Below, one piece after another: positions 1-64,000 of a stretch of 64,000 nt of DNA; the first letter of the stretch is position 1; each line of letters opens with the position of its first letter. The position numbers were made by a program, and so were the translations under genes. The notes beneath the pieces were generated by a model. That model saw nothing but the letters and a program-made list of their open reading frames with translations, was not told the origin of the DNA and made no database searches. Source of the stretch: a virus (taxonomy: Duplodnaviria > Caudoviricetes); IMG/VR virus record IMGVR_UViG_3300028797_002668, positions 1 through 64,000 of that record; one strand, 5' to 3'.

Positions 1-46
1 GGACAGCACAATGAAAGTGACCGACAGTATCTCGTCCTTGAGCACA

Positions 47-901
47 TTAAGCATTTTTAATCTTCCTCTTGTATTCCTCGACTTTCATCAAGAACTGCTG
101 ACGGTTCCCACCGAAGTACGCCTTCTTCGCACCCTCGATCCGGTCGGACAGATCATTCCAAGTAATCGTATTCGACGAGTCGTCACACAAGTAAGACTTT
201 ACCGCCGTAATCATCTTCGATACCGACTTCTGGTCGTTCGGATAGAGACGTACGCCATAGACTTGAGACTCGGTTATACGAGGAAGATAATACGAAAGGA
301 ACTCAATCTTAGTCATCTTTACGGCAAACGTGAAGTTGTCGAACGGAACCACATTGAACTTCACATAGGTCGTATTGCCGTATTTACTTATACCCTTAAA
401 CAGCAACCCGTTGAACTCGTCTCGGATTACCGTAACCAACGACCTAGGATCCATCTTCTTGATGGTTTTGCCGTCAAATTTAGCATAACGGCGATTTGTG
501 TCCATCGTTATTACGCTTTCGACCAAGTCCATATGGTTCTCGAACTCAAGCATACGATTATGCACGAGCCTGTCGAACTTTTCTGGGTCGGTAAAGATTT
601 CGAACTTACCTTTGGCTTTCAGGTCGTTAATGCATTGGATAGTATAGCCGACGGTTTCTTCGTGTTTAAACTGTGGATATGAGCATTTGCTTACTTGAAG
701 AACATTTCCTTCGAACCATACAGTATTGGAGTCTCTGGTCGTGCTTACTTCCGTAAACAAATCGTTCTCAAGCAAAAGACACTTGCCTTTCACTGCCTTA
801 ACCAATTCCGTCACGCCTTGCTTCCCTTGCAACTTTTTAATCTTGGCATTGATTTCATTGGCTTGTTCTTTCAGCTTGTCGAGTTCGGTGTTCTTGGCCA
901 T
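47..901 (-). CDS. hypothetical protein (284 aa)
   Basis: Long ORF starting 2 nt after the PTH2 stop; no recognised motif. Confidence 0.75.
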   Translation of the reverse strand: MAKNTELDKLKEQANEINAKIKKLQGKQGVTELVKAVKGKCLLLENDLFTEVSTTRDSNTVWFEGNVLQVSKCSYPQFKHEETVGYTIQCINDLKAKGKFEIFTDPEKFDRLVHNRMLEFENHMDLVESVITMDTNRRYAKFDGKTIKKMDPRSLVTVIRDEFNGLLFKGISKYGNTTYVKFNVVPFDNFTFAVKMTKIEFLSYYLPRITESQVYGVRLYPNDQKSVSKMITAVKSYLCDDSSNTITWNDLSDRIEGAKKAYFGGNRQQFLMKVEEYKRKIKNA

Positions 902-903
902 AA

Positions 904-1341
904 TTACCCCTTGTAGAGCTGATACTTTTTGCTCAAAGTACGACTAGTCTCGTCAGGCAACGGCTTGAACCAGATTCCGACGCGGCAATACTTGTTGCCT
1001 TTCTCGTCTACAGACTCCGGAGTCAGCTCAGTCAAGCAAGCGTCGTCGATAAAGTCATAGTCGGTTCCCTTGACCAGACCCATTTCCTTGGCGGCATCCT
1101 CCACCTTCATCAAGTGGTTCAGATTCTTCGCCTCGCAGATGGTTTTGACGAACAGACCTTGGATATACTCCTCCATAGTCTTTGAATCGAGTTCAAACGT
1201 CACTTGGTAAACACCGTCGTCCTCCATCGAATTCTTGGAGATAAGGCGGGTCCAGTAACCCTCGGCACAGTGAGCCACCATCGCGGCAAGCTTACCGGCA
1301 GACAGATTCAAGTCCTTTCGGATGATAAATAAACGGCGCAT
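904..1341 (-). CDS. pth2: peptidyl-tRNA hydrolase, PTH2 family
   Basis: N-terminal FIIRKDLNLSAGKLAAMVAHCA matches the PTH2 motif VRxDLxMxxGKxAAQxAH; DDACLTEL and terminal YQLY also fit. Confidence 0.85.
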   Translation of the reverse strand: MRRLFIIRKDLNLSAGKLAAMVAHCAEGYWTRLISKNSMEDDGVYQVTFELDSKTMEEYIQGLFVKTICEAKNLNHLMKVEDAAKEMGLVKGTDYDFIDDACLTELTPESVDEKGNKYCRVGIWFKPLPDETSRTLSKKYQLYKG

Positions 1342-2270
1342 TACTTCTCCGTCTTGTTATTGGTCTTCAACCATTCTTGGAAATACCAGAGCTGTCCGCA
1401 ACCGCCTCCGATGTCGTCCTGTCCAGCCGGATTGAACACGCGGAGCGACACGCCACGGGAAAGCAAGGCATCCTTGAAGTTATTGATAACCTCAAGCTGA
1501 CGGTCGATACTGGCGGCCACACTCTCGTCCTTCGAGCAGATAACGCTCAAAGTCGTCTCCCATACCTTCGGGTCGAACAGGTCTACCAAGCGTTCGGCAT
1601 CCTCGACGGCGTTGTTGCCTTCGTGGACACAGTAGTTGTAAAACGGCTTTCTACCCACATAGGAAGCCCACAGCTCGCCAAGAGAAGCGATCTGACGCAA
1701 CGTGCTGGTCTTGGTCGGAATGAGCTTCGAACGGTTCTCGTCGGTGCTCTCGTGGACGGAGAACTGCAGCCCAACCTTGTCGATTTCCTTGGACAACTCG
1801 ATGAACGCTGGCATATTGTGGAGCGCACCCCAACTCGGTGCCGATGTCGACACCAGCAAAGCGGCGTTCGGATATTTCTGGTTGAGACGCTTGATGGCAC
1901 ATTCCAGATTGATGTAGTTCATAAACGGCTCACCCATCGACATAAACATAATCTGGAACTTCTTGATTTCCTCGGTAGGCGTGTCCTTGAGTACGGAGTC
2001 GGCGATTGCAGTCTCGACTTGCTGGACAATCTCGGACGCGGTCAAGCTGCGGACGAAGAACCTACCCGTACCGCAGAAGGTACAGCCGACCGGGCAACCG
2101 CTCATAACGGAACAACAGATGACCGTGCGTTCCTTGTAGGATCCGTAACGGTACAGAACAGCCTCGGCGATAGCCGCCTTGCCTTGGTTGCTCGAATCTT
2201 CTTCCTTGGACCACTCGAAAACGTATTTCTTTACATTGGTGTCCGACGACTGGAAAACCTTGTACTGCAT
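1341..2270 (-). CDS. RlmN/Cfr-family radical SAM RNA methyltransferase (lacks the usual N-terminal domain)
   Basis: SGCPVGCTFCGTG (CxxxCxxC), MSMGEP and DIGGGCGQL (catalytic Cys motif); start placed at ATG 2270 after GAGG. Confidence 0.85.
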   Translation of the reverse strand: MQYKVFQSSDTNVKKYVFEWSKEEDSSNQGKAAIAEAVLYRYGSYKERTVICCSVMSGCPVGCTFCGTGRFFVRSLTASEIVQQVETAIADSVLKDTPTEEIKKFQIMFMSMGEPFMNYINLECAIKRLNQKYPNAALLVSTSAPSWGALHNMPAFIELSKEIDKVGLQFSVHESTDENRSKLIPTKTSTLRQIASLGELWASYVGRKPFYNYCVHEGNNAVEDAERLVDLFDPKVWETTLSVICSKDESVAASIDRQLEVINNFKDALLSRGVSLRVFNPAGQDDIGGGCGQLWYFQEWLKTNNKTEK

Positions 2271-2289
2271 ATATACCTCATTTTCGTAA

Positions 2290-2318
2290 AATATAGGTAT
2301 CTGCAGCACCGTTGTCAA
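2290..2318 (-). promoter_or_regulatory. sigma70-type promoter for the rlmN-like/pth2 operon
   Basis: TTGACA-17 nt-TATATT on the - strand. Confidence 0.7.
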
Positions 2319-2321
2319 GAC

Positions 2322-2735
2322 TTATCGGGACTTCTTCCGCCTAAAAACGAGCGTCCGTACGAAGTCAATTATCGTTTTCGGATTCCTCGCCGTATCTATA
2401 TAACATTCGTCCATCACATCTTTGAACACGTTTGGCCAACGCTTCCGCACCATCGGCAACGGGACCGGCGTAGTTAACATTCGCTCTCGTTCAGCTCGTA
2501 TACGCGCCGCTTCCGCGTCCTCGTCCTCCCAACGCTTCACGACATCCGGATAGAGCGTGGCTGACTCGACTTCAGTCGTGAACGAAATCGGAACAGGCTC
2601 TTTCTCTGCCCGGCGAAGGTACGACTCCTCGGCTGAAGCCGAACCGTTGTTACGGAAATAGCCGACCAGATAACGCTTAATTCCGGTCGACAACGAATAA
2701 TTCTTGTATAGCTTGACTACTGTTTCATATCGCAT
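2322..2735 (-). CDS. hypothetical protein
   Basis: 137-aa ORF filling the gap below tRNA-Cys. Confidence 0.65.
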   Translation of the reverse strand: MRYETVVKLYKNYSLSTGIKRYLVGYFRNNGSASAEESYLRRAEKEPVPISFTTEVESATLYPDVVKRWEDEDAEAARIRAERERMLTTPVPLPMVRKRWPNVFKDVMDECYIDTARNPKTIIDFVRTLVFRRKKSR

Positions 2736-2774
2736 ATAGCCAATTTAGATATATGCTATTTGAAATTCAATTAG

Positions 2775-2851
2775 AGCACTCGGACAGGCTCGAACTGTCG
2801 ATCATGCGGTTGCGGCGCATTGCCTTTAAAAACCAACTTGGCTACGAGTGC
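2775..2851 (-). tRNA. tRNA-Cys(GCA)
   Basis: Cloverleaf GCACTCG/CGAGTGC, anticodon loop CC-GCA-AC, U73, followed by CTA. Confidence 0.85.
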
Positions 2852-2856
2852 TTAAA

Positions 2857-2929
2857 TATGGCGACCCAGACTCGAACTGGGGTAAACGCTTTTAGGAGAA
2901 GCGCACATATCCAACTATGCTATCGCCAC
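2857..2929 (-). tRNA. tRNA-Arg(CCT)
   Basis: GTGGCGA/TCGCCAT acceptor; CGCTT-CTCCTAA-AAGCG. Confidence 0.9.
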
Positions 2930-2933
2930 ATAA

Positions 2934-3020
2934 TACCGACGCCCAGACTCGAACTGGGATGGGACTTGATGTCCCGGACGATTAGAAGTCGTCTGCACTA
3001 TCCAATTATGCGACGCCGGC
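2934..3020 (-). tRNA. tRNA-Arg(TCT) with long variable arm
   Basis: GACGA-CTTCTAA-TCGTC; extra arm GGGAC-ATCAA-GTCCC. Confidence 0.8.
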
Positions 3021-3026
3021 AAAAGA

Positions 3027-3362
3027 CTAACGCCTTACCGGTCTACACACGAACATACATCGGTCGCTTCCCCATACAGTCTTGGGAGCATTACCGTCAA
3101 AACCACGGATGTCAACCGTGACAATACCGTCGGAATACAGGAAACCGTTGCCTTCGGCAATACCTTCCACCTTTTCCGTGCCGGATTCAAATACAGAATA
3201 ACCGAACGAGTTGCCTTCCCCGGCAACGTCGGAACCCTTCTGGCGAAGATACAGCTTCGCCTTTTCCATATCGCACCCGGTAGCCTCCAGTGCTTCCTTG
3301 CACAGAGCTACGCTGACTTGCGTCTGGTCACGGAGTTCCTTAATCTGTTCCAATGTTGCCAT
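3027..3362 (-). CDS. protein with EF-Ts N-terminal (UBA-like) domain
   Basis: MATLEQIKELRDQTQVSVALCKEALEATGCDMEKAKLYLRQKG matches the EF-Ts N-terminus; AAGGA SD before ATG 3362; too short for a full EF-Ts. Confidence 0.8.
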   Translation of the reverse strand: MATLEQIKELRDQTQVSVALCKEALEATGCDMEKAKLYLRQKGSDVAGEGNSFGYSVFESGTEKVEGIAEGNGFLYSDGIVTVDIRGFDGNAPKTVWGSDRCMFVCRPVRR

Positions 3363-3420
3363 AGTTATTCCTTGCTTAATTCCTACAGAGTAACACTTCG
3401 GATAACCCCTCAACTTCGGA

Positions 3421-3636
3421 CTATACTAAATCCCAGAAGTTGTCTTGCAAAAGCTGCATATCTTCCGGATCCAAATCCTTCTGGTCGTTCAAGAACCGCT
3501 CCGCAAAGTCCTCAAGCTTCCGCTTCGCGGACCGTCTGAGACGCTTGCGTCCCTTGTTGTGCTTCGGCGTACTGGTGTCGTGCTTGTGGTTGACATCGTC
3601 GTTTCCGCGTTCTTTCGCCCAAATCTTGTCACCCAT
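3421..3636 (-). CDS. small basic hypothetical protein
   Basis: ORF with AAGGA-type SD; overlaps the stop of the upstream gene. Confidence 0.6.
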   Translation of the reverse strand: MGDKIWAKERGNDDVNHKHDTSTPKHNKGRKRLRRSAKRKLEDFAERFLNDQKDLDPEDMQLLQDNFWDLV

Positions 3637-3853
3637 CGTCTTCTTCCTTCGGCGGATCAATCGTCGCCACCAGCTTTATGCCAATTAGTTTAGGCTGCGG
3701 CGGCAGTTTCTTCATAGTCAAATCGAGTGTCAGATAGTTAGGTTCTTCAAAAGTGAACTTATACTCGAACAATTCCGGAGGATATCTCCTCTGGACTTCC
3801 GCTATTCGCGCTTTCTCTCGCGGTGACAATCGGTTCTCGATTTGTTTATCCAT
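3629..3853 (-). CDS. hypothetical protein
   Basis: MDKQIENR... begins just 3' of tRNA-Leu(TAG). Confidence 0.6.
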   Translation of the reverse strand: MDKQIENRLSPREKARIAEVQRRYPPELFEYKFTFEEPNYLTLDLTMKKLPPQPKLIGIKLVATIDPPKEEDDG

Positions 3854-3867
3854 TATAAAACCCTTAG

Positions 3868-3949
3868 TCTGGGTAGAGGGAATTGAACCCACACGCCTTG
3901 CGGCACTCGATTCTAAGCCGAGACTGTCTACCTATTCCAGCATACCCAG
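3868..3949 (-). tRNA. tRNA-Leu(TAG)
   Basis: CTCGG-CTTAGAA-TCGAG; long variable arm; CTA end. Confidence 0.92.
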
Positions 3950-3953
3950 ATTA

Positions 3954-4024
3954 TTGGCCTACCAGGAGCCGAACCCGATCCTAATGGCTCAAAACCATTC
4001 GTGCTACCGTTACACCATAGGCCA
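3954..4024 (-). tRNA. tRNA-Gln(TTG)
   Basis: TGGCCTA/TAGGCCA; AATGG-TTTTGAG-CCATT. Confidence 0.88.
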
Positions 4025-4038
4025 GAATAAATATATTA

Positions 4039-5259
4039 CTATTCAGGTTTAATGTCAAACTGGTTCACTTTACGTCGGAAAACCTTCCCTTTAAATTCAT
4101 CTGGAAACCGGTTTAAAGTCGCTTCAATAACTCGTTTAGTCAAATGAGTTACTTGTTCTACTTTTCCTACCCAACCAAATTTCATTAAATCTACACCGCT
4201 ATTCAATATTAACGCTTTCCGGTGATTCCATTCATTAAATGTAACACCTATACCATTTAGCCACCCATTATTACGTAATAATCCTTGTTCTGCCGCAGTT
4301 TTCATTACTCGGTTCCGCTCCGCTTGTTTTTGCCTACGCAACGCTTCTTTTGCCATTTGTCGAAGCTGTTTCGATTTCTCCTTTTCAACTGGCACCGGTA
4401 ATGGCGGTATAGTATTACTATCGGGTGATACAAATGAACGGATCAACTCATCAACATAAAAGTTCTTTTGGTTATCATTTAATTGCATAAACGATTTCCA
4501 CCGCACCCTAGCGATTAAAAACCAGCCTTTCTCTGCCAACTTCTTAGTACGCTCAATATCGTGTAATTTCCCATACTCATCATAATGCTGCTCACCATCG
4601 ACTTCAAAATAAACCTTTGTATCAAGATTGGCAAAATCTAGTCGATAACGGCTTACTTGCAAATTATTTGCCCAGTGTATACTTTCACAACGCGAGTTAA
4701 CTATATCATAAAAATATTGTTCAGCATAACTACGCTGTTTCAATGGTCCAGACCAGTTATATTTAACTCGGTGAGTTGCCAAATATTGCTTTCTTGCATC
4801 ACTTAATTTCTTACGTGTACTTGGTGTAACCATTCGGTGTTTATATAATCCTAACGCAGTACGAGCCATATACGTTTCTGTACTTTTTCGATGCGCATCA
4901 TAATTAATAATTCGGCCAAGTCTATCAGTCGGCAATTTCTTTTTAGCTTCACATATCTTATAATGCGAAAATAAAATCCGTCGAGTTTCGAAAAAATTAT
5001 GGCAATACTTACATTCCCAAGTTCTAGCGTCGGCACTAATAGTGCCCGGTTTAGCATATTTGCCGTGTTCATCAATCCGATGCTGATCTCGAATATGTAA
5101 TGTTTTAAAAAACTGGTGACAAATAGGGCATTCCCAAGAATACGGTTTAGCTTTTATTTTATCTAGTCCGTGGATTGATTTCTTATGGCGACGCATCGCC
5201 GATTTACTTTCAAACAGTTCACCACATTTAGGACAATTACACGGTTTTGACTTAGACAT
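4039..5259 (-). CDS. putative homing endonuclease: C2H2-like zinc fingers plus DUF559/Vsr-like nuclease domain
   Basis: Three CxxC...H/C fingers; YRLDFA...YFEVDGEQHY...D..R...L...GW motif; AT-rich insertion in the tRNA array; GAGG SD before ATG 5259. Confidence 0.75.
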   Translation of the reverse strand: MSKSKPCNCPKCGELFESKSAMRRHKKSIHGLDKIKAKPYSWECPICHQFFKTLHIRDQHRIDEHGKYAKPGTISADARTWECKYCHNFFETRRILFSHYKICEAKKKLPTDRLGRIINYDAHRKSTETYMARTALGLYKHRMVTPSTRKKLSDARKQYLATHRVKYNWSGPLKQRSYAEQYFYDIVNSRCESIHWANNLQVSRYRLDFANLDTKVYFEVDGEQHYDEYGKLHDIERTKKLAEKGWFLIARVRWKSFMQLNDNQKNFYVDELIRSFVSPDSNTIPPLPVPVEKEKSKQLRQMAKEALRRQKQAERNRVMKTAAEQGLLRNNGWLNGIGVTFNEWNHRKALILNSGVDLMKFGWVGKVEQVTHLTKRVIEATLNRFPDEFKGKVFRRKVNQFDIKPE

Positions 5260-5382
5260 ATCAGCCTCAATAAAGAATGTCCTCGGTATAGCAATATTGT
5301 GGCACTCTGCATATACCGAGGACATCGAAAACTTTATTGGTTTCTACAAGACCGTGAGTGCCACCTAACGCTCTTATATACC

Positions 5383-5390
5383 AGTTTATA
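5383..5390 (-). promoter_or_regulatory. putative late promoter TATAAACT
   Basis: Motif recurs upstream of virion genes throughout the window. Confidence 0.55.
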
Positions 5391-5419
5391 TGTCCTAAAT
5401 TATATCATTATTTGAGATA

Positions 5420-5503
5420 TCGACAGAAAGGGACTTGAACCCTTACGTACTTTCGTACACGAAACTCTGAATTTCGCTAGGCTACCAATTACTACATCTG
5501 CCG
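5420..5503 (-). tRNA. tRNA-Leu(CAG)
   Basis: CGAAA-TTCAGAG-TTTCG; long variable arm. Confidence 0.9.
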
Positions 5504-5507
5504 TTAG

Positions 5508-5592
5508 TCGCTCAAGTGGGAGTCGAACCCACACGTCCTTTCGGACAACGCATTTTGAGTGCGTCGCGTATCGCCAATTCCGCCACAGAGCG
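5508..5592 (-). tRNA. tRNA-Leu(CAA)
   Basis: ACGCA-CTCAAAA-TGCGT; long variable arm; CTA end. Confidence 0.92.
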
Positions 5593-5598
5593 TTGTAG

Positions 5599-5669
5599 AG
5601 CACCTAGTCAGATTCGAACTGGCGATTGCGGTTTGGAAGACCACCTTGTTACCACTACAATATAGGTGC
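5599..5669 (-). tRNA. tRNA-Gly(TCC)
   Basis: GTGGT-CTTCCAA-ACCGC; U73; CTA end. Confidence 0.9.
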
Positions 5670-5673
5670 TTAG

Positions 5674-5766
5674 TGCGGGTAGGGGGATTCGAACCCAATT
5701 CCGACTCCGCGATTAAAAGTCGCGTACTCTTGGCGTAGAACGCACTACCAGCTGAGTTATACCCGC
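5674..5766 (-). tRNA. tRNA-Lys(TTT) with D-loop and T-stem insertions
   Basis: GCGGGTA/TACCCGC; CGCGA-CTTTTAA-TCGCG; about 16 extra nt in the D-loop and a 4-nt bulge in the T-stem. Confidence 0.75.
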
Positions 5767-5797
5767 ATAATTCGCAGCTGATAGGCAGCTGTCACCA

Positions 5798-5824
5798 TCA
5801 TAATCGTTTGCATTTTCGTTTCAT
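5798..5824 (-). CDS. micro-ORF MKRKCKRL (putative Lys-sensing leader peptide)
   Basis: AAAGGA SD 8 nt before ATG; three AAA codons; directly upstream of tRNA-Lys(TTT). Confidence 0.5.
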   Translation of the reverse strand: MKRKCKRL

Positions 5825-5842
5825 AATTAGTTTCCTTTGTAG

Positions 5843-5928
5843 TCGCCCATACCGAACTCGAATCGGTACGCGATTACTCGCAGGGAATTTTAAGTTCCCA
5901 ATGTCTACCCAAATTCCATCAATGGGCG
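5843..5928 (-). tRNA. tRNA-Leu(TAA)
   Basis: GGGAA-CTTAAAA-TTCCC; long variable arm; CTA end. Confidence 0.92.
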
Positions 5929-5942
5929 TTGTTAAAGTTTAG

Positions 5943-6030
5943 TCTCGATGGGCAGAGTCGGACTGCCACGCACGTTTGTATATGCCACAGGCTCTCAACC
6001 TGTTATGTCTACCAGTTCCATCACATCGAG
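5943..6030 (-). tRNA. tRNA-Leu(GAG)
   Basis: ACAGG-TTGAGAG-CCTGT; long variable arm; T-loop TCCGACT. Confidence 0.85.
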
Positions 6031-6037
6031 ATAGTAG

Positions 6038-6109
6038 TTGCCGATGATGGGATCGAACCACCGAATAGAGGAGTCAGAGTCCTCTGCCTTACCGCTTGGC
6101 GAATCGGCA
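6038..6109 (-). tRNA. tRNA-Gln(CTG)
   Basis: GAGGA-CTCTGAC-TCCTC. Confidence 0.93.
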
Positions 6110-6117
6110 ATAATTAG

Positions 6118-6190
6118 AGCGGCATACCGGGTTCGAACCGGTGACCTCCACCATGGCAAGGTGGCGCACTACCAACTGTGCTAATGCCGC
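6118..6190 (-). tRNA. tRNA-Gly(GCC)
   Basis: CCACC-TTGCCAT-GGTGG. Confidence 0.94.
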
Positions 6191-6199
6191 ATATTTTAG

Positions 6200-6273
6200 G
6201 TGGATAGACCGGCCCCGACCCGGCAACCTCTGGCGCCACAAGCCAGAACTCTACCAATTGAGCTACCATCCAC
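6200..6273 (-). tRNA. tRNA-His(GTG)
   Basis: Encoded G-1:C73; CTGGC-TTGTGGC-GCCAG; atypical T-loop GTCGGGG. Confidence 0.88.
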
Positions 6274-6280
6274 ATATTAG

Positions 6281-6367
6281 AAGAGGGTACAGGATTTGAA
6301 CCTGTGAGGGAGTTACCCCTGTCTCGTTAGCACCGAGATGCAATCAGCCGGACTCTGCCAACCCTCC
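6281..6367 (-). tRNA. tRNA-Ser(GCT)
   Basis: TCTCG-GTGCTAA-CGAGA; long variable arm. Confidence 0.9.
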
Positions 6368-6371
6368 ATAA

Positions 6372-6443
6372 CGCCTACTGAGAATATCGAAATCCCGACC
6401 TACCGATTACGAAACGGTTGCTCTGCCTCTGAGCTAAGTAGGC
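6372..6443 (-). tRNA. tRNA-Thr(CGT)
   Basis: ACCGT-TTCGTAA-TCGGT; GCCTACT/AGTAGGC. Confidence 0.88.
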
Positions 6444-7226
6444 TTAAACATAAACACCAATTAACTGAGTATCTGGCTTAAATTGATGACGCCGTGTACT
6501 GCGCAGTTCAGAAAATTTAGGAATATAGTTATTAAACCAGCGATAAATCGCCGGGTGTTTTAAATGACATTGACTCGTAAATTCCGTTATACTTCGACAA
6601 TTACTTTGATGAAAAGAATCCCATAACTGTTGCGCCTTCCGTAATGATTGCTGATAATCATTATTATGATATCGATGCACAATTTTATCATTGGCTTGTA
6701 TAGCATTATATGTATGCTTAAACTTTAAAGCTGATTGTTCGCCACGAAACAAGTTTCTGCCTTGATACCACGGGTAATTTAATTGAGTACGCGATCGTTT
6801 AGACTCGCCCGTATAACAATTAGTATACCAGTGAGTACCATATTGAGAATTATTTTCGCCAGATTGTACGGTCGCGAGAAGTTGACTTACTTGCTTAGAA
6901 AATTCGGCTCTATAGTATTCATATACGTGTGAATTAACATATCGACACAGTCGAGGTTTTTTACTTGACATTCGCCACAGTGCATACAACATTTTCGCAC
7001 GTTCATCACTATTTAATGGATAAATTTTAACCAATAACCAGTGACATATAAAATGCTCTCTTCCAGTTAATAATGCCATATTTTGAATAGCATCTTTACC
7101 ACCCAACGAACGCGGCACAATATGATGGTCTTCAAAATACTTGCCTTGTTTCTTCAAGGCTAACCGTTCAGTTCGTTCAGACTGAGCACGCAATACAATG
7201 CTTGCGTAAATTCTAGTATAATTCAT
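6444..7226 (-). CDS. HNH homing endonuclease
   Basis: EDHHIVPRSLGGKDAIQNMALLTGREHFICHWLL (HNH core) and SGENNSQYG (NUMOD-like); AT-rich; stop abuts tRNA-Thr. Confidence 0.88.
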   Translation of the reverse strand: MNYTRIYASIVLRAQSERTERLALKKQGKYFEDHHIVPRSLGGKDAIQNMALLTGREHFICHWLLVKIYPLNSDERAKMLYALWRMSSKKPRLCRYVNSHVYEYYRAEFSKQVSQLLATVQSGENNSQYGTHWYTNCYTGESKRSRTQLNYPWYQGRNLFRGEQSALKFKHTYNAIQANDKIVHRYHNNDYQQSLRKAQQLWDSFHQSNCRSITEFTSQCHLKHPAIYRWFNNYIPKFSELRSTRRHQFKPDTQLIGVYV

Positions 7227-7255
7227 AATAAAACATCTGGCAATGTTCTAATTAT

Positions 7256-7263
7256 AGTTTATA
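7256..7263 (-). promoter_or_regulatory. putative late promoter TATAAACT
   Basis: About 30 nt upstream of the HNH start codon. Confidence 0.55.
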
Positions 7264-7384
7264 ACAGTTTGAATTACCAGAGTAAGACTCGAACGACAAG
7301 TCAAGTAATGCCAGTTACCTGTCCTCTGGTAATCCACATTGCATTACTTAAATTATATTCTTTATGAAATACTACGTTTTTTAG

Positions 7385-7466
7385 CGGAAGCGGAGGGACT
7401 CGAACCCCCAAACCTTACGGCCGGTTGCTTTCGAGGCAACTCCACCACCAGTTGTGGGACACTTCC
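7385..7466 (-). tRNA. tRNA-Ser(CGA)
   Basis: GTTGC-CTCGAAA-GCAAC; long variable arm; G73. Confidence 0.9.
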
Positions 7467-7472
7467 AAATAG

Positions 7473-7545
7473 TCAGCGTGGGTGGACTCGAACCACCGAC
7501 CTCACCGCCCCGAACGGTGCGCTCTACCAGCTGAGCTACACGCTG
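7473..7545 (-). tRNA. tRNA-Pro(CGG)
   Basis: CACCG-TTCGGGG-CGGTG. Confidence 0.94.
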
Positions 7546-7560
7546 AAAGTTTGTTGTTAG

Positions 7561-7634
7561 TCGGCGTAGCTGAATTCGAATCAGCGACCCCTTGCGCCCA
7601 AAGCAAGTGCTCTACCAGACTGAGCTACACGCCG
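7561..7634 (-). tRNA. tRNA-Pro(TGG)
   Basis: CTTGC-TTTGGGC-GCAAG. Confidence 0.94.
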
Positions 7635-7642
7635 TTATTTCG

Positions 7643-7724
7643 CGGAAGCGGAGGGACTCGAACCCCCAAATCTTTCGACCGGCGGTTTTCAAGACCGCTC
7701 CACCACCAGTTGTGGGACGCTTCC
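7643..7724 (-). tRNA. tRNA-Ser(TGA)
   Basis: GCGGT-CTTGAAA-ACCGC; near-duplicate of the Ser(CGA) body. Confidence 0.9.
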
Positions 7725-7736
7725 AAAAAGTTTTAG

Positions 7737-7820
7737 TGCCAGTGGAGCGACTCGAACGCCCTAAGCCCAAAGGCAACGGATTTACAGTCCGTCCCGACTC
7801 ACCATCGTCGGCGCACTGGC
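7737..7820 (-). tRNA. tRNA-Tyr(GTA)
   Basis: ACGGA-CTGTAAA-TCCGT; variable arm. Confidence 0.9.
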
Positions 7821-7827
7821 ATAATAG

Positions 7828-7899
7828 CAGGGACTGAGCGATTCGAACGCCCATAGACGCTTTTGGAGAGCGCGAGACTAGCCGTTGTCCTAAATCCCT
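7828..7899 (-). tRNA. tRNA-Trp(CCA)
   Basis: GCGCT-CTCCAAA-AGCGT; G73. Confidence 0.88.
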
Positions 7900-7905
7900 A
7901 AATAG

Positions 7906-7980
7906 CTCCACTGGCACGCATCGAACGTGCAGAAAGCCGCATTAACAGTGCGGTGCGTCTACCAATTCCGCCACAGTGGA
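7906..7980 (-). tRNA. tRNA-Asn(GTT)
   Basis: CCGCA-CTGTTAA-TGCGG; G73. Confidence 0.9.
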
Positions 7981-7991
7981 ATAAAAAGTAA

Positions 7992-8067
7992 TACTCGATC
8001 TTGGATTCGAACCAAGGTTATTTCTGCTTGTAGGGCAGACGCCATAGACCGACTAGGCGAATCGAGT
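7992..8067 (-). tRNA. tRNA-Val(TAC)
   Basis: TCTGC-CCTACAA-GCAGA (C33). Confidence 0.85.
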
Positions 8068-8125
8068 GAAACACTTTCGGACAAGGTTTAATATGGTTTG
8101 CCATATCCTTCTTGGCCGATGTTAG

Positions 8126-8201
8126 CGAGGACGGCGGGATTCGAACCCGCGAAAATGTCGGTTAGACAGACCGATGTGTTAGGCCACTTCACCACATCCC
8201 C
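8126..8201 (-). tRNA. tRNA-Asp(GTC)
   Basis: TCGGT-CTGTCTA-ACCGA (U37); G73. Confidence 0.88.
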
Positions 8202-8214
8202 AAAATTTCTGTAG

Positions 8215-8286
8215 TTGCGGAGGCTGGGTTTGAACCAGCGACGCACGGATTATGATTCCGTCGCTCTACCACTGAGCTACACCGCA
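8215..8286 (-). tRNA. tRNA-Met(CAT); initiator versus elongator/Ile2 uncertain
   Basis: ACGGA-ATCATAA-TCCGT; U1-A72; lacks three consecutive G-C pairs in the anticodon stem. Confidence 0.85.
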
Positions 8287-8290
8287 ATAG

Positions 8291-8363
8291 TACCCCACGA
8301 AGGACTTGAACCTTCAACCCAAGCATTAAGAGTGCCTTGCTCTACCAGTTGAGCTAGTGAGGT
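8291..8363 (-). tRNA. tRNA-Lys(CTT)
   Basis: AGGCA-CTCTTAA-TGCTT. Confidence 0.93.
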
Positions 8364-8367
8364 ATAG

Positions 8368-8566
8368 TGGGACCGCCTGGATTCGAACCAGAGCTAGGTC
8401 ACGGATTAAGGCATCCAGACCGTGAGAGTTACCAGCTCCCACCCGCATCTCCATTTAAGAGTTCGTTAGGTCTCTGTACTACTTAAAGATATGTTGTGAT
8501 TGGTATTCACTAACCAGCAAGATTCCGTTGACTTTTTCCTACTACCATTTCTGCGGCAGCGTTCCC
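8368..8566 (-). ncRNA. 199-nt tRNA-like RNA with expanded anticodon-arm domain
   Basis: Acceptor GGGAACG/CGGTCCC-A-CTA, canonical T-arm TCTGG-TTCGAAT-CCAGG, D-like hairpin, and a long helix enclosing about 110 nt. Confidence 0.7.
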
Positions 8567-8579
8567 ATGAATTTGTTAG

Positions 8580-8652
8580 TGCCTCCCTCCCGTAACGATC
8601 GGGAATCTCAGGATTTTCAGTCCCGCGCATAGACCATCTTTGCTAGAAAGGC
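8580..8652 (-). tRNA. tRNA-Phe(GAA)
   Basis: CGGGA-CTGAAAA-TCCTG; atypical T-loop ATCGTTA. Confidence 0.85.
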
Positions 8653-8655
8653 ATA

Positions 8656-8737
8656 AAGGGTTGGGCTTCCGCGACCACTGGTTTTCAACGCCACTGCGGT
8701 TACCCCTTGACACGCGTTGTGTGGTAGGCGAACGCGT
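8656..8737 (-). ncRNA. structured intergenic RNA of unknown class
   Basis: Hairpins ACGCGTT/AACGCGT and AAGGG..CCGC/GCGG..CCCTT with loop-loop complementarity. Confidence 0.45.
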
Positions 8738-8748
8738 AGCAATTTTAG

Positions 8749-8822
8749 TGTTCGCCCCAAGACTTGAACTTGAAACCGCCTGGATATCAGCCAGGTACTC
8801 TAACCAATTGAGCTAGACGAAC
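8749..8822 (-). tRNA. tRNA-Ile(GAT)
   Basis: CCTGG-CTGATAT-CCAGG. Confidence 0.92.
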
Positions 8823-8826
8823 ATAG

Positions 8827-8900
8827 TAGCCTTGTCCGGTGTCGATCCGGATTCTCCACCGTGAAAGGGTGGTGACTTAGCCAACGTGGTCGACAAGGCC
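8827..8900 (-). tRNA. tRNA-Glu(TTC)
   Basis: CCACC-CTTTCAC-GGTGG. Confidence 0.88.
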
Positions 8901-8911
8901 AAAAGTTGTAG

Positions 8912-8983
8912 TACCTCCTCCCTTAGTCGAAAAGGGATCGTTCGGTTCGTAGCCGAGTGCTCTTCCAGTTAAGCTAAGGAGGC
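8912..8983 (-). tRNA. tRNA-Arg(ACG)
   Basis: CTCGG-CTACGAA-CCGAA; A20. Confidence 0.88.
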
Positions 8984-9003
8984 AAAATTTTATTTAAAAT
9001 TAG

Positions 9004-9076
9004 TGGATACTGATGGTGCTCGAAACCATATAGACCGGATGCGAACCGATTGCTCTTCCTCTTGAGCTACAGACCC
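9004..9076 (-). tRNA. tRNA-Ala(CGC)
   Basis: G3-U70; ATCGG-TTCGCAT-CCGGT; bulged acceptor stem. Confidence 0.8.
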
Positions 9077-9085
9077 AATATTTAG

Positions 9086-9469
9086 TGGACCGCACTGGAC
9101 TCGAACCAGCCTCGTATAGACCCCAGTCCGGGAAGTTTCACTGTTCCATCACTGATACTCGGCGTCGGCAACAACGTCGTTGGTATCTGGTAACCGCAAC
9201 CGTTAACTGAAACCTACCTAAATCTATCAGTAGATAGACCTATGTGATTTCCTACCTTGCTCATTGCTGAGTAGGACGTAACGGCACTTAATCAACCGTA
9301 TCTACGCGATATACCTAATATGCATCAAGCAATACGGCTGACTTGCCTAGTCCTACTTCCTTACGGAAGAGCCTTAACACGGTCGGCATATCGAACTAGG
9401 CATTCATTTATGTTTGCTGTTGACTACTCATTCCTATCTGTCTATACAGTGCCCTGCTTCTAGCAGCCC
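9086..9469 (-). ncRNA. ssrA: tmRNA
   Basis: 384 nt; acceptor GGGCTGC/GCGGTCC-A with G3-U70; T-arm; P2 helix GTATAGAC/GTCTATAC; resume context ATAAAT-GAA with a short ORF ending in a hairpin. Confidence 0.85.
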
Positions 9470-9480
9470 AAATAAGTTAG

Positions 9481-9554
9481 TGGATACTGACGGGACTCGA
9501 ACCCGTAAGAACGCTACATGCCATGTAGGTGCAATTCCATTCTGCCACAGACCC
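9481..9554 (-). tRNA. tRNA-Ala(GGC)
   Basis: G3-U70; CTAC-ATGGCAT-GTAG; same bulged acceptor as Ala(CGC). Confidence 0.8.
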
Positions 9555-9560
9555 ATATAA

Positions 9561-9629
9561 TGGACATACGCATTTCGATTGCGTGACCTTTCACAATAAG
9601 TGAACGCTCTTCCTACTGAGCTAATGCCC
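9561..9629 (-). tRNA. aberrant tRNA (6-bp acceptor with G3-U; 5-nt anticodon loop TTATT; could be read as Ile-TAT or pseudo-tRNA)
   Basis: Intact D-arm GCTC/GAGC and T-arm ACGCA/TGCGT; TTCAC-TTATT-GTGAA. Confidence 0.55.
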
Positions 9630-9730
9630 TAAGTTGTTTTTGTTTGTCCGTACCCATTGCTGGGTACGAACTAAAAGGGTTATCCGACTTGTCAATCTGC
9701 TGACAAGCTTCACGAGCTTGTCTTTTTTAG

Positions 9731-9802
9731 TGGAGACGAAGGAAATCGAATCCTTCCAACAACTTTGCAAGAGTCATTCGCCGCCTTGGTACATGCGCCC
9801 CC
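9731..9802 (-). tRNA. tRNA-Ala(TGC)
   Basis: GGGGGCG/CGTCTCC with G3-U70; TGACT-CTTGCAA-AGTTG; weak D-arm. Confidence 0.8.
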
Positions 9803-9818
9803 ATGTAGTCTAGTTATC

Positions 9819-9853
9819 AAAAAACCCCGGTTGCTTTTGCTGCAACCGGGGTT
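9819..9853 (-). terminator. intrinsic terminator (attenuator) directly upstream of the tRNA array
   Basis: CCCCGGTTGC-AGCAAAA-GCAACCGGGG-TTTTTT on the - strand, 16 nt before the first tRNA. Confidence 0.85.
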
Positions 9854-9893
9854 CCCATCAAACATCAACCTTCAAGGAAATCATCGGTGCAAC
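9839..9893 (-). promoter_or_regulatory. putative antiterminator hairpin
   Basis: GTTGCA-CCG-atga-TTTCC...GGGAA-ccc-CGG-t-TGCAGC; sequesters the 5' arm of the terminator and spans the leader stop codon. Confidence 0.65.
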
Positions 9894-9994
9894 TCTCTCG
9901 CCTCCCAGCAACCCGTATATGCAAACGGACGGTCAGCAACTGGTGCCAACTTACTATTGCGTTCGAGTTTAATCTGTGAGTATAAGTGTTGCAT
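9881..9994 (-). CDS. putative attenuator leader peptide MQHLYSQIKLERNSKLAPVADRPFAYTGCWEARELHR (all 20 amino acids)
   Basis: 37 sense codons, 33 distinct; lies between promoter and terminator; alternative in-frame ATG at 10027 adds MVYDFVTKKRI. Confidence 0.7.
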   Translation of the reverse strand: MQHLYSQIKLERNSKLAPVADRPFAYTGCWEARELHR

Positions 9995-10051
9995 AATTCT
10001 TTTCTTGGTTACGAAATCATACACCATGTAGATTTCTGTAATTCGCCTAAA

Positions 10052-10080
10052 AGTTTAGCAATTATTTTTCAAATTGTAAA
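10052..10080 (-). promoter_or_regulatory. sigma70-type promoter of the leader/tRNA array
   Basis: TTTACA-17 nt-TAAACT with extended -10 TG. Confidence 0.7.
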
Positions 10081-10146
10081 GGGTTTTTGCTGGTTTTTTG
10101 ATAAAAAAGTTATTTTTGCCAGAAATATGTGATTTTCATCACACTT

Positions 10147-10377
10147 TTAGTAAATATATGAGGTATAGGCGGCTTCGCCGGGAATGCATCTCTGTATTGA
10201 GAAATGTCCGGCGCCGAACTTGGCGCAACCGAAATCGAATGCACCCCCTACTGTATCGAAGGCATTGATAACTACTTGGTTGTGGATTACCAATTGTTTT
10301 CCGTTGTACTTAAGAACCAATTCATCTTGGTTCGCTATGAAATAATTAAGATCCGATTCGAAATTGTAGTTCGTCAT
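10147..10377 (-). CDS. small protein, DUF5678-like
   Basis: YFIANQDELVLKYNGKQLVIHNQVVINAFDT...FSIQ pattern. Confidence 0.6.
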   Translation of the reverse strand: MTNYNFESDLNYFIANQDELVLKYNGKQLVIHNQVVINAFDTVGGAFDFGCAKFGAGHFSIQRCIPGEAAYTSYIY

Positions 10378-10393
10378 AAATAATTAATATGTG

Positions 10394-10948
10394 TTAAAGT
10401 GCTTGTGTAAAACTAAGATCAGCCGTTATATTCAAATATGTATGTTCTGGTATAAGATTCAATGGTAGTTCAACTTTCAACGTATACAACGGGTCTAGCG
10501 TTGTTGTGTCGGAAAGATATATCTGAAATGGAAATTTAAGTGTCGTGGTGGCAACTTGCAATCCGTTCAAATCAGTCATAACATCAACCGCATAGCTGAT
10601 AACCGAGATTCCATCGTTTTCAGTTTCTTTTTGAATTCTTGCGATAACCCCATAATCACCATGTCCAATTTTTGGCGACCCACCAGTATTCTCTTTAATC
10701 CTAACAGTTGCTTCGGCTATGAAGGCTTTTCCGGTATTTCGAACAATATCGGGTAAATTTCCTAATTGAATAGACAGTCGATGATTTGATGCTTCTTGAG
10801 CACTAACGTCATAATTTAGGTTTCCATACCATCTAACTTGACCGGAAAATGGATATAATCCGATATTACGTCGAGCTTGTTCTTCGTCAACCCAATTAAA
10901 CGATTGGTTTATATTGGTACACACGTAATGGCAATCGTTGTCATTCAT
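10394..10948 (-). CDS. putative short tail fibre/receptor-binding protein
   Basis: N-terminal EEQARRNIG motif; paralog of the neighbouring gene. Confidence 0.55.
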   Translation of the reverse strand: MNDNDCHYVCTNINQSFNWVDEEQARRNIGLYPFSGQVRWYGNLNYDVSAQEASNHRLSIQLGNLPDIVRNTGKAFIAEATVRIKENTGGSPKIGHGDYGVIARIQKETENDGISVISYAVDVMTDLNGLQVATTTLKFPFQIYLSDTTTLDPLYTLKVELPLNLIPEHTYLNITADLSFTQAL

Positions 10949-10960
10949 TTAAGCAACCTC

Positions 10961-11494
10961 TTACAATGATTGAACATATTGTAGCTTAACATCAATGTTC
11001 AATATCGTGCCTACTGGAATAACACTTTGTGATGAAAATAAATATAAAGACGATGTAGAATCATCAGCAGATGATATTTCAAATTTAATTGTTGACGCAA
11101 GCGTAGGACCCCACGCCCCACCCAAATCAGAAATAATACACATCGTCTCACCCAATAGTCTGTTACCAGACTGTCGTAACTCAAGAGAAATTGCATGAGA
11201 ACCAGATATATTATATTCTCCTCCATTAATTTCTTCCGTTATATGAACAAAGGCGTTAGCAATAAATCGTCTTCCGGTTGCATTACGGATGATGGAAGGC
11301 ATCTGTGGCAACTGCACAATAACCAAATTATTACCAGCCTCGGTTGAATCAACAGTATGCTGACCATTGTACCATTGCTCTTGCCCAGCAATTGGGGAAA
11401 TAATTCCGATATTTGCTCGCGCCTGTGTCTGTTCCGCAACACTGAAATTTTGTTCAATATTGGCGCACACTTTGTTGCATTGCTGTAGACTCAT
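10961..11494 (-). CDS. putative short tail fibre/receptor-binding protein
   Basis: N-terminal EQTQARANIG motif; paralog of 10394-10948. Confidence 0.55.
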   Translation of the reverse strand: MSLQQCNKVCANIEQNFSVAEQTQARANIGIISPIAGQEQWYNGQHTVDSTEAGNNLVIVQLPQMPSIIRNATGRRFIANAFVHITEEINGGEYNISGSHAISLELRQSGNRLLGETMCIISDLGGAWGPTLASTIKFEISSADDSTSSLYLFSSQSVIPVGTILNIDVKLQYVQSL

Positions 11495-11514
11495 AATATA
11501 TGCTCCTTTACATG

Positions 11515-12678
11515 TTACGCTTTATCGCCTATGTACGTAATTATCATTCTAGGTATCGTAATTGTCGTACCATTCAACATTTGCTGAGTATGCGGTATAG
11601 TTACTGAATAAGTAGTATTAACCGTGTATTTTCTAATATTATGTATTGGAGCATACACAGTATGTTCATAAGTATAGTCAATTTGTACATGATTTATATT
11701 TCCGATCGAATTGCACAAAATAGCTACTGGAACAGACGCATATAAATCAACATCAATCCTATATACACCAGGAGCCAATGTTATAGTTCCATTATTAAAT
11801 GTAATGTGGGTCGACTGCATTTCATCTAGCGTAAATGTCGAGAATACCAAATCAGTCGAATCACTGAATGTCCCAGCAGTAGTCTGTGTAAATTTACCGT
11901 AATCAGCGGTAACACTCACCACGTTGAGATTATCCAGTTTCTCTTTGTCGGCAGCGCTCATGAATCCGGCGCTACCTCCAGTTCCACTAGTTGACGCAAC
12001 GGCAACGGCATGCGAATGATTACCAGCGGCAGCCGTCGTAGCCGAAGTTCCAATGAAGTCACCCCATGCACCAGTCTTCTTCAATATCTTGTTAGACCCG
12101 TTGGTCGTATCAAACGCCAGCGAGGACCTGGCAACCTTGTCGTTCGATGCCTCTGTTATTACAAGATATTGGTTACTTGCACTGGACACAGATGAGGTAA
12201 GCGCACCGCCATTGGTTATGTTGCCGTGCGAATGATCACCGGCTGCCGCAGTTGACGAAGTTGTACCTAGTTGGACAATACCTTTTGCGGACGTACTAGC
12301 CTCTGGTAAGTTAGCCTTAGAGATGGAAATCTTTCCGATAGAGTTTTGAGATACTGCCGATATAAAACTGGTAGCCGTTCCTGAAGATGAGGGTGTACTC
12401 GTCGATAAATCATTTACAACGACGTTGCCACTATTATCAGTTACTACTGAGCGGTTGGGAGTAGTTGCCTTTATTGCTGACAAGTTCAGTTCTGAACTGG
12501 TAAGTTGCAAGTTCTTATTATTATCATAAGAAACACCAGACACAAAGTTATTAGCACCGACCGACTTAACGAAATCTGTTGACAATCCAATATTTTTCTG
12601 TGCACGTGCTCGGTCATCGGCTACGAGCGAGCTAGACTGGTCGACACTCCACAAAACCGATGTATTCTTCTTAGACAT
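11515..12678 (-). CDS. tail fibre protein
   Basis: ASTSAKGIVQL, two AAAGxHSH motifs, GFMSAADKEKLD; late promoter at 12707-12714. Confidence 0.75.
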   Translation of the reverse strand: MSKKNTSVLWSVDQSSSLVADDRARAQKNIGLSTDFVKSVGANNFVSGVSYDNNKNLQLTSSELNLSAIKATTPNRSVVTDNSGNVVVNDLSTSTPSSSGTATSFISAVSQNSIGKISISKANLPEASTSAKGIVQLGTTSSTAAAGDHSHGNITNGGALTSSVSSASNQYLVITEASNDKVARSSLAFDTTNGSNKILKKTGAWGDFIGTSATTAAAGNHSHAVAVASTSGTGGSAGFMSAADKEKLDNLNVVSVTADYGKFTQTTAGTFSDSTDLVFSTFTLDEMQSTHITFNNGTITLAPGVYRIDVDLYASVPVAILCNSIGNINHVQIDYTYEHTVYAPIHNIRKYTVNTTYSVTIPHTQQMLNGTTITIPRMIITYIGDKA

Positions 12679-12777
12679 ACTAAACCGCCAGAATCATTCA
12701 ACTCGTAGTTTATAATATTACGACAAAGAAAGAACCGCTTGGTACACCCAAGCGGTTCATTTCTATTTAGAATACGT

Positions 12778-13668
12778 CTAGGCTAGCTGTCGCTTCCGAG
12801 CGAGCACTTTCTGGAGAGTTGCCTTCTGGAGCATATTCATGCGGTCGCGAGCTTTACCGACGGTCTGGCCGTTAGGTTCCCCTAGAATACTTTTCATGAC
12901 TTGTTCGTTGGTATCGGATTGTCCGTAACCATTGAGAGATTTCTCGTCAAACCATTTGGCTCCGTTGTCAATCGCACCTACTACGTCGGCAATAGTCTTA
13001 ACCACATCGGAATCTTTGTCCGTACCGAGCTTGCGGTTCATGTATATCTGAAGCAAACGCTTGAGATTTTGGACAGTGACCTCGTTTGCGGAGCCTTGAC
13101 CGCCGGATAGTCGGTTAGCGATGTCGTCGCCGTTCGTAGACCGGAGGTTGGTGGCCATGTCGTCGATATAACTATCCACGAACTGGGAAGCTTTATCAGA
13201 ATTAGCTAGATATTCGTTGACATCCATCGGGTCGAGTCCGTATATCTTGGAAATCGTGTCGACTAGTTCCTCGATAAGTCTATCAGTAGGTGCTATTTGG
13301 CTTTCCTTCTCGGCATCCTCACCAGCTTGGTTAGCGAATGCATCTGGGTCGGTGATATCGGTAGACGGGTCGTCGATGCTTCCGGTAATGTCATCAGCAG
13401 ACTGTGAGGAACGGCTGTAATTCTCTTTACCCAAAATAGTATCGATGCCTTCCGGGTCGGCGGTTTCCTTGCCGAAAATAGACTTGTAATTAGCGTCATC
13501 ATCAGTCTTGGCGACAGTCTTGCGTATAGACGGTTTTGACATACCGCCAAAGGATAGACCTTCGAACATGGAGTCGATACCGCAGATGCTGGCAAGCTGG
13601 GTCACGCATTCGATTTGGGATTTAGTAAGACCGAGTTCTGGTCTAGTAAGGTATTCGGATGCCTTCAT
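12778..13668 (-). CDS. acidic hypothetical protein, possible head protein
   Basis: Late promoter at 13699-13706; MFEG possible processing site. Confidence 0.6.
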   Translation of the reverse strand: MKASEYLTRPELGLTKSQIECVTQLASICGIDSMFEGLSFGGMSKPSIRKTVAKTDDDANYKSIFGKETADPEGIDTILGKENYSRSSQSADDITGSIDDPSTDITDPDAFANQAGEDAEKESQIAPTDRLIEELVDTISKIYGLDPMDVNEYLANSDKASQFVDSYIDDMATNLRSTNGDDIANRLSGGQGSANEVTVQNLKRLLQIYMNRKLGTDKDSDVVKTIADVVGAIDNGAKWFDEKSLNGYGQSDTNEQVMKSILGEPNGQTVGKARDRMNMLQKATLQKVLARKRQLA

Positions 13669-13725
13669 AGCAAAAACCTGTGGGTGTCATTTCCCACAAG
13701 TTTATATGTTCGACTATATTTTTAA

Positions 13726-14250
13726 TTATTGAGCGTGTGCAGTCCCGGCGTCACCTCCACCATATCCGGCGTCTACGCCATTGATGGTAGCTGCGCCCGG
13801 ACCGGCAAAGGTAGCCTTGGTACTGAATCCGGAAACTGGTTCACTGCGGAGTGAAGCTACCGACATCTCTACAGGCTTTGGTAAATGGTCCTGTGCTCTC
13901 TTGATAAGGTTCTTGACCTTCGACGTTGAGTTAAGCTTAACCGTCTTTGGGGTATTATCCACGCTGAAAGCTTGCTTGGTATCTTCCAGAGGGTCGCGAG
14001 AGCACCGACCTCCGCACGGTTGGTACTCGTAAGGCGTCTGTACATCTGCTTGAGACGTAGAGCTTGCGGTCGGCTGGAGCTTCATGATGTTCTTGTAGTT
14101 CGGGAACGGCGTGACTGCATTCTGGGCAGCTGGGACGGTCAGGTGTTTAGAATAGTCGGCCTCGCACAGCGACTTGTACAAGTCGAAAGCGGACTTGGCG
14201 ACTGGGCTGTCCTTTAGGCTTTCAAGAAGCTGTACGAACTGGTTAGACAT
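13726..14250 (-). CDS. hypothetical protein with shared N-terminal leader (putative internal head protein)
   Basis: FVQLLESL...SLCEA leader. Confidence 0.6.
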   Translation of the reverse strand: MSNQFVQLLESLKDSPVAKSAFDLYKSLCEADYSKHLTVPAAQNAVTPFPNYKNIMKLQPTASSTSQADVQTPYEYQPCGGRCSRDPLEDTKQAFSVDNTPKTVKLNSTSKVKNLIKRAQDHLPKPVEMSVASLRSEPVSGFSTKATFAGPGAATINGVDAGYGGGDAGTAHAQ

Positions 14251-14582
14251 TACACACCTTCTTGCTGCTTATTCTGTTCTTCTTCCTGTTCGGCTTGGGC
14301 TGCAGCGGCATTAGCCTTGGCTGCGGTCTCGGCATTGACTGCCTTTAGGGTTTCGTCGGCGGTATCGGCAGCCTTCTTGGCCTCGGCCACCTTGGTCACA
14401 TCGCCTTGAAGTTCGGCAACCTGTTCCTCGGAAAGCTTGGATAGGTCGACTTGGTTCAGCGTAGCGTCATTGGGGTCGACAGTCGCCTCATAAAGCGACT
14501 TCACCGCGATAGCGACATTAGGAAGGTTCTTGACTTCGCAAATACGGTCAACGGACTCGAAAAATTTTTCTTTATTTGTCAT
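14250..14582 (-). CDS. hypothetical protein with shared N-terminal leader (putative internal head protein)
   Basis: FFESVDRIC...SLYEA leader; GATAAACT at 14611-14618. Confidence 0.6.
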   Translation of the reverse strand: MTNKEKFFESVDRICEVKNLPNVAIAVKSLYEATVDPNDATLNQVDLSKLSEEQVAELQGDVTKVAEAKKAADTADETLKAVNAETAAKANAAAAQAEQEEEQNKQQEGV

Positions 14583-14632
14583 TGATAAACCGGATATTCA
14601 GCTATATCCTAGTTTATCATCCTCCGCTGGAA

Positions 14633-15670
14633 TTATTTAGCCACCACTAACAGAATTGCTATTGCAAATACCAGAACAAAAAATCCCAAGACGGCAAAGC
14701 ACACACGCATCTTTTGTAGCTCGGACTTTAAAGATTCCACGGTTTCGTCGGTTTCCCTTTTCAAGGCAGTGAACTGGTTTACCACTCCGTTATATTCGCC
14801 TTCCAGAGTGGTGACTCGAACTGGGAGCATATCCTTGTAAACCGGAGTCGTATACTTCTCGGCGGCTTTCTCGGTCTCGTAGTCCGACTTAAACTGGTTA
14901 TACGCATCCGCGACTTCCCTAGTATTCTGGATGCAAGTACGGACTTGGGATGCGGTCATTTCAATCGCTCGCCATAGCTTACCGATTTCCTTGCCCACCT
15001 CGTCGTCCATAGTGGGTTCGTCGTTGCCGTCGTCATACGAATCGACACGGTCGAAACTAGGCTCCTCGCCAGACATTTCATCGTCGTAGGCTTTAGCGAA
15101 ATCACCGGCGAAACGGTCTACTATAGACTGTTCCTCCTCGGTCAGTTCCGTACCGCTCTCGATTCCGTCGATGATTGTCGATATCTTCAAGTCGCTCGAC
15201 TCGGCGATGCTTGGCTTGAAATAGTGAACCGTGTACAAGTCGTCGCCGTCGGAACCGTCGCGTGCGAACCCGTCGTAGAATTCCTCCGGAATATGCGTGT
15301 TGAGTGGAGCAATGATGGTCAGGTTATAATCGATTCCCATACTCTCCAGGGTTTCTGTAACCGTGGGGGAACCGATAATGGTAATGTCACCCACATCGAC
15401 CTCTTCGCTTTTCTGCTGGAAGCCGACAGTCAATCGTGCCGCACCGCGTTCTGACGTTGCAACTAGGACTCGTGACGTAAACAAGCCGAACTGCATCGGT
15501 GGCATACCGCCGTACATCTTCGGCAAGATCGTCTTCGGAATCATAACCAGACGATGGTCAAATACCTTGTGAAGACCTTCGCACTCGAACACCTTTGTCG
15601 GAAGAGCGAACATATTCCTACGGATAATATGTCCGTCGGCATTGATGGCCATAATCACGTTGATATTCAT
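14633..15670 (-). CDS. membrane-anchored protein with degenerate DHFR-like N-terminal domain and coiled coil
   Basis: MNINVIMAINADGHI..., VMIPKT, IIGSPTV; C-terminal hydrophobic helix. Confidence 0.55.
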   Translation of the reverse strand: MNINVIMAINADGHIIRRNMFALPTKVFECEGLHKVFDHRLVMIPKTILPKMYGGMPPMQFGLFTSRVLVATSERGAARLTVGFQQKSEEVDVGDITIIGSPTVTETLESMGIDYNLTIIAPLNTHIPEEFYDGFARDGSDGDDLYTVHYFKPSIAESSDLKISTIIDGIESGTELTEEEQSIVDRFAGDFAKAYDDEMSGEEPSFDRVDSYDDGNDEPTMDDEVGKEIGKLWRAIEMTASQVRTCIQNTREVADAYNQFKSDYETEKAAEKYTTPVYKDMLPVRVTTLEGEYNGVVNQFTALKRETDETVESLKSELQKMRVCFAVLGFFVLVFAIAILLVVAK

Positions 15671-16122
15671 TTCTTGACCTCAAAAGTAACGTAGGATAGT
15701 TTGTACTTGCGGACGATGTGGTTCTCGTCCGGAACACCGACACCGACTGGGTAGAACTCAATCTTGTCAAGTCCGTGGGTATTGATAGTATCTTGTAGAA
15801 GCTTGCCGTACTTGTTCGCCTTGAGCTTGAACGAAATGATAAACTTGCCGTCCTCTATTCGTGCGCCTACTGATTCGGCCATAGCGTGTTCCGTCCACGC
15901 TTCGAACGGCATCTTCTTTTTCAATCGGCGTTCCACTGGCGACACTTCCTCGATGTCGTACGTGGCCTTACCGGTCATAATCTCAAGCAGAATTTCCTCC
16001 GCAAGAGACTGCGGATAGATATTACCGCCGGAGTTGGTGGACTCGTCGACCTTTGTCGGCTTGTCCAGAATCATAACCACTGCGTCAACTATTGTCGGCT
16101 CACTTCGTTTCGGTTCTGCCAT
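15667..16122 (-). CDS. degenerate paralog of the prohead protease
   Basis: Aligns by eye to 60878-61630 (NIYPQ/RSYPR, YGKLLQDTI/AGKTLAGLI, FYPVGVG/FSLRGAG). Confidence 0.55.
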   Translation of the reverse strand: MAEPKRSEPTIVDAVVMILDKPTKVDESTNSGGNIYPQSLAEEILLEIMTGKATYDIEEVSPVERRLKKKMPFEAWTEHAMAESVGARIEDGKFIISFKLKANKYGKLLQDTINTHGLDKIEFYPVGVGVPDENHIVRKYKLSYVTFEVKK

Positions 16123-16405
16123 TGTTATACCACGTATCGATAAGGTTAGATTTACCAAGTGACCGTACCATATCTTCCATAAGACGCTTGCGGCCAGACC
16201 AATACTTGGCGATAGCCATAAGGAACAGTCGGACTTGCGGTCCGATGTTCTTGTCGTTCAGCACCTTCATGGCGTTGTTGTGCATTTCTCGGCAACCGTT
16301 CCAGTCGGCGAACAATTTCTTCTCGTCGGCCATCATAGTGTCGTAGAGCTTCTTCTGCTCGTCCGTAAGAGAGCGGATAATGTCTTCCGGTTTGGGTTGG
16401 TTCAT
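16100..16405 (-). CDS. hypothetical protein
   Basis: GGAG SD; helical 101-aa ORF. Confidence 0.65.
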   Translation of the reverse strand: MNQPKPEDIIRSLTDEQKKLYDTMMADEKKLFADWNGCREMHNNAMKVLNDKNIGPQVRLFLMAIAKYWSGRKRLMEDMVRSLGKSNLIDTWYNNGRTETK

Positions 16406-16507
16406 AGTTAATCTCCAAAGATCCAGATTGCGGCAATGATTTCCGCAATCAATTCGAGGAATTCGCCAAAGCAGCCGATACGGTCGGCTGTAGAATCATT
16501 GTCTTTC

Positions 16508-17395
16508 TTACGCATTATTGCCCCCAAACTTGTTCAAGAGCTGAACGGCCTCGGTCTGGAGGTCCTTGCACTTGAAAACCTTGTATGCCGGTTGTTCTTC
16601 GCTAAACCAGCAAAGATAGCAATTACCGATAGGAATTCCTGTCATTTCTTGGAACATATGCTTATAGCAAGACAGTTGTAGGGAATATTCGTCAAGCTTG
16701 CACTGCATCAAGTGGCTGCAAGGGGCTTCTAGGTGATACTTGGACTCGGTATCGAACTTGGTATTGGTTTTCCAGTCCCAGATTTCGAACTGACCAGACT
16801 TCACGTTCCAGAATAGCTGGTCGACCATCCCGCATACCATATACTTCGGGCTACCGATAACCAGTTCGGACTTTATTGGAATCATCTTGCCACGGATATC
16901 GGCAATGAACTTGTCAACCAGCTCGGTACACTTGACATACTTGGGAAAAACCGGGTCATTGCCATCGAATAGCTTGTCGAAAATCTTTGGGTCCACGCCA
17001 GCGACAAACTGGGTATCCTTAAACAAATCCTGGAACATTTCCTCACGGCTCATACGGCTGGAGATTTCCAGCATCACGTCGTATACGGGGTACTTGAGGA
17101 ACTTCTGGGCGATAGCGTGCTCGATGTAGTTATGGACAGCGGTTCCCTTAGCGGTAGAGACCACATTTCCCAGCTTCCACTGGCGTCGTAACTGTTCGGG
17201 GGTTATGTTTTGACCTTCGGACTGCAGACGTTTGGCGGTGGACTCAGAACGAGCAATTTCGTCGAACGGGGGATTGACGGAGCTAGTGACACGAGTCACC
17301 GAAACGGTACGGTGGCCGTCAAAGGTATAGCTGTGAAACTCCGGGTTAAATCGGATTACGTTGAAAACATCAAGTTTTTGAGCCAGATTGTGCAT
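16508..17395 (-). CDS. PD-(D/E)xK family exonuclease
   Basis: GTAVHNYIE, ELVI, GMVDQL, DWKT and YSLQLSCY motifs. Confidence 0.85.
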   Translation of the reverse strand: MHNLAQKLDVFNVIRFNPEFHSYTFDGHRTVSVTRVTSSVNPPFDEIARSESTAKRLQSEGQNITPEQLRRQWKLGNVVSTAKGTAVHNYIEHAIAQKFLKYPVYDVMLEISSRMSREEMFQDLFKDTQFVAGVDPKIFDKLFDGNDPVFPKYVKCTELVDKFIADIRGKMIPIKSELVIGSPKYMVCGMVDQLFWNVKSGQFEIWDWKTNTKFDTESKYHLEAPCSHLMQCKLDEYSLQLSCYKHMFQEMTGIPIGNCYLCWFSEEQPAYKVFKCKDLQTEAVQLLNKFGGNNA

Positions 17396-17465
17396 ATTTG
17401 CAATTCAAATTCTTTATTACTAAAATTACATCATATCAGTTATAAATTCAACTTTCGAGGAAACT

Positions 17466-17909
17466 ATGATTGAATACGAAAAACTAACCAATCGAACGAT
17501 TACAATGGCCGAAAAGATGGCCGCCGACTTGAAGGCCGTTCCCGGCGAACGCGGTTATAGCCAGCGAATCAGCCGAATCCACAACATGCTCCACATAAAC
17601 GTGGAAACTGTTGACGCAATTATCAACAAGAACATCGGCGAAAAGTGGAAGGCAATTCCCGGCTACGAAAGCTACAAAGTAAGCAATTACGGTCGTCTTA
17701 TCGGCATGAACGGGACTCTCATCACGTCCTACATCAGCAAGTCTGGAATCGAGATTTTTGACCCGTACCTTTCCGACCGATCCAAGCGTCGCCACTTGGC
17801 CGTGAAGTCCGCAATCGCTCGCGCCTTCCTCCGTCCCAAGAAGTACCAGAAGGTAGTGTACAGCGGTTCCGACAAGATTAACACGATTCATCATCTCGTG
17901 CTTGCCTAA
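17466..17909 (+). CDS. NUMOD4-domain protein, probably a degenerate HNH endonuclease
   Basis: EKWKAIPGYESYKVSNYGRL; HNH catalytic residues not evident. Confidence 0.65.
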   Translation: MIEYEKLTNRTITMAEKMAADLKAVPGERGYSQRISRIHNMLHINVETVDAIINKNIGEKWKAIPGYESYKVSNYGRLIGMNGTLITSYISKSGIEIFDPYLSDRSKRRHLAVKSAIARAFLRPKKYQKVVYSGSDKINTIHHLVLA

Positions 17910-17930
17910 TACAGTTCTCAAATACAATTA

Positions 17931-17958
17931 AAAAAGTCCGCCATTTGGCGGACTTTTT
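17931..17958. terminator. bidirectional terminator
   Basis: AAAAAGTCCGCC-ATTT-GGCGGACTTTTT between convergent genes. Confidence 0.8.
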
Positions 17959-17959
17959 C

Positions 17960-18694
17960 TTATGCATCGGAAGGAATAACGTTCGTCACTTGAGCTTGCA
18001 ACTCTGGGATAATAGTGTACAGTTTCCAATGTCCGGGCGAATACTTTCGCTTTGCTGCCGTTATTGCGGTTGTAACATCCTCATACTTGTCGGAATCAAT
18101 AGCCTTTTCCCAACTACCGACGGCACCAGTAACATTAACTTTCCCAGTTACGGCATCCTTTTCCTTTTTCAAGAACTTACGAACCCACACTTCGCCTTGA
18201 ATTTTCAAGTATGCATTAGGGAACATCTGTTTTACCGTGTCAAACGGCAACCTTGCAATGGCGGCTGCATTTCGTCGAGCCATGTTCTCGTTATTCTTCT
18301 CGAACTGTTCAGTCATGCGCTGGGCAATTAAATTATCGCGGTTTTTAACCGCATCAAAACCAGACATGTTACCCTTAGAATCTCGGAATTCCGGGTGAGC
18401 CGCATCGACCTCCTTGGCAATCTCGTCACGAGTCTTCTGACCGATTACTTTAGTGCGACGTTCCGGCGCTACGGCGGTCAAATTATTCTGTCGAACTTCT
18501 CCAGTAGAGGAGGTAACCTTGATATTGTTGCGTAGCTGGCTGATAGCACGTCTGCGAGCAGCATCCTCATAAGGATCGTACGCCTCGCAGAACACGGCAA
18601 AACCTTTCTGCAATGCTTCGGTCGCATCTGTACATCCAATTTTATTGCAGATGCTCTCGATAAACGCTGTAAAATGTTTCTGTGTTTCGTTCAT
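17960..18694 (-). CDS. hypothetical protein with shared N-terminal leader (putative internal head protein)
   Basis: FIESICNKIGCTDATEALQKGFAVFCEA, very similar to the N-terminus of 48853-49488; GATAAACT at 18721-18728. Confidence 0.65.
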   Translation of the reverse strand: MNETQKHFTAFIESICNKIGCTDATEALQKGFAVFCEAYDPYEDAARRRAISQLRNNIKVTSSTGEVRQNNLTAVAPERRTKVIGQKTRDEIAKEVDAAHPEFRDSKGNMSGFDAVKNRDNLIAQRMTEQFEKNNENMARRNAAAIARLPFDTVKQMFPNAYLKIQGEVWVRKFLKKEKDAVTGKVNVTGAVGSWEKAIDSDKYEDVTTAITAAKRKYSPGHWKLYTIIPELQAQVTNVIPSDA

Positions 18695-18756
18695 AAGAAA
18701 TCCATATTCGATTTCCTATCAGTTTATCAAAAAGTCCGCCGTTTGGCGGACTCTTT

Positions 18757-19143
18757 TTAAGCAATATCCCAAGTAATAACGAAGTATTCCGTGTTCGGCT
18801 CGGCTCCCCATTCTGGTTTGCCGACGTCGATTCGAATCTTCGGGTTGTTGAACACAAGACGGCGTTTTGTTTCGCGCTTGGACGGATATCCGCAAGTCAG
18901 AACAAGCTTTTTGAACTTCTTCTGGAACATATCCAGACAATCCAATTCAGACGCATTACGGAATGCGCCAATGATGTCATCTGGACAGAACGCCTTCCTC
19001 ATTTCAGGCATCATATAGAAACGAGACATGTAGGTCGGCTTGATTTCGCGGTACTCCTCGGTCTTGACACCAGACTTGATCATATCGAACCAAGGCTTGT
19101 TCAAGGCGAGAAAAAGAGTATCACTAGGCTTTTTCTTCGGCAT
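18757..19143 (-). CDS. ASCH/PUA-like domain protein
   Basis: LALNKPWFDMIKSGVKTEEYREIKP. Confidence 0.8.
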   Translation of the reverse strand: MPKKKPSDTLFLALNKPWFDMIKSGVKTEEYREIKPTYMSRFYMMPEMRKAFCPDDIIGAFRNASELDCLDMFQKKFKKLVLTCGYPSKRETKRRLVFNNPKIRIDVGKPEWGAEPNTEYFVITWDIA

Positions 19144-19621
19144 TGGCTTCCTCGAACACGCATTTCCATTCAAGAAGATGGATAAAGGTGTCTGAAAAGT
19201 AGTGTGTTTCGGTTTCGTTAGGACGTTCCAGCTTCAAGTCGTCTATAATTTTATCCTTGTTCTCGTCGATGAACTTATTTATGACATCCTCGACATTCAT
19301 GCAAATCGCGGCGTCGATGATATTATCGTCGCTCACCTTAAACTTGACTTCCTTGCCGTCTTGGTCGATAGTCTTGAACATTTCAGGGTACTTCGTGCGT
19401 ACCTTCGGACGCCAAATCTGTGCGGCAATCTTAGGCGTTTCGTACTTGGCTGCTGCACCAGTCTGGGCGGCGATTGCATAATCGGTCACGAACGGTTCTA
19501 GTTCGACCGGTATAGAGACCTCGAACGGATATTCGTGCTTCTGTTGTGGGTACATTTTAGGCATATCCATCACGCGATCTTTCATCATGAACTGGACGCC
19601 AAGCGTAAGTATCAATTTCAT
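19124..19621 (-). CDS. hypothetical protein
   Basis: ORF coupled to both neighbours. Confidence 0.7.
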   Translation of the reverse strand: MKLILTLGVQFMMKDRVMDMPKMYPQQKHEYPFEVSIPVELEPFVTDYAIAAQTGAAAKYETPKIAAQIWRPKVRTKYPEMFKTIDQDGKEVKFKVSDDNIIDAAICMNVEDVINKFIDENKDKIIDDLKLERPNETETHYFSDTFIHLLEWKCVFEEANAEEKA

Positions 19622-20424
19622 TTTGCACCCACCTTAAGGATTTCGTCTGTAATAGCAATGAGCTGCTTCTCGCCCATAGTCTGGCTACCGAACAGACCCT
19701 CAAAGCTCTTCATCATGTAGTTGATTCGTTCTTTGGACGCCGGATGAGTCTTCTGTCCGTCGCCGTTTCCAAAGCATAATAGCGAAATCTCGCTCAATAC
19801 CGTGGCGATAGCGGCAGACTGCACGTTAGACCCAGACTGAAGGACGGAACAAGCGAACAAGTCGGCCTGACGCTCGATATTGCGGTTGGAGGACATAATC
19901 GTGCCGTCGTATCCGCTGTCATCGACGTGACCGAGGCATACATGGCCAAGCTCGTGCGCAATAACTGAACGAGCGATTTCGAGCGTGCATGAACGCCACT
20001 GTTCCATCTTACCTTGGTTAAACGACGCCATCAACTTTTGCGGATTCTTGATACCACAATTAAAAATCATGTCCTCGAACAATGTTTCCGGAAGATTGCC
20101 GTCGAAATTTTCTTGTAGATATTTCGCAGCCCAGCGTACCATTTTAAGCGTATTGCTGAACTTCATTCCGTTATCAGCGAACATCCACACCAGCCCGAAC
20201 AAGGCGTTCCACATAAGAATACCGCGTAGTAGCGTTACGGTATAGATATTGTCTACCTTGTTGGCGTATGCGTTAATAGTGGAGTCACCGCTCGCATAAA
20301 CGAACTCCGTGTTATCTGCGCACTCGCGATAGCGAGAGTTTCCTTGCACGAACTTGGACATTATACAGAGACGGAAGACTGTATAAAGGTCGTCTCGGTC
20401 TATTATACGGTTAAATTTAAGCAT
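19618..20424 (-). CDS. zinc metallopeptidase (M48/ImmA-like)
   Basis: AHELGH, ERQAD and THP...RI motifs. Confidence 0.8.
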   Translation of the reverse strand: MLKFNRIIDRDDLYTVFRLCIMSKFVQGNSRYRECADNTEFVYASGDSTINAYANKVDNIYTVTLLRGILMWNALFGLVWMFADNGMKFSNTLKMVRWAAKYLQENFDGNLPETLFEDMIFNCGIKNPQKLMASFNQGKMEQWRSCTLEIARSVIAHELGHVCLGHVDDSGYDGTIMSSNRNIERQADLFACSVLQSGSNVQSAAIATVLSEISLLCFGNGDGQKTHPASKERINYMMKSFEGLFGSQTMGEKQLIAITDEILKVGAK

Positions 20425-20677
20425 CGAACACCTCGATATTATTTTCAGTTAAGAAAGCAACAATGGCGTCGCGAAGTCCAACGACCCCGTGTTCCTTGCG
20501 GTACTTCGCCATCATGCACTTTAGTTCAGATACAGAAGATATGGAAACCCATCTCTTCCATTCATTGTCAGTCATGGCACCACGGACGGTAATGTCCATC
20601 CCGTAGAACCCAGGCACAAAATCCGGAACGGATACGACACCGTTCTTGAAGTCATCTAATGTAAGTCTTTTTGGCAT
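20417..20677 (-). CDS. hypothetical protein
   Basis: First gene after promoter TTGCAA-17-TATATT (20705-20733). Confidence 0.65.
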   Translation of the reverse strand: MPKRLTLDDFKNGVVSVPDFVPGFYGMDITVRGAMTDNEWKRWVSISSVSELKCMMAKYRKEHGVVGLRDAIVAFLTENNIEVFDA

Positions 20678-20778
20678 ATTTTCGGATATATCCTATTACA
20701 TGGAAATATAGCACATTTAAGTTTATCTTGCAACAATCCAAAATCGTATAAACTGCAGAATGGTAAAGAGAGGTTCCT

Positions 20779-21171
20779 ATGAACGCCGAATTCTACATCA
20801 ATTTGACCAAAATGAAGACGCTCCAAAACGCGTCAATTATCGAAAGCATCAAGGATATCTACTTCAAGAGCGAGCAGAAAGCCCAGTTCGAAAGTTGCGG
20901 ATCGGTAACCGATTCGCAGAAGGAACAATTCTTTGAAAACGGCTCTGTACGTTGCACACGAGTATCAGACGGAATCATCGTAGAGGCGTCGGCAATCGGC
21001 ACTCCAAACTTATACGGCGTCGTGGCAGTCGTTAGCAACGGCACGTCTATGGAGGAGGCCATAGCCGCCGGTAAAAGCGCACTGGACAACAACGCTGTTA
21101 TGGAAAGCTATATGACCTCGTTAATGCCGATACACAATGATGAGCAAAAGACCACCGAGGAGACTGAATAA
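20779..21171 (+). CDS. hypothetical late protein
   Basis: TATAAACT at 20747-20754, GAGG SD, several xxES sites. Confidence 0.7.
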   Translation: MNAEFYINLTKMKTLQNASIIESIKDIYFKSEQKAQFESCGSVTDSQKEQFFENGSVRCTRVSDGIIVEASAIGTPNLYGVVAVVSNGTSMEEAIAAGKSALDNNAVMESYMTSLMPIHNDEQKTTEETE

Positions 21172-21767
21172 TGGAATTCATTGAAGATCTAAAAGAAAAC
21201 TTTGACTCGGTTGACCCTAACCAGACTGCTGAAATACAGCCTCTCGATCCGACGAAATATTCGGCGTTTGTCAAAAATCCGAGTGATATTACCGAAGACG
21301 TAATCTACCAGCTAGGTGACATCATCTCTGGACGAATGAACGTACGCGCAGATTCTCACAAGCCTGGGCTGCCCACTACTCCAGACGTAGTAGACCGTCT
21401 ACTGAACGCAGTAACGATTGTATACATCGAGGAAGAAGGCGTTCCGGTAGGCGTAGCGTCTCTGGTTGATCCAACCCAAAAGAACTACATGGGGTTCAAG
21501 CCACTCGACTTGTACTCGCTCCATTCTGGAGTGAATCTTGACGGTCGAATTTTAATGGAATTCTTCGCGGTTCCAGATGAATACATCAACACCGGAATAG
21601 GTGAAGAACTCCTAGCTCAAATTGACGCTACTGATACAAAGGTCTTTACGGTAACGGACGCAGACGACGAATCCGCAAACGAGATTCTAACTAAATACGG
21701 TTTCAAGCAAGTCGCCACTATGGACATCGATAGCAACGAAGTACCAGTTGTACTTTGGCTAAGATGA
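21171..21767 (+). CDS. GNAT-family acetyltransferase
   Basis: FAVPDEYINTGIGEELL...ILTKYGFKQV. Confidence 0.7.
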   Translation: MEFIEDLKENFDSVDPNQTAEIQPLDPTKYSAFVKNPSDITEDVIYQLGDIISGRMNVRADSHKPGLPTTPDVVDRLLNAVTIVYIEEEGVPVGVASLVDPTQKNYMGFKPLDLYSLHSGVNLDGRILMEFFAVPDEYINTGIGEELLAQIDATDTKVFTVTDADDESANEILTKYGFKQVATMDIDSNEVPVVLWLR

Positions 21768-21782
21768 TGTAATTTAAAGTAC

Positions 21783-22019
21783 ATGATAAGAACCATAGAC
21801 ACATCCAAGCTTGAAGAGCCGTATTTAAACTTTATCGAATTGGTGTACTTGTTCATATGGACTGAATTCCATATAGTCATGTCTACAGTAAATCTGTACG
21901 ACATAACCAACCACCAGTGGAAACCGCGTCGACTTTTCTGGTACTTCGTAATAGGAATGCCGAGCATTCTCATACTCGGCATATTCATATTAGCGGCAAT
22001 AAAGTTCTTGCTACAGTAG
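21783..22019 (+). CDS. small membrane protein
   Basis: Hydrophobic C-terminal segment. Confidence 0.45.
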   Translation: MIRTIDTSKLEEPYLNFIELVYLFIWTEFHIVMSTVNLYDITNHQWKPRRLFWYFVIGMPSILILGIFILAAIKFLLQ

Positions 22020-23075
22020 TTCGAACACGGTGAACCGAGTTGTCTTTACCTTAATCGGTTCTTCGGCAGCAATATTGATTACCAGTTCGGTAGAGGACCC
22101 ATTCTTAAATTCGCAAGCAAAATCCAACCGAGTTATCGACGGTGGATTGACACTCGACTTATTCGGTCCAGACATGTCCATCTGACGAGTTAGGACGGCA
22201 AATGAGCCACATTGCACGGTAACGTCGATAATATTTCCACTCAAATCAATAGCAGAGCATTCCAACTGCAAATGCATCACATATCGAGCATCTGCAATCA
22301 ACCCAGTAACCTTAGTGAGCCGGTCCGATGATACCGTAGCACCCAATCCGACATTTGTACTTGACGCAGTAGAAAGCGGAATGTTACTTTCAGTCGAGTC
22401 TACCGTCACAAGATTTGATGCAGTAGTAGCAGAATAGTAATCGGCCTTCTTTGCATCAATTTGTGTACTGTTTCCACTTTCTGTAATCGATACACCATAA
22501 ACAGAACTTATAGCGCGAGAACACGGAACCTCGGCAAACCCATACTTGGCATTATTATCAGTTTCACTAGTCTTGATGAAGCGATACTGTATATTGGACG
22601 TAGTATCGTTGAATACTACGTTCTCCGGAGGTTCCAAGTATGTAGAATGTCCAGTACGAGCACTTGGCGGGGAAACATATATTTTTCCGCTGACATTTTC
22701 TACAAACTGTGTTTTTGTTCCAGACGTATACGTGAGCGTGCCGAAAATGATGTCGTCCACGTATGACGGCAACATTGACGACGGTATCAAACCGTTAGCA
22801 TCGCGCAACGCGATACGACTAATCGGTATGTTGACCGAACCGTAGTCATACTGGCCATCATCAGTCCATGCGTCGCCGTCAGCAACCGATGTATTTTTCT
22901 TGTAGTCGGCTGCAACGAACCACTTAGCCGGGCTGGCTTTTTTCTTCGCCTCGGTATCGGGCGCGGTAGAACTAGCCGGGAGCTGGAATGAGTCCAGCAA
23001 GTTTTCACCGGTTCCGTTTAACTTATTGATATTGGACAGTTCCGCAATTCTGCGCGGGTCGTTTATTACAGACAT
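22011..23075 (-). CDS. putative tail fibre-associated structural protein
   Basis: GLIPSSMLPSYVDD motif typical of fibre proteins; beta-rich C-terminus. Confidence 0.6.
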   Translation of the reverse strand: MSVINDPRRIAELSNINKLNGTGENLLDSFQLPASSTAPDTEAKKKASPAKWFVAADYKKNTSVADGDAWTDDGQYDYGSVNIPISRIALRDANGLIPSSMLPSYVDDIIFGTLTYTSGTKTQFVENVSGKIYVSPPSARTGHSTYLEPPENVVFNDTTSNIQYRFIKTSETDNNAKYGFAEVPCSRAISSVYGVSITESGNSTQIDAKKADYYSATTASNLVTVDSTESNIPLSTASSTNVGLGATVSSDRLTKVTGLIADARYVMHLQLECSAIDLSGNIIDVTVQCGSFAVLTRQMDMSGPNKSSVNPPSITRLDFACEFKNGSSTELVINIAAEEPIKVKTTRFTVFELL

Positions 23076-23083
23076 AAAGCCTC

Positions 23084-26000
23084 CTATTCCCCAGTATCGT
23101 GGTCAGGAAGACCATATACAAGGCCAAAAACGTTATTTCCACCAGTCTGAATTACGCCGCTCGGCGGCATCCCTTGTTCGACCTCGTCGGGTGTAGACTG
23201 GTAAAGAATATAGTTGAACGCACGGTCGGTCGATGGGTCGTTTATCGACGGCAAATGATATATAACTCGTCCAGACTTCGGGAAGTCGAACATACTGTAC
23301 AACGTCGGGTCTGATTCCAAGCCACCAGATCGATAATTAGGCTGGGATGGGTTATATGTGTCCGGGTCTTCATATTTAGGCACATCGGTACCAGACAATA
23401 TGCTGGTCGCCGGACGGACATACTCACGAACAGACCAAAAGTTGGCGTGGACGCCACCGTTGGTCTCGCTCTTGTACTCGCCGTTAACATTGGCCGGCGG
23501 ATACAAGTCTATGCCGCCGCCATCATACGGTTTCCACGGCATCTCAAGTTTCGCCATAGTAGGCTTATTCTCAGCAATTACATCCTTATTGTTGGCAAGA
23601 GACGCCTTCAGCTTGCCGTTCGCATCATACGGCCATTCGTCAAATAGATATGGAACACAACCGAGAGTTACGTCCATCGGAGGGTACGAGCTGTAAGGAG
23701 AATACATGACATTTCGATACGAGTTGAAACCTGTACAAGCCGAATTTCTCCAAAGGCGAGACGACATGGGTTCCGAGTCAAATATCGACGATTCCTTTCT
23801 AACAAGCGCGTCGTTTCCATATAACGGTGTAAGATAGCTACATGGGTACTGCCTATATTCAGTAGTGTACCATCGGCCAGCTCTTTGCGAAAACGTGAAC
23901 TGCATCCTAACACGAGTATAAGTCGTTCCGTTCGTATATTCCGGAGCCACCTTGTACGGAGGTACGGTGGCCGACAGCGAATACGCATGATGTGAATCCA
24001 GTGTCACGTCTACCGAGTCGGCATTCGGGTTTCTGGACGAACTCAATACCGACGCGAAATTGTCGTCGATGTAATGCGTAATGAACTTTGCCATCGATTC
24101 AGCATCGCAACCATCCGCTTCCATACGTTTCCGTACACGGTATATGTCGTTGATATATATTGCGGATTCAGCATCAGGCAGTGTGCCATTATAAAGCTCT
24201 ATACGGCGGCCTTTATAGAAATGAATTGGCATTTCAGCACCGCAACTCACCACGTATTTCTCGATGAAACTGGCAAGCGCCTTAGAACGCGGCAATGCAT
24301 CCCCAGATAAGTAAGGCATGCACGACGAAACAGTGTCCACCGGGTCATTTACGTCGCCCATCATATAACGGTAAGTCTGAACCGCGTCAAACGCGACCCA
24401 CTGTTTCTGTGCGGCTGATAGAGAGGGCAAAGTAGACACCGATAGAGACGGTGCGCCGTCCTTGTAAGATATACCGGTAAATGGGTCTAGCCAGTCTGGC
24501 AAATCAGGGTTCGTCAAATTGGCGTCATTTACATCAATCACTATTCTTAAACCGACATCTGCATAACGACGCATGTCGTTCAACGTATGCGTATCTCCAC
24601 TCAAGATTCCGCAAGTCCCTAAAATAGACTTAATTACGCTGTTATCCGAAAACACTCGGCCATCTCTAGGATATCCTTTCATGTCGCACGCATTTTCAGT
24701 ATATGCAGCCGAAGAAGCCAAAGGATGTCTATCATAAGTTTCATACGGACTAGTGTTGTAATAGTGGAAGAACTCTGAACCGTGGCCGTTACCGTCACCT
24801 TCCTCGGTGAACAGCACGCTATCAGAACTAGACGGTGAAAATTCGCTATTAGGTTCATATCGGTCAGAATTAACCACATATTCAGGAAGTGAGCGAAGAG
24901 TGCAGTGAGATATGTTCGACCGTATGCTGTCCGAGGAATCAACTCCGTAATCTATGTCGGCAGAGTTAAATATATTTGAATTTGCTGACGGCCATTCGGT
25001 GCGTTCACGGATGCTGATATATTTCGTCGTGACTTCTGCATTGTTATACCCAGACTTGACCAAGAGGCGCATGTTGTACAAATCGTTAGTAAAGTTACGC
25101 ATGGCATTGGCAGCTTGTCGTACCGGGTTTCCGTACGGCAATGTAACCGGGGACATTTCGTGCAAGTCTTCAGCCAGTCCAACACGGAGGACGGACGCCA
25201 AGTTAATCCACGTAGCGTCGGTTCCGTATGTAACCGGAGAATGCGAGGCATCAAGATTGTATTGACCGTCAGAAGTACGACTAACTAAAGCGAATCGCAT
25301 ATCATCTAGCATGCTTTGGTTAGCCAAGTACACCTTCTTTATAATTCCGTCACACGCTGTAATATCAGTCCATACACGGTCAAGACGCTGGAGCTTTCTG
25401 CGATTATTCATACGCCAAGGAAACGTATTTGTCGCGGTCTGGTACACTGACGCCAAGAAATAACGACGGTCGACATGCGGAAACAAACGATGTCCAGCCT
25501 TATCGTCTAATGAGTAAAATGTATTGTACTGGTCAAACTCGTCAGTTACTCCGGAACCGCGATCTCCGCTGAACATCGAACTATCACGCACTAGTCCCAT
25601 CCGTGTCGTACTTGGGTTGTCGTCTTCCTTTAGATACGCGATGCCGCAAATAGTGAACTTTACCCCGTCTCTATGATAATTGCGGTCAGACGGAATCTTA
25701 CCTTCACATGTAATCGTCGTTCCACTTACACTAGTCGAGGTGATAGTGCCAAATACTGTAAAACTTGGTAAAGAATAACCATCTATACTTGCCGTTACAT
25801 TGGCACGAACTTCTGTGCCTACTGGTAATGATGTTCCGTTTATATCACACGCTTGTCTATTCGTAGAAATTGTAAACGTGTCGACATCTACCGTATCAAT
25901 GTTATCAACTGGTAGTTTCTTGTTACTGAATTGTTGACGACCACCCATCACATATACACGAGGCTGAGACATTGCAGCATAATATGCACTAATGTCTTTT

Positions 26001-27496
26001 TCGTTCACGAATGGTCCAATATTATCTTCTGGTTGGTTCTGTATAGAAACTGTTATTTCATATGTCTCGCCATCCTCTGTATCAAGTGACGCAGGGAGAT
26101 TGATAAAGAACGGCTTAACTTCGTAGCCACCATCTGGATCACGAACGTACTTCTGGTTAAGAACAAAATGGTGCTTGTTGTAAAAACGGTGAGCCACGAC
26201 CTGTGATGGGTCTTCCTCATTGAGTACATCCGTAGACAGATTGCCAACAGGTTCCGACTGGCCATTTATGAAAACACCATTTTTTACTAATGTCACTACG
26301 CTGACGTCATCGACCGAATTAAACGACCCATCAGCATTTGTAAACGGCCAGTCACGCGGTAACGCTGGAGCATTATTTGTTGCCTTTTCGTTCCTCGTTG
26401 TTCCGTATGACCACGTTAGCCACGGATTCCATGTAGGCAAATTATCACGGGCATCCTCTGTTTTTACGTCATATTTTGTTGGGCATTGTCCGACAAAGAA
26501 AGAACCTAATCCAAAACCGTTCACGTACACTGGAAACTCTTTCCCAGTTCCTATATCGACTTGTCCGCTAGAAACCAGCCAGTTCACTAGTGCTCCTTGG
26601 CAACTAACGACATCAGAGCAAAGGCCGAAACTCGCGGTTGCTCCTACCTTTTCATACACATAGTTATGGATTTCATCGTGCGAATAAGTCTTACGAAAAT
26701 GGGGACCACAACACGTGCCTACATTGTCCATCGTCTTTCCGTCGGCAAGAAGCATTTCTCTATCGGTATCCGAGATTTCTTCTCCGTTAACGGAAGCACA
26801 TATATAAGATATCGTACCGTGGTCAATTTCATAAACACCGTTCGTATATATAGCATCATCACGCTGGTTAGTGAGACATACAAATAAATTGTCAGCGTTC
26901 TGATTCACTTCAATCTTTACAGCAAACTTGCCATTATCAATACTACTCGATAAGTCGAAATCATTAGATGCGCCTATATTGTTGGCGACCCACACGTTAT
27001 TACCGACGCCCGGATGGAACACGTTATTAGTAATAAGTTGCGTAGTAGTCAACGGGTCGGATGAAACAGCACTTTTGACCAGACACATAGAAATCTTATT
27101 TGATACGCTGGAGACATTATCAAATAGTTCAACGGTAAGGACATCTGGATTACTATCCTTGACATAGGTAAGTTTCTTGACTGGCATAAACAGTACAACA
27201 TTGTTACCGTCATTATACAAGTCTACTGGCGTCGTCAATATAACTAAATTACTACCGGTCATTGTTCCCAACGACGAATGGAAAGTATTGAACTCAACAT
27301 TGACTTTCGGAGGCATTTCGCAATCCTCGAAATCGTCGGCACAACCGCATGAACCGTCATTAGCAACACCGCTCTCGTTAGCCACCGGGAAACCCAATGC
27401 ACCTATCGTAACATCGCCATTTGGGAAGAATACTCTCTCACGGTCAGGCCAAGTCACGTAATTGTGTATCTTATCAAATTCTGAAATTTCGGACAT
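23084..27496 (-). CDS. large putative tail/baseplate structural protein (1470 aa)
   Basis: Late promoter at 27521-27528; tail module context; C-terminal FTFSQRAGRWYTTEYRQYP resembles FIYSEAESRWKTYDYYQFP of the adjacent gene. Confidence 0.6.
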   Translation of the reverse strand: MSEISEFDKIHNYVTWPDRERVFFPNGDVTIGALGFPVANESGVANDGSCGCADDFEDCEMPPKVNVEFNTFHSSLGTMTGSNLVILTTPVDLYNDGNNVVLFMPVKKLTYVKDSNPDVLTVELFDNVSSVSNKISMCLVKSAVSSDPLTTTQLITNNVFHPGVGNNVWVANNIGASNDFDLSSSIDNGKFAVKIEVNQNADNLFVCLTNQRDDAIYTNGVYEIDHGTISYICASVNGEEISDTDREMLLADGKTMDNVGTCCGPHFRKTYSHDEIHNYVYEKVGATASFGLCSDVVSCQGALVNWLVSSGQVDIGTGKEFPVYVNGFGLGSFFVGQCPTKYDVKTEDARDNLPTWNPWLTWSYGTTRNEKATNNAPALPRDWPFTNADGSFNSVDDVSVVTLVKNGVFINGQSEPVGNLSTDVLNEEDPSQVVAHRFYNKHHFVLNQKYVRDPDGGYEVKPFFINLPASLDTEDGETYEITVSIQNQPEDNIGPFVNEKDISAYYAAMSQPRVYVMGGRQQFSNKKLPVDNIDTVDVDTFTISTNRQACDINGTSLPVGTEVRANVTASIDGYSLPSFTVFGTITSTSVSGTTITCEGKIPSDRNYHRDGVKFTICGIAYLKEDDNPSTTRMGLVRDSSMFSGDRGSGVTDEFDQYNTFYSLDDKAGHRLFPHVDRRYFLASVYQTATNTFPWRMNNRRKLQRLDRVWTDITACDGIIKKVYLANQSMLDDMRFALVSRTSDGQYNLDASHSPVTYGTDATWINLASVLRVGLAEDLHEMSPVTLPYGNPVRQAANAMRNFTNDLYNMRLLVKSGYNNAEVTTKYISIRERTEWPSANSNIFNSADIDYGVDSSDSIRSNISHCTLRSLPEYVVNSDRYEPNSEFSPSSSDSVLFTEEGDGNGHGSEFFHYYNTSPYETYDRHPLASSAAYTENACDMKGYPRDGRVFSDNSVIKSILGTCGILSGDTHTLNDMRRYADVGLRIVIDVNDANLTNPDLPDWLDPFTGISYKDGAPSLSVSTLPSLSAAQKQWVAFDAVQTYRYMMGDVNDPVDTVSSCMPYLSGDALPRSKALASFIEKYVVSCGAEMPIHFYKGRRIELYNGTLPDAESAIYINDIYRVRKRMEADGCDAESMAKFITHYIDDNFASVLSSSRNPNADSVDVTLDSHHAYSLSATVPPYKVAPEYTNGTTYTRVRMQFTFSQRAGRWYTTEYRQYPCSYLTPLYGNDALVRKESSIFDSEPMSSRLWRNSACTGFNSYRNVMYSPYSSYPPMDVTLGCVPYLFDEWPYDANGKLKASLANNKDVIAENKPTMAKLEMPWKPYDGGGIDLYPPANVNGEYKSETNGGVHANFWSVREYVRPATSILSGTDVPKYEDPDTYNPSQPNYRSGGLESDPTLYSMFDFPKSGRVIYHLPSINDPSTDRAFNYILYQSTPDEVEQGMPPSGVIQTGGNNVFGLVYGLPDHDTGE

Positions 27497-27587
27497 TTAT
27501 TACTTCCAGTAGCTATTCGCAGTTTATATACTTTCCTGGTATAAAAAAACCGGTCCGATTGCTCGGACCGGCATAGGAACAACAAAA

Positions 27588-29453
27588 TTATTGGTTTCTG
27601 GGATCTTCTTGAATTTGGTTCCGATAACGGTCAGATACATGAATCGGAGTCAAATTGTAATCCGAGAACGGATTCTGGAATAGTGGGAATCCAGCCGACT
27701 GCACTTCGTAAGCTTCCTTAGACATTGGGTCGACAAAACCAAACGGAGATAGCAATATGTGGTCCGGGAATTGGTAATAGTCATATGTTTTCCAACGAGA
27801 CTCGGCCTCGGAATAGATGAATGATGCTTTGTAAACGACCGGACGGTCTGGAACACCCACATTCTCGTCATGAACATAAAAATTAGTGAGACGAGCCATA
27901 CTGAACTTTGCTATGGGAGTAACGGTTGAAATCCCAATACCTTGAGTCTTGTAATCCGACCAGTTTTTTACGTTGTAAACATAAACTTGCGACTTATTAA
28001 TAATTAAGTCATTATACTCGCGACTGTCATAATCATGGTTAGGCCATATATTAAGCACAAATTCAAACATCATACCATCAGACGGTTTCTTAACCACAGT
28101 GGCACCATTCTCATCAACATCAACTTCGCAAGGAAGCATTATGCATAGACCTTGATCAAGGTCCGGACCGTCATAATTAATGATATTGCGTTTTTTCACG
28201 TTCGGGTCGGCATGATTGAATACCATCACGGCTGAATACTGTTGCAAAGAGTATGCGTTCTTTTCAGCCTCGGTCTTGTACGATGCACCCTTAACCCATT
28301 TAGACGTAGGCATAGGCCACTCAGCATAATTAGACGTACAGAAAACGTCAAGCCCTGAATGTTCTGGCGTAACACCACCATCCAGCTTGATTGAGCCTAT
28401 CATGTTGATTTCCGTCTTATCATCAGACACGCTGTCTGAATTATTTTTCAGAACGAAACCGTTCACGTCGGTCTCCAAGACAAGGCGAATAGAACCACTA
28501 CCTTCTATCGAAAACTTTGTAGGAAGCAAAAGTACCGACTTCCAGTAGTTGGTATTGTACTTACGAATTACAACTTGACTACCCGAACGTTCGACTGTAT
28601 CTTCCTCGTATGGACGGATGTCAATCGAAACATCATTCACATATACAAAGAACTCACCGCCATAATACACATAATCACCATAGGAATATTTCTTATCACC
28701 GTAATGATATACACCACAATACGGCTCGTAACCGCTAACTAGCTTGGTGATGCTTTTCGAGTGGTCAACTTCGCCAGCACTATTTGACTTAATGTAAACC
28801 GTATTCTCAAACAAAATGAGCATGTCGTCTTGGTGGGCGTTTGGAACGACACCATTTGCGTTATTCAAAACATACACAACGTCCTTAATTTTTGACGAGG
28901 TAATCGAATCACCTGCAGCTACGTTTTCTTTAACTATACAAAGCTTGATGTTTCCTTTACCAGACGATTCATAAGAATACCGTATAAGATTTCCTTCCAC
29001 TAGACTGTTGCTAAACACAGTTTGTTCACCTATTTGGTAATAACCAAAATATGTAGGCTCGTCGGTCTTCGCGATTTCGTCATACAAAGTTGCATCTTTG
29101 TACATAAGCCACGAACCTACCCCACCGTTATCAACTACGTTGATCCGAAGCACTACACTATCGCCAACTACGGCGGCCATCTTACCACGGCTATTGTAGG
29201 CAAACTTGTCCGGATTTAGACCCTTCTCTGAAATGGTCACCCCGGAATTCTTTTGGTAATAGTATCTCGTGTGCAAGTTGATATCACGGAACCACGGTTT
29301 CGACGTTGTTGCCAGACGTATAGTTACGATATCGTCCTTACTGTTGTTCCAGTCAACTAGTCCGTTAAGTATTGACTCGTAATTAATTTGAGACTTAGCT
29401 ATGTCGCTAGTCAAATGTTCAAGCGGATTGATATCAAGTACATTCGTAGCCAT
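27588..29453 (-). CDS. putative tail/baseplate structural protein
   Basis: Tail module context; shares a C-terminal motif with 23084-27496. Confidence 0.6.
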   Translation of the reverse strand: MATNVLDINPLEHLTSDIAKSQINYESILNGLVDWNNSKDDIVTIRLATTSKPWFRDINLHTRYYYQKNSGVTISEKGLNPDKFAYNSRGKMAAVVGDSVVLRINVVDNGGVGSWLMYKDATLYDEIAKTDEPTYFGYYQIGEQTVFSNSLVEGNLIRYSYESSGKGNIKLCIVKENVAAGDSITSSKIKDVVYVLNNANGVVPNAHQDDMLILFENTVYIKSNSAGEVDHSKSITKLVSGYEPYCGVYHYGDKKYSYGDYVYYGGEFFVYVNDVSIDIRPYEEDTVERSGSQVVIRKYNTNYWKSVLLLPTKFSIEGSGSIRLVLETDVNGFVLKNNSDSVSDDKTEINMIGSIKLDGGVTPEHSGLDVFCTSNYAEWPMPTSKWVKGASYKTEAEKNAYSLQQYSAVMVFNHADPNVKKRNIINYDGPDLDQGLCIMLPCEVDVDENGATVVKKPSDGMMFEFVLNIWPNHDYDSREYNDLIINKSQVYVYNVKNWSDYKTQGIGISTVTPIAKFSMARLTNFYVHDENVGVPDRPVVYKASFIYSEAESRWKTYDYYQFPDHILLSPFGFVDPMSKEAYEVQSAGFPLFQNPFSDYNLTPIHVSDRYRNQIQEDPRNQ

Positions 29454-29468
29454 ATATCACCTTCAAAC

Positions 29469-32400
29469 TTAAGTCATTGAAATCACCTTCCACGGAAGTA
29501 TAGCAAGATTAGCCACAGCGACCGTAGTGTGCTCAGCGTTATTATCAAAATTGACGCTCGCATGTCCGACAACGAGCTTCATACTTGTTACATAACCAGG
29601 ATGATGTGCACCGCCATTTTCAGTGACACTCCATACCTCGAACACTGTGCTGGATTTACGCAATATCCTAATGGTGAAATCAGTCAAATCCTGCGAAGAT
29701 GTAGAAGTTGCGTTAAGTATAACACACTTGCCATTCACCACACTATTGCTATCCAAGACAGTAAGTAAACCCTCGCCGCACGAACCGCCATTCTGAACCC
29801 ATGCCATCGCAAGCATCGCGCCAGCAGTTGAATATACATCTGATTCAAATACGATATCGCCAATATGCAAGTAATACGTACCAGTGCTCGGAAGCGTCTT
29901 AACAACACCCTTATACTGGTTATCGACATCCGACAGATAAGCAAGTTCTTGAGCCAAGAACCCACTAGAAATTTCTGGAGACATGTTCGGATCATCCAAA
30001 TAGTTGACCGTCTGTACTTGCAGTCTAGGATGCGGCAACGTATTCTTCACATGTTCGTTAATTCCGCAACTGACTTCACCAGGTAGAATCAACTGTGCGG
30101 TAGACCAAAGGTTACCATTTGCCAACGCATTTCTAGAAATGTAATGCGTGCTTGAAATAACATGGTATGCATTGCTATATTCTGGATAACTTTCCGAAAC
30201 GACAGACGAACTAATAGCACTGTCCTTATTCAAGAAATAATGACCCGGATACTTGATGTACGAAATATCTTGCTTGTTTGAGACCGTACCAAGCTGGAAG
30301 TCCATCAATCCACGACGGTCAGATGTATCCGCCGTCAATGCGCCCAAAGACACGCCATGAAGTGTTAATACACCATATTCGCAGTTGATATAGCTTGACG
30401 AATGAAGTTCGACACCGTTAGTGCCATGTATACCGACATTGTCCCATGCCCATAAAGTGATTGACCTGTCGTTACCTCCACGCTGGACGCGATTAGAGTA
30501 ATATACCATCCAATCATTATCGACCGTATGCTCATCATGCGAGTCTTCGTCAAACCCGTCAGTATGGATGCCAACGGCACCTTCACTAGACATTGCTTCA
30601 AGTAAAACCTTATTATTATTCGGATTAGCCGTAGTTGACATCGGTCGAGCAACTACACAACTGTTTCCAATACCCAGCACAGTAAGCTTATGAGACACAC
30701 GGAGCACAGCTCTGGTATCGTCCAAGCTCTCGCTATCTAAGTCGTATGCATAGACGCCAGCATACTTTTCAATACCAGCACGAAGATAATCTTCGTCAAA
30801 CTTACGATTCGCAAGATAACTTGCATCGCCATGTACATACGAACTGGCTGTAGAATAGTCGGATATGCCAAATGTAATATACTTGCTTCCCGTTTGCATG
30901 TAAGTATAATTTTCAGCAACGACCATAGCATTGTTGCGACGAGTGATTGAATTGCTAATATACTGACTGCTACCGTTTCCAACAATAAACAACGGATTCA
31001 GCAGTTCATTATTTGACTGTCCTACTACAGTTTGATTCAATCCACCAGCAATATTGTTAAAACCAAAGGCCGATGAACCATACGAGCCACGGTTATCATA
31101 GTACATCAAACTATTATTTCCATCGCATACTGGAACATGGTACGATATAACACGAGATACATAACCATTTATAACTTCACCCGAAATACCAGGGAACTTA
31201 TTTACACCGCCATTAAACGACACTACAAGACCATAAGGCCGCATTTCAAGTGCCGTAACGGTCTTATCTATGTAAATACCCATGTTAACCGGAATATTGT
31301 CAGAATGATATACAACTGGTCGATAAATTCTTAAGGTGTCACCTACCTTAAAATCGGCATATCCAGTTGGTGCATCCTCATATCCAGACGAAATCCTAGT
31401 CGGCAACACACCAAAACCAGAATAAACCAATTCAGCATTAGATATGACAATCTGGTTCGGTCCAATCGTACCACTAGCATCAGATCCAGTGCCACTTTGT
31501 TGCAAATTGTAAATACAGCCGTCCTCAGTTTCCAATGTATCAGCGCATTGAGTATTGACATTTGTGTTCGGTGCATCTACGTAACGTTGGAAATAGAAAG
31601 AATACCCACCTACACGGTTACTTTCATTGGCGGCAAAACCGTCTTGCCCTGCAACCGTGTTATTTTCTCCACCACCCACGGCGCCTTGTTCAGCTACGAC
31701 CGTATTCTTCTTGCCACCAAGAATGCCACCATTGGTAGTATAAGCAAAATTCTCTGTACCACCAAGAGCTACAGCATTCTTTCCATACACTTGGTTATAC
31801 AGACCATAACTAAATGAATTCGGTCCGTACGCATAGGAATCAGTACCACCAGCAAGTGACCTAAGTGTCTCAATGTACTGATAATTTGCTTCACGTATAT
31901 TGGCAACTTCAGTATTCTGTACACCAAGCACTGTACGGTTCGCACACACAGTAGCCTTGTCATCTACGTCAAAAAACCATTCACGGCCACCAGCAACATG
32001 CGATGCATTATCTCCACTATAACCCAAGGTATCTACTGTATAGTAAGAACGTGGGAATAAATAAGTCTCAAACTGGTCGAAATGTTTGGTCGAAAGGTTT
32101 TCGTCATATATCGGCGTACGGATATTAATAGGTATCGGGGCCGTATTTGTGAACAGTTTCGGATTTACATTTTGCTTTACCTTATCAAGCCAGTAAGTAT
32201 TATCCGTAACGCTCGAATCTGCCGTCGTCATCGTCATAATCTTTGCGTGCTGAACAATAGCGTAAGTAACTGGATTGTCGACCATTCCTTGGCCGTCGGC
32301 GTACTGCGCGTCCAGCTTTTCGCGGATAGTATCAAACTGATCCTTGTCGAAACGGGTGTACTCCCACTCGGTATAGAAAGAACTCAAAAGGAAGATATCA

Positions 32401-32558
32401 GTCCTCGTCATCGTTACTTCCACACCAGCACGTTCCACAGTCCAGCCAGTGCTGGAACCGGCTGCCATTACAGAACGGATCAGTGCGTTGAGGACACTTC
32501 GAGAGTTATAGGTCAGCGCATCCAGCTGCTTAGTAAGCTCGTGTAGATTCGTAGACAT
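29469..32558 (-). CDS. tail fibre/spike with YadA-like beta-roll repeats
   Basis: AVALGGTENFA / GILGGKKNTV / AVGGGENNTV repeats and LFIVGNG; late promoter at 32586-32593. Confidence 0.7.
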   Translation of the reverse strand: MSTNLHELTKQLDALTYNSRSVLNALIRSVMAAGSSTGWTVERAGVEVTMTRTDIFLLSSFYTEWEYTRFDKDQFDTIREKLDAQYADGQGMVDNPVTYAIVQHAKIMTMTTADSSVTDNTYWLDKVKQNVNPKLFTNTAPIPINIRTPIYDENLSTKHFDQFETYLFPRSYYTVDTLGYSGDNASHVAGGREWFFDVDDKATVCANRTVLGVQNTEVANIREANYQYIETLRSLAGGTDSYAYGPNSFSYGLYNQVYGKNAVALGGTENFAYTTNGGILGGKKNTVVAEQGAVGGGENNTVAGQDGFAANESNRVGGYSFYFQRYVDAPNTNVNTQCADTLETEDGCIYNLQQSGTGSDASGTIGPNQIVISNAELVYSGFGVLPTRISSGYEDAPTGYADFKVGDTLRIYRPVVYHSDNIPVNMGIYIDKTVTALEMRPYGLVVSFNGGVNKFPGISGEVINGYVSRVISYHVPVCDGNNSLMYYDNRGSYGSSAFGFNNIAGGLNQTVVGQSNNELLNPLFIVGNGSSQYISNSITRRNNAMVVAENYTYMQTGSKYITFGISDYSTASSYVHGDASYLANRKFDEDYLRAGIEKYAGVYAYDLDSESLDDTRAVLRVSHKLTVLGIGNSCVVARPMSTTANPNNNKVLLEAMSSEGAVGIHTDGFDEDSHDEHTVDNDWMVYYSNRVQRGGNDRSITLWAWDNVGIHGTNGVELHSSSYINCEYGVLTLHGVSLGALTADTSDRRGLMDFQLGTVSNKQDISYIKYPGHYFLNKDSAISSSVVSESYPEYSNAYHVISSTHYISRNALANGNLWSTAQLILPGEVSCGINEHVKNTLPHPRLQVQTVNYLDDPNMSPEISSGFLAQELAYLSDVDNQYKGVVKTLPSTGTYYLHIGDIVFESDVYSTAGAMLAMAWVQNGGSCGEGLLTVLDSNSVVNGKCVILNATSTSSQDLTDFTIRILRKSSTVFEVWSVTENGGAHHPGYVTSMKLVVGHASVNFDNNAEHTTVAVANLAILPWKVISMT

Positions 32559-32639
32559 ATTCGTTGTTCCAATACATTTGCTCGTAGTTTATATGTTTCT
32601 AAGTGCTAGAAAAGCCAGTCTTTCGGACTGGCTGGGTAT

Positions 32640-33773
32640 TTAGTTGGAATATTCGTACATTGGTGAGCCAAAACCGCCCATCATCTGCGATCCTATACCC
32701 GCCGCCGAGTAATCTCGGCCTTTCTGGTACATCTCGACCCTTTCCGGCATCATCGGCTGCATATTCGAGAACTCGGCCTTCTTCATAGCGTCGTTGTACA
32801 TCTCAATATGTCGGTGCCGGTCATAGATTTCCGGGTTAATCCACATATGGGACGGTCTGATGACCTTGTTAATTTTGAGCAGCTGGTCTAGGCACTTCGC
32901 GGCCATCTTGAAGTTCCCGACGGCGTACTGGTACTTCGCACGGTAGTAGAACCCCTCCGGACGCGTAGGAAGCTCCTCGATCATCTGCATAGAGCGATTT
33001 CCCATCGTAACCAAGTCATTCTGCTTCAGAGAGATGTCGCACAATGCTTCCATCGACTTGGCACGTTCCTCATTCAGCATAGACGGAAACTCGTCGACGG
33101 TTACCTCGTACCAAGCCTTAGCAGTCTCGAAATCGTTAATATCCCTAGCTGAGTTTCCCAGATAGAAGGCGGAACGCTGGGTGTGTTGCAACTTCCAATC
33201 CTTTAGCAAGGTCTTCACGTTTCTAGAAACGTCTCGATATTTCTTGAAGTTGTCAATCATAAATCTGGTAGTTACGACTTGACCATCCTTCGAAGTATTT
33301 ATCATGTACTCGTGAATCCTACCCTCAAAATGTGCAAACTCCTTTGGAGCGATTCGTACACGTGGAAAAGCGAACGACTTGTCCACACGAGTCAATAAGG
33401 TAATACTGGCATGAGGAATTCGATTGACAATCTTATCAAACGCTTCACGTACCTTGGCCGCGTTCACGACGATATCGTTCACATCAACCCACATCACGTA
33501 TGGACAAGTTGCAATCTTGATAGCATAGTTCTTGGCTCCACCAAAGTCGAATATACCGTCGTCGTCATGAAATAAATTTCCAACAGATTCGATTATCACC
33601 TTTGACGATTTATGGCGATTCTTCCAATCGTTAACCAATTCTAAAGTACCGTCAGTAGAACCAGTATCCACAATAACATATTCATTTACCAGCGGGAGTA
33701 GCGCGTCCAAGCAACGAACAACGCTGGCCTTTCCATTACGTACTACTAGGCATCCACTTAATCCACTGGCCAT
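32640..33773 (-). CDS. GT2 glycosyltransferase with TPR region
   Basis: LSGCLVVRNG...VIVDTGSTDGT...DFGGAKN...FEGRIHE; helical repeats at the C-terminus. Confidence 0.85.
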   Translation of the reverse strand: MASGLSGCLVVRNGKASVVRCLDALLPLVNEYVIVDTGSTDGTLELVNDWKNRHKSSKVIIESVGNLFHDDDGIFDFGGAKNYAIKIATCPYVMWVDVNDIVVNAAKVREAFDKIVNRIPHASITLLTRVDKSFAFPRVRIAPKEFAHFEGRIHEYMINTSKDGQVVTTRFMIDNFKKYRDVSRNVKTLLKDWKLQHTQRSAFYLGNSARDINDFETAKAWYEVTVDEFPSMLNEERAKSMEALCDISLKQNDLVTMGNRSMQMIEELPTRPEGFYYRAKYQYAVGNFKMAAKCLDQLLKINKVIRPSHMWINPEIYDRHRHIEMYNDAMKKAEFSNMQPMMPERVEMYQKGRDYSAAGIGSQMMGGFGSPMYEYSN

Positions 33774-33775
33774 AT

Positions 33776-34828
33776 CTACACCTCGCCACTTCCAACCATC
33801 GGTTCAAGCGCGTTATAAATATTCCACATGTTTTTGTTGACCTCTGGCTTGATTCCTGGAACATCGTCTATCGTCACCTTTCGCAGCTCGATAGATACGT
33901 TTTCCTTGAAATACTCGGCGCGTTCTTTCCTCATAGCGGACTCGGCTTCTATTGCATCCTTGTATTCTTCGGCCAATTGCTGCAACTCGTCCCTTACTGG
34001 ATTATACTTTTCAGGATTATTCTTGCACAAATCGTTAAGCTGGATTTCATCTTGAATGTCATGTTTCCGCAATACATCATTCTTACGGTAATCATATTCG
34101 AGATATTTAGAATCTACCGGGTAAGCCTCCACAGTCGCTTGCCATTCAGGAACAGTCTTCAGAATGTTTAAACGCACCGCCTCGTAAAACTTGAACGTTA
34201 CAGTATCATCGAATAGCATTTCGGCTTGCTGCAAGATGCCATCGAGTTGCATAATCCTACCGCGTTCGACCGATATTAAAGGTGCATCATTTGAAAACAC
34301 AACCATAGGTTCCAATGCCTTATACACGACCCACGAATTTACGCCGGCATTCACATTTGGCACTAATTCGCTGGATATAGTTAACAAGTCGATATCAACG
34401 TCCTCGTTGAAGAATTCCTTACGTTGCTCGTTAACCGGGGCTTCCTTTTCAATGGTTTCCTTGTATTCCTCATGAAGTTTACGCAACCGCTCTTGTATAG
34501 CAGCGACTTTTTCCGGATCAGATTCCATAAGAGTCTGGTACATGCGGTCATTTATTATATTCTCATTAAAGAAAACTTCAGCTCGTTTTTTCTCGTACTC
34601 AAAATACTTAGGATCGACCGGATAAGCCTCGAAACAAAGCTTCCGCTCTTCGTCAGTCTTTATTCGGTTTCTAGACACCGCATAATAGAATTTTCCGGTT
34701 ATACGACCAGCGAAAAGCTGTTCGGCTTGTTGCAAAACATCATTAAGTTCAAGAAGTGTCTTACGCTTTATAATCATGTGTTTCGTGTTGCCATTTAACT
34801 GGCATATCGCGCCTCTGTTGTTCCTCAT
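33776..34828 (-). CDS. hypothetical protein made of two tandem homologous domains
   Basis: LQQAExLF...KFYxAV...AYPVDxKY...YxALEPMV occurs twice. Confidence 0.7.
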   Translation of the reverse strand: MRNNRGAICQLNGNTKHMIIKRKTLLELNDVLQQAEQLFAGRITGKFYYAVSRNRIKTDEERKLCFEAYPVDPKYFEYEKKRAEVFFNENIINDRMYQTLMESDPEKVAAIQERLRKLHEEYKETIEKEAPVNEQRKEFFNEDVDIDLLTISSELVPNVNAGVNSWVVYKALEPMVVFSNDAPLISVERGRIMQLDGILQQAEMLFDDTVTFKFYEAVRLNILKTVPEWQATVEAYPVDSKYLEYDYRKNDVLRKHDIQDEIQLNDLCKNNPEKYNPVRDELQQLAEEYKDAIEAESAMRKERAEYFKENVSIELRKVTIDDVPGIKPEVNKNMWNIYNALEPMVGSGEV

Positions 34829-34839
34829 GCTAAATTAGT

Positions 34840-35511
34840 TCATTTGGCGTGAGGGAATATATTGCATTCTCTCAGACGGTCGATATAGTGTTGAAGCGAC
34901 CCAAGATAATCTGGATGGGATATCTCGTCTCCACCTACTTTGCCAGACAACACAACCGTGTCACAAAGACATACCTTTGCTCCCAATGACCCACACATTA
35001 CACCTAAAAACTGGTCTTCACATCCCCAGCCGGTAAACGACTCGTCGAACAGTTTCCCCCGGTTCACTCGATATATTTCTTTAATCAACCCATACTTAAT
35101 GCGAAATCCGCATGAATAAAATGGGTTGCACAAAATATTTACATTGACCAGACCGGGTTTCAACTTTTCCAACCGCTTGTCACTTTCACAAATATATAGG
35201 AATACATCGAAATCAGATAGATTTTCACCAATATTGTATACAATAGGAACTCGGTCACCATCGAAGAACTCAATCCAGTCGTCATCTGACAGCGTGGCAA
35301 TACGTTCCAACTCTGACAGCCCCAAATTACGGTTCATTGTACGGTTTCCAATTACTGGATTACATACATATCGAGCGCCAGCCAAACAAACTTGCTCTAC
35401 GTCTTCTTGTTGCATGTCATCGAACACGAAAACCACGTTATCGTTCAATACGCGAACAAAACGTGGTATATATTCGGACTGGTGATGTGATATGACTACG
35501 CTATAACGCAT
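34840..35511 (-). CDS. GT-A fold glycosyltransferase (GT2/GT7-like)
   Basis: RNLGL, FFDGD (DxD) and FDESFTGWGCED. Confidence 0.8.
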   Translation of the reverse strand: MRYSVVISHHQSEYIPRFVRVLNDNVVFVFDDMQQEDVEQVCLAGARYVCNPVIGNRTMNRNLGLSELERIATLSDDDWIEFFDGDRVPIVYNIGENLSDFDVFLYICESDKRLEKLKPGLVNVNILCNPFYSCGFRIKYGLIKEIYRVNRGKLFDESFTGWGCEDQFLGVMCGSLGAKVCLCDTVVLSGKVGGDEISHPDYLGSLQHYIDRLRECNIFPHAK

Positions 35512-37727
35512 TAATACGCCATCACATAGATTTTGCCGTCAACCTTGGTAAAATGTACAACGGCTGAACTAAGAGTGTTATTATTTATATTGCGACCCGC
35601 ACTCGCATTACTGTTGTATAACGGGGCAAACGGGTCAGTATCGAAACTAGTCGGTGGTACGTACACGTGGAAATTAGGCTTCACGCTGCTCAAGGTTGAC
35701 CCGTTAGCATCAGCCCACTTATATACATTTTCGACAACACCGTGGTCGATATCCTTAGAGAACCGAATAACAAAATCCTTATTATCATTTAAAATTCCTT
35801 CCAACGCGACACTGTGCTTGTTATTTACGTTAGAATCACGACCTATAGCGTTTAGATTTATAACAATTTCATAAACCACTCCGTCATACAACTCGCTTGT
35901 ATTCACATACAATACATTATGACGATTATAAACCCGTGCGACATTAATCTCGTTATATGACTTCACATAATATAACCAAGTATTCCATATAAGCCTATTA
36001 CTTGTACCGAACGAAAAATGTTCAGCGTCAGCAAGACTCAGCCCATAATCCCATTCGAAAGCATTTGTCTCGTTCCAAGAACGTGACGGAATTTTATGGA
36101 ACTTACCGTCCTTAAATATTGTAAGCAACATATCATTATTGAGATATGTAGAAACTACTTGAAAATTCAAAACACTATTCGACGCACATGTTTCTGGTGT
36201 AGCATTCGGTATATACGGAATGTCACAGTCATTAATAATAATCGGGCTTGCCGAACTATCCGGAACATACGGATGAGTATGATTACGAAACGCCCACATA
36301 TAACTGTCATTTCCACTTTCCACGATTCCGCACTGGCTACCGTTTCCGCCATACTTGATTGACTCAACCATATTCCGTATATAATTCATTTCCACGCCAA
36401 GCATAGTAACAGCTTCCGAAATACTGGCATTTGCAATCAACTGGTTCTTGTACCAAGTAATTGAATCATTTTCATATAGATTGTAATATATAACTGGATT
36501 GTTAACCAATGAAGTATTTTCTTGAAATACTACACTAAAATCAATACTATACTTGCTAAGACCAGTTTCACTCATTTCAATAGTGTCGGTATCGATAACC
36601 GCAAACAAAACTGGTTCGGCATCTCCATCAACTGAAAGTTGTACCTTATTCCCGCCACATTTCTCGTTAGTGCTATCTATCACGTTGAACGCATGCAAAG
36701 TGACCGGAACCGCATACAAACCAATACGATTAAACTTAAAACCAATTTCGGGAAGATGGTTACTCGTTTCCAGTTCATACGCACTGTCAACAATACGGTC
36801 AGCGGCCTTTTTCATGTAATCGGCGATGTTAATAGCAATTTTGTATTTTACGCTTCCTACCTTAGAATTGTCAAGGTTCGTACTACTCTTACCGGCCTCA
36901 AGATTCTGTATATGTCCGCCATTACGTATAATAGTTGACAAGTCATAGTGGTCAATCGGAAAATACTTAGTCACTTTAGACATGTTACGGCAAGCCGGAT
37001 CATGAGCGACTGGATATCCTTCACTAGACGACGGTGCGTGGTACCGGTTGAAATTTGAAATAGACTCCATCGCGGACACCGTCTTATCTTGAGGAACCAC
37101 ATTAGAAGCGTATCCATCACTAGTCGTACGGTTACTGTCATTTGAAATCAACCAAGCTGGCTCATTAGTACGCTCTGCGTAATTACGCATATCCGGCGAA
37201 ACCGTATGTGCCGCTAAGTCATCATTGTCAGTGTGGTAATAAAGAGGCGCTGGAATAGGTAGACCATAGTCATCAATTTCATCGTTTAATTGAGTAACTG
37301 TGCCTCCGACACCTATATATGTCTTGTAAAAATTATACTTTGCCGGAGCCGACGAATCCTGGCTATAAGTCACCAGTGTATTAAACTTGTTTCCTTCGGC
37401 ATCAGTAGCGAGCGAATATCTAAAGGTCGATTCGATATTTTCCGCATACAAGCATTGCCTATACAGCTTACCAGCGGCTGAATCTACATCGCCTTCATCG
37501 AAACCGGCTACCGTGTCAGCCATCGAACCTTGAAATATATTAAACAGCTCGTCGCCTATCGGCTTACCGTTCTCCTTTGGCACAAGCATCTGGATGTCCT
37601 TAGACAGTTCGCGGTTCTCTTCAGGAATGTACGCAAGACCGTAATATCCAATCCAATACTGCTTTTGGCTGGACGGCAAAGTATTTAAAATTTCTAGTCC
37701 TTGACTGGTAATTACGCTTCTGTTCAT
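35511..37727 (-). CDS. baseplate-attached tail fibre protein
   Basis: SVITSQGL N-terminus and FKFNRIGLYA...LFAV motif; late promoter at 37757-37764. Confidence 0.65.
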   Translation of the reverse strand: MNRSVITSQGLEILNTLPSSQKQYWIGYYGLAYIPEENRELSKDIQMLVPKENGKPIGDELFNIFQGSMADTVAGFDEGDVDSAAGKLYRQCLYAENIESTFRYSLATDAEGNKFNTLVTYSQDSSAPAKYNFYKTYIGVGGTVTQLNDEIDDYGLPIPAPLYYHTDNDDLAAHTVSPDMRNYAERTNEPAWLISNDSNRTTSDGYASNVVPQDKTVSAMESISNFNRYHAPSSSEGYPVAHDPACRNMSKVTKYFPIDHYDLSTIIRNGGHIQNLEAGKSSTNLDNSKVGSVKYKIAINIADYMKKAADRIVDSAYELETSNHLPEIGFKFNRIGLYAVPVTLHAFNVIDSTNEKCGGNKVQLSVDGDAEPVLFAVIDTDTIEMSETGLSKYSIDFSVVFQENTSLVNNPVIYYNLYENDSITWYKNQLIANASISEAVTMLGVEMNYIRNMVESIKYGGNGSQCGIVESGNDSYMWAFRNHTHPYVPDSSASPIIINDCDIPYIPNATPETCASNSVLNFQVVSTYLNNDMLLTIFKDGKFHKIPSRSWNETNAFEWDYGLSLADAEHFSFGTSNRLIWNTWLYYVKSYNEINVARVYNRHNVLYVNTSELYDGVVYEIVINLNAIGRDSNVNNKHSVALEGILNDNKDFVIRFSKDIDHGVVENVYKWADANGSTLSSVKPNFHVYVPPTSFDTDPFAPLYNSNASAGRNINNNTLSSAVVHFTKVDGKIYVMAY

Positions 37728-37788
37728 GCCGAATACCTAATTTCTTTCAAGAAACTAGTTTATATATTTCGTCATCGGAACTGATATA

Positions 37789-40700
37789 CTAAAAGCTACA
37801 ATCTTCATCCATACACGCATCATCTTCGTAGAAGTCCAGACCAGTACCATCGGATTTTCCGCCATCGAACACCGGGGATAAACCAGAATAACCTTCCATA
37901 TTGTGGGCGACGATGATTGCGTTGGCCGTAGCCTCAGAATTCATTACTACGCGAATACCGTCAAACACTACGTTGATCGGCTTACAGCATCTAATTTGCT
38001 CATGCATCCGCTCGATGTCTTCGGTTGTCACGGAAACGCTCGGAGAATTAGAATCATCCAGCACATCCAATACTACGTGTGGGGTAGGCACCCACTGGCC
38101 GACCTTCTCGCCTAGTCCAGATTTCCGTTGAATCATTTCGTCGACTTCGGTTTGTCGCACAAGTTCACCGTATGGGTCGGCAGTATTAGTCCACAGCGTA
38201 ATCAACTCGCCAACAAGACCGAACGTCGCCATTAACATGTTGATACCAGCATTCGTACCGTTCAGAGCATAATATTGCGGCAAATGAGCAATTGTTTCTC
38301 GCAAAGCAGCATCCCGTTGCTCATTAGTCCGATATACGCCACTCTCGTTCACATCATCAGAAACCGCAGTTATATCATAACCCATAAACCTAGCCAAATA
38401 TCCTATCAAATCATAGTCTATTACGCTAGCATCCTTCAAATAAGCCAGACGCTCTATCCGTTCAGCCAATGGATAACCCATATCCGGAACACCCTTGAAT
38501 GATGGGTCCATGTCATCACGCGGAGCTACCGTACCGTAATCATACTTCGAAGAATACTGAAGATTCACATCTTGTGTCGTATCCAAGTTATCGATATGCG
38601 GGTTCTCAAAATGGTAGTTTCTGGACATTCCAGCAGCTTGCAAATATGCACGGCCAGACGATGCCTCAGATGTCACAAAGGTATCGCCATACACAACATA
38701 CTTATACTCACTGTCGGTCTCTACCGGGTCGGTTTCATCGAACTTCGGATTACTGCACATATCAACCTTGATGTTGTCAATCTTGAACGTGCGCTTACGA
38801 CGCATCGGAACCCAAGCACCAGTCTTGGAAACTCTCCACGCAATTGACTCGTCCTCACACAACTGATTAGTCGCAATAACTATTTCACCATCAGTAAACC
38901 GATGACCGTTCCAGTTGTACTCACCACTCAGTTTTCCGACATTTCTTCTAGCGATTATACCACGATATATAGTGCTGCCTTTAGAGACATTCCCTAGTGT
39001 AGAAACACCGTCTATCGGACCTAGCGTTACAGTTTCATCACTAGGTACCGTCAATACCTTCGCCTCGGTAAACTTGTTAATTGAGCCACCGTTATAAGTA
39101 TATGCACCATTAGTTTCAGTATCTACGATAACTAAGTCGCCTACATGCAGACCATGCTTGTACTGAGTCCGAACTACATTATGGTTCGACTCAAGAATCT
39201 GGTTAGAAGTTACGAATGTTGCTCGATTGCTTATCTTACTCCAATCATACGCATATACGGTATACTTGTACCACATACCTACATATAACGTCATATCTCG
39301 TCCAACTAGCGATTTCCCATCTGGCATGCCAGTATCGCCAGCAATCTTGATATTAAATACACCCCCACCATTCACGTTGCTTGTCACCGTATGCCATCCA
39401 TTATATGCGCTATGGTCAGCATATCTAATAAATACACGAGTACCTTGATGCAAGTCGCTTTCCGGAACACGGCCAACCAAGTTAACTTGAGCAGTCTCAT
39501 TGTCGATGAACCGTATAACTTTAACCTTGTATCCTTCGCTCATCGCATATACTGGATTCGTATCAGATATGTCTATCAAGTTCTGTTGCGCATAAAGCGT
39601 AAACGGTGTTAAAACGGCATCACGTTCAATCTTCGTCCAATTTCCAGAACTTGCGATATAAAATTCGCGAACAATATCTTCATCATCCTTGCGGTCAATC
39701 TCAACAATATCCCCATCAGACAATGGCTGGCCGGTAGTCTCATTGATGATACGGTGATATACGGCTGATGCCTTAACACCGTCATGGTCAACTTCACCAG
39801 TACAGTATGTACCGGCAGCAACCGACAAACTTTCATACTGAATTACATCTGGCGATAGTACCTTTATTTCAACATCGGTAACATTGAAAATATCACTTTT
39901 AGACGGATTTTCTACAGTCACTCCACTTACGGATATATGCATACCATCAGAAAGTCCGTGACCCGCTGAAGTAATCGTAACTAGCCACCTACCATTATTG
40001 CCCTTAGTTGCAATAAGGTTACTATCCATGTCAATTACGTACAACGGAGCCACACCTCGCTTCATCACCTTTCCGGTTTCATACTCTTTAACGACGGTAA
40101 CCGTTCGGTCAGCCATGTCCACATCCACTACATTGTATGTATTTCCTCCATAAAACTCGACAAAGCCAGCACGAGACATATCGTCGACACCAATATCATT
40201 ACCGTAATATACATATTCGCGCTCTTTCCATCCATAACGCAATCGGGTATCGTTAATCTTCTTGATATACAGTGGAATACGTATCGTATCCATATCATCG
40301 ACACCGTAGTCGACATTTTCGCCAAAATCAAGCGTAGCAACGGCACCAGAATACGGCATGAACGCATTACGCATCTTCTTATATCCAACAGAGAAATGCT
40401 TTAACGTGTCAAGAACCAATTCATACTTATCGCCTTTTATTCCCGATGTCTTCTTTACCATGTAGATATTGTCGTCATCTGCATTATACACATAAGTTCC
40501 GTCAACATAATCGGCGGTTGAATCATACAATATAACATCGTTTTTCATTCGAAGTAGCACAAACTTTTCGTCCCCATCGTTAAAACGTGCTACCATGTAC
40601 TTGTCTGTAAAAATCATTCCGCTATAACGACGAATCACGGCAACCATATCATCACCCATTCTACGTGTATGGTCGACTTTAGAAACATAAGATTCTTTGG

Positions 40701-42567
40701 TTATATCGACTTTTCTAATAGCTGTATAATTATTAATCTGCACACTGGTAGGATGAACAATATGAATGGTTCCAGCATCATATTTAGTTATAGTGAACAA
40801 TTGCGTTTGATAAACACCGTTTACCACGCAATCAAGCAAAACTACATCACCGGGCTTCCACATGCACCCACCATACACAGCATAAGCATGCTCACCAGTT
40901 TCGTCATTACATGCATCTAAACGTGTAATAACACCAACCGAAGGAATAGTCACAACGACATCGTGACCATTCGGATTAAATGATGGGTTCAATTTACGAT
41001 CAAGACCAACTATATACCGTCCAGTAGCCTTTTCGTACTTACATTCGGTAATTATACCTAGTCCGTCCCATGCACCGGGACATAGAATAAATGCGCCAGC
41101 ATACATCTGCACCGGCGAATAGAACGCACGCAAACCAAACGGTGTCCATTCACTCCCCTTGATAGTCGCAACTGATTCATTCTCGGTTACTGTTGCTGAC
41201 GACATGGTATAATTATCAGACATAGAAGCGGCTGGCCCATCGCAGAACCGGTACTCATCGGACCAACGAAGCATCGGCATACGGTTATTACCATCAATTA
41301 CGTAGTAGCTTTCCGACAACGGAACTGACACCAAAGTAAGCGACTTGCTATCCGAAATCATAGCTATAATATCGTATATGTCATACTTTAACGACAGCGG
41401 GAACACCGATGTATACAATTCGCCATCTTCTTTGCGACTCTTACTGGTTATATCGCCATTCATTTTTAGCAAGGCAACTTGTTCATCACCATGCATAAGA
41501 TATAATATAGCATCGCTGTATATTCCAGGCATTCCAGACGATGTATAAATTTTCAGCATACCAGTCGAGCCAACATCGATACGGTTTACACGAAAACGAT
41601 CTACGCTCGGATTAAGCACTGTATCGGGCATAGTTACAATGTTACTAGAAGAAATATTAGTAAGCTTAGACCCGCTCGTTTCACGTAAATAAAATATTCC
41701 AGATGGATAATTTCCGACCCAATTGAACGAATTACCTTCAGCAAACTTTATGTACGTATTATAATTGCCATCAGCCACAGCTGACTGGTTATAGTAATCG
41801 ACAATAACTTGATCCGACTTGTTATCGACTCCATCGACATCAACCAGAACAGAATCTATTGCGGACACCCGGTTTACATCCGTAATCTTTAGTGTAAAGA
41901 AAATTTCATAGTAATTGACTCGCTTATCCCTAGACTGACCACCATAGCGACGAAGAACATGTCCAACATCGGATACCTTGAACTCTATGGCAGTCTTTGG
42001 ATTATTGTCCGTACCAGTGAACGGATCTTGGGACGAACCTAACGGTTCCTTGACCATCGTGTCGTCTACGGATGAATAGTAATAAGCAACCGTTCGTACT
42101 GGCTCCACATTACGATATTTAATGTAAACTACGGCACCGTCCTTCGTATTGGAGTCAACCAAATGCCTAGCGCTTGCCGAAGTAATTACATCTTCTACTT
42201 TCGAAAAATCTACTTCGGCCTCTTTTGGATATTCAGCGCATTCGTTACCGACGATTACGTTCGACTTAACGTTGTTCCTAGGAACAGAACAATACCTAAC
42301 AGAATCACCTCGTTCCGACGCAAGCCTAAGCATAGAGCACAATCTTTCCATCTGGGCCTTTACAGCGTTTTGGTCAGTTGATTTGCAAACACGGACGAAT
42401 TCGAATTCCTCGGTCGTCTCGATATTACGGTAGGCATTGTTGATGTAGTCTGACATCACTTGCATCAACGTAACCACGTCCGGCTCCGTCTTCAGAAATT
42501 CCGGTAAATACCCAACAAAATCGTTGAAGCGAAACTGGCCATTCTTATTATAGACTATCGGATTCAT
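37789..42567 (-). CDS. baseplate wedge protein (T4 gp7/P2 gpI-like)
   Basis: YLPEFLK N-terminus; LIGYLARFMG...YYALNGTNAGINMLM; follows the gp6-like gene. Confidence 0.65.
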   Translation of the reverse strand: MNPIVYNKNGQFRFNDFVGYLPEFLKTEPDVVTLMQVMSDYINNAYRNIETTEEFEFVRVCKSTDQNAVKAQMERLCSMLRLASERGDSVRYCSVPRNNVKSNVIVGNECAEYPKEAEVDFSKVEDVITSASARHLVDSNTKDGAVVYIKYRNVEPVRTVAYYYSSVDDTMVKEPLGSSQDPFTGTDNNPKTAIEFKVSDVGHVLRRYGGQSRDKRVNYYEIFFTLKITDVNRVSAIDSVLVDVDGVDNKSDQVIVDYYNQSAVADGNYNTYIKFAEGNSFNWVGNYPSGIFYLRETSGSKLTNISSSNIVTMPDTVLNPSVDRFRVNRIDVGSTGMLKIYTSSGMPGIYSDAILYLMHGDEQVALLKMNGDITSKSRKEDGELYTSVFPLSLKYDIYDIIAMISDSKSLTLVSVPLSESYYVIDGNNRMPMLRWSDEYRFCDGPAASMSDNYTMSSATVTENESVATIKGSEWTPFGLRAFYSPVQMYAGAFILCPGAWDGLGIITECKYEKATGRYIVGLDRKLNPSFNPNGHDVVVTIPSVGVITRLDACNDETGEHAYAVYGGCMWKPGDVVLLDCVVNGVYQTQLFTITKYDAGTIHIVHPTSVQINNYTAIRKVDITKESYVSKVDHTRRMGDDMVAVIRRYSGMIFTDKYMVARFNDGDEKFVLLRMKNDVILYDSTADYVDGTYVYNADDDNIYMVKKTSGIKGDKYELVLDTLKHFSVGYKKMRNAFMPYSGAVATLDFGENVDYGVDDMDTIRIPLYIKKINDTRLRYGWKEREYVYYGNDIGVDDMSRAGFVEFYGGNTYNVVDVDMADRTVTVVKEYETGKVMKRGVAPLYVIDMDSNLIATKGNNGRWLVTITSAGHGLSDGMHISVSGVTVENPSKSDIFNVTDVEIKVLSPDVIQYESLSVAAGTYCTGEVDHDGVKASAVYHRIINETTGQPLSDGDIVEIDRKDDEDIVREFYIASSGNWTKIERDAVLTPFTLYAQQNLIDISDTNPVYAMSEGYKVKVIRFIDNETAQVNLVGRVPESDLHQGTRVFIRYADHSAYNGWHTVTSNVNGGGVFNIKIAGDTGMPDGKSLVGRDMTLYVGMWYKYTVYAYDWSKISNRATFVTSNQILESNHNVVRTQYKHGLHVGDLVIVDTETNGAYTYNGGSINKFTEAKVLTVPSDETVTLGPIDGVSTLGNVSKGSTIYRGIIARRNVGKLSGEYNWNGHRFTDGEIVIATNQLCEDESIAWRVSKTGAWVPMRRKRTFKIDNIKVDMCSNPKFDETDPVETDSEYKYVVYGDTFVTSEASSGRAYLQAAGMSRNYHFENPHIDNLDTTQDVNLQYSSKYDYGTVAPRDDMDPSFKGVPDMGYPLAERIERLAYLKDASVIDYDLIGYLARFMGYDITAVSDDVNESGVYRTNEQRDAALRETIAHLPQYYALNGTNAGINMLMATFGLVGELITLWTNTADPYGELVRQTEVDEMIQRKSGLGEKVGQWVPTPHVVLDVLDDSNSPSVSVTTEDIERMHEQIRCCKPINVVFDGIRVVMNSEATANAIIVAHNMEGYSGLSPVFDGGKSDGTGLDFYEDDACMDEDCSF

Positions 42568-42574
42568 TCTTTAA

Positions 42575-45160
42575 TCACTCCGTCACCAAAACGCTTTCCA
42601 CTGACACGGCAAGATCAATCCGGTCAGTCGGTATGGTTATCTGTACTATTTCATTGTCATTCGAATAATTTGTGATATTACCCGCGTTGTCAATAAGGTT
42701 ATTAGCTACATAATACTTTAACACGTTACGGACAAGTTTAATATATTCAAGAATATATTCAATATAGTCATGCAACGAGTTTCCCTCTATTTCGGTCATA
42801 TCTACAATCTTGTCGGTGTTCTTGAATGTAAGCGAGTCGTAACCCTTATCCCAACCCTTGATGGCTTGAATTACGCTATAAAGAACATCGGCTGTGTCAG
42901 CATGTCCCGCAGACTGCTCAGCAAGCAGTTCTTGGTACACCGACTCATACACCATCATCATCGACTGTTCCCAAATATACGCGACAAACTTGTCTATATC
43001 AAGGTCGGATATCCGTTTATTCGATGTTTCGGATAATTTAGGTTTAACCGTATACTTGTAATAATCGGCAATACGGGTCTGCAAGGCAGCTAGTGACTGA
43101 ACGGTAAACGTCCTCTGATACGTATTCTTAGATTTGTCGCCGACATATGTATAACCGAGCGAAAATTCGAAACCATCCACAGCGATGTTTCCGGGAACGA
43201 TATACTCATATGTCATCTGGCCAAGAAGTCTCAAATCATCTATATCCAAATCGGAATACCGGTCGTTTACCGGAGAGAACGTAACGTCTACGCCAGCAAC
43301 TTCAGTAAGCGTATGAACGATAGACTCAATGCGGGAACGGTAAATAGGGGTAGCGAAATCAGTATTTTCTAACAGATACTTGTAAACAGCATTCTTGATA
43401 CGTTCCTTCACATCGGTAAAGTTATTGCCACGGAAAAGCGTAACCTTCAGGTGTGCTTCCATCTCATGTACAGATGGATAAACGTAATTATGATAACCGC
43501 CACCGACCGTTATCATACCGCGTTGATTAAGCGCCGTCATACAGTTATAAAGTTCGGAACCCACCTCAACAAAATCAAGCGGCGAAAGTAAGGCGGAATA
43601 TACTTGATAGTCCAATGGATATGTCGGTTGGATGCTCTGCATTATCTGCTTTTGTACTTCGCTCGACAGTTTCTCTCCGGTTTCCAAACGGACGTTCTGC
43701 AATGCATCGCCTAGACGCTTGTAAATTGCTAGATGGCCTTCGTCGAGACCGTTACGCTCCAATTCCCTATAATCATACTGCCACGTGTACATGAGTCCGT
43801 TTACTTTGTATCCGTCGAGGAAATACTCGTCGGCGGTCGTTGGGTAGAACGTATTGTCCTTTTGACGATACAAACTCTTCAACGCGCTGAAACGCACTTG
43901 GTTCATGTACTTAACGTCGATACCGCCGTTTAACATTTTTGTGTTAAGGATATCTTCACCATACGCTGTAGCGTACTTGACGTCAGAATATCGACGAAGG
44001 AAAATCTTGTAACTCGTACGGTTCACAAGACGGTCTAGCGTGTTGAACAAGTACGGAGCGTTGGCCTTGATGGACTCGATACTTTCAATGTCGAGTCCGT
44101 TACGTATATCAGTCGTGATAGCAATGTTTAGGTCGTTAACCGTAATATCGCTTTCAGTACCGTCGTCCTGACAGATTACGATTCGGCTGCTATTTGTCGA
44201 AAGGGTGGTACCGGCCACGTTGAGCAAGTTACCCTCTTCGCCAGTCGTGGAGAAGTAAGTCACGTTGATAACGCCGTAAGGAATAGCGGACTTCAATCCG
44301 TCACCGAAACGTAGCTGCACGTTGCCGTCATTTGCCGTAGACAACTCGACCGTATAGTTATCGGTGTAGTTGTCTTGACCAGACGCGAACTGTTCAATAT
44401 CGTTCAGAACAGATTCCTTCGCCGGGTCAATCAGTCCTCGGCGAGAAATACGCCAGTACAGCTTATCGTCCACCACAACGCTTGGGTCAATATTGTCCAT
44501 CAATGTAGCGTCAGACATAACCCTAGTAAAAGCGGACGAACGATGTGCTACGTTGCCATCATCATCAAAATTTGGGTCATTGTCGCCAAAATAGTCACTG
44601 AAGGTAAGGTCGTGAATAATGAAGGTCTGGTTCTGGTTACCGGTGGAAATAAGAGACTCGGTCTTGAAACGGCCTTCCGCGAGCACGGCCTTTCCATAAA
44701 CGAGAGTCATCAAGCCAGTCTGTTCCGTGTCTGCATTTCGGTCATAGCGGAACTCCATATTGTCCATAGCGGTCAGCGTGGTACTACCCATAGTAAACTC
44801 GGTTCCAAGAGGGATGCGGACACGAATTGTATTGAACTTTCCGGTCTTCGTAGTCTGAATTCCGATACCGGCCTTGGCCGGAACCGGACGACGGATGCTA
44901 TAACCAAGCATACGGGCGTTGGCATAAATCGACGGTCGATAGTTTGCGGATTCAAGAAACCCGTTCTTGAACGAAGATTCAGCATAATACGCCATCAAGT
45001 CAGACGTACCGGCGAACAAGTCGGTCATCAAGCGACCATATGAACTCTCCGAGTAGTCTGCCAAGTTTCCACCCTTGGCCTTCATAATCGTAAGCAAGTG
45101 CTCGCGGACGGACTCGAACGAGATATTCGTATACTTACGTGAAATCGATGTGCTCGCCAT
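42575..45160 (-). CDS. gp6: baseplate wedge subunit (T4 gp6/gpJ-like)
   Basis: YTNISFESVR, ARMLGYS, LRFGDG, GLDIESIESIKANAP, RLVNRTSY; late promoter at 45188-45195. Confidence 0.85.
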   Translation of the reverse strand: MASTSISRKYTNISFESVREHLLTIMKAKGGNLADYSESSYGRLMTDLFAGTSDLMAYYAESSFKNGFLESANYRPSIYANARMLGYSIRRPVPAKAGIGIQTTKTGKFNTIRVRIPLGTEFTMGSTTLTAMDNMEFRYDRNADTEQTGLMTLVYGKAVLAEGRFKTESLISTGNQNQTFIIHDLTFSDYFGDNDPNFDDDGNVAHRSSAFTRVMSDATLMDNIDPSVVVDDKLYWRISRRGLIDPAKESVLNDIEQFASGQDNYTDNYTVELSTANDGNVQLRFGDGLKSAIPYGVINVTYFSTTGEEGNLLNVAGTTLSTNSSRIVICQDDGTESDITVNDLNIAITTDIRNGLDIESIESIKANAPYLFNTLDRLVNRTSYKIFLRRYSDVKYATAYGEDILNTKMLNGGIDVKYMNQVRFSALKSLYRQKDNTFYPTTADEYFLDGYKVNGLMYTWQYDYRELERNGLDEGHLAIYKRLGDALQNVRLETGEKLSSEVQKQIMQSIQPTYPLDYQVYSALLSPLDFVEVGSELYNCMTALNQRGMITVGGGYHNYVYPSVHEMEAHLKVTLFRGNNFTDVKERIKNAVYKYLLENTDFATPIYRSRIESIVHTLTEVAGVDVTFSPVNDRYSDLDIDDLRLLGQMTYEYIVPGNIAVDGFEFSLGYTYVGDKSKNTYQRTFTVQSLAALQTRIADYYKYTVKPKLSETSNKRISDLDIDKFVAYIWEQSMMMVYESVYQELLAEQSAGHADTADVLYSVIQAIKGWDKGYDSLTFKNTDKIVDMTEIEGNSLHDYIEYILEYIKLVRNVLKYYVANNLIDNAGNITNYSNDNEIVQITIPTDRIDLAVSVESVLVTE

Positions 45161-45245
45161 TTTTCAACCTTCTGTTAGTCATATCGCAGTTTATATACTT
45201 TTTGGGGGTCGCCCGACCGTATAAACTAGGTTAGAGGTTGACAAA

Positions 45246-46241
45246 ATGCCAGAATTCGTATTACATCTTTCAGGAAACTGCCGTGCGACTACGGTTATCG
45301 TGCCGAATTTCAGTGTTCTGGCATCGGTCTCTCCGCATATGTGGAACGACCGGACTGGAGGTTATGTCGAACGCTCCGAAAAGATGCAAATCAACAACCC
45401 GGACTTCCAACACGACACCCGTCTCGGACTGGTTTTCTACAACCGTAGACACAATGCGTTTCGTGACCAAGAGCGTTACAATGTAATGAGCCGTGCGTTC
45501 GTCAACCGTCAAGGAACCCTTTACAAGTATTACACGACCTCACTGAACGTGAACAATACCCCACTGTTCCACGAGGACTCTAACCGCGAGGTGGAGCGCG
45601 TCTTCGACCTACCGGTACTTATGGGGTTCAATCCCCAGAACGAACTTTATTCTCGTTTCGGCATCCAGTACACCACAAAGCAAGAAATTTACGTCCATAT
45701 GGGACTGTTTCTAGAGCTTAACTACCGAAGCCTACGCGAACTGGGCATTAAACCAACGTGTGACCCGAACGAGCACAACCCAATCTGGTACCAGCGCGGT
45801 TACGAAGACTTCCGCTACTACGGCTATACCGCAGCACAAATCTTCCCAAAGGCCGGCGACTTGCTAAAGCTCGAATTCAACAACATCCTCTACCAAGTCG
45901 ACAGCGTTGTAGACGAAATCCCCGAATTCGAGTACAAATGGCGTAAATACTGGTGGAAACTCTATCTGGATACCGCAATGGACAACGGAAAGAAAGTCAG
46001 CGAGGAAGTTCTCAACGCGCCGGACCAAGAGAACTTTATCAACAAACTGTTCGGAAAAAATATAATGAGTGCCGATTCAAACGGTACAAACCAAACAGAC
46101 AACATGCTTGCTGTCAACCACACAATCGACGAACTCAAGAAGGACGTTCTATTCCGTCCTCCGGAAGTCGACAAGTGCGTACAAGACATCACGAACGACC
46201 CGGCTTACTACGCTTGCGGATCGTTGCTTGGGCAGTGGTAA
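45246..46241 (+). CDS. neck/head-completion protein (T4 gp14-like)
   Basis: LFHED...ELYSRFGIQ...PKAGDLL..FNNILYQV; late promoter at 45220-45227. Confidence 0.7.
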   Translation: MPEFVLHLSGNCRATTVIVPNFSVLASVSPHMWNDRTGGYVERSEKMQINNPDFQHDTRLGLVFYNRRHNAFRDQERYNVMSRAFVNRQGTLYKYYTTSLNVNNTPLFHEDSNREVERVFDLPVLMGFNPQNELYSRFGIQYTTKQEIYVHMGLFLELNYRSLRELGIKPTCDPNEHNPIWYQRGYEDFRYYGYTAAQIFPKAGDLLKLEFNNILYQVDSVVDEIPEFEYKWRKYWWKLYLDTAMDNGKKVSEEVLNAPDQENFINKLFGKNIMSADSNGTNQTDNMLAVNHTIDELKKDVLFRPPEVDKCVQDITNDPAYYACGSLLGQW

Positions 46242-46370
46242 ACTTGATGCGATCTTCCTCGGTCACCTTCTTATTGGTGCGCGGCATATAAAAATATTCA
46301 GAAATCATACTTGAATTATAGCAAAAAGGGGAGCGGCAAACCACTCCCATAGCTATCTCAGGAAAAGAAA

Positions 46371-48311
46371 CTAGTCTTCGTCACGGTCAATGTAGCTGTT
46401 GCCGGACATCTTGTTACGCTTGTTCACGCGGTCGATAGCTGCACGGAGCTTTTCAGGCGTGCATACCGGCGCGTCTTCGGCCTCGGCCTTTTTGGACTCT
46501 GCCTCTACCTCGGCTTCAACGTCGGCAAGTTCCACCGGAGCATCTTCCGGTTCTTCCGTACCGCTGTAAATCACGATATCGGTAAAGATGTTCGTAATGT
46601 CGGCGGCGGTGATACCAGACTCGATAGCGTACTTGATAACTTCGTCATACTTCGGGTCGGTAAAGTCGGTCGGATGTTCCTTGTTTACGCGCTCATCGTT
46701 GTACTTGAAGAGGTAACGCATCGTGTTGATGCTCGGCAAGCCAATCTCGAACATTTCGTCGATACGGCCACTGCGGCGCATAATTCTCTGGTTCACCTTC
46801 TTCGGGTCGTTAATCGTCGCGAAGAAGATGTAGGATACTTGGTCGTTCTTGGCAGCTTGGTTAAGCTTGTCGAAGAAGCTCAAGTATGCAATCACGTTGT
46901 CGTTCTTGTCAGTGAGCTGGTAGGAGTCCATATCATCTAGAATGATGATGCACTTCTTGATGGCCTTGACATAACGGAGCATCGCATCAGTCTGGTCGCT
47001 GTCAACGATAACATCGGCGGTAATCTTGAATGTGCAAACTTCCGGATAAGCGTTGGAAATCTGCTGTGCGCCAATAGTCTTACCAGTACCCGGCTGGCCG
47101 ACAAGAGCGTAGCTTCGAGACAGACCCCTGTCGAAGGCAATCTTAATAGCCTTAATAATCTTCGGAATGGTATCGCTCACTGATTCGGGCGGAATGGCCA
47201 CCGGGCGAAGCATTTCCTTGAGGTCACCGTCTTCGTCGAACGAATAGAGATACGTCGTCGGATCGATACTCATTGCAAACATCATCTCGACATAGAGTTC
47301 GACGTTGCGCTTGAGCATATTGGTGTCGGCCTTCGTAGAAACCTTGTTGCGGTTCTTCGGAATCCAGAACATCTTGAGCTGGTTAGACGGAACATAGACA
47401 AGACCAGTGCCGTCTTCGCTTTCTGTAGAACGGACAATCTGGATAGCGTAGAAGATGTTGTCATCGAACTGGAACTTGAACACCGCGTTAAATACGCTGC
47501 TCTTGACCTTTTCGCCTTCGCCGTCGATATGCTTGTACTGTTCGCAATTTTCGTCGAACACGTACTGCAGCTGAACGTCGCGCTCGTCATCATCGGAATC
47601 CTTCGAGCAATGCGGCATAACGCGCTTGCACTCAATGATATTCGTGCTCAACGGTGTGATTGTGTGTTCAATCTGGTCGAGCGCGGAGAACCACTTCATC
47701 GGTTCCTTGCTGTTCATAATCTTCACGAACGCGAGGTTAGAGGACGGCGTGATCGTGATGGTGGTGTTAAGGTCGTTATCGTGCTTCTTGCTGATTTCGC
47801 GGAACTCTTCTAGCGTCACGTCGACGTAAGACGGCTCCGCCGTAGAAACCATCACATAGAGCTGGTCGACAACGTTCCACTTAAAGTTGATTCGATTGCA
47901 AACCGTGTCACCTATAGCATAAAGTGCCATGCAGTTCTGCATGAACCCAGCTAACTTGGACACCGACTTTGCACCACTGTGCTTTGCGATAAGATTCGTC
48001 ATCGAGCATGTAAGAAGAGCAACTTTTGTAATGTTAGTATTCTTGTATGCCTTAAAGACTTCCTTCAACGCATCTAACTTGTTCTTGCCAATGACACTGC
48101 TCGGAATATCAATCTGCGGCAAAGCATCAATCATCTGCTCAATGGTTTTTGTCAACTCCTTGAACGTATCAATTGAATCGCGGTCGTCGGATTTACCGCC
48201 AATCATATTGTTAATCCAGTCAGGAGCACTGATACCGAAGTTATTAACGAATTTTTCTACGGGGTTTAACATTTGACTTGTTTCCTTTCTTTCTTTCAAT
48301 AAACGCTCCAC
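46371..48311 (-). CDS. AAA+ ATPase
   Basis: GQPGTGKT, IIILDDMD, TINDP...RRSGRID. Confidence 0.85.
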   Translation of the reverse strand: MERLLKERKETSQMLNPVEKFVNNFGISAPDWINNMIGGKSDDRDSIDTFKELTKTIEQMIDALPQIDIPSSVIGKNKLDALKEVFKAYKNTNITKVALLTCSMTNLIAKHSGAKSVSKLAGFMQNCMALYAIGDTVCNRINFKWNVVDQLYVMVSTAEPSYVDVTLEEFREISKKHDNDLNTTITITPSSNLAFVKIMNSKEPMKWFSALDQIEHTITPLSTNIIECKRVMPHCSKDSDDDERDVQLQYVFDENCEQYKHIDGEGEKVKSSVFNAVFKFQFDDNIFYAIQIVRSTESEDGTGLVYVPSNQLKMFWIPKNRNKVSTKADTNMLKRNVELYVEMMFAMSIDPTTYLYSFDEDGDLKEMLRPVAIPPESVSDTIPKIIKAIKIAFDRGLSRSYALVGQPGTGKTIGAQQISNAYPEVCTFKITADVIVDSDQTDAMLRYVKAIKKCIIILDDMDSYQLTDKNDNVIAYLSFFDKLNQAAKNDQVSYIFFATINDPKKVNQRIMRRSGRIDEMFEIGLPSINTMRYLFKYNDERVNKEHPTDFTDPKYDEVIKYAIESGITAADITNIFTDIVIYSGTEEPEDAPVELADVEAEVEAESKKAEAEDAPVCTPEKLRAAIDRVNKRNKMSGNSYIDRDED

Positions 48312-48523
48312 TAAGGGTGCGAAATCTTGATGTCATTCGCCGCTGCCACCTGATTCTTGAAACGGGCTGATTTCCAATACCGGTCCATCCGTTTAGAAAC
48401 CGCGAACTCCGCATCCTTCCTCACGAAGTGAAAGCGCATTCCGCGAACCAACGTTTTTGGGATCCAATGCACTATTCGCCAAATAACGTGGGCGCAGCAA
48501 GCGATGTACAAAACAGACTTCAC
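48311..48523 (-). CDS. small hypothetical protein
   Basis: Coupled ORF with hydrophobic N-terminus. Confidence 0.5.
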   Translation of the reverse strand: MKSVLYIACCAHVIWRIVHWIPKTLVRGMRFHFVRKDAEFAVSKRMDRYWKSARFKNQVAAANDIKISHP

Positions 48524-48533
48524 AAGTTTCCTA

Positions 48534-48761
48534 CTAACGAGACCTTGAGGTCAGACGACCGATTGACCCGTCTTCTTGGTACTTGTCATTATTGGTCTTG
48601 GCCGTGCCGAAAGTCTTCTTCATCGTATTTACGAGTTTAACTAGCATGTGGACAATAATTCCAGCATACATGATGTACTGAGCCTTGTCAAGTACCTTGA
48701 AAAGCCAATCATACTTCGTCGGCTTCTGCTCTTCTACAATTTTAATTAAGAATTTCAACAT
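48534..48761 (-). CDS. small membrane protein
   Basis: GGAG SD; one hydrophobic segment. Confidence 0.55.
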   Translation of the reverse strand: MLKFLIKIVEEQKPTKYDWLFKVLDKAQYIMYAGIIVHMLVKLVNTMKKTFGTAKTNNDKYQEDGSIGRLTSRSR

Positions 48762-48852
48762 AAAAATCTCCGCCTGAGTTAGACGGAGAAAATAATAGCT
48801 GTGATAAATTTGAAACTCAAGCCGATTTGGCTTGAGTTATGTAAAAAGATAT

Positions 48853-49488
48853 TTACTTACGTTCGACAAATTCGGAACACCAGACAGAGTTTCCGGTGCG
48901 GGGATTTTCGTCGACATCCCAGAACTCGCCATCCGGTCCGTATTCGGGGTTCAAGCCGTGAGCGTTGATACCGTCGGCGGCCATTTCTTCCTCGAAGTCC
49001 TTGAGTTCTTTCAAGCCACTTTCGTCAAGGCCGCTGGTATCGCCGTTAACCAAAGCCGAAAGCAAGTGTTCCGGAACATAGGCACAGCGAATTTCGCCGC
49101 GAGAAGTATCGGTCTTCTTGATTGCCACGTTCTGAACCGGCACGTAACCATTGGACACTTCGATATAGTCTTCAGGATGTTCAGGAGTTTCCGTCTCCGC
49201 ATAACCTTCGATACCGTGTTCGGCCAGCTTGGTGATCACCGTGTCAATGGCATCGGATGCGTCATAAGCTTGGACGGTAATTTCAAGCGGATGGGGGTCG
49301 ATACCGCCGTGGCTCAAGGTCACGTCGAAGTTCGGCCTATCGGAAAGGTTAATGTACTTGTGGTCTACACCAGTAGATTCGCAAAACGCCTCGAACCCCT
49401 TCTGGAGAAACGGAAGAGCATCCTTGCATTCGAGCTTGTCGCACACGCCTTCCATAAAGGCCGCATACATTTCTTGTTTTTTGTCCAT
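48853..49488 (-). CDS. acidic hypothetical protein with shared N-terminal leader (putative internal head protein)
   Basis: FMEGVCDKLECKDALPFLQKGFEAFCES. Confidence 0.65.
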   Translation of the reverse strand: MDKKQEMYAAFMEGVCDKLECKDALPFLQKGFEAFCESTGVDHKYINLSDRPNFDVTLSHGGIDPHPLEITVQAYDASDAIDTVITKLAEHGIEGYAETETPEHPEDYIEVSNGYVPVQNVAIKKTDTSRGEIRCAYVPEHLLSALVNGDTSGLDESGLKELKDFEEEMAADGINAHGLNPEYGPDGEFWDVDENPRTGNSVWCSEFVERK

Positions 49489-49502
49489 AAGAGGTTCCTC
49501 TT

Positions 49503-50252
49503 TTAGCTAAGGTCGGTCATCATAAACGGTTGTGCGGACTGAGCCTTCAGTTCTTCCATAAGGCGTTTCCACTCTTCCAAACCGTCAGTGTAAATCTGTT
49601 GTCCGTTCACCTTGCCGCCACCCGGAAGAGGCATATCGTCCTTCTTCAAGATACGTCCAAGCTGGATTTCCGCACGGGCGAGAGCCATATCTTGGAACAG
49701 CGGGTTGGCAAACACTTCGTACTTCTTCGCCTTGACATAGACCGTAGCGATTGCCACACGGTCAGACTTCGGCGTCGGGTAGACACGAAGGATGTGCTGT
49801 TGCGGATGGAGCTTGATGTTGTACTGAGTACCCACCAGCTTCTTCACGTCTTGCAAGTAGCGCAAGGCACCGGAATAAGTAATCAAGTCGAACTGTCCAA
49901 GTCCGCCCAAACCGGCACCGCCGACACCCATTAGGGATTCGCCCGGACCCACGTCCCAAGCCATCATCGGCGAAAAAGTGTTACCATAGGACGGCGATAC
50001 GTCGACCACTTCCATAATCTCGTCCGGTACTCGGTACTGGATAACCCCAGCCTTCAATCTGAGCACCATAGCGTCCATATAGGAAGCTTCGTCTTGGTTG
50101 ATACGGTAGAACCAGTTCAAGGTATCGTTCACGGCCATATGGAGGTGACCGAGGCCATTGCGTTCCTCAACCACCATTTCGATTTCGGTGCAAGGATAAC
50201 CAAGCATCGCCTTGATTTTTTCAACCATATCATCGGTCGTGATAATCTGCAT
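49503..50252 (-). CDS. neck protein (T4 gp13-like)
   Basis: IKAMLGYPCTEIE...LGRILKK..MPLPGGGKVNGQQIY. Confidence 0.8.
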   Translation of the reverse strand: MQIITTDDMVEKIKAMLGYPCTEIEMVVEERNGLGHLHMAVNDTLNWFYRINQDEASYMDAMVLRLKAGVIQYRVPDEIMEVVDVSPSYGNTFSPMMAWDVGPGESLMGVGGAGLGGLGQFDLITYSGALRYLQDVKKLVGTQYNIKLHPQQHILRVYPTPKSDRVAIATVYVKAKKYEVFANPLFQDMALARAEIQLGRILKKDDMPLPGGGKVNGQQIYTDGLEEWKRLMEELKAQSAQPFMMTDLS

Positions 50253-50263
50253 CGGCTACCTCA

Positions 50264-50761
50264 TTAAGCAGTAAACTGCTGGTACTTGTAAATGATGGTG
50301 GTCATAGCCTCGTCGAAATCGGCGAAGATATTCTTGACACCTTCGGGGAACTTGTCGTTCTTCTTCACGGCGTCGTTCATATGCTTGTCGATGTACTTGA
50401 GGAGTTCAAGGACGGCCTTGTCGTCCAGATCGGTCGACTTGGAGGCAGCCGGAAATTCCTTGTCGCACGGCTTGTTGGTCAGTGCCATATAGGTCTCTGC
50501 GAGCTTATCGCCAGCATCGCGACAAAGGTCATAAGCCTCGTTTAATAAGGTATGCTTAACCATCTTGTCCACGTTCCAGTGAATCTGGTTCAATGCGTTA
50601 CCTTCCACAAGGAGCCAAACGGCCATTTCCTTCAAAGTTTCGTAATTGTTACCTATACCGTCATCGGCTTCGAGTCGAGGAGCATAGACTGCCAATACGG
50701 CACCACTGTTATTAGGGCAGATACGCTGTACGGCTTCCACAAAAATCTTGTAATACGCCAT
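50264..50761 (-). CDS. Dps/ferritin-like protein
   Basis: HWNV...HTLLNEAY...DKLAE; late promoter at 50789-50796. Confidence 0.7.
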   Translation of the reverse strand: MAYYKIFVEAVQRICPNNSGAVLAVYAPRLEADDGIGNNYETLKEMAVWLLVEGNALNQIHWNVDKMVKHTLLNEAYDLCRDAGDKLAETYMALTNKPCDKEFPAASKSTDLDDKAVLELLKYIDKHMNDAVKKNDKFPEGVKNIFADFDEAMTTIIYKYQQFTA

Positions 50762-50854
50762 TTTTAAGCACCAGATTGGTTTATATGCAGTTTATACGTT
50801 GCAAGAACAGAATCGATATGCTATATTTCCGAAAAACTACCATACGAGGTAATT

Positions 50855-51181
50855 ATGGAACATGTAGAAAGCAATGCTGAAATGTCCGCCGAACAGAAGG
50901 CAAAGAAGAGCCAAGTCCAAGCCTTTATCAAGGAAATCGAAAAGCACGAAAACGACCCAGAATACCGTCATTTGATGGAAAATCTCCGTCGAGCAAAAGA
51001 AGAGTTCAAGGAATTTATGAAGATGCCGAAAGAAGACCGTTCCAAGATCATGTTCGGCATTCAAGTACAGCTTATCCGCCGCGAAATCGATATGTATCCG
51101 GAATCTCCGTACAACTGGCAACGCCGTGTCAAAGAGGAACGCCGTCAAGCACCGGCTGAAGCCATCAAAAAACTCGACTAA
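50855..51181 (+). CDS. hypothetical protein
   Basis: Promoter TTGCAA-17-TATATT (50799-50827) and GAGG SD. Confidence 0.7.
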   Translation: MEHVESNAEMSAEQKAKKSQVQAFIKEIEKHENDPEYRHLMENLRRAKEEFKEFMKMPKEDRSKIMFGIQVQLIRREIDMYPESPYNWQRRVKEERRQAPAEAIKKLD

Positions 51182-51576
51182 TCGGTTGCTACCTTGACCA
51201 TGTAACAGACATTCGATTTAGGATGGGGTTCGTTTACAAAGACGAATCCCATTTTTTCATAGAACCCGAACGCATCACGCTTTGCTACAAGCTTGATAGC
51301 ACGGTGTTCCGACATAACCATCTTCATAATCTTGCGTCCAATGCCCATTTTCTGGTAATGTTTGGCAACTTCTAGGCACCAGACCTTGGTGAATGCCGGA
51401 TAATATCCTTCTTGAATAACCGCAATACCAACGACCTTGCCGTTTTCTTTAGCCACATAAGCCGGAAACCCGAAAAAGTCGTTCTTTTTCATCATTGCGG
51501 TAAGCAAAGTGAGGTCTTCGTGTCCAGTAATCTCAGAAACCAACCTCGGCATATCGATTTTTTCTAGTGCTTCCAT
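51178..51576 (-). CDS. GNAT-family acetyltransferase
   Basis: LEVAKHYQKMGIGRKIM...AFGFYEKMGF. Confidence 0.85.
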   Translation of the reverse strand: MEALEKIDMPRLVSEITGHEDLTLLTAMMKKNDFFGFPAYVAKENGKVVGIAVIQEGYYPAFTKVWCLEVAKHYQKMGIGRKIMKMVMSEHRAIKLVAKRDAFGFYEKMGFVFVNEPHPKSNVCYMVKVATD

Positions 51577-52154
51577 CCGAAATGACTCGGAAATGCGTCG
51601 ACAACTCCATGCAACGGTGTGCTGATGCTGTACGGTTTCCATGATTTGAAGTTGAACTCACGCGACGGGTCTACACCCGGTGCCACTGCGAACAGTATGT
51701 AAGGTTGAGAATCCACAGACATGAACATTCCTGATACACCAATCGCAATTGCGTCATCAACAACGCCTAGCGACACTACTTCAAGCTCGACAGTCGTACC
51801 CAAGTTTTCTGCAAGGTAATCAACGATTTCCGTATTCTTGTATACATCGCCACGGTAAATCAAAACCATACTTGAATATACGGTCCACCCGTTTGGGACA
51901 CCATCAAGTAGCATGTCAATAACCAACTTTTTTGATTTGTCGTCCAAGAAAATCGCAAAATATTGCGGAATTTCGCCATTTCCTATGTCCATCAAGTGAG
52001 TACGGTAATATTCTCGACGGAATGCCTTGGCATGATCTTTTGTCCACTGCAACATGCGCGGCTCACCGAGGTCTCGTCCGGCTTTTTCAGACTCGATATA
52101 CTTGTCGCGAAGCATTTCTTCCTTTTGCTCCGCCATCATAGCCTTCATATCCAT
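51564..52154 (-). CDS. hypothetical protein; C-terminal region resembles a 2H phosphoesterase lacking HxT motifs
   Basis: PNGWTVY..., LGTTVELEVVSLG, PYILFAVAPG pattern. Confidence 0.5.
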   Translation of the reverse strand: MDMKAMMAEQKEEMLRDKYIESEKAGRDLGEPRMLQWTKDHAKAFRREYYRTHLMDIGNGEIPQYFAIFLDDKSKKLVIDMLLDGVPNGWTVYSSMVLIYRGDVYKNTEIVDYLAENLGTTVELEVVSLGVVDDAIAIGVSGMFMSVDSQPYILFAVAPGVDPSREFNFKSWKPYSISTPLHGVVDAFPSHFGWKH

Positions 52155-52245
52155 TACTCAACCCCCTTGCATCCAAATATAGTTTATCGAAGAAAAAACG
52201 TCCACCGATGACTCGGCGGACGATAATATCTCAAATTAAATGCAA

Positions 52246-52656
52246 TTAGGCATTTTCAGCCGATTCTGCAGCCTTTTTCTTACGATACGCCTTCTTGGCA
52301 ATCATGAAGGAATCGCCAGCTTCCTCTCCAACAGAAATGCCATTGACCATGTCAGGCACAGTGTCGTTCTTCACAAAAGCTTGGTAAGCTTCTTCATGAA
52401 CCGTTTCCGGAAGCGGTTCCTCTGTCTTTTCTACGGAGGGTTGCGAGAACATTGTACCTAGATCAATATTTTCAAGATTCTTCAAGAAATCTTGATACTC
52501 GGCGCGGTACTTTGCAATCATTTCTTCGTTAACGCCGTTGAGGTCACCGGCACGGTTCTGTTCGGCAATCTTAGTTGCCATGTGTTGCCGGACCATTGCG
52601 TCCGTCTCTGGCGAGCTTTGCATCGTCTTGATGCTGGTAACTTTAAAGTTAATCAT
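52246..52656 (-). CDS. hypothetical late protein
   Basis: TATAAACT at 52697-52704. Confidence 0.65.
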   Translation of the reverse strand: MINFKVTSIKTMQSSPETDAMVRQHMATKIAEQNRAGDLNGVNEEMIAKYRAEYQDFLKNLENIDLGTMFSQPSVEKTEEPLPETVHEEAYQAFVKNDTVPDMVNGISVGEEAGDSFMIAKKAYRKKKAAESAENA

Positions 52657-52699
52657 TATTATTTCCGTTGTTATGGGTTTTATCCCGGTTACACCAAGT

Positions 52700-52915
52700 T
52701 TATATTCGCTTCCCCATTTTTATACTGACAAGAACCGGCGTATCAGCACCTCCGGTCAATTCTTTCTCGTATGTGATATCCTCAAGATAGGCTTCGAGCC
52801 GACTTTTGTACTTTACATTTCGATTATCTCCCACCGGAAGCGTCGGCATAGGCTGTTTGGCAGCTTCGATAGTTTCGCGACGTTTCTTTTCAAGTAAAAA
52901 ATCGATATCAAGCAT
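52700..52915 (-). CDS. small hypothetical protein
   Basis: Coupled to the stop of the gp15-like gene. Confidence 0.55.
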   Translation of the reverse strand: MLDIDFLLEKKRRETIEAAKQPMPTLPVGDNRNVKYKSRLEAYLEDITYEKELTGGADTPVLVSIKMGKRI

Positions 52916-54399
52916 TATGACACCTCATTTGTATGTAATGCAATCATTGTCTCGGAAAAGTTAGTCTTTACACCAAACGCACCATTCGTTCCATTGTTAT
53001 ATAGAACAAAATAAAATGAGTATATCGACGTGTTATCACAATTTATATACTCGCTCTCGAAACGCTTATACATTGATGTCGTATGGTAGGTAAAGTAGAG
53101 CTTACCATCGCTCATTCCCCAGTCGAACCAGACCGACCCTTTCGGAATCACAGTACCGTCAGAAAGCTCCACGTCGGTTGGATTATAAAGATACTGGAAA
53201 ACAGTGTCGCACTGTTGCTTAAACTGCAATGTAGCCTTGAAAGTGTATGATTCTTCTATTTTTCCATCCTTATTATCACCAAACCAGTTGAGAATATTCG
53301 ACCAGTCAGTTGCGGAATCATACCCACCAGGAGCATAGCTGCCATTTCCCGGTGGCATATCAGGAACAAATTCACGATTAGCGTCATTCACCGCTACAAA
53401 GTCACGACCCATACCACTATAGTCGACCTCATGTCCCGTATCTTCGTCAAATTTGAAATGAAGCAGATCGAACTCTGGCACTTCCACTGGACGAGCTACA
53501 TCCCCAACGATAACATCTTCCCAGCTGGAATCATTCGCGTTATACATCGTCAAGTCTAGTTCCTTCATGGTCATGTCTTTCCAATATTCTTCACCATGTT
53601 CGTCTACTCGACGAACCAATGTACGAGTGAACGTCTTCAATAGAGACCAACCATCACGGATAGACGGTTCAACCGTTTCCCACAAGTGCTTCTTTTGCTG
53701 CGCAATTTCGTCCGGATATACAAAGACTTGCAACGAATCTTGATACTCGTTGTTAACAATGAAATTCATCTGGGCATACTTGATAATAGCCGGTAGTTCA
53801 TACGGACGATGATATACAGCATAAGCTTCGACATTGTATGTTGTCTTGTATAATTGATACTCATTGCTCGTATCACCTTTTTCGTCGTCAATATTGTCAG
53901 TCCATGAAATCTTGAACGGTATAGGTCTTTCAATTTTAGGAGCGAAATCCCATTCCTTGATTCGCACCGTACGGTAAGTATTGAAATACGGTTCGATCTG
54001 TTCCTTCAAGAAAAAGAAGTCTGCCATATTATCAGAAAGAACCGTAAGCTCAAAATTTATTACCATCGGAGTAGGCTGGATATCCCGAACGAACTTCTCG
54101 ATGTCTTCAGACAATATCTCACGTGCGTATGTAGGCTGAACCATGTGAGTCTCATCATGCCGGTTCGAAATATATCGGAAACCAGCACAAGGCACCTTCA
54201 GAGGCTCTTGGCCAGTCGCCGTAGAAGAAACATAGTTGGCGAAGTCGTCGCTATTGTGAGTATACAGAGGAACCGCTACCGTACGGTTCTCCACAGTGCG
54301 GTTCTGGTCATTATAGCGTTTCACTCTCAAATTGTTGAAAACGTCCATAATGGCAATCATTACTTTCTCAATTTCGCGAACGTAGTATACCGGAGTCAT
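52915..54399 (-). CDS. tail sheath stabiliser/terminator (T4 gp15-like) with C-terminal extension
   Basis: YYVREIEKVMIAIMDVFNNLRVKR...VPL...PTPMVINFEL...EQIEPYFN. Confidence 0.75.
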   Translation of the reverse strand: MTPVYYVREIEKVMIAIMDVFNNLRVKRYNDQNRTVENRTVAVPLYTHNSDDFANYVSSTATGQEPLKVPCAGFRYISNRHDETHMVQPTYAREILSEDIEKFVRDIQPTPMVINFELTVLSDNMADFFFLKEQIEPYFNTYRTVRIKEWDFAPKIERPIPFKISWTDNIDDEKGDTSNEYQLYKTTYNVEAYAVYHRPYELPAIIKYAQMNFIVNNEYQDSLQVFVYPDEIAQQKKHLWETVEPSIRDGWSLLKTFTRTLVRRVDEHGEEYWKDMTMKELDLTMYNANDSSWEDVIVGDVARPVEVPEFDLLHFKFDEDTGHEVDYSGMGRDFVAVNDANREFVPDMPPGNGSYAPGGYDSATDWSNILNWFGDNKDGKIEESYTFKATLQFKQQCDTVFQYLYNPTDVELSDGTVIPKGSVWFDWGMSDGKLYFTYHTTSMYKRFESEYINCDNTSIYSFYFVLYNNGTNGAFGVKTNFSETMIALHTNEVS

Positions 54400-54465
54400 C
54401 TATACACCTCATTCGCAGTTTATCAAAACGAACCATATAAACTGACTGTAAAGAGAGGTTATATT

Positions 54466-54777
54466 ATGACACCAGCAACCGACGAACAGAAGCTTTTCAT
54501 TTTCCGTCTCGGAAAACTAGCAACCGACGAAAACCGCGCCGTCATTGAAGGCGTTACCAAGGCGTTCGGCCTTATCAACAACATCGATACGACCTTGACG
54601 GAAGCAGAAGTTATCAAGTTCGACGCTATCAACTTTCTCGAAGCCCAGCGCGGTGATAGCGATCCCAAGGCGTTCCTCGAATCAGTGTCCGAAACAGTTT
54701 TAGCCAAAACCAAGCCAGCAGACTTCGGACAAGTCCGGAAAGCTCTAAACGAATACAGAAACTTCTTGTACCGATAA
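54466..54777 (+). CDS. hypothetical late protein
   Basis: TATAAACT at 54436-54443, GAGG SD, ATG 54466; terminator follows. Confidence 0.65.
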   Translation: MTPATDEQKLFIFRLGKLATDENRAVIEGVTKAFGLINNIDTTLTEAEVIKFDAINFLEAQRGDSDPKAFLESVSETVLAKTKPADFGQVRKALNEYRNFLYR

Positions 54778-54825
54778 ACAGAAAAGGCCGCCATACGGCG
54801 GCCTTTCTGCATTATACAGAACCTC

Positions 54826-55221
54826 CTATTCGATTGTAATCTTCTTCACTTCGTCTTCTGGCTTTTTGACCTTCGGAACCTTCACGGTAAGCACACCGTC
54901 GGAATACGTAAACTTGGCTTTATCGATGTCAAGCTTTGTAGCAAAGTAAGTTGCATACTTATATTCCTTTCCGTTAATCTTACGAGTAGCCTCGACCTTG
55001 ATATATTTTCCCTTGCGCTCGACGTCCAAAGATTCTTTAGGACATCCCGGAAGGTCAATTAGAACGGTCTCACCTTCAGCATCCGCATAACGGAACAAAC
55101 TGGGCTGATAGCTGTCGTCAGCAATCTTAGGCTTGTTATCCTCAGAAAGAGCACCAGCAATTTCACGCGAAAGTTCCTCAAAGGCACTACCGAAGGAAGG
55201 AAGAATCATTGTATTAAACAT
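54826..55221 (-). CDS. small heat-shock protein Hsp20
   Basis: IDLPGCPKESLDV...AKFTYSDGVLTVKVPK. Confidence 0.88.
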   Translation of the reverse strand: MFNTMILPSFGSAFEELSREIAGALSEDNKPKIADDSYQPSLFRYADAEGETVLIDLPGCPKESLDVERKGKYIKVEATRKINGKEYKYATYFATKLDIDKAKFTYSDGVLTVKVPKVKKPEDEVKKITIE

Positions 55222-55266
55222 TTTTTACCTCTTTGTTTAAAGTATAATTTGTTGTCGCCACACATA

Positions 55267-55282
55267 AGCAAAAAGCGTGCCA
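55267..55282 (-). promoter_or_regulatory. sigma54 (-24/-12) promoter upstream of hsp20
   Basis: TGGCACG-CTTT-TTGCT, an exact consensus match, 45 nt before the ATG. Confidence 0.7.
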
Positions 55283-55352
55283 AAACGGAGAAAGGCTGCG
55301 GTATTACCCGCAGCCTTAACATATAGGAGGAAATTAATGAACAAAGAAATTC

Positions 55353-55829
55353 TTATCTAAGCTTAATCTGGTCTTTATAGTCTTCTTGAGTAATCGGTTC
55401 GTTTCCCCAAGCACTGGCCGTACTGCAGATCGTGTAGCGGTTCTTCAACAGGTTGATAATCTCGTCCTTGTCAAGGACTTCACGCTTTTCGGCCTCCTCA
55501 CGGTCTTCTTCGGCGCCTTTTCCGTTTGGTTTCTTCTGTATAGGGTATTCCATTCGGCGATAATTGAGGTCACCAAGCCCAGGAGTGTTGTTAATCGGGT
55601 CGTCTTCGACGAATTTTTCTTGTTCGGCGGCCAGACGGTCTTCCGTATGCCAGTAGTTCTGTTCGTAAGCACGCTTTACAAACTTCTCGGCCTTGCCGCT
55701 CTTGATGTCCCCAACGTCAGGCATCAAGCTCTGGGCTTGCACGAAGATGTCGTGACGCCAGTCAGGATGGGTATCGAAATTGTCGCCAACCATTCCAAGT
55801 ACATTGCCACTATTAATTTTCTGAGCCAT
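55353..55829 (-). CDS. hypothetical late protein
   Basis: TATAAACT at 55857-55864, GAGG SD. Confidence 0.7.
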   Translation of the reverse strand: MAQKINSGNVLGMVGDNFDTHPDWRHDIFVQAQSLMPDVGDIKSGKAEKFVKRAYEQNYWHTEDRLAAEQEKFVEDDPINNTPGLGDLNYRRMEYPIQKKPNGKGAEEDREEAEKREVLDKDEIINLLKNRYTICSTASAWGNEPITQEDYKDQIKLR

Positions 55830-55962
55830 ATCAAAGCCTCGGTGTAATCATAACCAAGTTTATATGTTTTTGAAACACTCGATGCTTCAATATTTGACTT
55901 TCATAGTATCAATATGAGTCGCTACGAACTAGATTTTTCTAGTTTCGTAGCGGATTATAAGG

Positions 55963-56703
55963 CTATTTTTTCTCTTTTGACTTTTCGGATGCATGCTTCT
56001 TGTTCAGCTTTAGCTGGGCGGCACGCAACGCCGGGTCGCTTGCTACCATAGACGCGTCCACGCCTTCCTCGTTAACCTCGATATCCGGGTCAATCTTATT
56101 CAACGTGTTCACTGCCTTGTCCATGTCCGACGGGTTCAAGTCAAGCCCAATGTTACCACTAATTTCGGCCTTTTCGCGCTCGATCTCCTTCTGGACGACA
56201 CCAGCGTACTCGTCAATATTGAGGCACTCGTGATAAATATTCTCGTTAAGCGACGTGAACTTGATGTACTTCGACTTGATAGACATCGCCTTCTGTACTT
56301 GCATAAATGCACGAGACACTATCTGGCCAAGGTAATAATATGGGTCATTGTTCTTGGAATTCTTGGCCATTTTAACTGGGTCGAACGACTTGCAATATTT
56401 AAGCGCACAAAACTGTGCTCTCGCAAACATCTCCTCTTTCCAGTCATCCGTATACTTTCGCCAAGACTTCATGCCTTGTGTCTTCAATATTACAATCCGG
56501 ATTACAGTGGCTAATTCATCGCTGACTGGATATCCATTACCATACAATTGCACATTCCGTTTGTGCTCAAGCAACAATTTTGTCAAGTATTCAGCGTCAA
56601 TCTTGTCATACTTCATCGAGGCTTCGGTCTGTTTTCCGTTCTTGTCAAACACTGCCGGAGCTGCCGGACGAGTCTTGGGTCCGTTAATATTGTGATTCTT
56701 CAT
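55963..56703 (-). CDS. gp55: late-transcription sigma factor (T4 gp55-like)
   Basis: YTDDWKEEM...KYCKSFDP...DPYYYLGQIVSRAF resembles the gp55 core. Confidence 0.75.
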   Translation of the reverse strand: MKNHNINGPKTRPAAPAVFDKNGKQTEASMKYDKIDAEYLTKLLLEHKRNVQLYGNGYPVSDELATVIRIVILKTQGMKSWRKYTDDWKEEMFARAQFCALKYCKSFDPVKMAKNSKNNDPYYYLGQIVSRAFMQVQKAMSIKSKYIKFTSLNENIYHECLNIDEYAGVVQKEIEREKAEISGNIGLDLNPSDMDKAVNTLNKIDPDIEVNEEGVDASMVASDPALRAAQLKLNKKHASEKSKEKK

Positions 56704-56728
56704 CGAAATCCCTTCGATAGCTTTAACC

Positions 56729-59362
56729 TTAAATTAGGTCTTTATATTTGTTATATTCAGCGCAAAACTCTTTTTTTGACATGACATTCTTGTAATAGTT
56801 GAAACCCCACACATGTCTCATTCCAGACATGTATCCTGGTGTCAACGGAGTACCCACCGCTTGTTCAGTCTTACTTGCATCGTCCATGTCATCGCATTTT
56901 AAGCGAAGTTCCCCATCGGTTCGACAAGCCAGTATACTCGTCGTGCACTTGATACGCCATAATGAATACAGCTTTTCGTCGTTGTCAAGTATAGAAGAAT
57001 ATCTAGTTCGCTCTTCACCAGTCGTCGGGTCTACTATAACTCCGTCCGGAAGATCCCACGTATCGTCGGTCATTGCGAACGAATTGATAAAGATGCGAGG
57101 TTCGCTAACTGGTTCAAACCGTGAGCAACCGTCAGGTATATCTTCTCCATTGCAGTCTGGCAAAATCGTTTCGGTATCGCCGGTCGCCAACACACCGCCA
57201 TTCACTGTAAACCAGTAATGCTCGTTCACATCGACAAGATGCTCCGCTGCCGCACCATTGACCCGCAAGTGGTATACATAGTATTCCATTCCGCTCATGT
57301 TAGTTCCCGAACCGATATACGCATAAAGATGCCATCCATCAATCTCATGACGCCAAAACTTTATTGTAAATCCATTCGTGTCGTTGCTATTCGTATAATC
57401 ATCAGACTTACGAATATTATAGAACTTCGGAATATCACACCATGCTGAACCGTCAGGTGCTTGTATACACTCGACCGCACAACAAGGAATATCTTGCTGG
57501 TTCTCCTTGTACAAAACACCATTTTTCTTTTCAAAACCAGCGTCCGTTCGTACGCAGTCTTCCTTTACTGGGTCACCCGGCGTACCAGACCTGATAGCAA
57601 TCAACTCATCGGCCTCACCGACTGTAATTGAATAATCGCTGATTTTTACTTGATGATCGTCGTTGTTCGGTACAAGCGACGCTCCAGAACAAAGAACCTT
57701 AACCTCGCGGCGCAAATGGTTCAAATAGCACGACGCATTGAGATAATAGTAGTCGATGTGGAATGTCTCACCGCATTTACAGAAGTCTATATCGTTTTGC
57801 ACTATAACAGAACGAGATAAGTCCAGCGTAGTACCATCATTAGCGTCGGGCTGACCCATGAATACCCAATCACCGCAAGTCACATACCATACACCGTTCT
57901 GTCCATCCTTCTGGTTATATAGCAATACCATATCACCAGGTTTCAGACGGTTCGAACATACGGTAAGACTTCCATATTTCTTCGGTACATCATCCGAGCA
58001 AACGTAATTAACGGTATCATACAACCGGACACCAAGGTCTATAATATACGTATCATCAACAACAGCCGGTGTCGGCTTATTATAACAGTCATCCGGGCAT
58101 ACATGAGTATCTGTCATCAAATTCCTTGGATCGGCGTAACCTTGCCAGTCACCTTTAGAAACTACCCACAATCCATCTTCGTCCGGATTGCCTTGATGAG
58201 TAAGCCATACAACATCACCTTCCCACAACTGTATGCCGTCAATATACCGTTCACCTTGCTTATGAACAAAGTTATGGTTTATCTTCATACGAACTTGCAC
58301 ATACTTGTACGTAGTGCAATCGCCGGAAACACGTACATAAAGTGTCTTTCCTAATACGCCACCAGACGGATTTGCCACTCCATTACCAAATTCATCCTCG
58401 TTGTCGTATACAAGCGACATATCGCTCGGCGCGAAACATACTCCAACACCGGTATATTTAGCCGGTGTTTTTTGAAGTTCGTTATAATTATCAGAATCGT
58501 ATTTATAACGTATAAGATACGACACTCCATAGCCAACTTGAGACGGATTGAATCCGATTTGCACACCGTATACACCACACATGTCCATGCCGTGACCGTC
58601 CACCGCCAACATACCTGGACTCAACAGAAAACTCGCCTCAGTACCGTCAGTATTGACCTTCACATCCTTCGAAGCAACCGTGTAAACTATATCACCTTGG
58701 GTTATGTATACGTCCATTCCCTTAGTAAAATTCTCACCATGCAACACTATCAATGAACTAGTATTTACACGCGTGGCCAAATTTTCCACATACTTTATAT
58801 ATGGTTGTCCATTCCAGTTTGCGTTCACACCGTTTACTAAATCGGATACTTTCAAATTAATTACACCAGTCTCCGTACGAGAACCGAACGCATCCCATCC
58901 TACCACACTGAACGACAATGGGATAGTCCTCACCTCACCATAGTAAGTCGGTCGAATCGCCGGTATATCTAGTTCCACGTTCATTATATGCCCATCCCCA
59001 TAGATACCGAGCATCTCGACATCTAATCCGGGATGAAATTCGAACACGTACTCATGAGCGTTCCCATCATTGCTGAAATTGACCCACTGTTTTGATGTAT
59101 TCTCTTGTTCGTAAAAATCACCTTCGCCGGTCTCAAGGTCAGCATAATAGTTCACTAGACCTATCCCACGAATATCCATCTGGATAACAACCGATGGTTC
59201 TGCACTATATACCATGAACGAATGTATGACACAACTGCGCCTAGCGAAACCAGTTACCGATATTCTAGATAAACTAAAACCATCCACCGGCATGATTTCT
59301 ATAGTAGTTATATCCTCAGAAAACGGTATTGCATAATTGCTCAAAGTAAGTGGAAGTGCCAT
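56729..59362 (-). CDS. putative virion structural protein
   Basis: Two copies of the IDGxxLxxGDxVxLxxQxxxxxxGxWxVxxGxW motif seen in phage fibre proteins; Cys-rich. Confidence 0.6.
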   Translation of the reverse strand: MALPLTLSNYAIPFSEDITTIEIMPVDGFSLSRISVTGFARRSCVIHSFMVYSAEPSVVIQMDIRGIGLVNYYADLETGEGDFYEQENTSKQWVNFSNDGNAHEYVFEFHPGLDVEMLGIYGDGHIMNVELDIPAIRPTYYGEVRTIPLSFSVVGWDAFGSRTETGVINLKVSDLVNGVNANWNGQPYIKYVENLATRVNTSSLIVLHGENFTKGMDVYITQGDIVYTVASKDVKVNTDGTEASFLLSPGMLAVDGHGMDMCGVYGVQIGFNPSQVGYGVSYLIRYKYDSDNYNELQKTPAKYTGVGVCFAPSDMSLVYDNEDEFGNGVANPSGGVLGKTLYVRVSGDCTTYKYVQVRMKINHNFVHKQGERYIDGIQLWEGDVVWLTHQGNPDEDGLWVVSKGDWQGYADPRNLMTDTHVCPDDCYNKPTPAVVDDTYIIDLGVRLYDTVNYVCSDDVPKKYGSLTVCSNRLKPGDMVLLYNQKDGQNGVWYVTCGDWVFMGQPDANDGTTLDLSRSVIVQNDIDFCKCGETFHIDYYYLNASCYLNHLRREVKVLCSGASLVPNNDDHQVKISDYSITVGEADELIAIRSGTPGDPVKEDCVRTDAGFEKKNGVLYKENQQDIPCCAVECIQAPDGSAWCDIPKFYNIRKSDDYTNSNDTNGFTIKFWRHEIDGWHLYAYIGSGTNMSGMEYYVYHLRVNGAAAEHLVDVNEHYWFTVNGGVLATGDTETILPDCNGEDIPDGCSRFEPVSEPRIFINSFAMTDDTWDLPDGVIVDPTTGEERTRYSSILDNDEKLYSLWRIKCTTSILACRTDGELRLKCDDMDDASKTEQAVGTPLTPGYMSGMRHVWGFNYYKNVMSKKEFCAEYNKYKDLI

Positions 59363-59366
59363 TGTC

Positions 59367-59915
59367 TTAAACCAATCGTTGAACGGTGTCTCGGTAACTT
59401 ACAAGATATGGTAGCATACTTGTAGTCAACTTAGAATCTTTAAATCTAGCAGCTAAGTTTTGACGTTCTTTCGGCAACCATACTTCTGGACGTTGCATTG
59501 CGTTGATTACAGTCGTCAATATATCAACAAACTCTTGAACCGTTTCAGCCTTGTGCACTGAATCTTCATGCTTCTTCGCAACATCGTCTTGGATAGTCTC
59601 AACCATCGCTTCCATTTTTTCCAAATTGGACTCGGCATCAGCTTTTGTCGGACCCGCCTTGATTTTCTGGTTCAGTGCTTGATATTCGCGAACGTTCTTG
59701 TTATACGCCTCCATGAACTCACGAGAACCGTCATTCGGCTGTGCAACTTGCATCTGCGGATAGTAACCGTTCTGTACTTGCTGTACTGGTTGCTGGTAAT
59801 ACGGCTGTTGCGGAGCCATATTTGGATATGGTTGCTGATAAACCGGTTGCTGTTGTACTGGCTGCTGGATAGGCTGCTGACCTCTCGGTGCAAATGTAAA
59901 GTCTGTTGGTTGCAT
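59367..59915 (-). CDS. Gln/Pro-rich hypothetical late protein
   Basis: Low-complexity N-terminus; TATAAACT at 59932-59939. Confidence 0.65.
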   Translation of the reverse strand: MQPTDFTFAPRGQQPIQQPVQQQPVYQQPYPNMAPQQPYYQQPVQQVQNGYYPQMQVAQPNDGSREFMEAYNKNVREYQALNQKIKAGPTKADAESNLEKMEAMVETIQDDVAKKHEDSVHKAETVQEFVDILTTVINAMQRPEVWLPKERQNLAARFKDSKLTTSMLPYLVSYRDTVQRLV

Positions 59916-60021
59916 AAATCCTCTTTTCCGTAGTTTATAACGGAATACGATTCCATAGCCTAAATTAGTTCAAAAAGGGGTGTCCGCATCCGGACACCCC
60001 TTTCATAACAATATGCCGTTT

Positions 60022-60873
60022 TTAAGCGAATTTTCCGGTCCCGAAGCCAGCGAAATCCTTCAACTGAGCCATCGCCTCAGCCACGTCGCTATCGTCGTTG
60101 CAACAGCCGTCCAAAGCTTCGAGATTGACATTGCCAGTAGGCAAAGTGCTTCTCTGGGGCTGGAGACCACGACCAAGACTTTCGAAACGGCTCTCCATCT
60201 TGGCTGGCTTCGATGGTTTCGTTTCCATGTCCAGATCATGGTTGATTTCCTTCAAAGCGTTGGCCACATTGTTCATATTCAAATCGCCGTCACAATCTTG
60301 ATCAATGTCGAGCATGAACACGTCGTTGCTGTCGCCAGAAATGAATTTCGCAATAGATTCCTTCGTGATGTCACGTACATCCACCGTCGGTTTCATGAAC
60401 TGGTTAAGAACCTTCTGTACCTCGTCAGGCTTCATGCCGTTAACTTGGCTCAGTATAAAATTCTTCTTTTCAAGTTCATTCTCACGTTGCTTACTCTTGT
60501 TAAGCGCTTGATAAGCTTCCTTCAACTTTTGCTCATCAGCCTTCCGCTCGCGCTTCGCATCGGCAAGCTCTTCACTGAACGAGATACCAGCACTTTCCAA
60601 ACAAGACGACACAGCTTTCAATACCTTGTACATCTTGTCGTTAATTGCGTTGGTCTTGTACTTTTCTACGTTCTCGGCAACGGCTTCGCTAATCATCTTA
60701 TCGGCACGTTGCATAACGCACTCAAGCATCTTTTCTACTTGCTTGCGTTGCTTCGAACTGTCAGATTCGATTGCAGAAGCAAGTTCAGAACGGTACGCCG
60801 ATTCAATCTTCGCAACCATCTCCGGGGAAAGTTGCGCCATCTCGGCCTCTGTCAAAATCTTAGAGAGTTCCAT
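60022..60873 (-). CDS. gp22: prohead core scaffold protein (T4 gp22-like)
   Basis: Helical coiled-coil protein directly after the protease; many L/I-x-E sites. Confidence 0.7.
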   Translation of the reverse strand: MELSKILTEAEMAQLSPEMVAKIESAYRSELASAIESDSSKQRKQVEKMLECVMQRADKMISEAVAENVEKYKTNAINDKMYKVLKAVSSCLESAGISFSEELADAKRERKADEQKLKEAYQALNKSKQRENELEKKNFILSQVNGMKPDEVQKVLNQFMKPTVDVRDITKESIAKFISGDSNDVFMLDIDQDCDGDLNMNNVANALKEINHDLDMETKPSKPAKMESRFESLGRGLQPQRSTLPTGNVNLEALDGCCNDDSDVAEAMAQLKDFAGFGTGKFA

Positions 60874-60877
60874 CTGC

Positions 60878-61630
60878 TTAAACTCCTTGACGCAATGCTG
60901 AAATTACTGCATTCTTGTTGTAAACGCCGTAGCATACCTCTATGTTGCCATAATCACGAGCGATAGCACGTCCATAACGACCCATCACGCTCTCTATAGA
61001 CTCGACTATCGGTCGAGGTGTGACGTTGGTGACTGACTCGGTAAGTGGCTTTGCCGTAGCGGAAACACTCTCCGTACGGCTATTGAATATGGCGTCTTGG
61101 CCGAAAGACGGGTTACCAACGACGTCAATAGTAATCATAGTGTAGTCGTCACCAATCTCCTCATGATCGCCAGCCGGTACAGTAGAACCGGCACCACGGA
61201 GCGAAAATCCAGGATGGTAACCGCCACGAATCAAGCCAGCAAGGGTCTTTCCAGCGGGGGTTTCCTCTAGAACGACCATTCGCACCATGAGCTTGTTTCC
61301 TTCCATATGGAGGTCTTCTATGAGAGCGCAGACCTTCTCCAAATTCATTTCGAAAATCGGATAATCCTTCGCGTCACCATTGACATCGAGACGCGGGTGG
61401 TTGAGTTCTGCGGCAAGACGACCGCGAGACACCATTTCAGTCATCAAGCGGTTCATTTCACGCTCGATAATTCGACGAGGATAGGAGCGGTTATTGATAC
61501 CCGGAATGTCGCAAACAATACCAATACCCTCTATGACAAGACGCTTTACGCCGACACCAAACTCGTCCGTACGGTCGAGCATCCGCGCCTTCACGCCTTC
61601 AAGAAAAATATCACCCACCAAATGCTTCAT
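60878..61630 (-). CDS. gp21: prohead protease (T4 gp21-like)
   Basis: NNRSYP, AELNHP, TPAGK, GFSLRGAGS, DVVGNPS. Confidence 0.9.
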   Translation of the reverse strand: MKHLVGDIFLEGVKARMLDRTDEFGVGVKRLVIEGIGIVCDIPGINNRSYPRRIIEREMNRLMTEMVSRGRLAAELNHPRLDVNGDAKDYPIFEMNLEKVCALIEDLHMEGNKLMVRMVVLEETPAGKTLAGLIRGGYHPGFSLRGAGSTVPAGDHEEIGDDYTMITIDVVGNPSFGQDAIFNSRTESVSATAKPLTESVTNVTPRPIVESIESVMGRYGRAIARDYGNIEVCYGVYNKNAVISALRQGV

Positions 61631-61648
61631 ATCTGCACCCCTCACCAT

Positions 61649-61810
61649 TTACTTCTTAGACGGACCGATAGACTCCATAATGGCAACCGACGCTGTGTCG
61701 ATACTCTTATTCATTGCCGATTCAAAGTACGACGAAACGATCCGCTTCACGGACACAGAATCGTTGTTTAAAATGCTCGACAATAAAACTTTTCCATCTT
61801 TCTCTATCAT
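61649..61810 (-). CDS. small prohead core protein (gp67/68-like position)
   Basis: MIEKDGK...; after late promoter 61837-61844 and directly before gp21. Confidence 0.5.
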   Translation of the reverse strand: MIEKDGKVLLSSILNNDSVSVKRIVSSYFESAMNKSIDTASVAIMESIGPSKK

Positions 61811-61912
61811 CGTGAAAACCCGCTTGGTTACTATGCAGTTTATATAGTGTTGAAAACTTCTTAAAACACAAAAGGCTGGCAAATGCCAGCCTTTTTAGAT
61901 ATGTATAACCGT

Positions 61913-62413
61913 TTAATCTTCTTGCTTCTGGATTTTCCACCACGTTATCGGATATTCGAATACGGTTTCGCCGTTACACAGCATACATCGTCGAGAAAAG
62001 TAATAGCTCTCGAACATTTTGACCAATCCAGAGAGTTCGGGCTTGTCGACGAATATCGTCGCATACACCGCCGAGATTCTTGGATCTTGCCTAGCTCGTT
62101 CCACGGCCATTTCGAGGAATTTCCGACCCAACCCCTCGCCGCGCAACTCGGACTTCAGCGTGCCGATTTTCAAACGAAAGCTAGGTGCAAAAGGCTTCTC
62201 CATCCGGCTATAATCCTCGTCCATGTCCTCAACCTTCGTATAGAGCATTGCCTTCAAATTCCCTTCGGTGTCATAGACAACGTCGCAACTCGTGTGTTCC
62301 TCAGCCTTGTTCTGGAACCAAGTGCTGAAATTGCGGTACATCGACTTCAAGCTGTCAAAAAACGGGTCGTCCAGATTCAACTGGTCAAACGTAGTAGAAA
62401 TTATATCTGCCAT
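61913..62413 (-). CDS. GNAT-family acetyltransferase
   Basis: DPFFDSLK...RLKIGTLKSELRGEGLGRKFL...FESYYF. Confidence 0.7.
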   Translation of the reverse strand: MADIISTTFDQLNLDDPFFDSLKSMYRNFSTWFQNKAEEHTSCDVVYDTEGNLKAMLYTKVEDMDEDYSRMEKPFAPSFRLKIGTLKSELRGEGLGRKFLEMAVERARQDPRISAVYATIFVDKPELSGLVKMFESYYFSRRCMLCNGETVFEYPITWWKIQKQED

Positions 62414-62452
62414 AATGCCTTATTTTAGCAAAAAATGATTTGATTTCCAAAT

Positions 62453-62482
62453 AAAAACGGTGGCGAATCGCTTCGCCACCGT
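62453..62482 (-). terminator. intrinsic terminator after the major capsid gene
   Basis: ACGGTGGCGAA-gcga-TTCGCCACCGT-TTTT. Confidence 0.8.
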
Positions 62483-62514
62483 CACCTAACCAAGGAGCAA
62501 AGTTAGGTCAACAA

Positions 62515-64000
62515 TTACCAGTTGTTGTTCTCGAAGGAGAGACCACCGGCCACGTTGACAAGGTTTTCCTTAGCACCCGGAACAGTCTCGTAAGAGAGAC
62601 CCGGCTGCAGAGAAGCACCGCCAACAGAACCGTTGGACTGCCACGGGTTGTTCTCAAGGTCAATGCCAGTGATGACGCTAGACACGTTCTTGAAGTGGAT
62701 CAAGCGGTAGAACTGACCAGCACCCAAGAGGTTAGCCACGATGGCATAACGAGACTTGACGATGAGACGCGGAGAACCATCTTCCTGACCAGCGGTCTTG
62801 CAGAAGATGTACGGGATGTAAGGCATCATGATGATACCAGACTCACCCTGACGCGGACCCTTATAACCAATCAAGGCATAAGAGGCGTTGGCGTAGATGT
62901 CCTGATAGAGCTTGATGTTGCCATTCAAGAGGCTACCAGCATCAGCCACACCACCAGCCGGCTGCACAGCGGCATCAGTCTGGAGGTAGGTCGGAGTGTA
63001 GATACCGTTGTTCAAGGTAGCGACAGCAGCAGCGATGTCCGGAGACACGATTGCAAAGTTACCGCAACCCATACGAGTGGTGAGAGCAATCTTACGAGAG
63101 ACAGCAATCATCGTGTTAACGATACCACCGGCGATACGTTCAGCAGCCCAGCGACCCATACCAGCGTTGAGACGCTGCGGATCAGCGAGGTCCATATCAA
63201 TCGGATTTTCACCACCGAGAGACGGAGTCTGAGCAACAATCACCATCGCCATGAGGATTTCACGGTCGATATTCTGCTGAATTTCGAACTGGAGACCTTC
63301 GAGGAGGAGAGCTTCAACGTCCTGACCGTGAGCAGCGGCCATGTCTTGCTGAAGTTCGATGGTGTAGTGAGACTTGATGGCACGAGTACCAACCTTGATG
63401 GCACCAGAAATCACCTTGATAGATGCTTTCTTGATGTTGAAGGAGTATGTACCATACTGGTCGTCACCGGCGACATAGGAGCCACCGAAGTTGTTGTAGA
63501 GGAGACCCGGCTGTTTCGGATCGAACGTGCCACCGTTAGCAGAAGCGCCAGTAGTAGCGGTGCCTTCCATATAGTTAGAAAGCATTTCACCAGCACCGGT
63601 GCTCCACGGGTTGAACGTACCAGCGAAGCCAGTGTGGTCGGCAACGAGGTCGTAACCGATTTCTTGCTTCTGACCGTTACGGAATGCCGTGGTCTTGGTC
63701 GGTTCGTTATCGTAGAGATAACGGAGAGCGAAGTAGATACCCATCGGAGTCGTAGTCGGGATGACGGCGACCGTCTTCATCGCAAGGAGTTCCGGGAACT
63801 GGCGACGAATCATCGGGAGAGCGTACTGCTGATACTGAGCAACGTCAGCGGAGACGTTGGAAGCTTCAATCAATGCGCCACGGTTCAACTTGTTCTGGTT
63901 TTCGAGAAGAGTAGCAATCACGCTAGCTTCAGCACGGGTGTGCATAGCCGGGCCGAGGTTGGACTCAAGCACAGACTGCCACTTACGAGTGAGGTTCTTC
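62515..64000 (-). CDS. gp23: major capsid protein (T4 gp23-like), 5' end beyond the window
   Basis: LLENQ, PMIRRQFP, YFALRYLY, TRAIKSHYTIELQQDMAAAHG, PYIP, KSRYAIVAN; the frame stays open to the window edge (KNLTRKWQSVLES). Confidence 0.95.
   Translation of the reverse strand, partial: KNLTRKWQSVLESNLGPAMHTRAEASVIATLLENQNKLNRGALIEASNVSADVAQYQQYALPMIRRQFPELLAMKTVAVIPTTTPMGIYFALRYLYDNEPTKTTAFRNGQKQEIGYDLVADHTGFAGTFNPWSTGAGEMLSNYMEGTATTGASANGGTFDPKQPGLLYNNFGGSYVAGDDQYGTYSFNIKKASIKVISGAIKVGTRAIKSHYTIELQQDMAAAHGQDVEALLLEGLQFEIQQNIDREILMAMVIVAQTPSLGGENPIDMDLADPQRLNAGMGRWAAERIAGGIVNTMIAVSRKIALTTRMGCGNFAIVSPDIAAAVATLNNGIYTPTYLQTDAAVQPAGGVADAGSLLNGNIKLYQDIYANASYALIGYKGPRQGESGIIMMPYIPYIFCKTAGQEDGSPRLIVKSRYAIVANLLGAGQFYRLIHFKNVSSVITGIDLENNPWQSNGSVGGASLQPGLSYETVPGAKENLVNVAGGLSFENNNW

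Follow-up and report, generated by a model that had tools for sequence, protein, structure and literature searches.

The leaders trpL, hisL, leuL and thrL, together with the multivalent ilvGMEDA leader, are the leader-peptide attenuators of amino-acid operons. Transcription attenuators of this type have also been modelled (PMC1183508). Leader ORFs that respond to stalling more generally are found in bmrB-bmrCD (PMC4191407), in the msrD leader (PMC10314930) and in the toiL uORF of topAI (PMC12121999). A long tRNA array under control is known from Anabaena, where the trn operon contains an L-array of 26 tRNA genes that is silent until translation is impaired (PMC8421152) and has TrcR as its repressor (PMC10272220).

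Here, we analysed a locus of a giant rumen phage. On the minus strand of the window, the whole 64,000-nucleotide stretch of DNA under study, a promoter (10080-10052), a short ORF (9994-9881), a terminator and a tRNA array follow each other in this order. Whereas trpL-type leaders control biosynthetic enzymes, the phage leader precedes tRNAs. We put at about even the chances that it is a ribosome-dependent transcription attenuator coupling transcription of the tRNA array to overall decoding capacity, as sequence comparison and modelling suggest. The initial annotation knew of no described example, and literature searches likewise found no leader of a tRNA array that contains all amino acids; leader ORFs that respond to general stalling are, however, on record for antibiotic-resistance genes. 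The features are as follows.

10052-10080, minus strand: sigma70-type promoter from a consensus scan, with the -35 at 10080-10075, a 17-nt spacer and a TG-extended -10 at 10060-10052
10009-10041, minus strand: hairpin in the 5'-UTR (from folding), an insertion of about 34 nt specific to the window's clade and containing the ATG at 10027
9881-9994, minus strand: leader ORF, 37 codons and TGA, the last three codons and the stop being invariant in the family
9988-9993, minus strand: segment 1, the start-codon region predicted to pair with the ORF end as the 1:2 helix in the minimum free energy fold of the window leader
9956-9964, minus strand: codons 11-13, nucleotide-identical except in the G002/L033 clade, with no synonymous change
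9932-9950, minus strand: hairpin of the consensus structure within codons 15-21 that may act in pausing or folding; two sequences have changed both sides of one pair
9876-9893, minus strand: segment 2, the last codons with TGA and the next 5 nt, proposed as the antiterminator's 5' strand
9858-9872, minus strand: spacer between ORF end and terminator, nearly invariant
9819-9856, minus strand: intrinsic terminator, with its 5' arm at 9856-9842 (segment 3), loop at 9841-9835, 3' arm at 9834-9823 (segment 4) and U tract at 9824-9819
9728-9802, minus strand: first gene after the terminator, tRNA-Ala(UGC)-like, with G3:U70 and an aberrant D arm
2775-9802, minus strand: tRNA array, 31 tRNAs by ARAGORN default

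A cassette at the head of phage tRNA arrays

The order of promoter, short ORF, terminator and tRNA array given in the initial annotation is a conserved unit. There are 14 distinct leader peptide variants from giant phages of rumen and gut, each with 18-20 amino-acid types and with peptide identity going down to 29%; 13 of them come with DNA (phage contigs), and in 13/13 of these the cassette, an element of about 230 nt, heads a syntenic tRNA array. It is single-copy, one per locus or record searched, and the arrays of the window phage and its relatives hold 30 to 38 tRNA genes. In L054 the gene upstream of the cassette is divergent, so the terminator is not merely the end of an upstream operon. 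The relatives were recovered via a gp15-like protein and by pattern searches with the invariant block. No relatives were obtained via the 184-aa neighbour protein, only short fibre-repeat matches via the 387-aa neighbour protein, and zero relatives by an exact search for the terminator pattern. A looser pattern scan of viral contigs gave 14 new loci, which were unrelated coding sequences and were rejected as leaders. The most distant relative (G004, 55% identity) is a 198-kb fragment with neither tRNA genes nor leader and provides no independent check.

The proposed promoter is present at its site, matching the consensus at 9/12 positions and carrying the TG extension, with a predicted transcript 5' end near 10045. 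Of 13 aligned leaders, 12 share its -10 block, TGCTAAACT, unchanged, and L018 differs from it by one base; most of them have a TTGACA-like -35 at 17 nt. A late type was considered for the leader promoter: a motif that resembles this -10 box, TGATAAACT, occurs upstream of several structural genes; the two sites inspected there (54425 and 18729) have no -35 at 17 nt, whereas the leader has one. RNA-library contigs end some 12 nt past the point where transcription is predicted to start, and positions 10076-10500 are without RNA contig cover; these are merely contig ends and a contig gap, respectively. The in-frame ATG at 10027, put forward as an upstream start, is not conserved and is located inside the clade-specific hairpin insertion. 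This insertion of about 34 nt is limited to the window, G001 and L035, whose sequences differ here and all still form a hairpin.

The claim that the first tRNA starts 16 nt past the terminator is borne out in part. A tRNA-like element is found at 9802, but it is called tRNA-Ala(UGC) only when ARAGORN is run at a relaxed threshold; neither ARAGORN at default nor the Rfam tRNA model calls it, and its only other match is a 20-bit one to tmRNA. Several relatives have a canonical tRNA-Ala(UGC) at this position, and in the relatives the first tRNA begins 13-25 nt downstream of the terminator, as compared to 16 nt in the window, leaving no room for a promoter in between. Beyond these, the window array has calls for Lys(UUU) and Cys(GCA), a pair of tRNA-like elements and one tmRNA-like RNA. 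The array covers all 20 amino acids and is interrupted by two homing-endonuclease genes; arrays in relatives begin with Ala-Ala-Ala-Arg-Glu-Ile-Phe-Lys and cover 20 amino-acid types where complete.

Coding signature and amino-acid content of the leader ORF

The pattern of sequence change among the relatives indicates that the leader ORF is translated. The ORF at 9994-9881 encodes the peptide originally given for it, and its counterparts across the family have 36-40 codons. ATG and TGA are fixed in the aligned leaders, all indels are of 3 or 6 nt, variable alignment columns are distributed 17/10/22 over the three codon positions, and changes in codons 17-26 are mostly synonymous. The frame is open in 14/14 aligned sequences, whereas the other frames carry stops. 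Shine-Dalgarno duplex energies are between -5.9 and -7.1 kcal/mol in 10/14 aligned sequences and weak (-0.9 kcal/mol) in the window's own clade. The peptide belongs to no family among the Pfam and PHROG profiles (best E=0.11), and in a search of 1.84 billion representative proteins, seven related small ORFs and one weak partial match in an 868-aa protein were found. A second ORF starting in the spacer was rejected, its frame being broken by 1-nt indels among relatives.

All 20 amino acids are indeed found within codons 1-30 of the window leader. The probability of this, the calculation of which had been proposed, is low per window (8/99,490 stop-free windows; about 1.5-1.8e-4 in protein windows), yet the same property is present at three other loci of the same 135-kb record, so that taken alone it is within look-elsewhere chance. 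Near-complete sampling of the amino acids is a trait of the family, kept better than random replacement would predict (P about 0.003). The leaders carry 18-20 of the 20 types, 17-20 of them inside the first n-7 codons, where n is the leader's own length, while null 37-mers have a mean of 15.4-16 types and reach at least 19 with a probability of 1.6-2.7%. With replacement residues assumed to be drawn from the background distribution, and for 14 related sequences, random replacement simulated on the tree gave a summed diversity of 248 +/- 6.5 against 267 observed (P=0.003), and an amino-acid type missing from its usual position is found at another one in 21/29 cases versus 10.7 expected. For comparison, when control windows of a real protein have at least 19 types, their homologues at 71% identity fall to 17.35 types.

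Trp is missing in 5/14 leaders and Val in 5/14. A leader content that tracks the content of the array was considered and is contradicted by G001, which has no Val codon in its leader and a tRNA-Val in its array, and by L026 and L037, in which the same applies to Trp; L033 lacks both, with neither a Val codon in its leader nor a tRNA-Val in the 4.6 kb of sequence examined, and was set aside as a single case. Enrichment of regulatory codons of the classical kind and tandem runs are absent from the leaders, the 18-20 types each being used about 1-4 times, and this non-enriched composition parallels an array covering all 20 amino acids.

On the codon level, 32 of the first 33 codons are distinct, as initially reported. 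Separate sampling of synonymous codons did not hold up as a feature of the family: given the peptide, codon diversity is weakly raised in the window (P=0.037), two relatives having values of 0.04-0.05 and another six values of 0.15-0.82. The codons had also been said to mirror the anticodons of the array, and numerically 34 to 36 of 37 do so, a range that depends on which marginal tRNAs are counted, but this is no excess over expectation (P=0.44), since tRNAs of the array can read about 86% of all codons in use in the phage. Matching to each phage's own array is similarly not above expectation (P=0.19-0.80). The pan-codon idea was rejected on both synonymous-codon diversity and anticodon matching, and on the best reading the leader is pan-amino-acid.

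The proposed termination switch and its rival explanations

The terminator is a strong one, as the initial annotation held: the hairpin at 9856/9853-9819 has 15 perfect pairs and about -25 kcal/mol and is followed by a U tract. It folds at between -17.7 and -25.7 kcal/mol in nine relatives, is conserved in all relatives and lies 28 nt downstream of the invariant block at the ORF end. The first 15 nt of segment 2 are invariant in 14/14 aligned sequences, and its last few vary. In truncated-transcript folds segment 2 pairs with 9856-9839, and the suggested pairing of the ORF end with the 5' arm of the terminator exists as the consensus fold once the terminator 3' arm is omitted (segment 2:3 helix), with 14 pairs 98-100% formed in 12 sequences. 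Of the stems expected to covary, the terminator has two double changes at one pair; the antiterminator, both strands of which are nearly invariant, shows no covariation, and eight of nine core pairs never vary. The duplex energy of the antiterminator is slightly better than that of dinucleotide shuffles (P=0.013-0.14), and in the window and G003 the best partner of the terminator arm is elsewhere in the ORF. The 1:2 helix belongs to the 14-sequence consensus, any given pair being formed in between 11 and 14 of the 14 sequences. Rfam models, T-box included, gave no match to the leader at E<=1 in the window and none at the gathering score in three relatives.

In folding with a masking ribosome, also proposed initially, the antiterminator pairing is lost with a ribosome on the last 6-8 codons, as the switch would need, whereas mid-ORF stalls in four variants speak against it. 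In this model 11-17 antiterminator pairs are kept for an A-site up to codon 26-32 in 5/9 variants; loss sets in at about codon 28-33, according to the variant, and lasts to the stop in 9/9. At many mid-ORF stall positions the window, L031, L035 and L038 are predicted to have little or partial antiterminator in equilibrium modelling, the freed start region re-pairing there with segment 2. Contigs of two relatives in one rumen metatranscriptome span leader, terminator and tRNAs; they show neither strand nor regulation and DNA carry-over is possible, and they offer weak evidence that read-through past the terminator occurs.

If the leader is an attenuator, host RNA polymerase would start at the sigma70-type promoter and transcribe the 36-40-codon ORF, and the invariant ORF end (the last three codons, TGA and a few bases) would be able to pair with the 5' arm of the terminator. 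A ribosome arriving promptly at the last codons would cover this block, the terminator would form and transcription would stop about 16 nt before the first tRNA. If the ribosome were delayed or stalled earlier, the block would be free to form the antiterminator and transcription would enter the tRNA genes. The array would consequently be made when overall decoding capacity is poor, e.g. upon tRNA depletion or cleavage. The operation of the switch, its polarity and its physiological signal are what we infer from this model. Nearly all of the 18-20 types are located in codons that precede the masked zone, and whichever amino acid is decoded slowly, the ribosome could therefore be delayed in almost every case. 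It is possible, though rather doubtful, that a stall at any of the 20 amino acids, from starvation or from cleavage of a host tRNA by defence nucleases, has the phage's whole replacement tRNA set transcribed, which would be a self-repair loop for the decoding apparatus, and that selection acts on composition and not on sequence. Repetition of regulatory codons is what makes classical attenuators sensitive, and one codon per amino acid would respond to severe depletion only.

Judged by the alignment, the invariance of the spacer and of codons 11-13 is in excess of what the attenuator model needs. Codons 11-13 are without synonymous change in 12/14 aligned sequences and codon 14 in 13/14, and the stop is always TGA. 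The consensus fold pairs the spacer with the 3' part of segment 2 as a local hairpin, an arrangement that may, according to folding, be present in the terminated state. A helix between codons 11-13 and the spacer was tried and rejected, since it shows no covariation, has one uncompensated mismatch in L051 and is passed over for other pairings in the 14-sequence fold. The spacer was also considered as an sRNA seed and dropped, as the rest of the 135-kb record has no complementary site.

That the cassette is an autonomous small gene or sRNA is an unlikely explanation; its product would be either the conserved peptide of 36-40 aa or the terminated RNA, which would act in trans via its invariant single-stranded spacer. 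The tRNAs would then be expressed from other promoters or because the terminator leaks constitutively, and amino-acid diversity would be incidental. The peptide core, conserved with synonymous changes, would fit such a unit, but the peptide lacks a Pfam or PHROG family; the invariant spacer beside a U-tailed terminator hairpin is reminiscent of an sRNA seed or Hfq module, but has no complementary target in the record. The unremarkable energetics of the antiterminator and promoter-like sites inside the window's array, at 7243 and 4058, are in keeping with this reading. Against this, there is no promoter space between terminator and tRNA, and the best promoter-like matches among the approximately 25 tRNAs past the terminator in L037 reach 9/12. 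Moreover, at every occurrence the cassette lies 13-25 nt ahead of an array's first tRNA, with no copy at any other place, and the reappearance of lost amino-acid types at other positions is left unexplained.

The excess invariance could alternatively reflect a factor: a protein of phage or host origin, or an RNA, for instance a tRNA, would bind at codons 11-13, segment 2 and the spacer, an explanation to which we also attach a low probability. Such a factor would control the tRNA precursor at the level of termination, processing or stability, with translation of the ORF being secondary or serving only to unfold the RNA. Nucleotide invariance beyond coding needs, as in codons 11-13 and the fixed TGA, and consensus folds with a long-range helix or local hairpin involving the spacer are points in its favour. 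A short motif of related sequence is present again past the first tRNA, beside a hairpin with compensatory changes, and is compatible with a bound factor. However, no Rfam family, T-box included, is matched, no candidate factor is named, and frame conservation, 3-nt indels, the Shine-Dalgarno pairing and amino-acid diversity are not accounted for. Finally, an ordinary terminator before tRNAs with a spurious ORF that happens to hold all 20 amino acids, which the three other loci of the record and the post hoc choice of the feature in a very large scan might have suggested, is highly improbable and for practical purposes refuted by conservation, given that frame, start, stop and diversity are kept in 14 variants down to 29% peptide identity and that the promoter -10 block is essentially invariant.

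Significance and comparison with known systems

To our knowledge, the timing and dosing of the expression of large phage tRNA arrays are essentially unknown, and so is whether the arrays supplement tRNAs constitutively or are induced in response to tRNA loss. The leader makes it testable whether phage tRNA arrays are induced upon depletion or cleavage of host tRNAs. If the attenuator reading is true, attenuation would be newly used for tRNA genes, with global instead of single-amino-acid sensing. It would imply an unusual selection on which amino acids a peptide contains and not on their order, and would provide a compact, portable reporter of tRNA-pool integrity. Phage tRNAs have been described as counter-defence against tRNA-cleaving host systems (PMC10264068, PMC11464382, PMC11555353), which is a physiological reason for a tRNA supply that responds to host tRNA loss; these papers concern the tRNAs themselves, and their titles and abstracts describe no sensing leader upstream of an array.

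The Anabaena trn operon resembles the proposed phage system in being a long accessory tRNA array that is turned on by trouble in translation. Its control is exerted at the promoter through direct repeats and a repressor, however, and leader, attenuation and terminator are unmentioned in PMC8421152 and PMC10272220. T-box riboswitches are, like the phage leader, cis-acting, employ a terminator and antiterminator and read tRNA status, but they bind one uncharged tRNA directly and need no translation, and the phage leader has no T-box match. The bmrCD, msrD and topAI leaders share with the proposed phage leader that impaired translation as such leads to read-through of a premature termination signal. 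They differ in responding to antibiotics with stalls at particular positions. Their targets are a toxin-antitoxin pair, transporters or ABC-F factors, in no case tRNA genes, and a need for a complete amino-acid set is not reported for any of them. The trpL-type leaders correspond to the phage leader in their layout of promoter, short ORF, 1:2, 2:3 and 3:4 pairings, predicted in the phage, and a terminator before the regulated genes, and also in the proposed effect of a ribosome at the ORF end, which favours termination. Unlike them, the phage leader is phage-encoded and has no codon runs, with 18-20 amino acids used about once or twice each.

The leader cassette and the tRNA array

The window covers the opening 64 kb of an IMG/VR record of 135 kb (estimated completeness 36%) of a distant T4-like giant phage, whose DNA was found in bovine and goat gut metagenomes. 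The initial annotation had placed a promoter, a short ORF and a strong terminator in series ahead of the array, with a first tRNA 16 nt on, and the first three were recovered:

10080-10052, minus strand: promoter-like site whose spacer measures 17 nt and whose -10 is TG-extended
9994-9881, minus strand: leader ORF of 37 codons
9856-9819, minus strand: terminator, a hairpin of 15 perfect base pairs with six T behind it
9728-9802, minus strand: first element after the terminator, with a tRNA acceptor stem carrying G3:U70, a T arm and an aberrant D region

A tRNA-like element does begin 16 nt after the terminator, at 9802 (-). Default ARAGORN and the Rfam tRNA model miss it; ARAGORN calls it tRNA-Ala(UGC) at a relaxed threshold, and within Rfam only the tmRNA model scores it (20 bits). 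Its central hairpin varies among relatives, several of which carry a canonical tRNA-Ala(UGC) at the same position. The upstream in-frame ATG (10027), proposed as an additional start, is not conserved; it sits in a 34-nt insertion, folding as a hairpin, that the window's own clade carries in its 5′ UTR. Neither the leader nor its peptide matched any Rfam, Pfam or PHROG family.

Behind the first element, the array holds 31 tRNAs called by ARAGORN plus Lys(UUU) and Cys(GCA), and all 20 amino acids are covered when tRNA-Cys(GCA) is counted in. Two homing-endonuclease-like genes interrupt the array and are absent from the compact arrays of relatives, e.g. at locus L026.

6444-7226, minus strand: homing-endonuclease-like gene, HNH
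4039-5325, minus strand: homing-endonuclease-like gene, DUF559 with zinc fingers
2775-2851, minus strand: tRNA-Cys(GCA), found by Rfam and relaxed ARAGORN only

A second tRNA-like element missed by default tools lies at 9560-9634 (-); at the relaxed setting ARAGORN takes it for Ile(UAU), and by eye its acceptor stem seems to have a G3:U70 pair too. Directly 3′ of the first tRNA is a hairpin (9675-9722, -) whose pairing is kept by compensatory changes between relatives and which recurs after the first tRNA in four related loci (L051, L052, L053 and L054). It is followed by a conserved motif that includes TTGACA and a GGATGATTTT-like stretch resembling the ORF end of the leader, and the two may act in processing or regulation within the array. 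For the tmRNA-like RNA of the initial annotation (9089-9442, -), two studies contribute three rumen RNA libraries with contigs at 99% identity or more, and each of the three contigs ends at 9089/9090. Just upstream of several structural genes stands a motif that differs from the -10 block of the leader by one base; it is a candidate motif for late promoters in this phage, and a -35 box was absent at the two sites inspected (54425, 18729).

54417-54425, 18721-18729 and 14611-14619 (-) in the window, and 124331, 129008 and 131755 in the record: TGATAAACT sites

Relatives and evidence for translation of the leader

No relatives were obtained through the neighbouring proteins of the leader. Contigs of related giant phages, three with a homologous leader, were reached via a gp15-like tail protein, and more loci came from using the invariant block of this first alignment as a pattern and from searching 1.84 billion proteins with a profile. 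The leader peptides of the family come in 14 distinct versions, 36-40 residues long, with identity to that of the window down to 29%. DNA was available for 13 of these, which make up the 14-row alignment (A4) since locus L033 repeats the peptide of locus G002.

Each locus or record searched holds one cassette, and the order is identical wherever downstream DNA was examined: promoter, Shine-Dalgarno, ORF, invariant ORF end, nearly invariant spacer, terminator, tRNA-Ala(UGC) or Ala-like element, array. The -10 block is the same in 12 of 13 aligned leaders, most of which have a TTGACA-like -35, and 13-25 nt separate the terminator from the tRNA-Ala(UGC) or Ala-like element in the relatives. Their arrays are syntenic, contain 30-38 tRNAs and cover 20 amino-acid types where complete. 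At L054 the upstream gene is oppositely oriented, showing that the cassette stands alone.

Comparative evidence indicates that the leader ORF is translated. The ATG and TGA positions are fixed across the family, all length changes are of 3 or 6 nt, and the reading frame is free of stops in all 14 aligned sequences, the other two frames being interrupted in nearly all. Variable columns fall 17, 10 and 22 times on codon positions 1, 2 and 3, and changes in codons 17-26 are mostly synonymous. The Shine-Dalgarno is strong in 10 of the 14 and weak in the window's own clade. Codons 11-13, altered in the G002/L033 clade only, are frozen at the nucleotide level, as are the last three codons and TGA, and codon 14 has few nucleotide changes; these blocks point to RNA-level constraints besides coding.

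Amino-acid diversity of the leader peptide

All 20 amino acids do appear in codons 1-30 of the window's leader, and 32 of its first 33 codons are distinct. Such stretches are rare per window (in the record, 8 of 99,490 windows of 30 codons without a stop; 1.5-1.8e-4 in protein-like nulls) but recur at three other loci of the record, inside ordinary genes, which places the single observation within look-elsewhere chance:

6996-7097, minus strand, window: all-20 stretch in the HNH gene
94664-94753, plus strand, record: all-20 stretch
115592-115681, plus strand, record: all-20 stretch

The proposed separate sampling of synonymous codons is only mildly unusual in this leader, given the peptide (P=0.037). 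Array anticodons can read 34 to 36 of the 37 codons, depending on which of the marginal tRNAs are included, but this mirroring is as expected (P=0.44), because the array reads ~86% of all codons that the phage uses. What finds support is a "pan-amino-acid" leader as a maintained family trait; a "pan-codon" one does not.

The 14 leaders contain 20, 19, 19, 18, 19, 20, 20, 19, 20, 18, 19, 19, 19 and 18 types, nearly all within the first n-7 codons, ahead of the stretch on which a ribosome would cover the ORF end, compared with a mean of 15.4-16 in random 37-residue windows (P of at least 19 types, 1.6-2.7%). Shared ancestry accounts for part of this, since the family core itself has 19 types. 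In a simulation of the family on a neighbour-joining tree, redrawing every inferred substitution one time per branch gave a summed diversity of 248 +/- 6.5, below the observed value of 267 (P=0.003). As a control, windows of the phage's gp15-like protein with at least 19 types dropped to 17.35 in homologues sharing 71% identity, whereas the leader relatives, at lower identity, average 19.0. Types lost from their usual position recur elsewhere in the peptide in 21 of 29 events (10.7 expected), some being alignment artefacts or shared by descent. Cys is the clearest case, standing two codons before the conserved Phe in four of five leaders without the usual Cys and in none of nine with it.

The complete set is no absolute requirement: Trp is absent from five leaders and Val from five, and those phages nonetheless encode tRNA-Trp or tRNA-Val. 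The L033 leader (G002-type) has no Val codon, and in the part of its array covered, 4.6 kb downstream of the leader, the syntenic position lacks tRNA-Val; this is a single case, other relatives being without such matching.

The proposed switch and its interpretation

The nascent transcript was mimicked by a consensus fold without the 3′ arm of the terminator, and this fold is the proposed antiterminator, pairing the ORF end (9893-9876) with the 5′ arm and loop of the terminator. Across 12 sequences, 98-100% of cells show its 14 pairs intact. Both strands hardly vary and so give no covariation evidence, and the duplex outperforms shuffled controls only at P=0.013-0.14. With the ribosome modelled as a 30-nt unpaired mask in nine variants, all nine lose the helix once the ribosome is at about codon 28-33, the exact point differing between variants, and do not regain it up to the stop, in line with the initial proposal. 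The helix persists for A-site codons 1 to ~26-32 in five; in the other four, the window among them, the start-codon region competes for the ORF-end block, and many mid-ORF stall positions give little or only partial antiterminator in this equilibrium model. The start region and ORF end can form a conserved 1:2 helix, completing a classical 1:2 / 2:3 / 3:4 layout with antiterminator and terminator. Tentatively, the invariant spacer could fold back locally on the ORF end as a hairpin, or pair with codons 11-13 as a helix.

A rumen metatranscriptome has contigs of two related phages that span leader, terminator and tRNAs and reveal neither strand nor regulation; read-through molecules thus probably exist, DNA carry-over being possible.

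The best-supported explanation, to which we give about an even chance, is that the leader is a ribosome-dependent attenuator of the tRNA array. Transcription of the array would depend on how fast a ribosome reads a peptide sampling nearly every amino acid. We consider it unlikely that the leader is an autonomous small gene or a trans-acting RNA, and a leader that binds a factor seems similarly improbable; the unexplained invariant RNA blocks are the main reason that both stay in play. Judged from classical attenuators, a ribosome-dependent attenuator in which each amino acid has only one or two codons would be insensitive to mild starvation; it would be suited to the almost total loss of a tRNA species.

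No control of tRNA genes by a leader peptide turned up in the published literature searched, which agrees with the initial annotation that no described example of such a sensor is known. Classical amino-acid attenuators have the wiring in common with this leader but differ in codon logic and in the genes regulated. Other leader ORFs, which respond to stalling in general, regulate resistance genes (PMC4191407, PMC10314930, PMC12121999). The tRNA array of Anabaena is induced by translational stress, yet through a repressor bound at the promoter (PMC8421152, PMC10272220).
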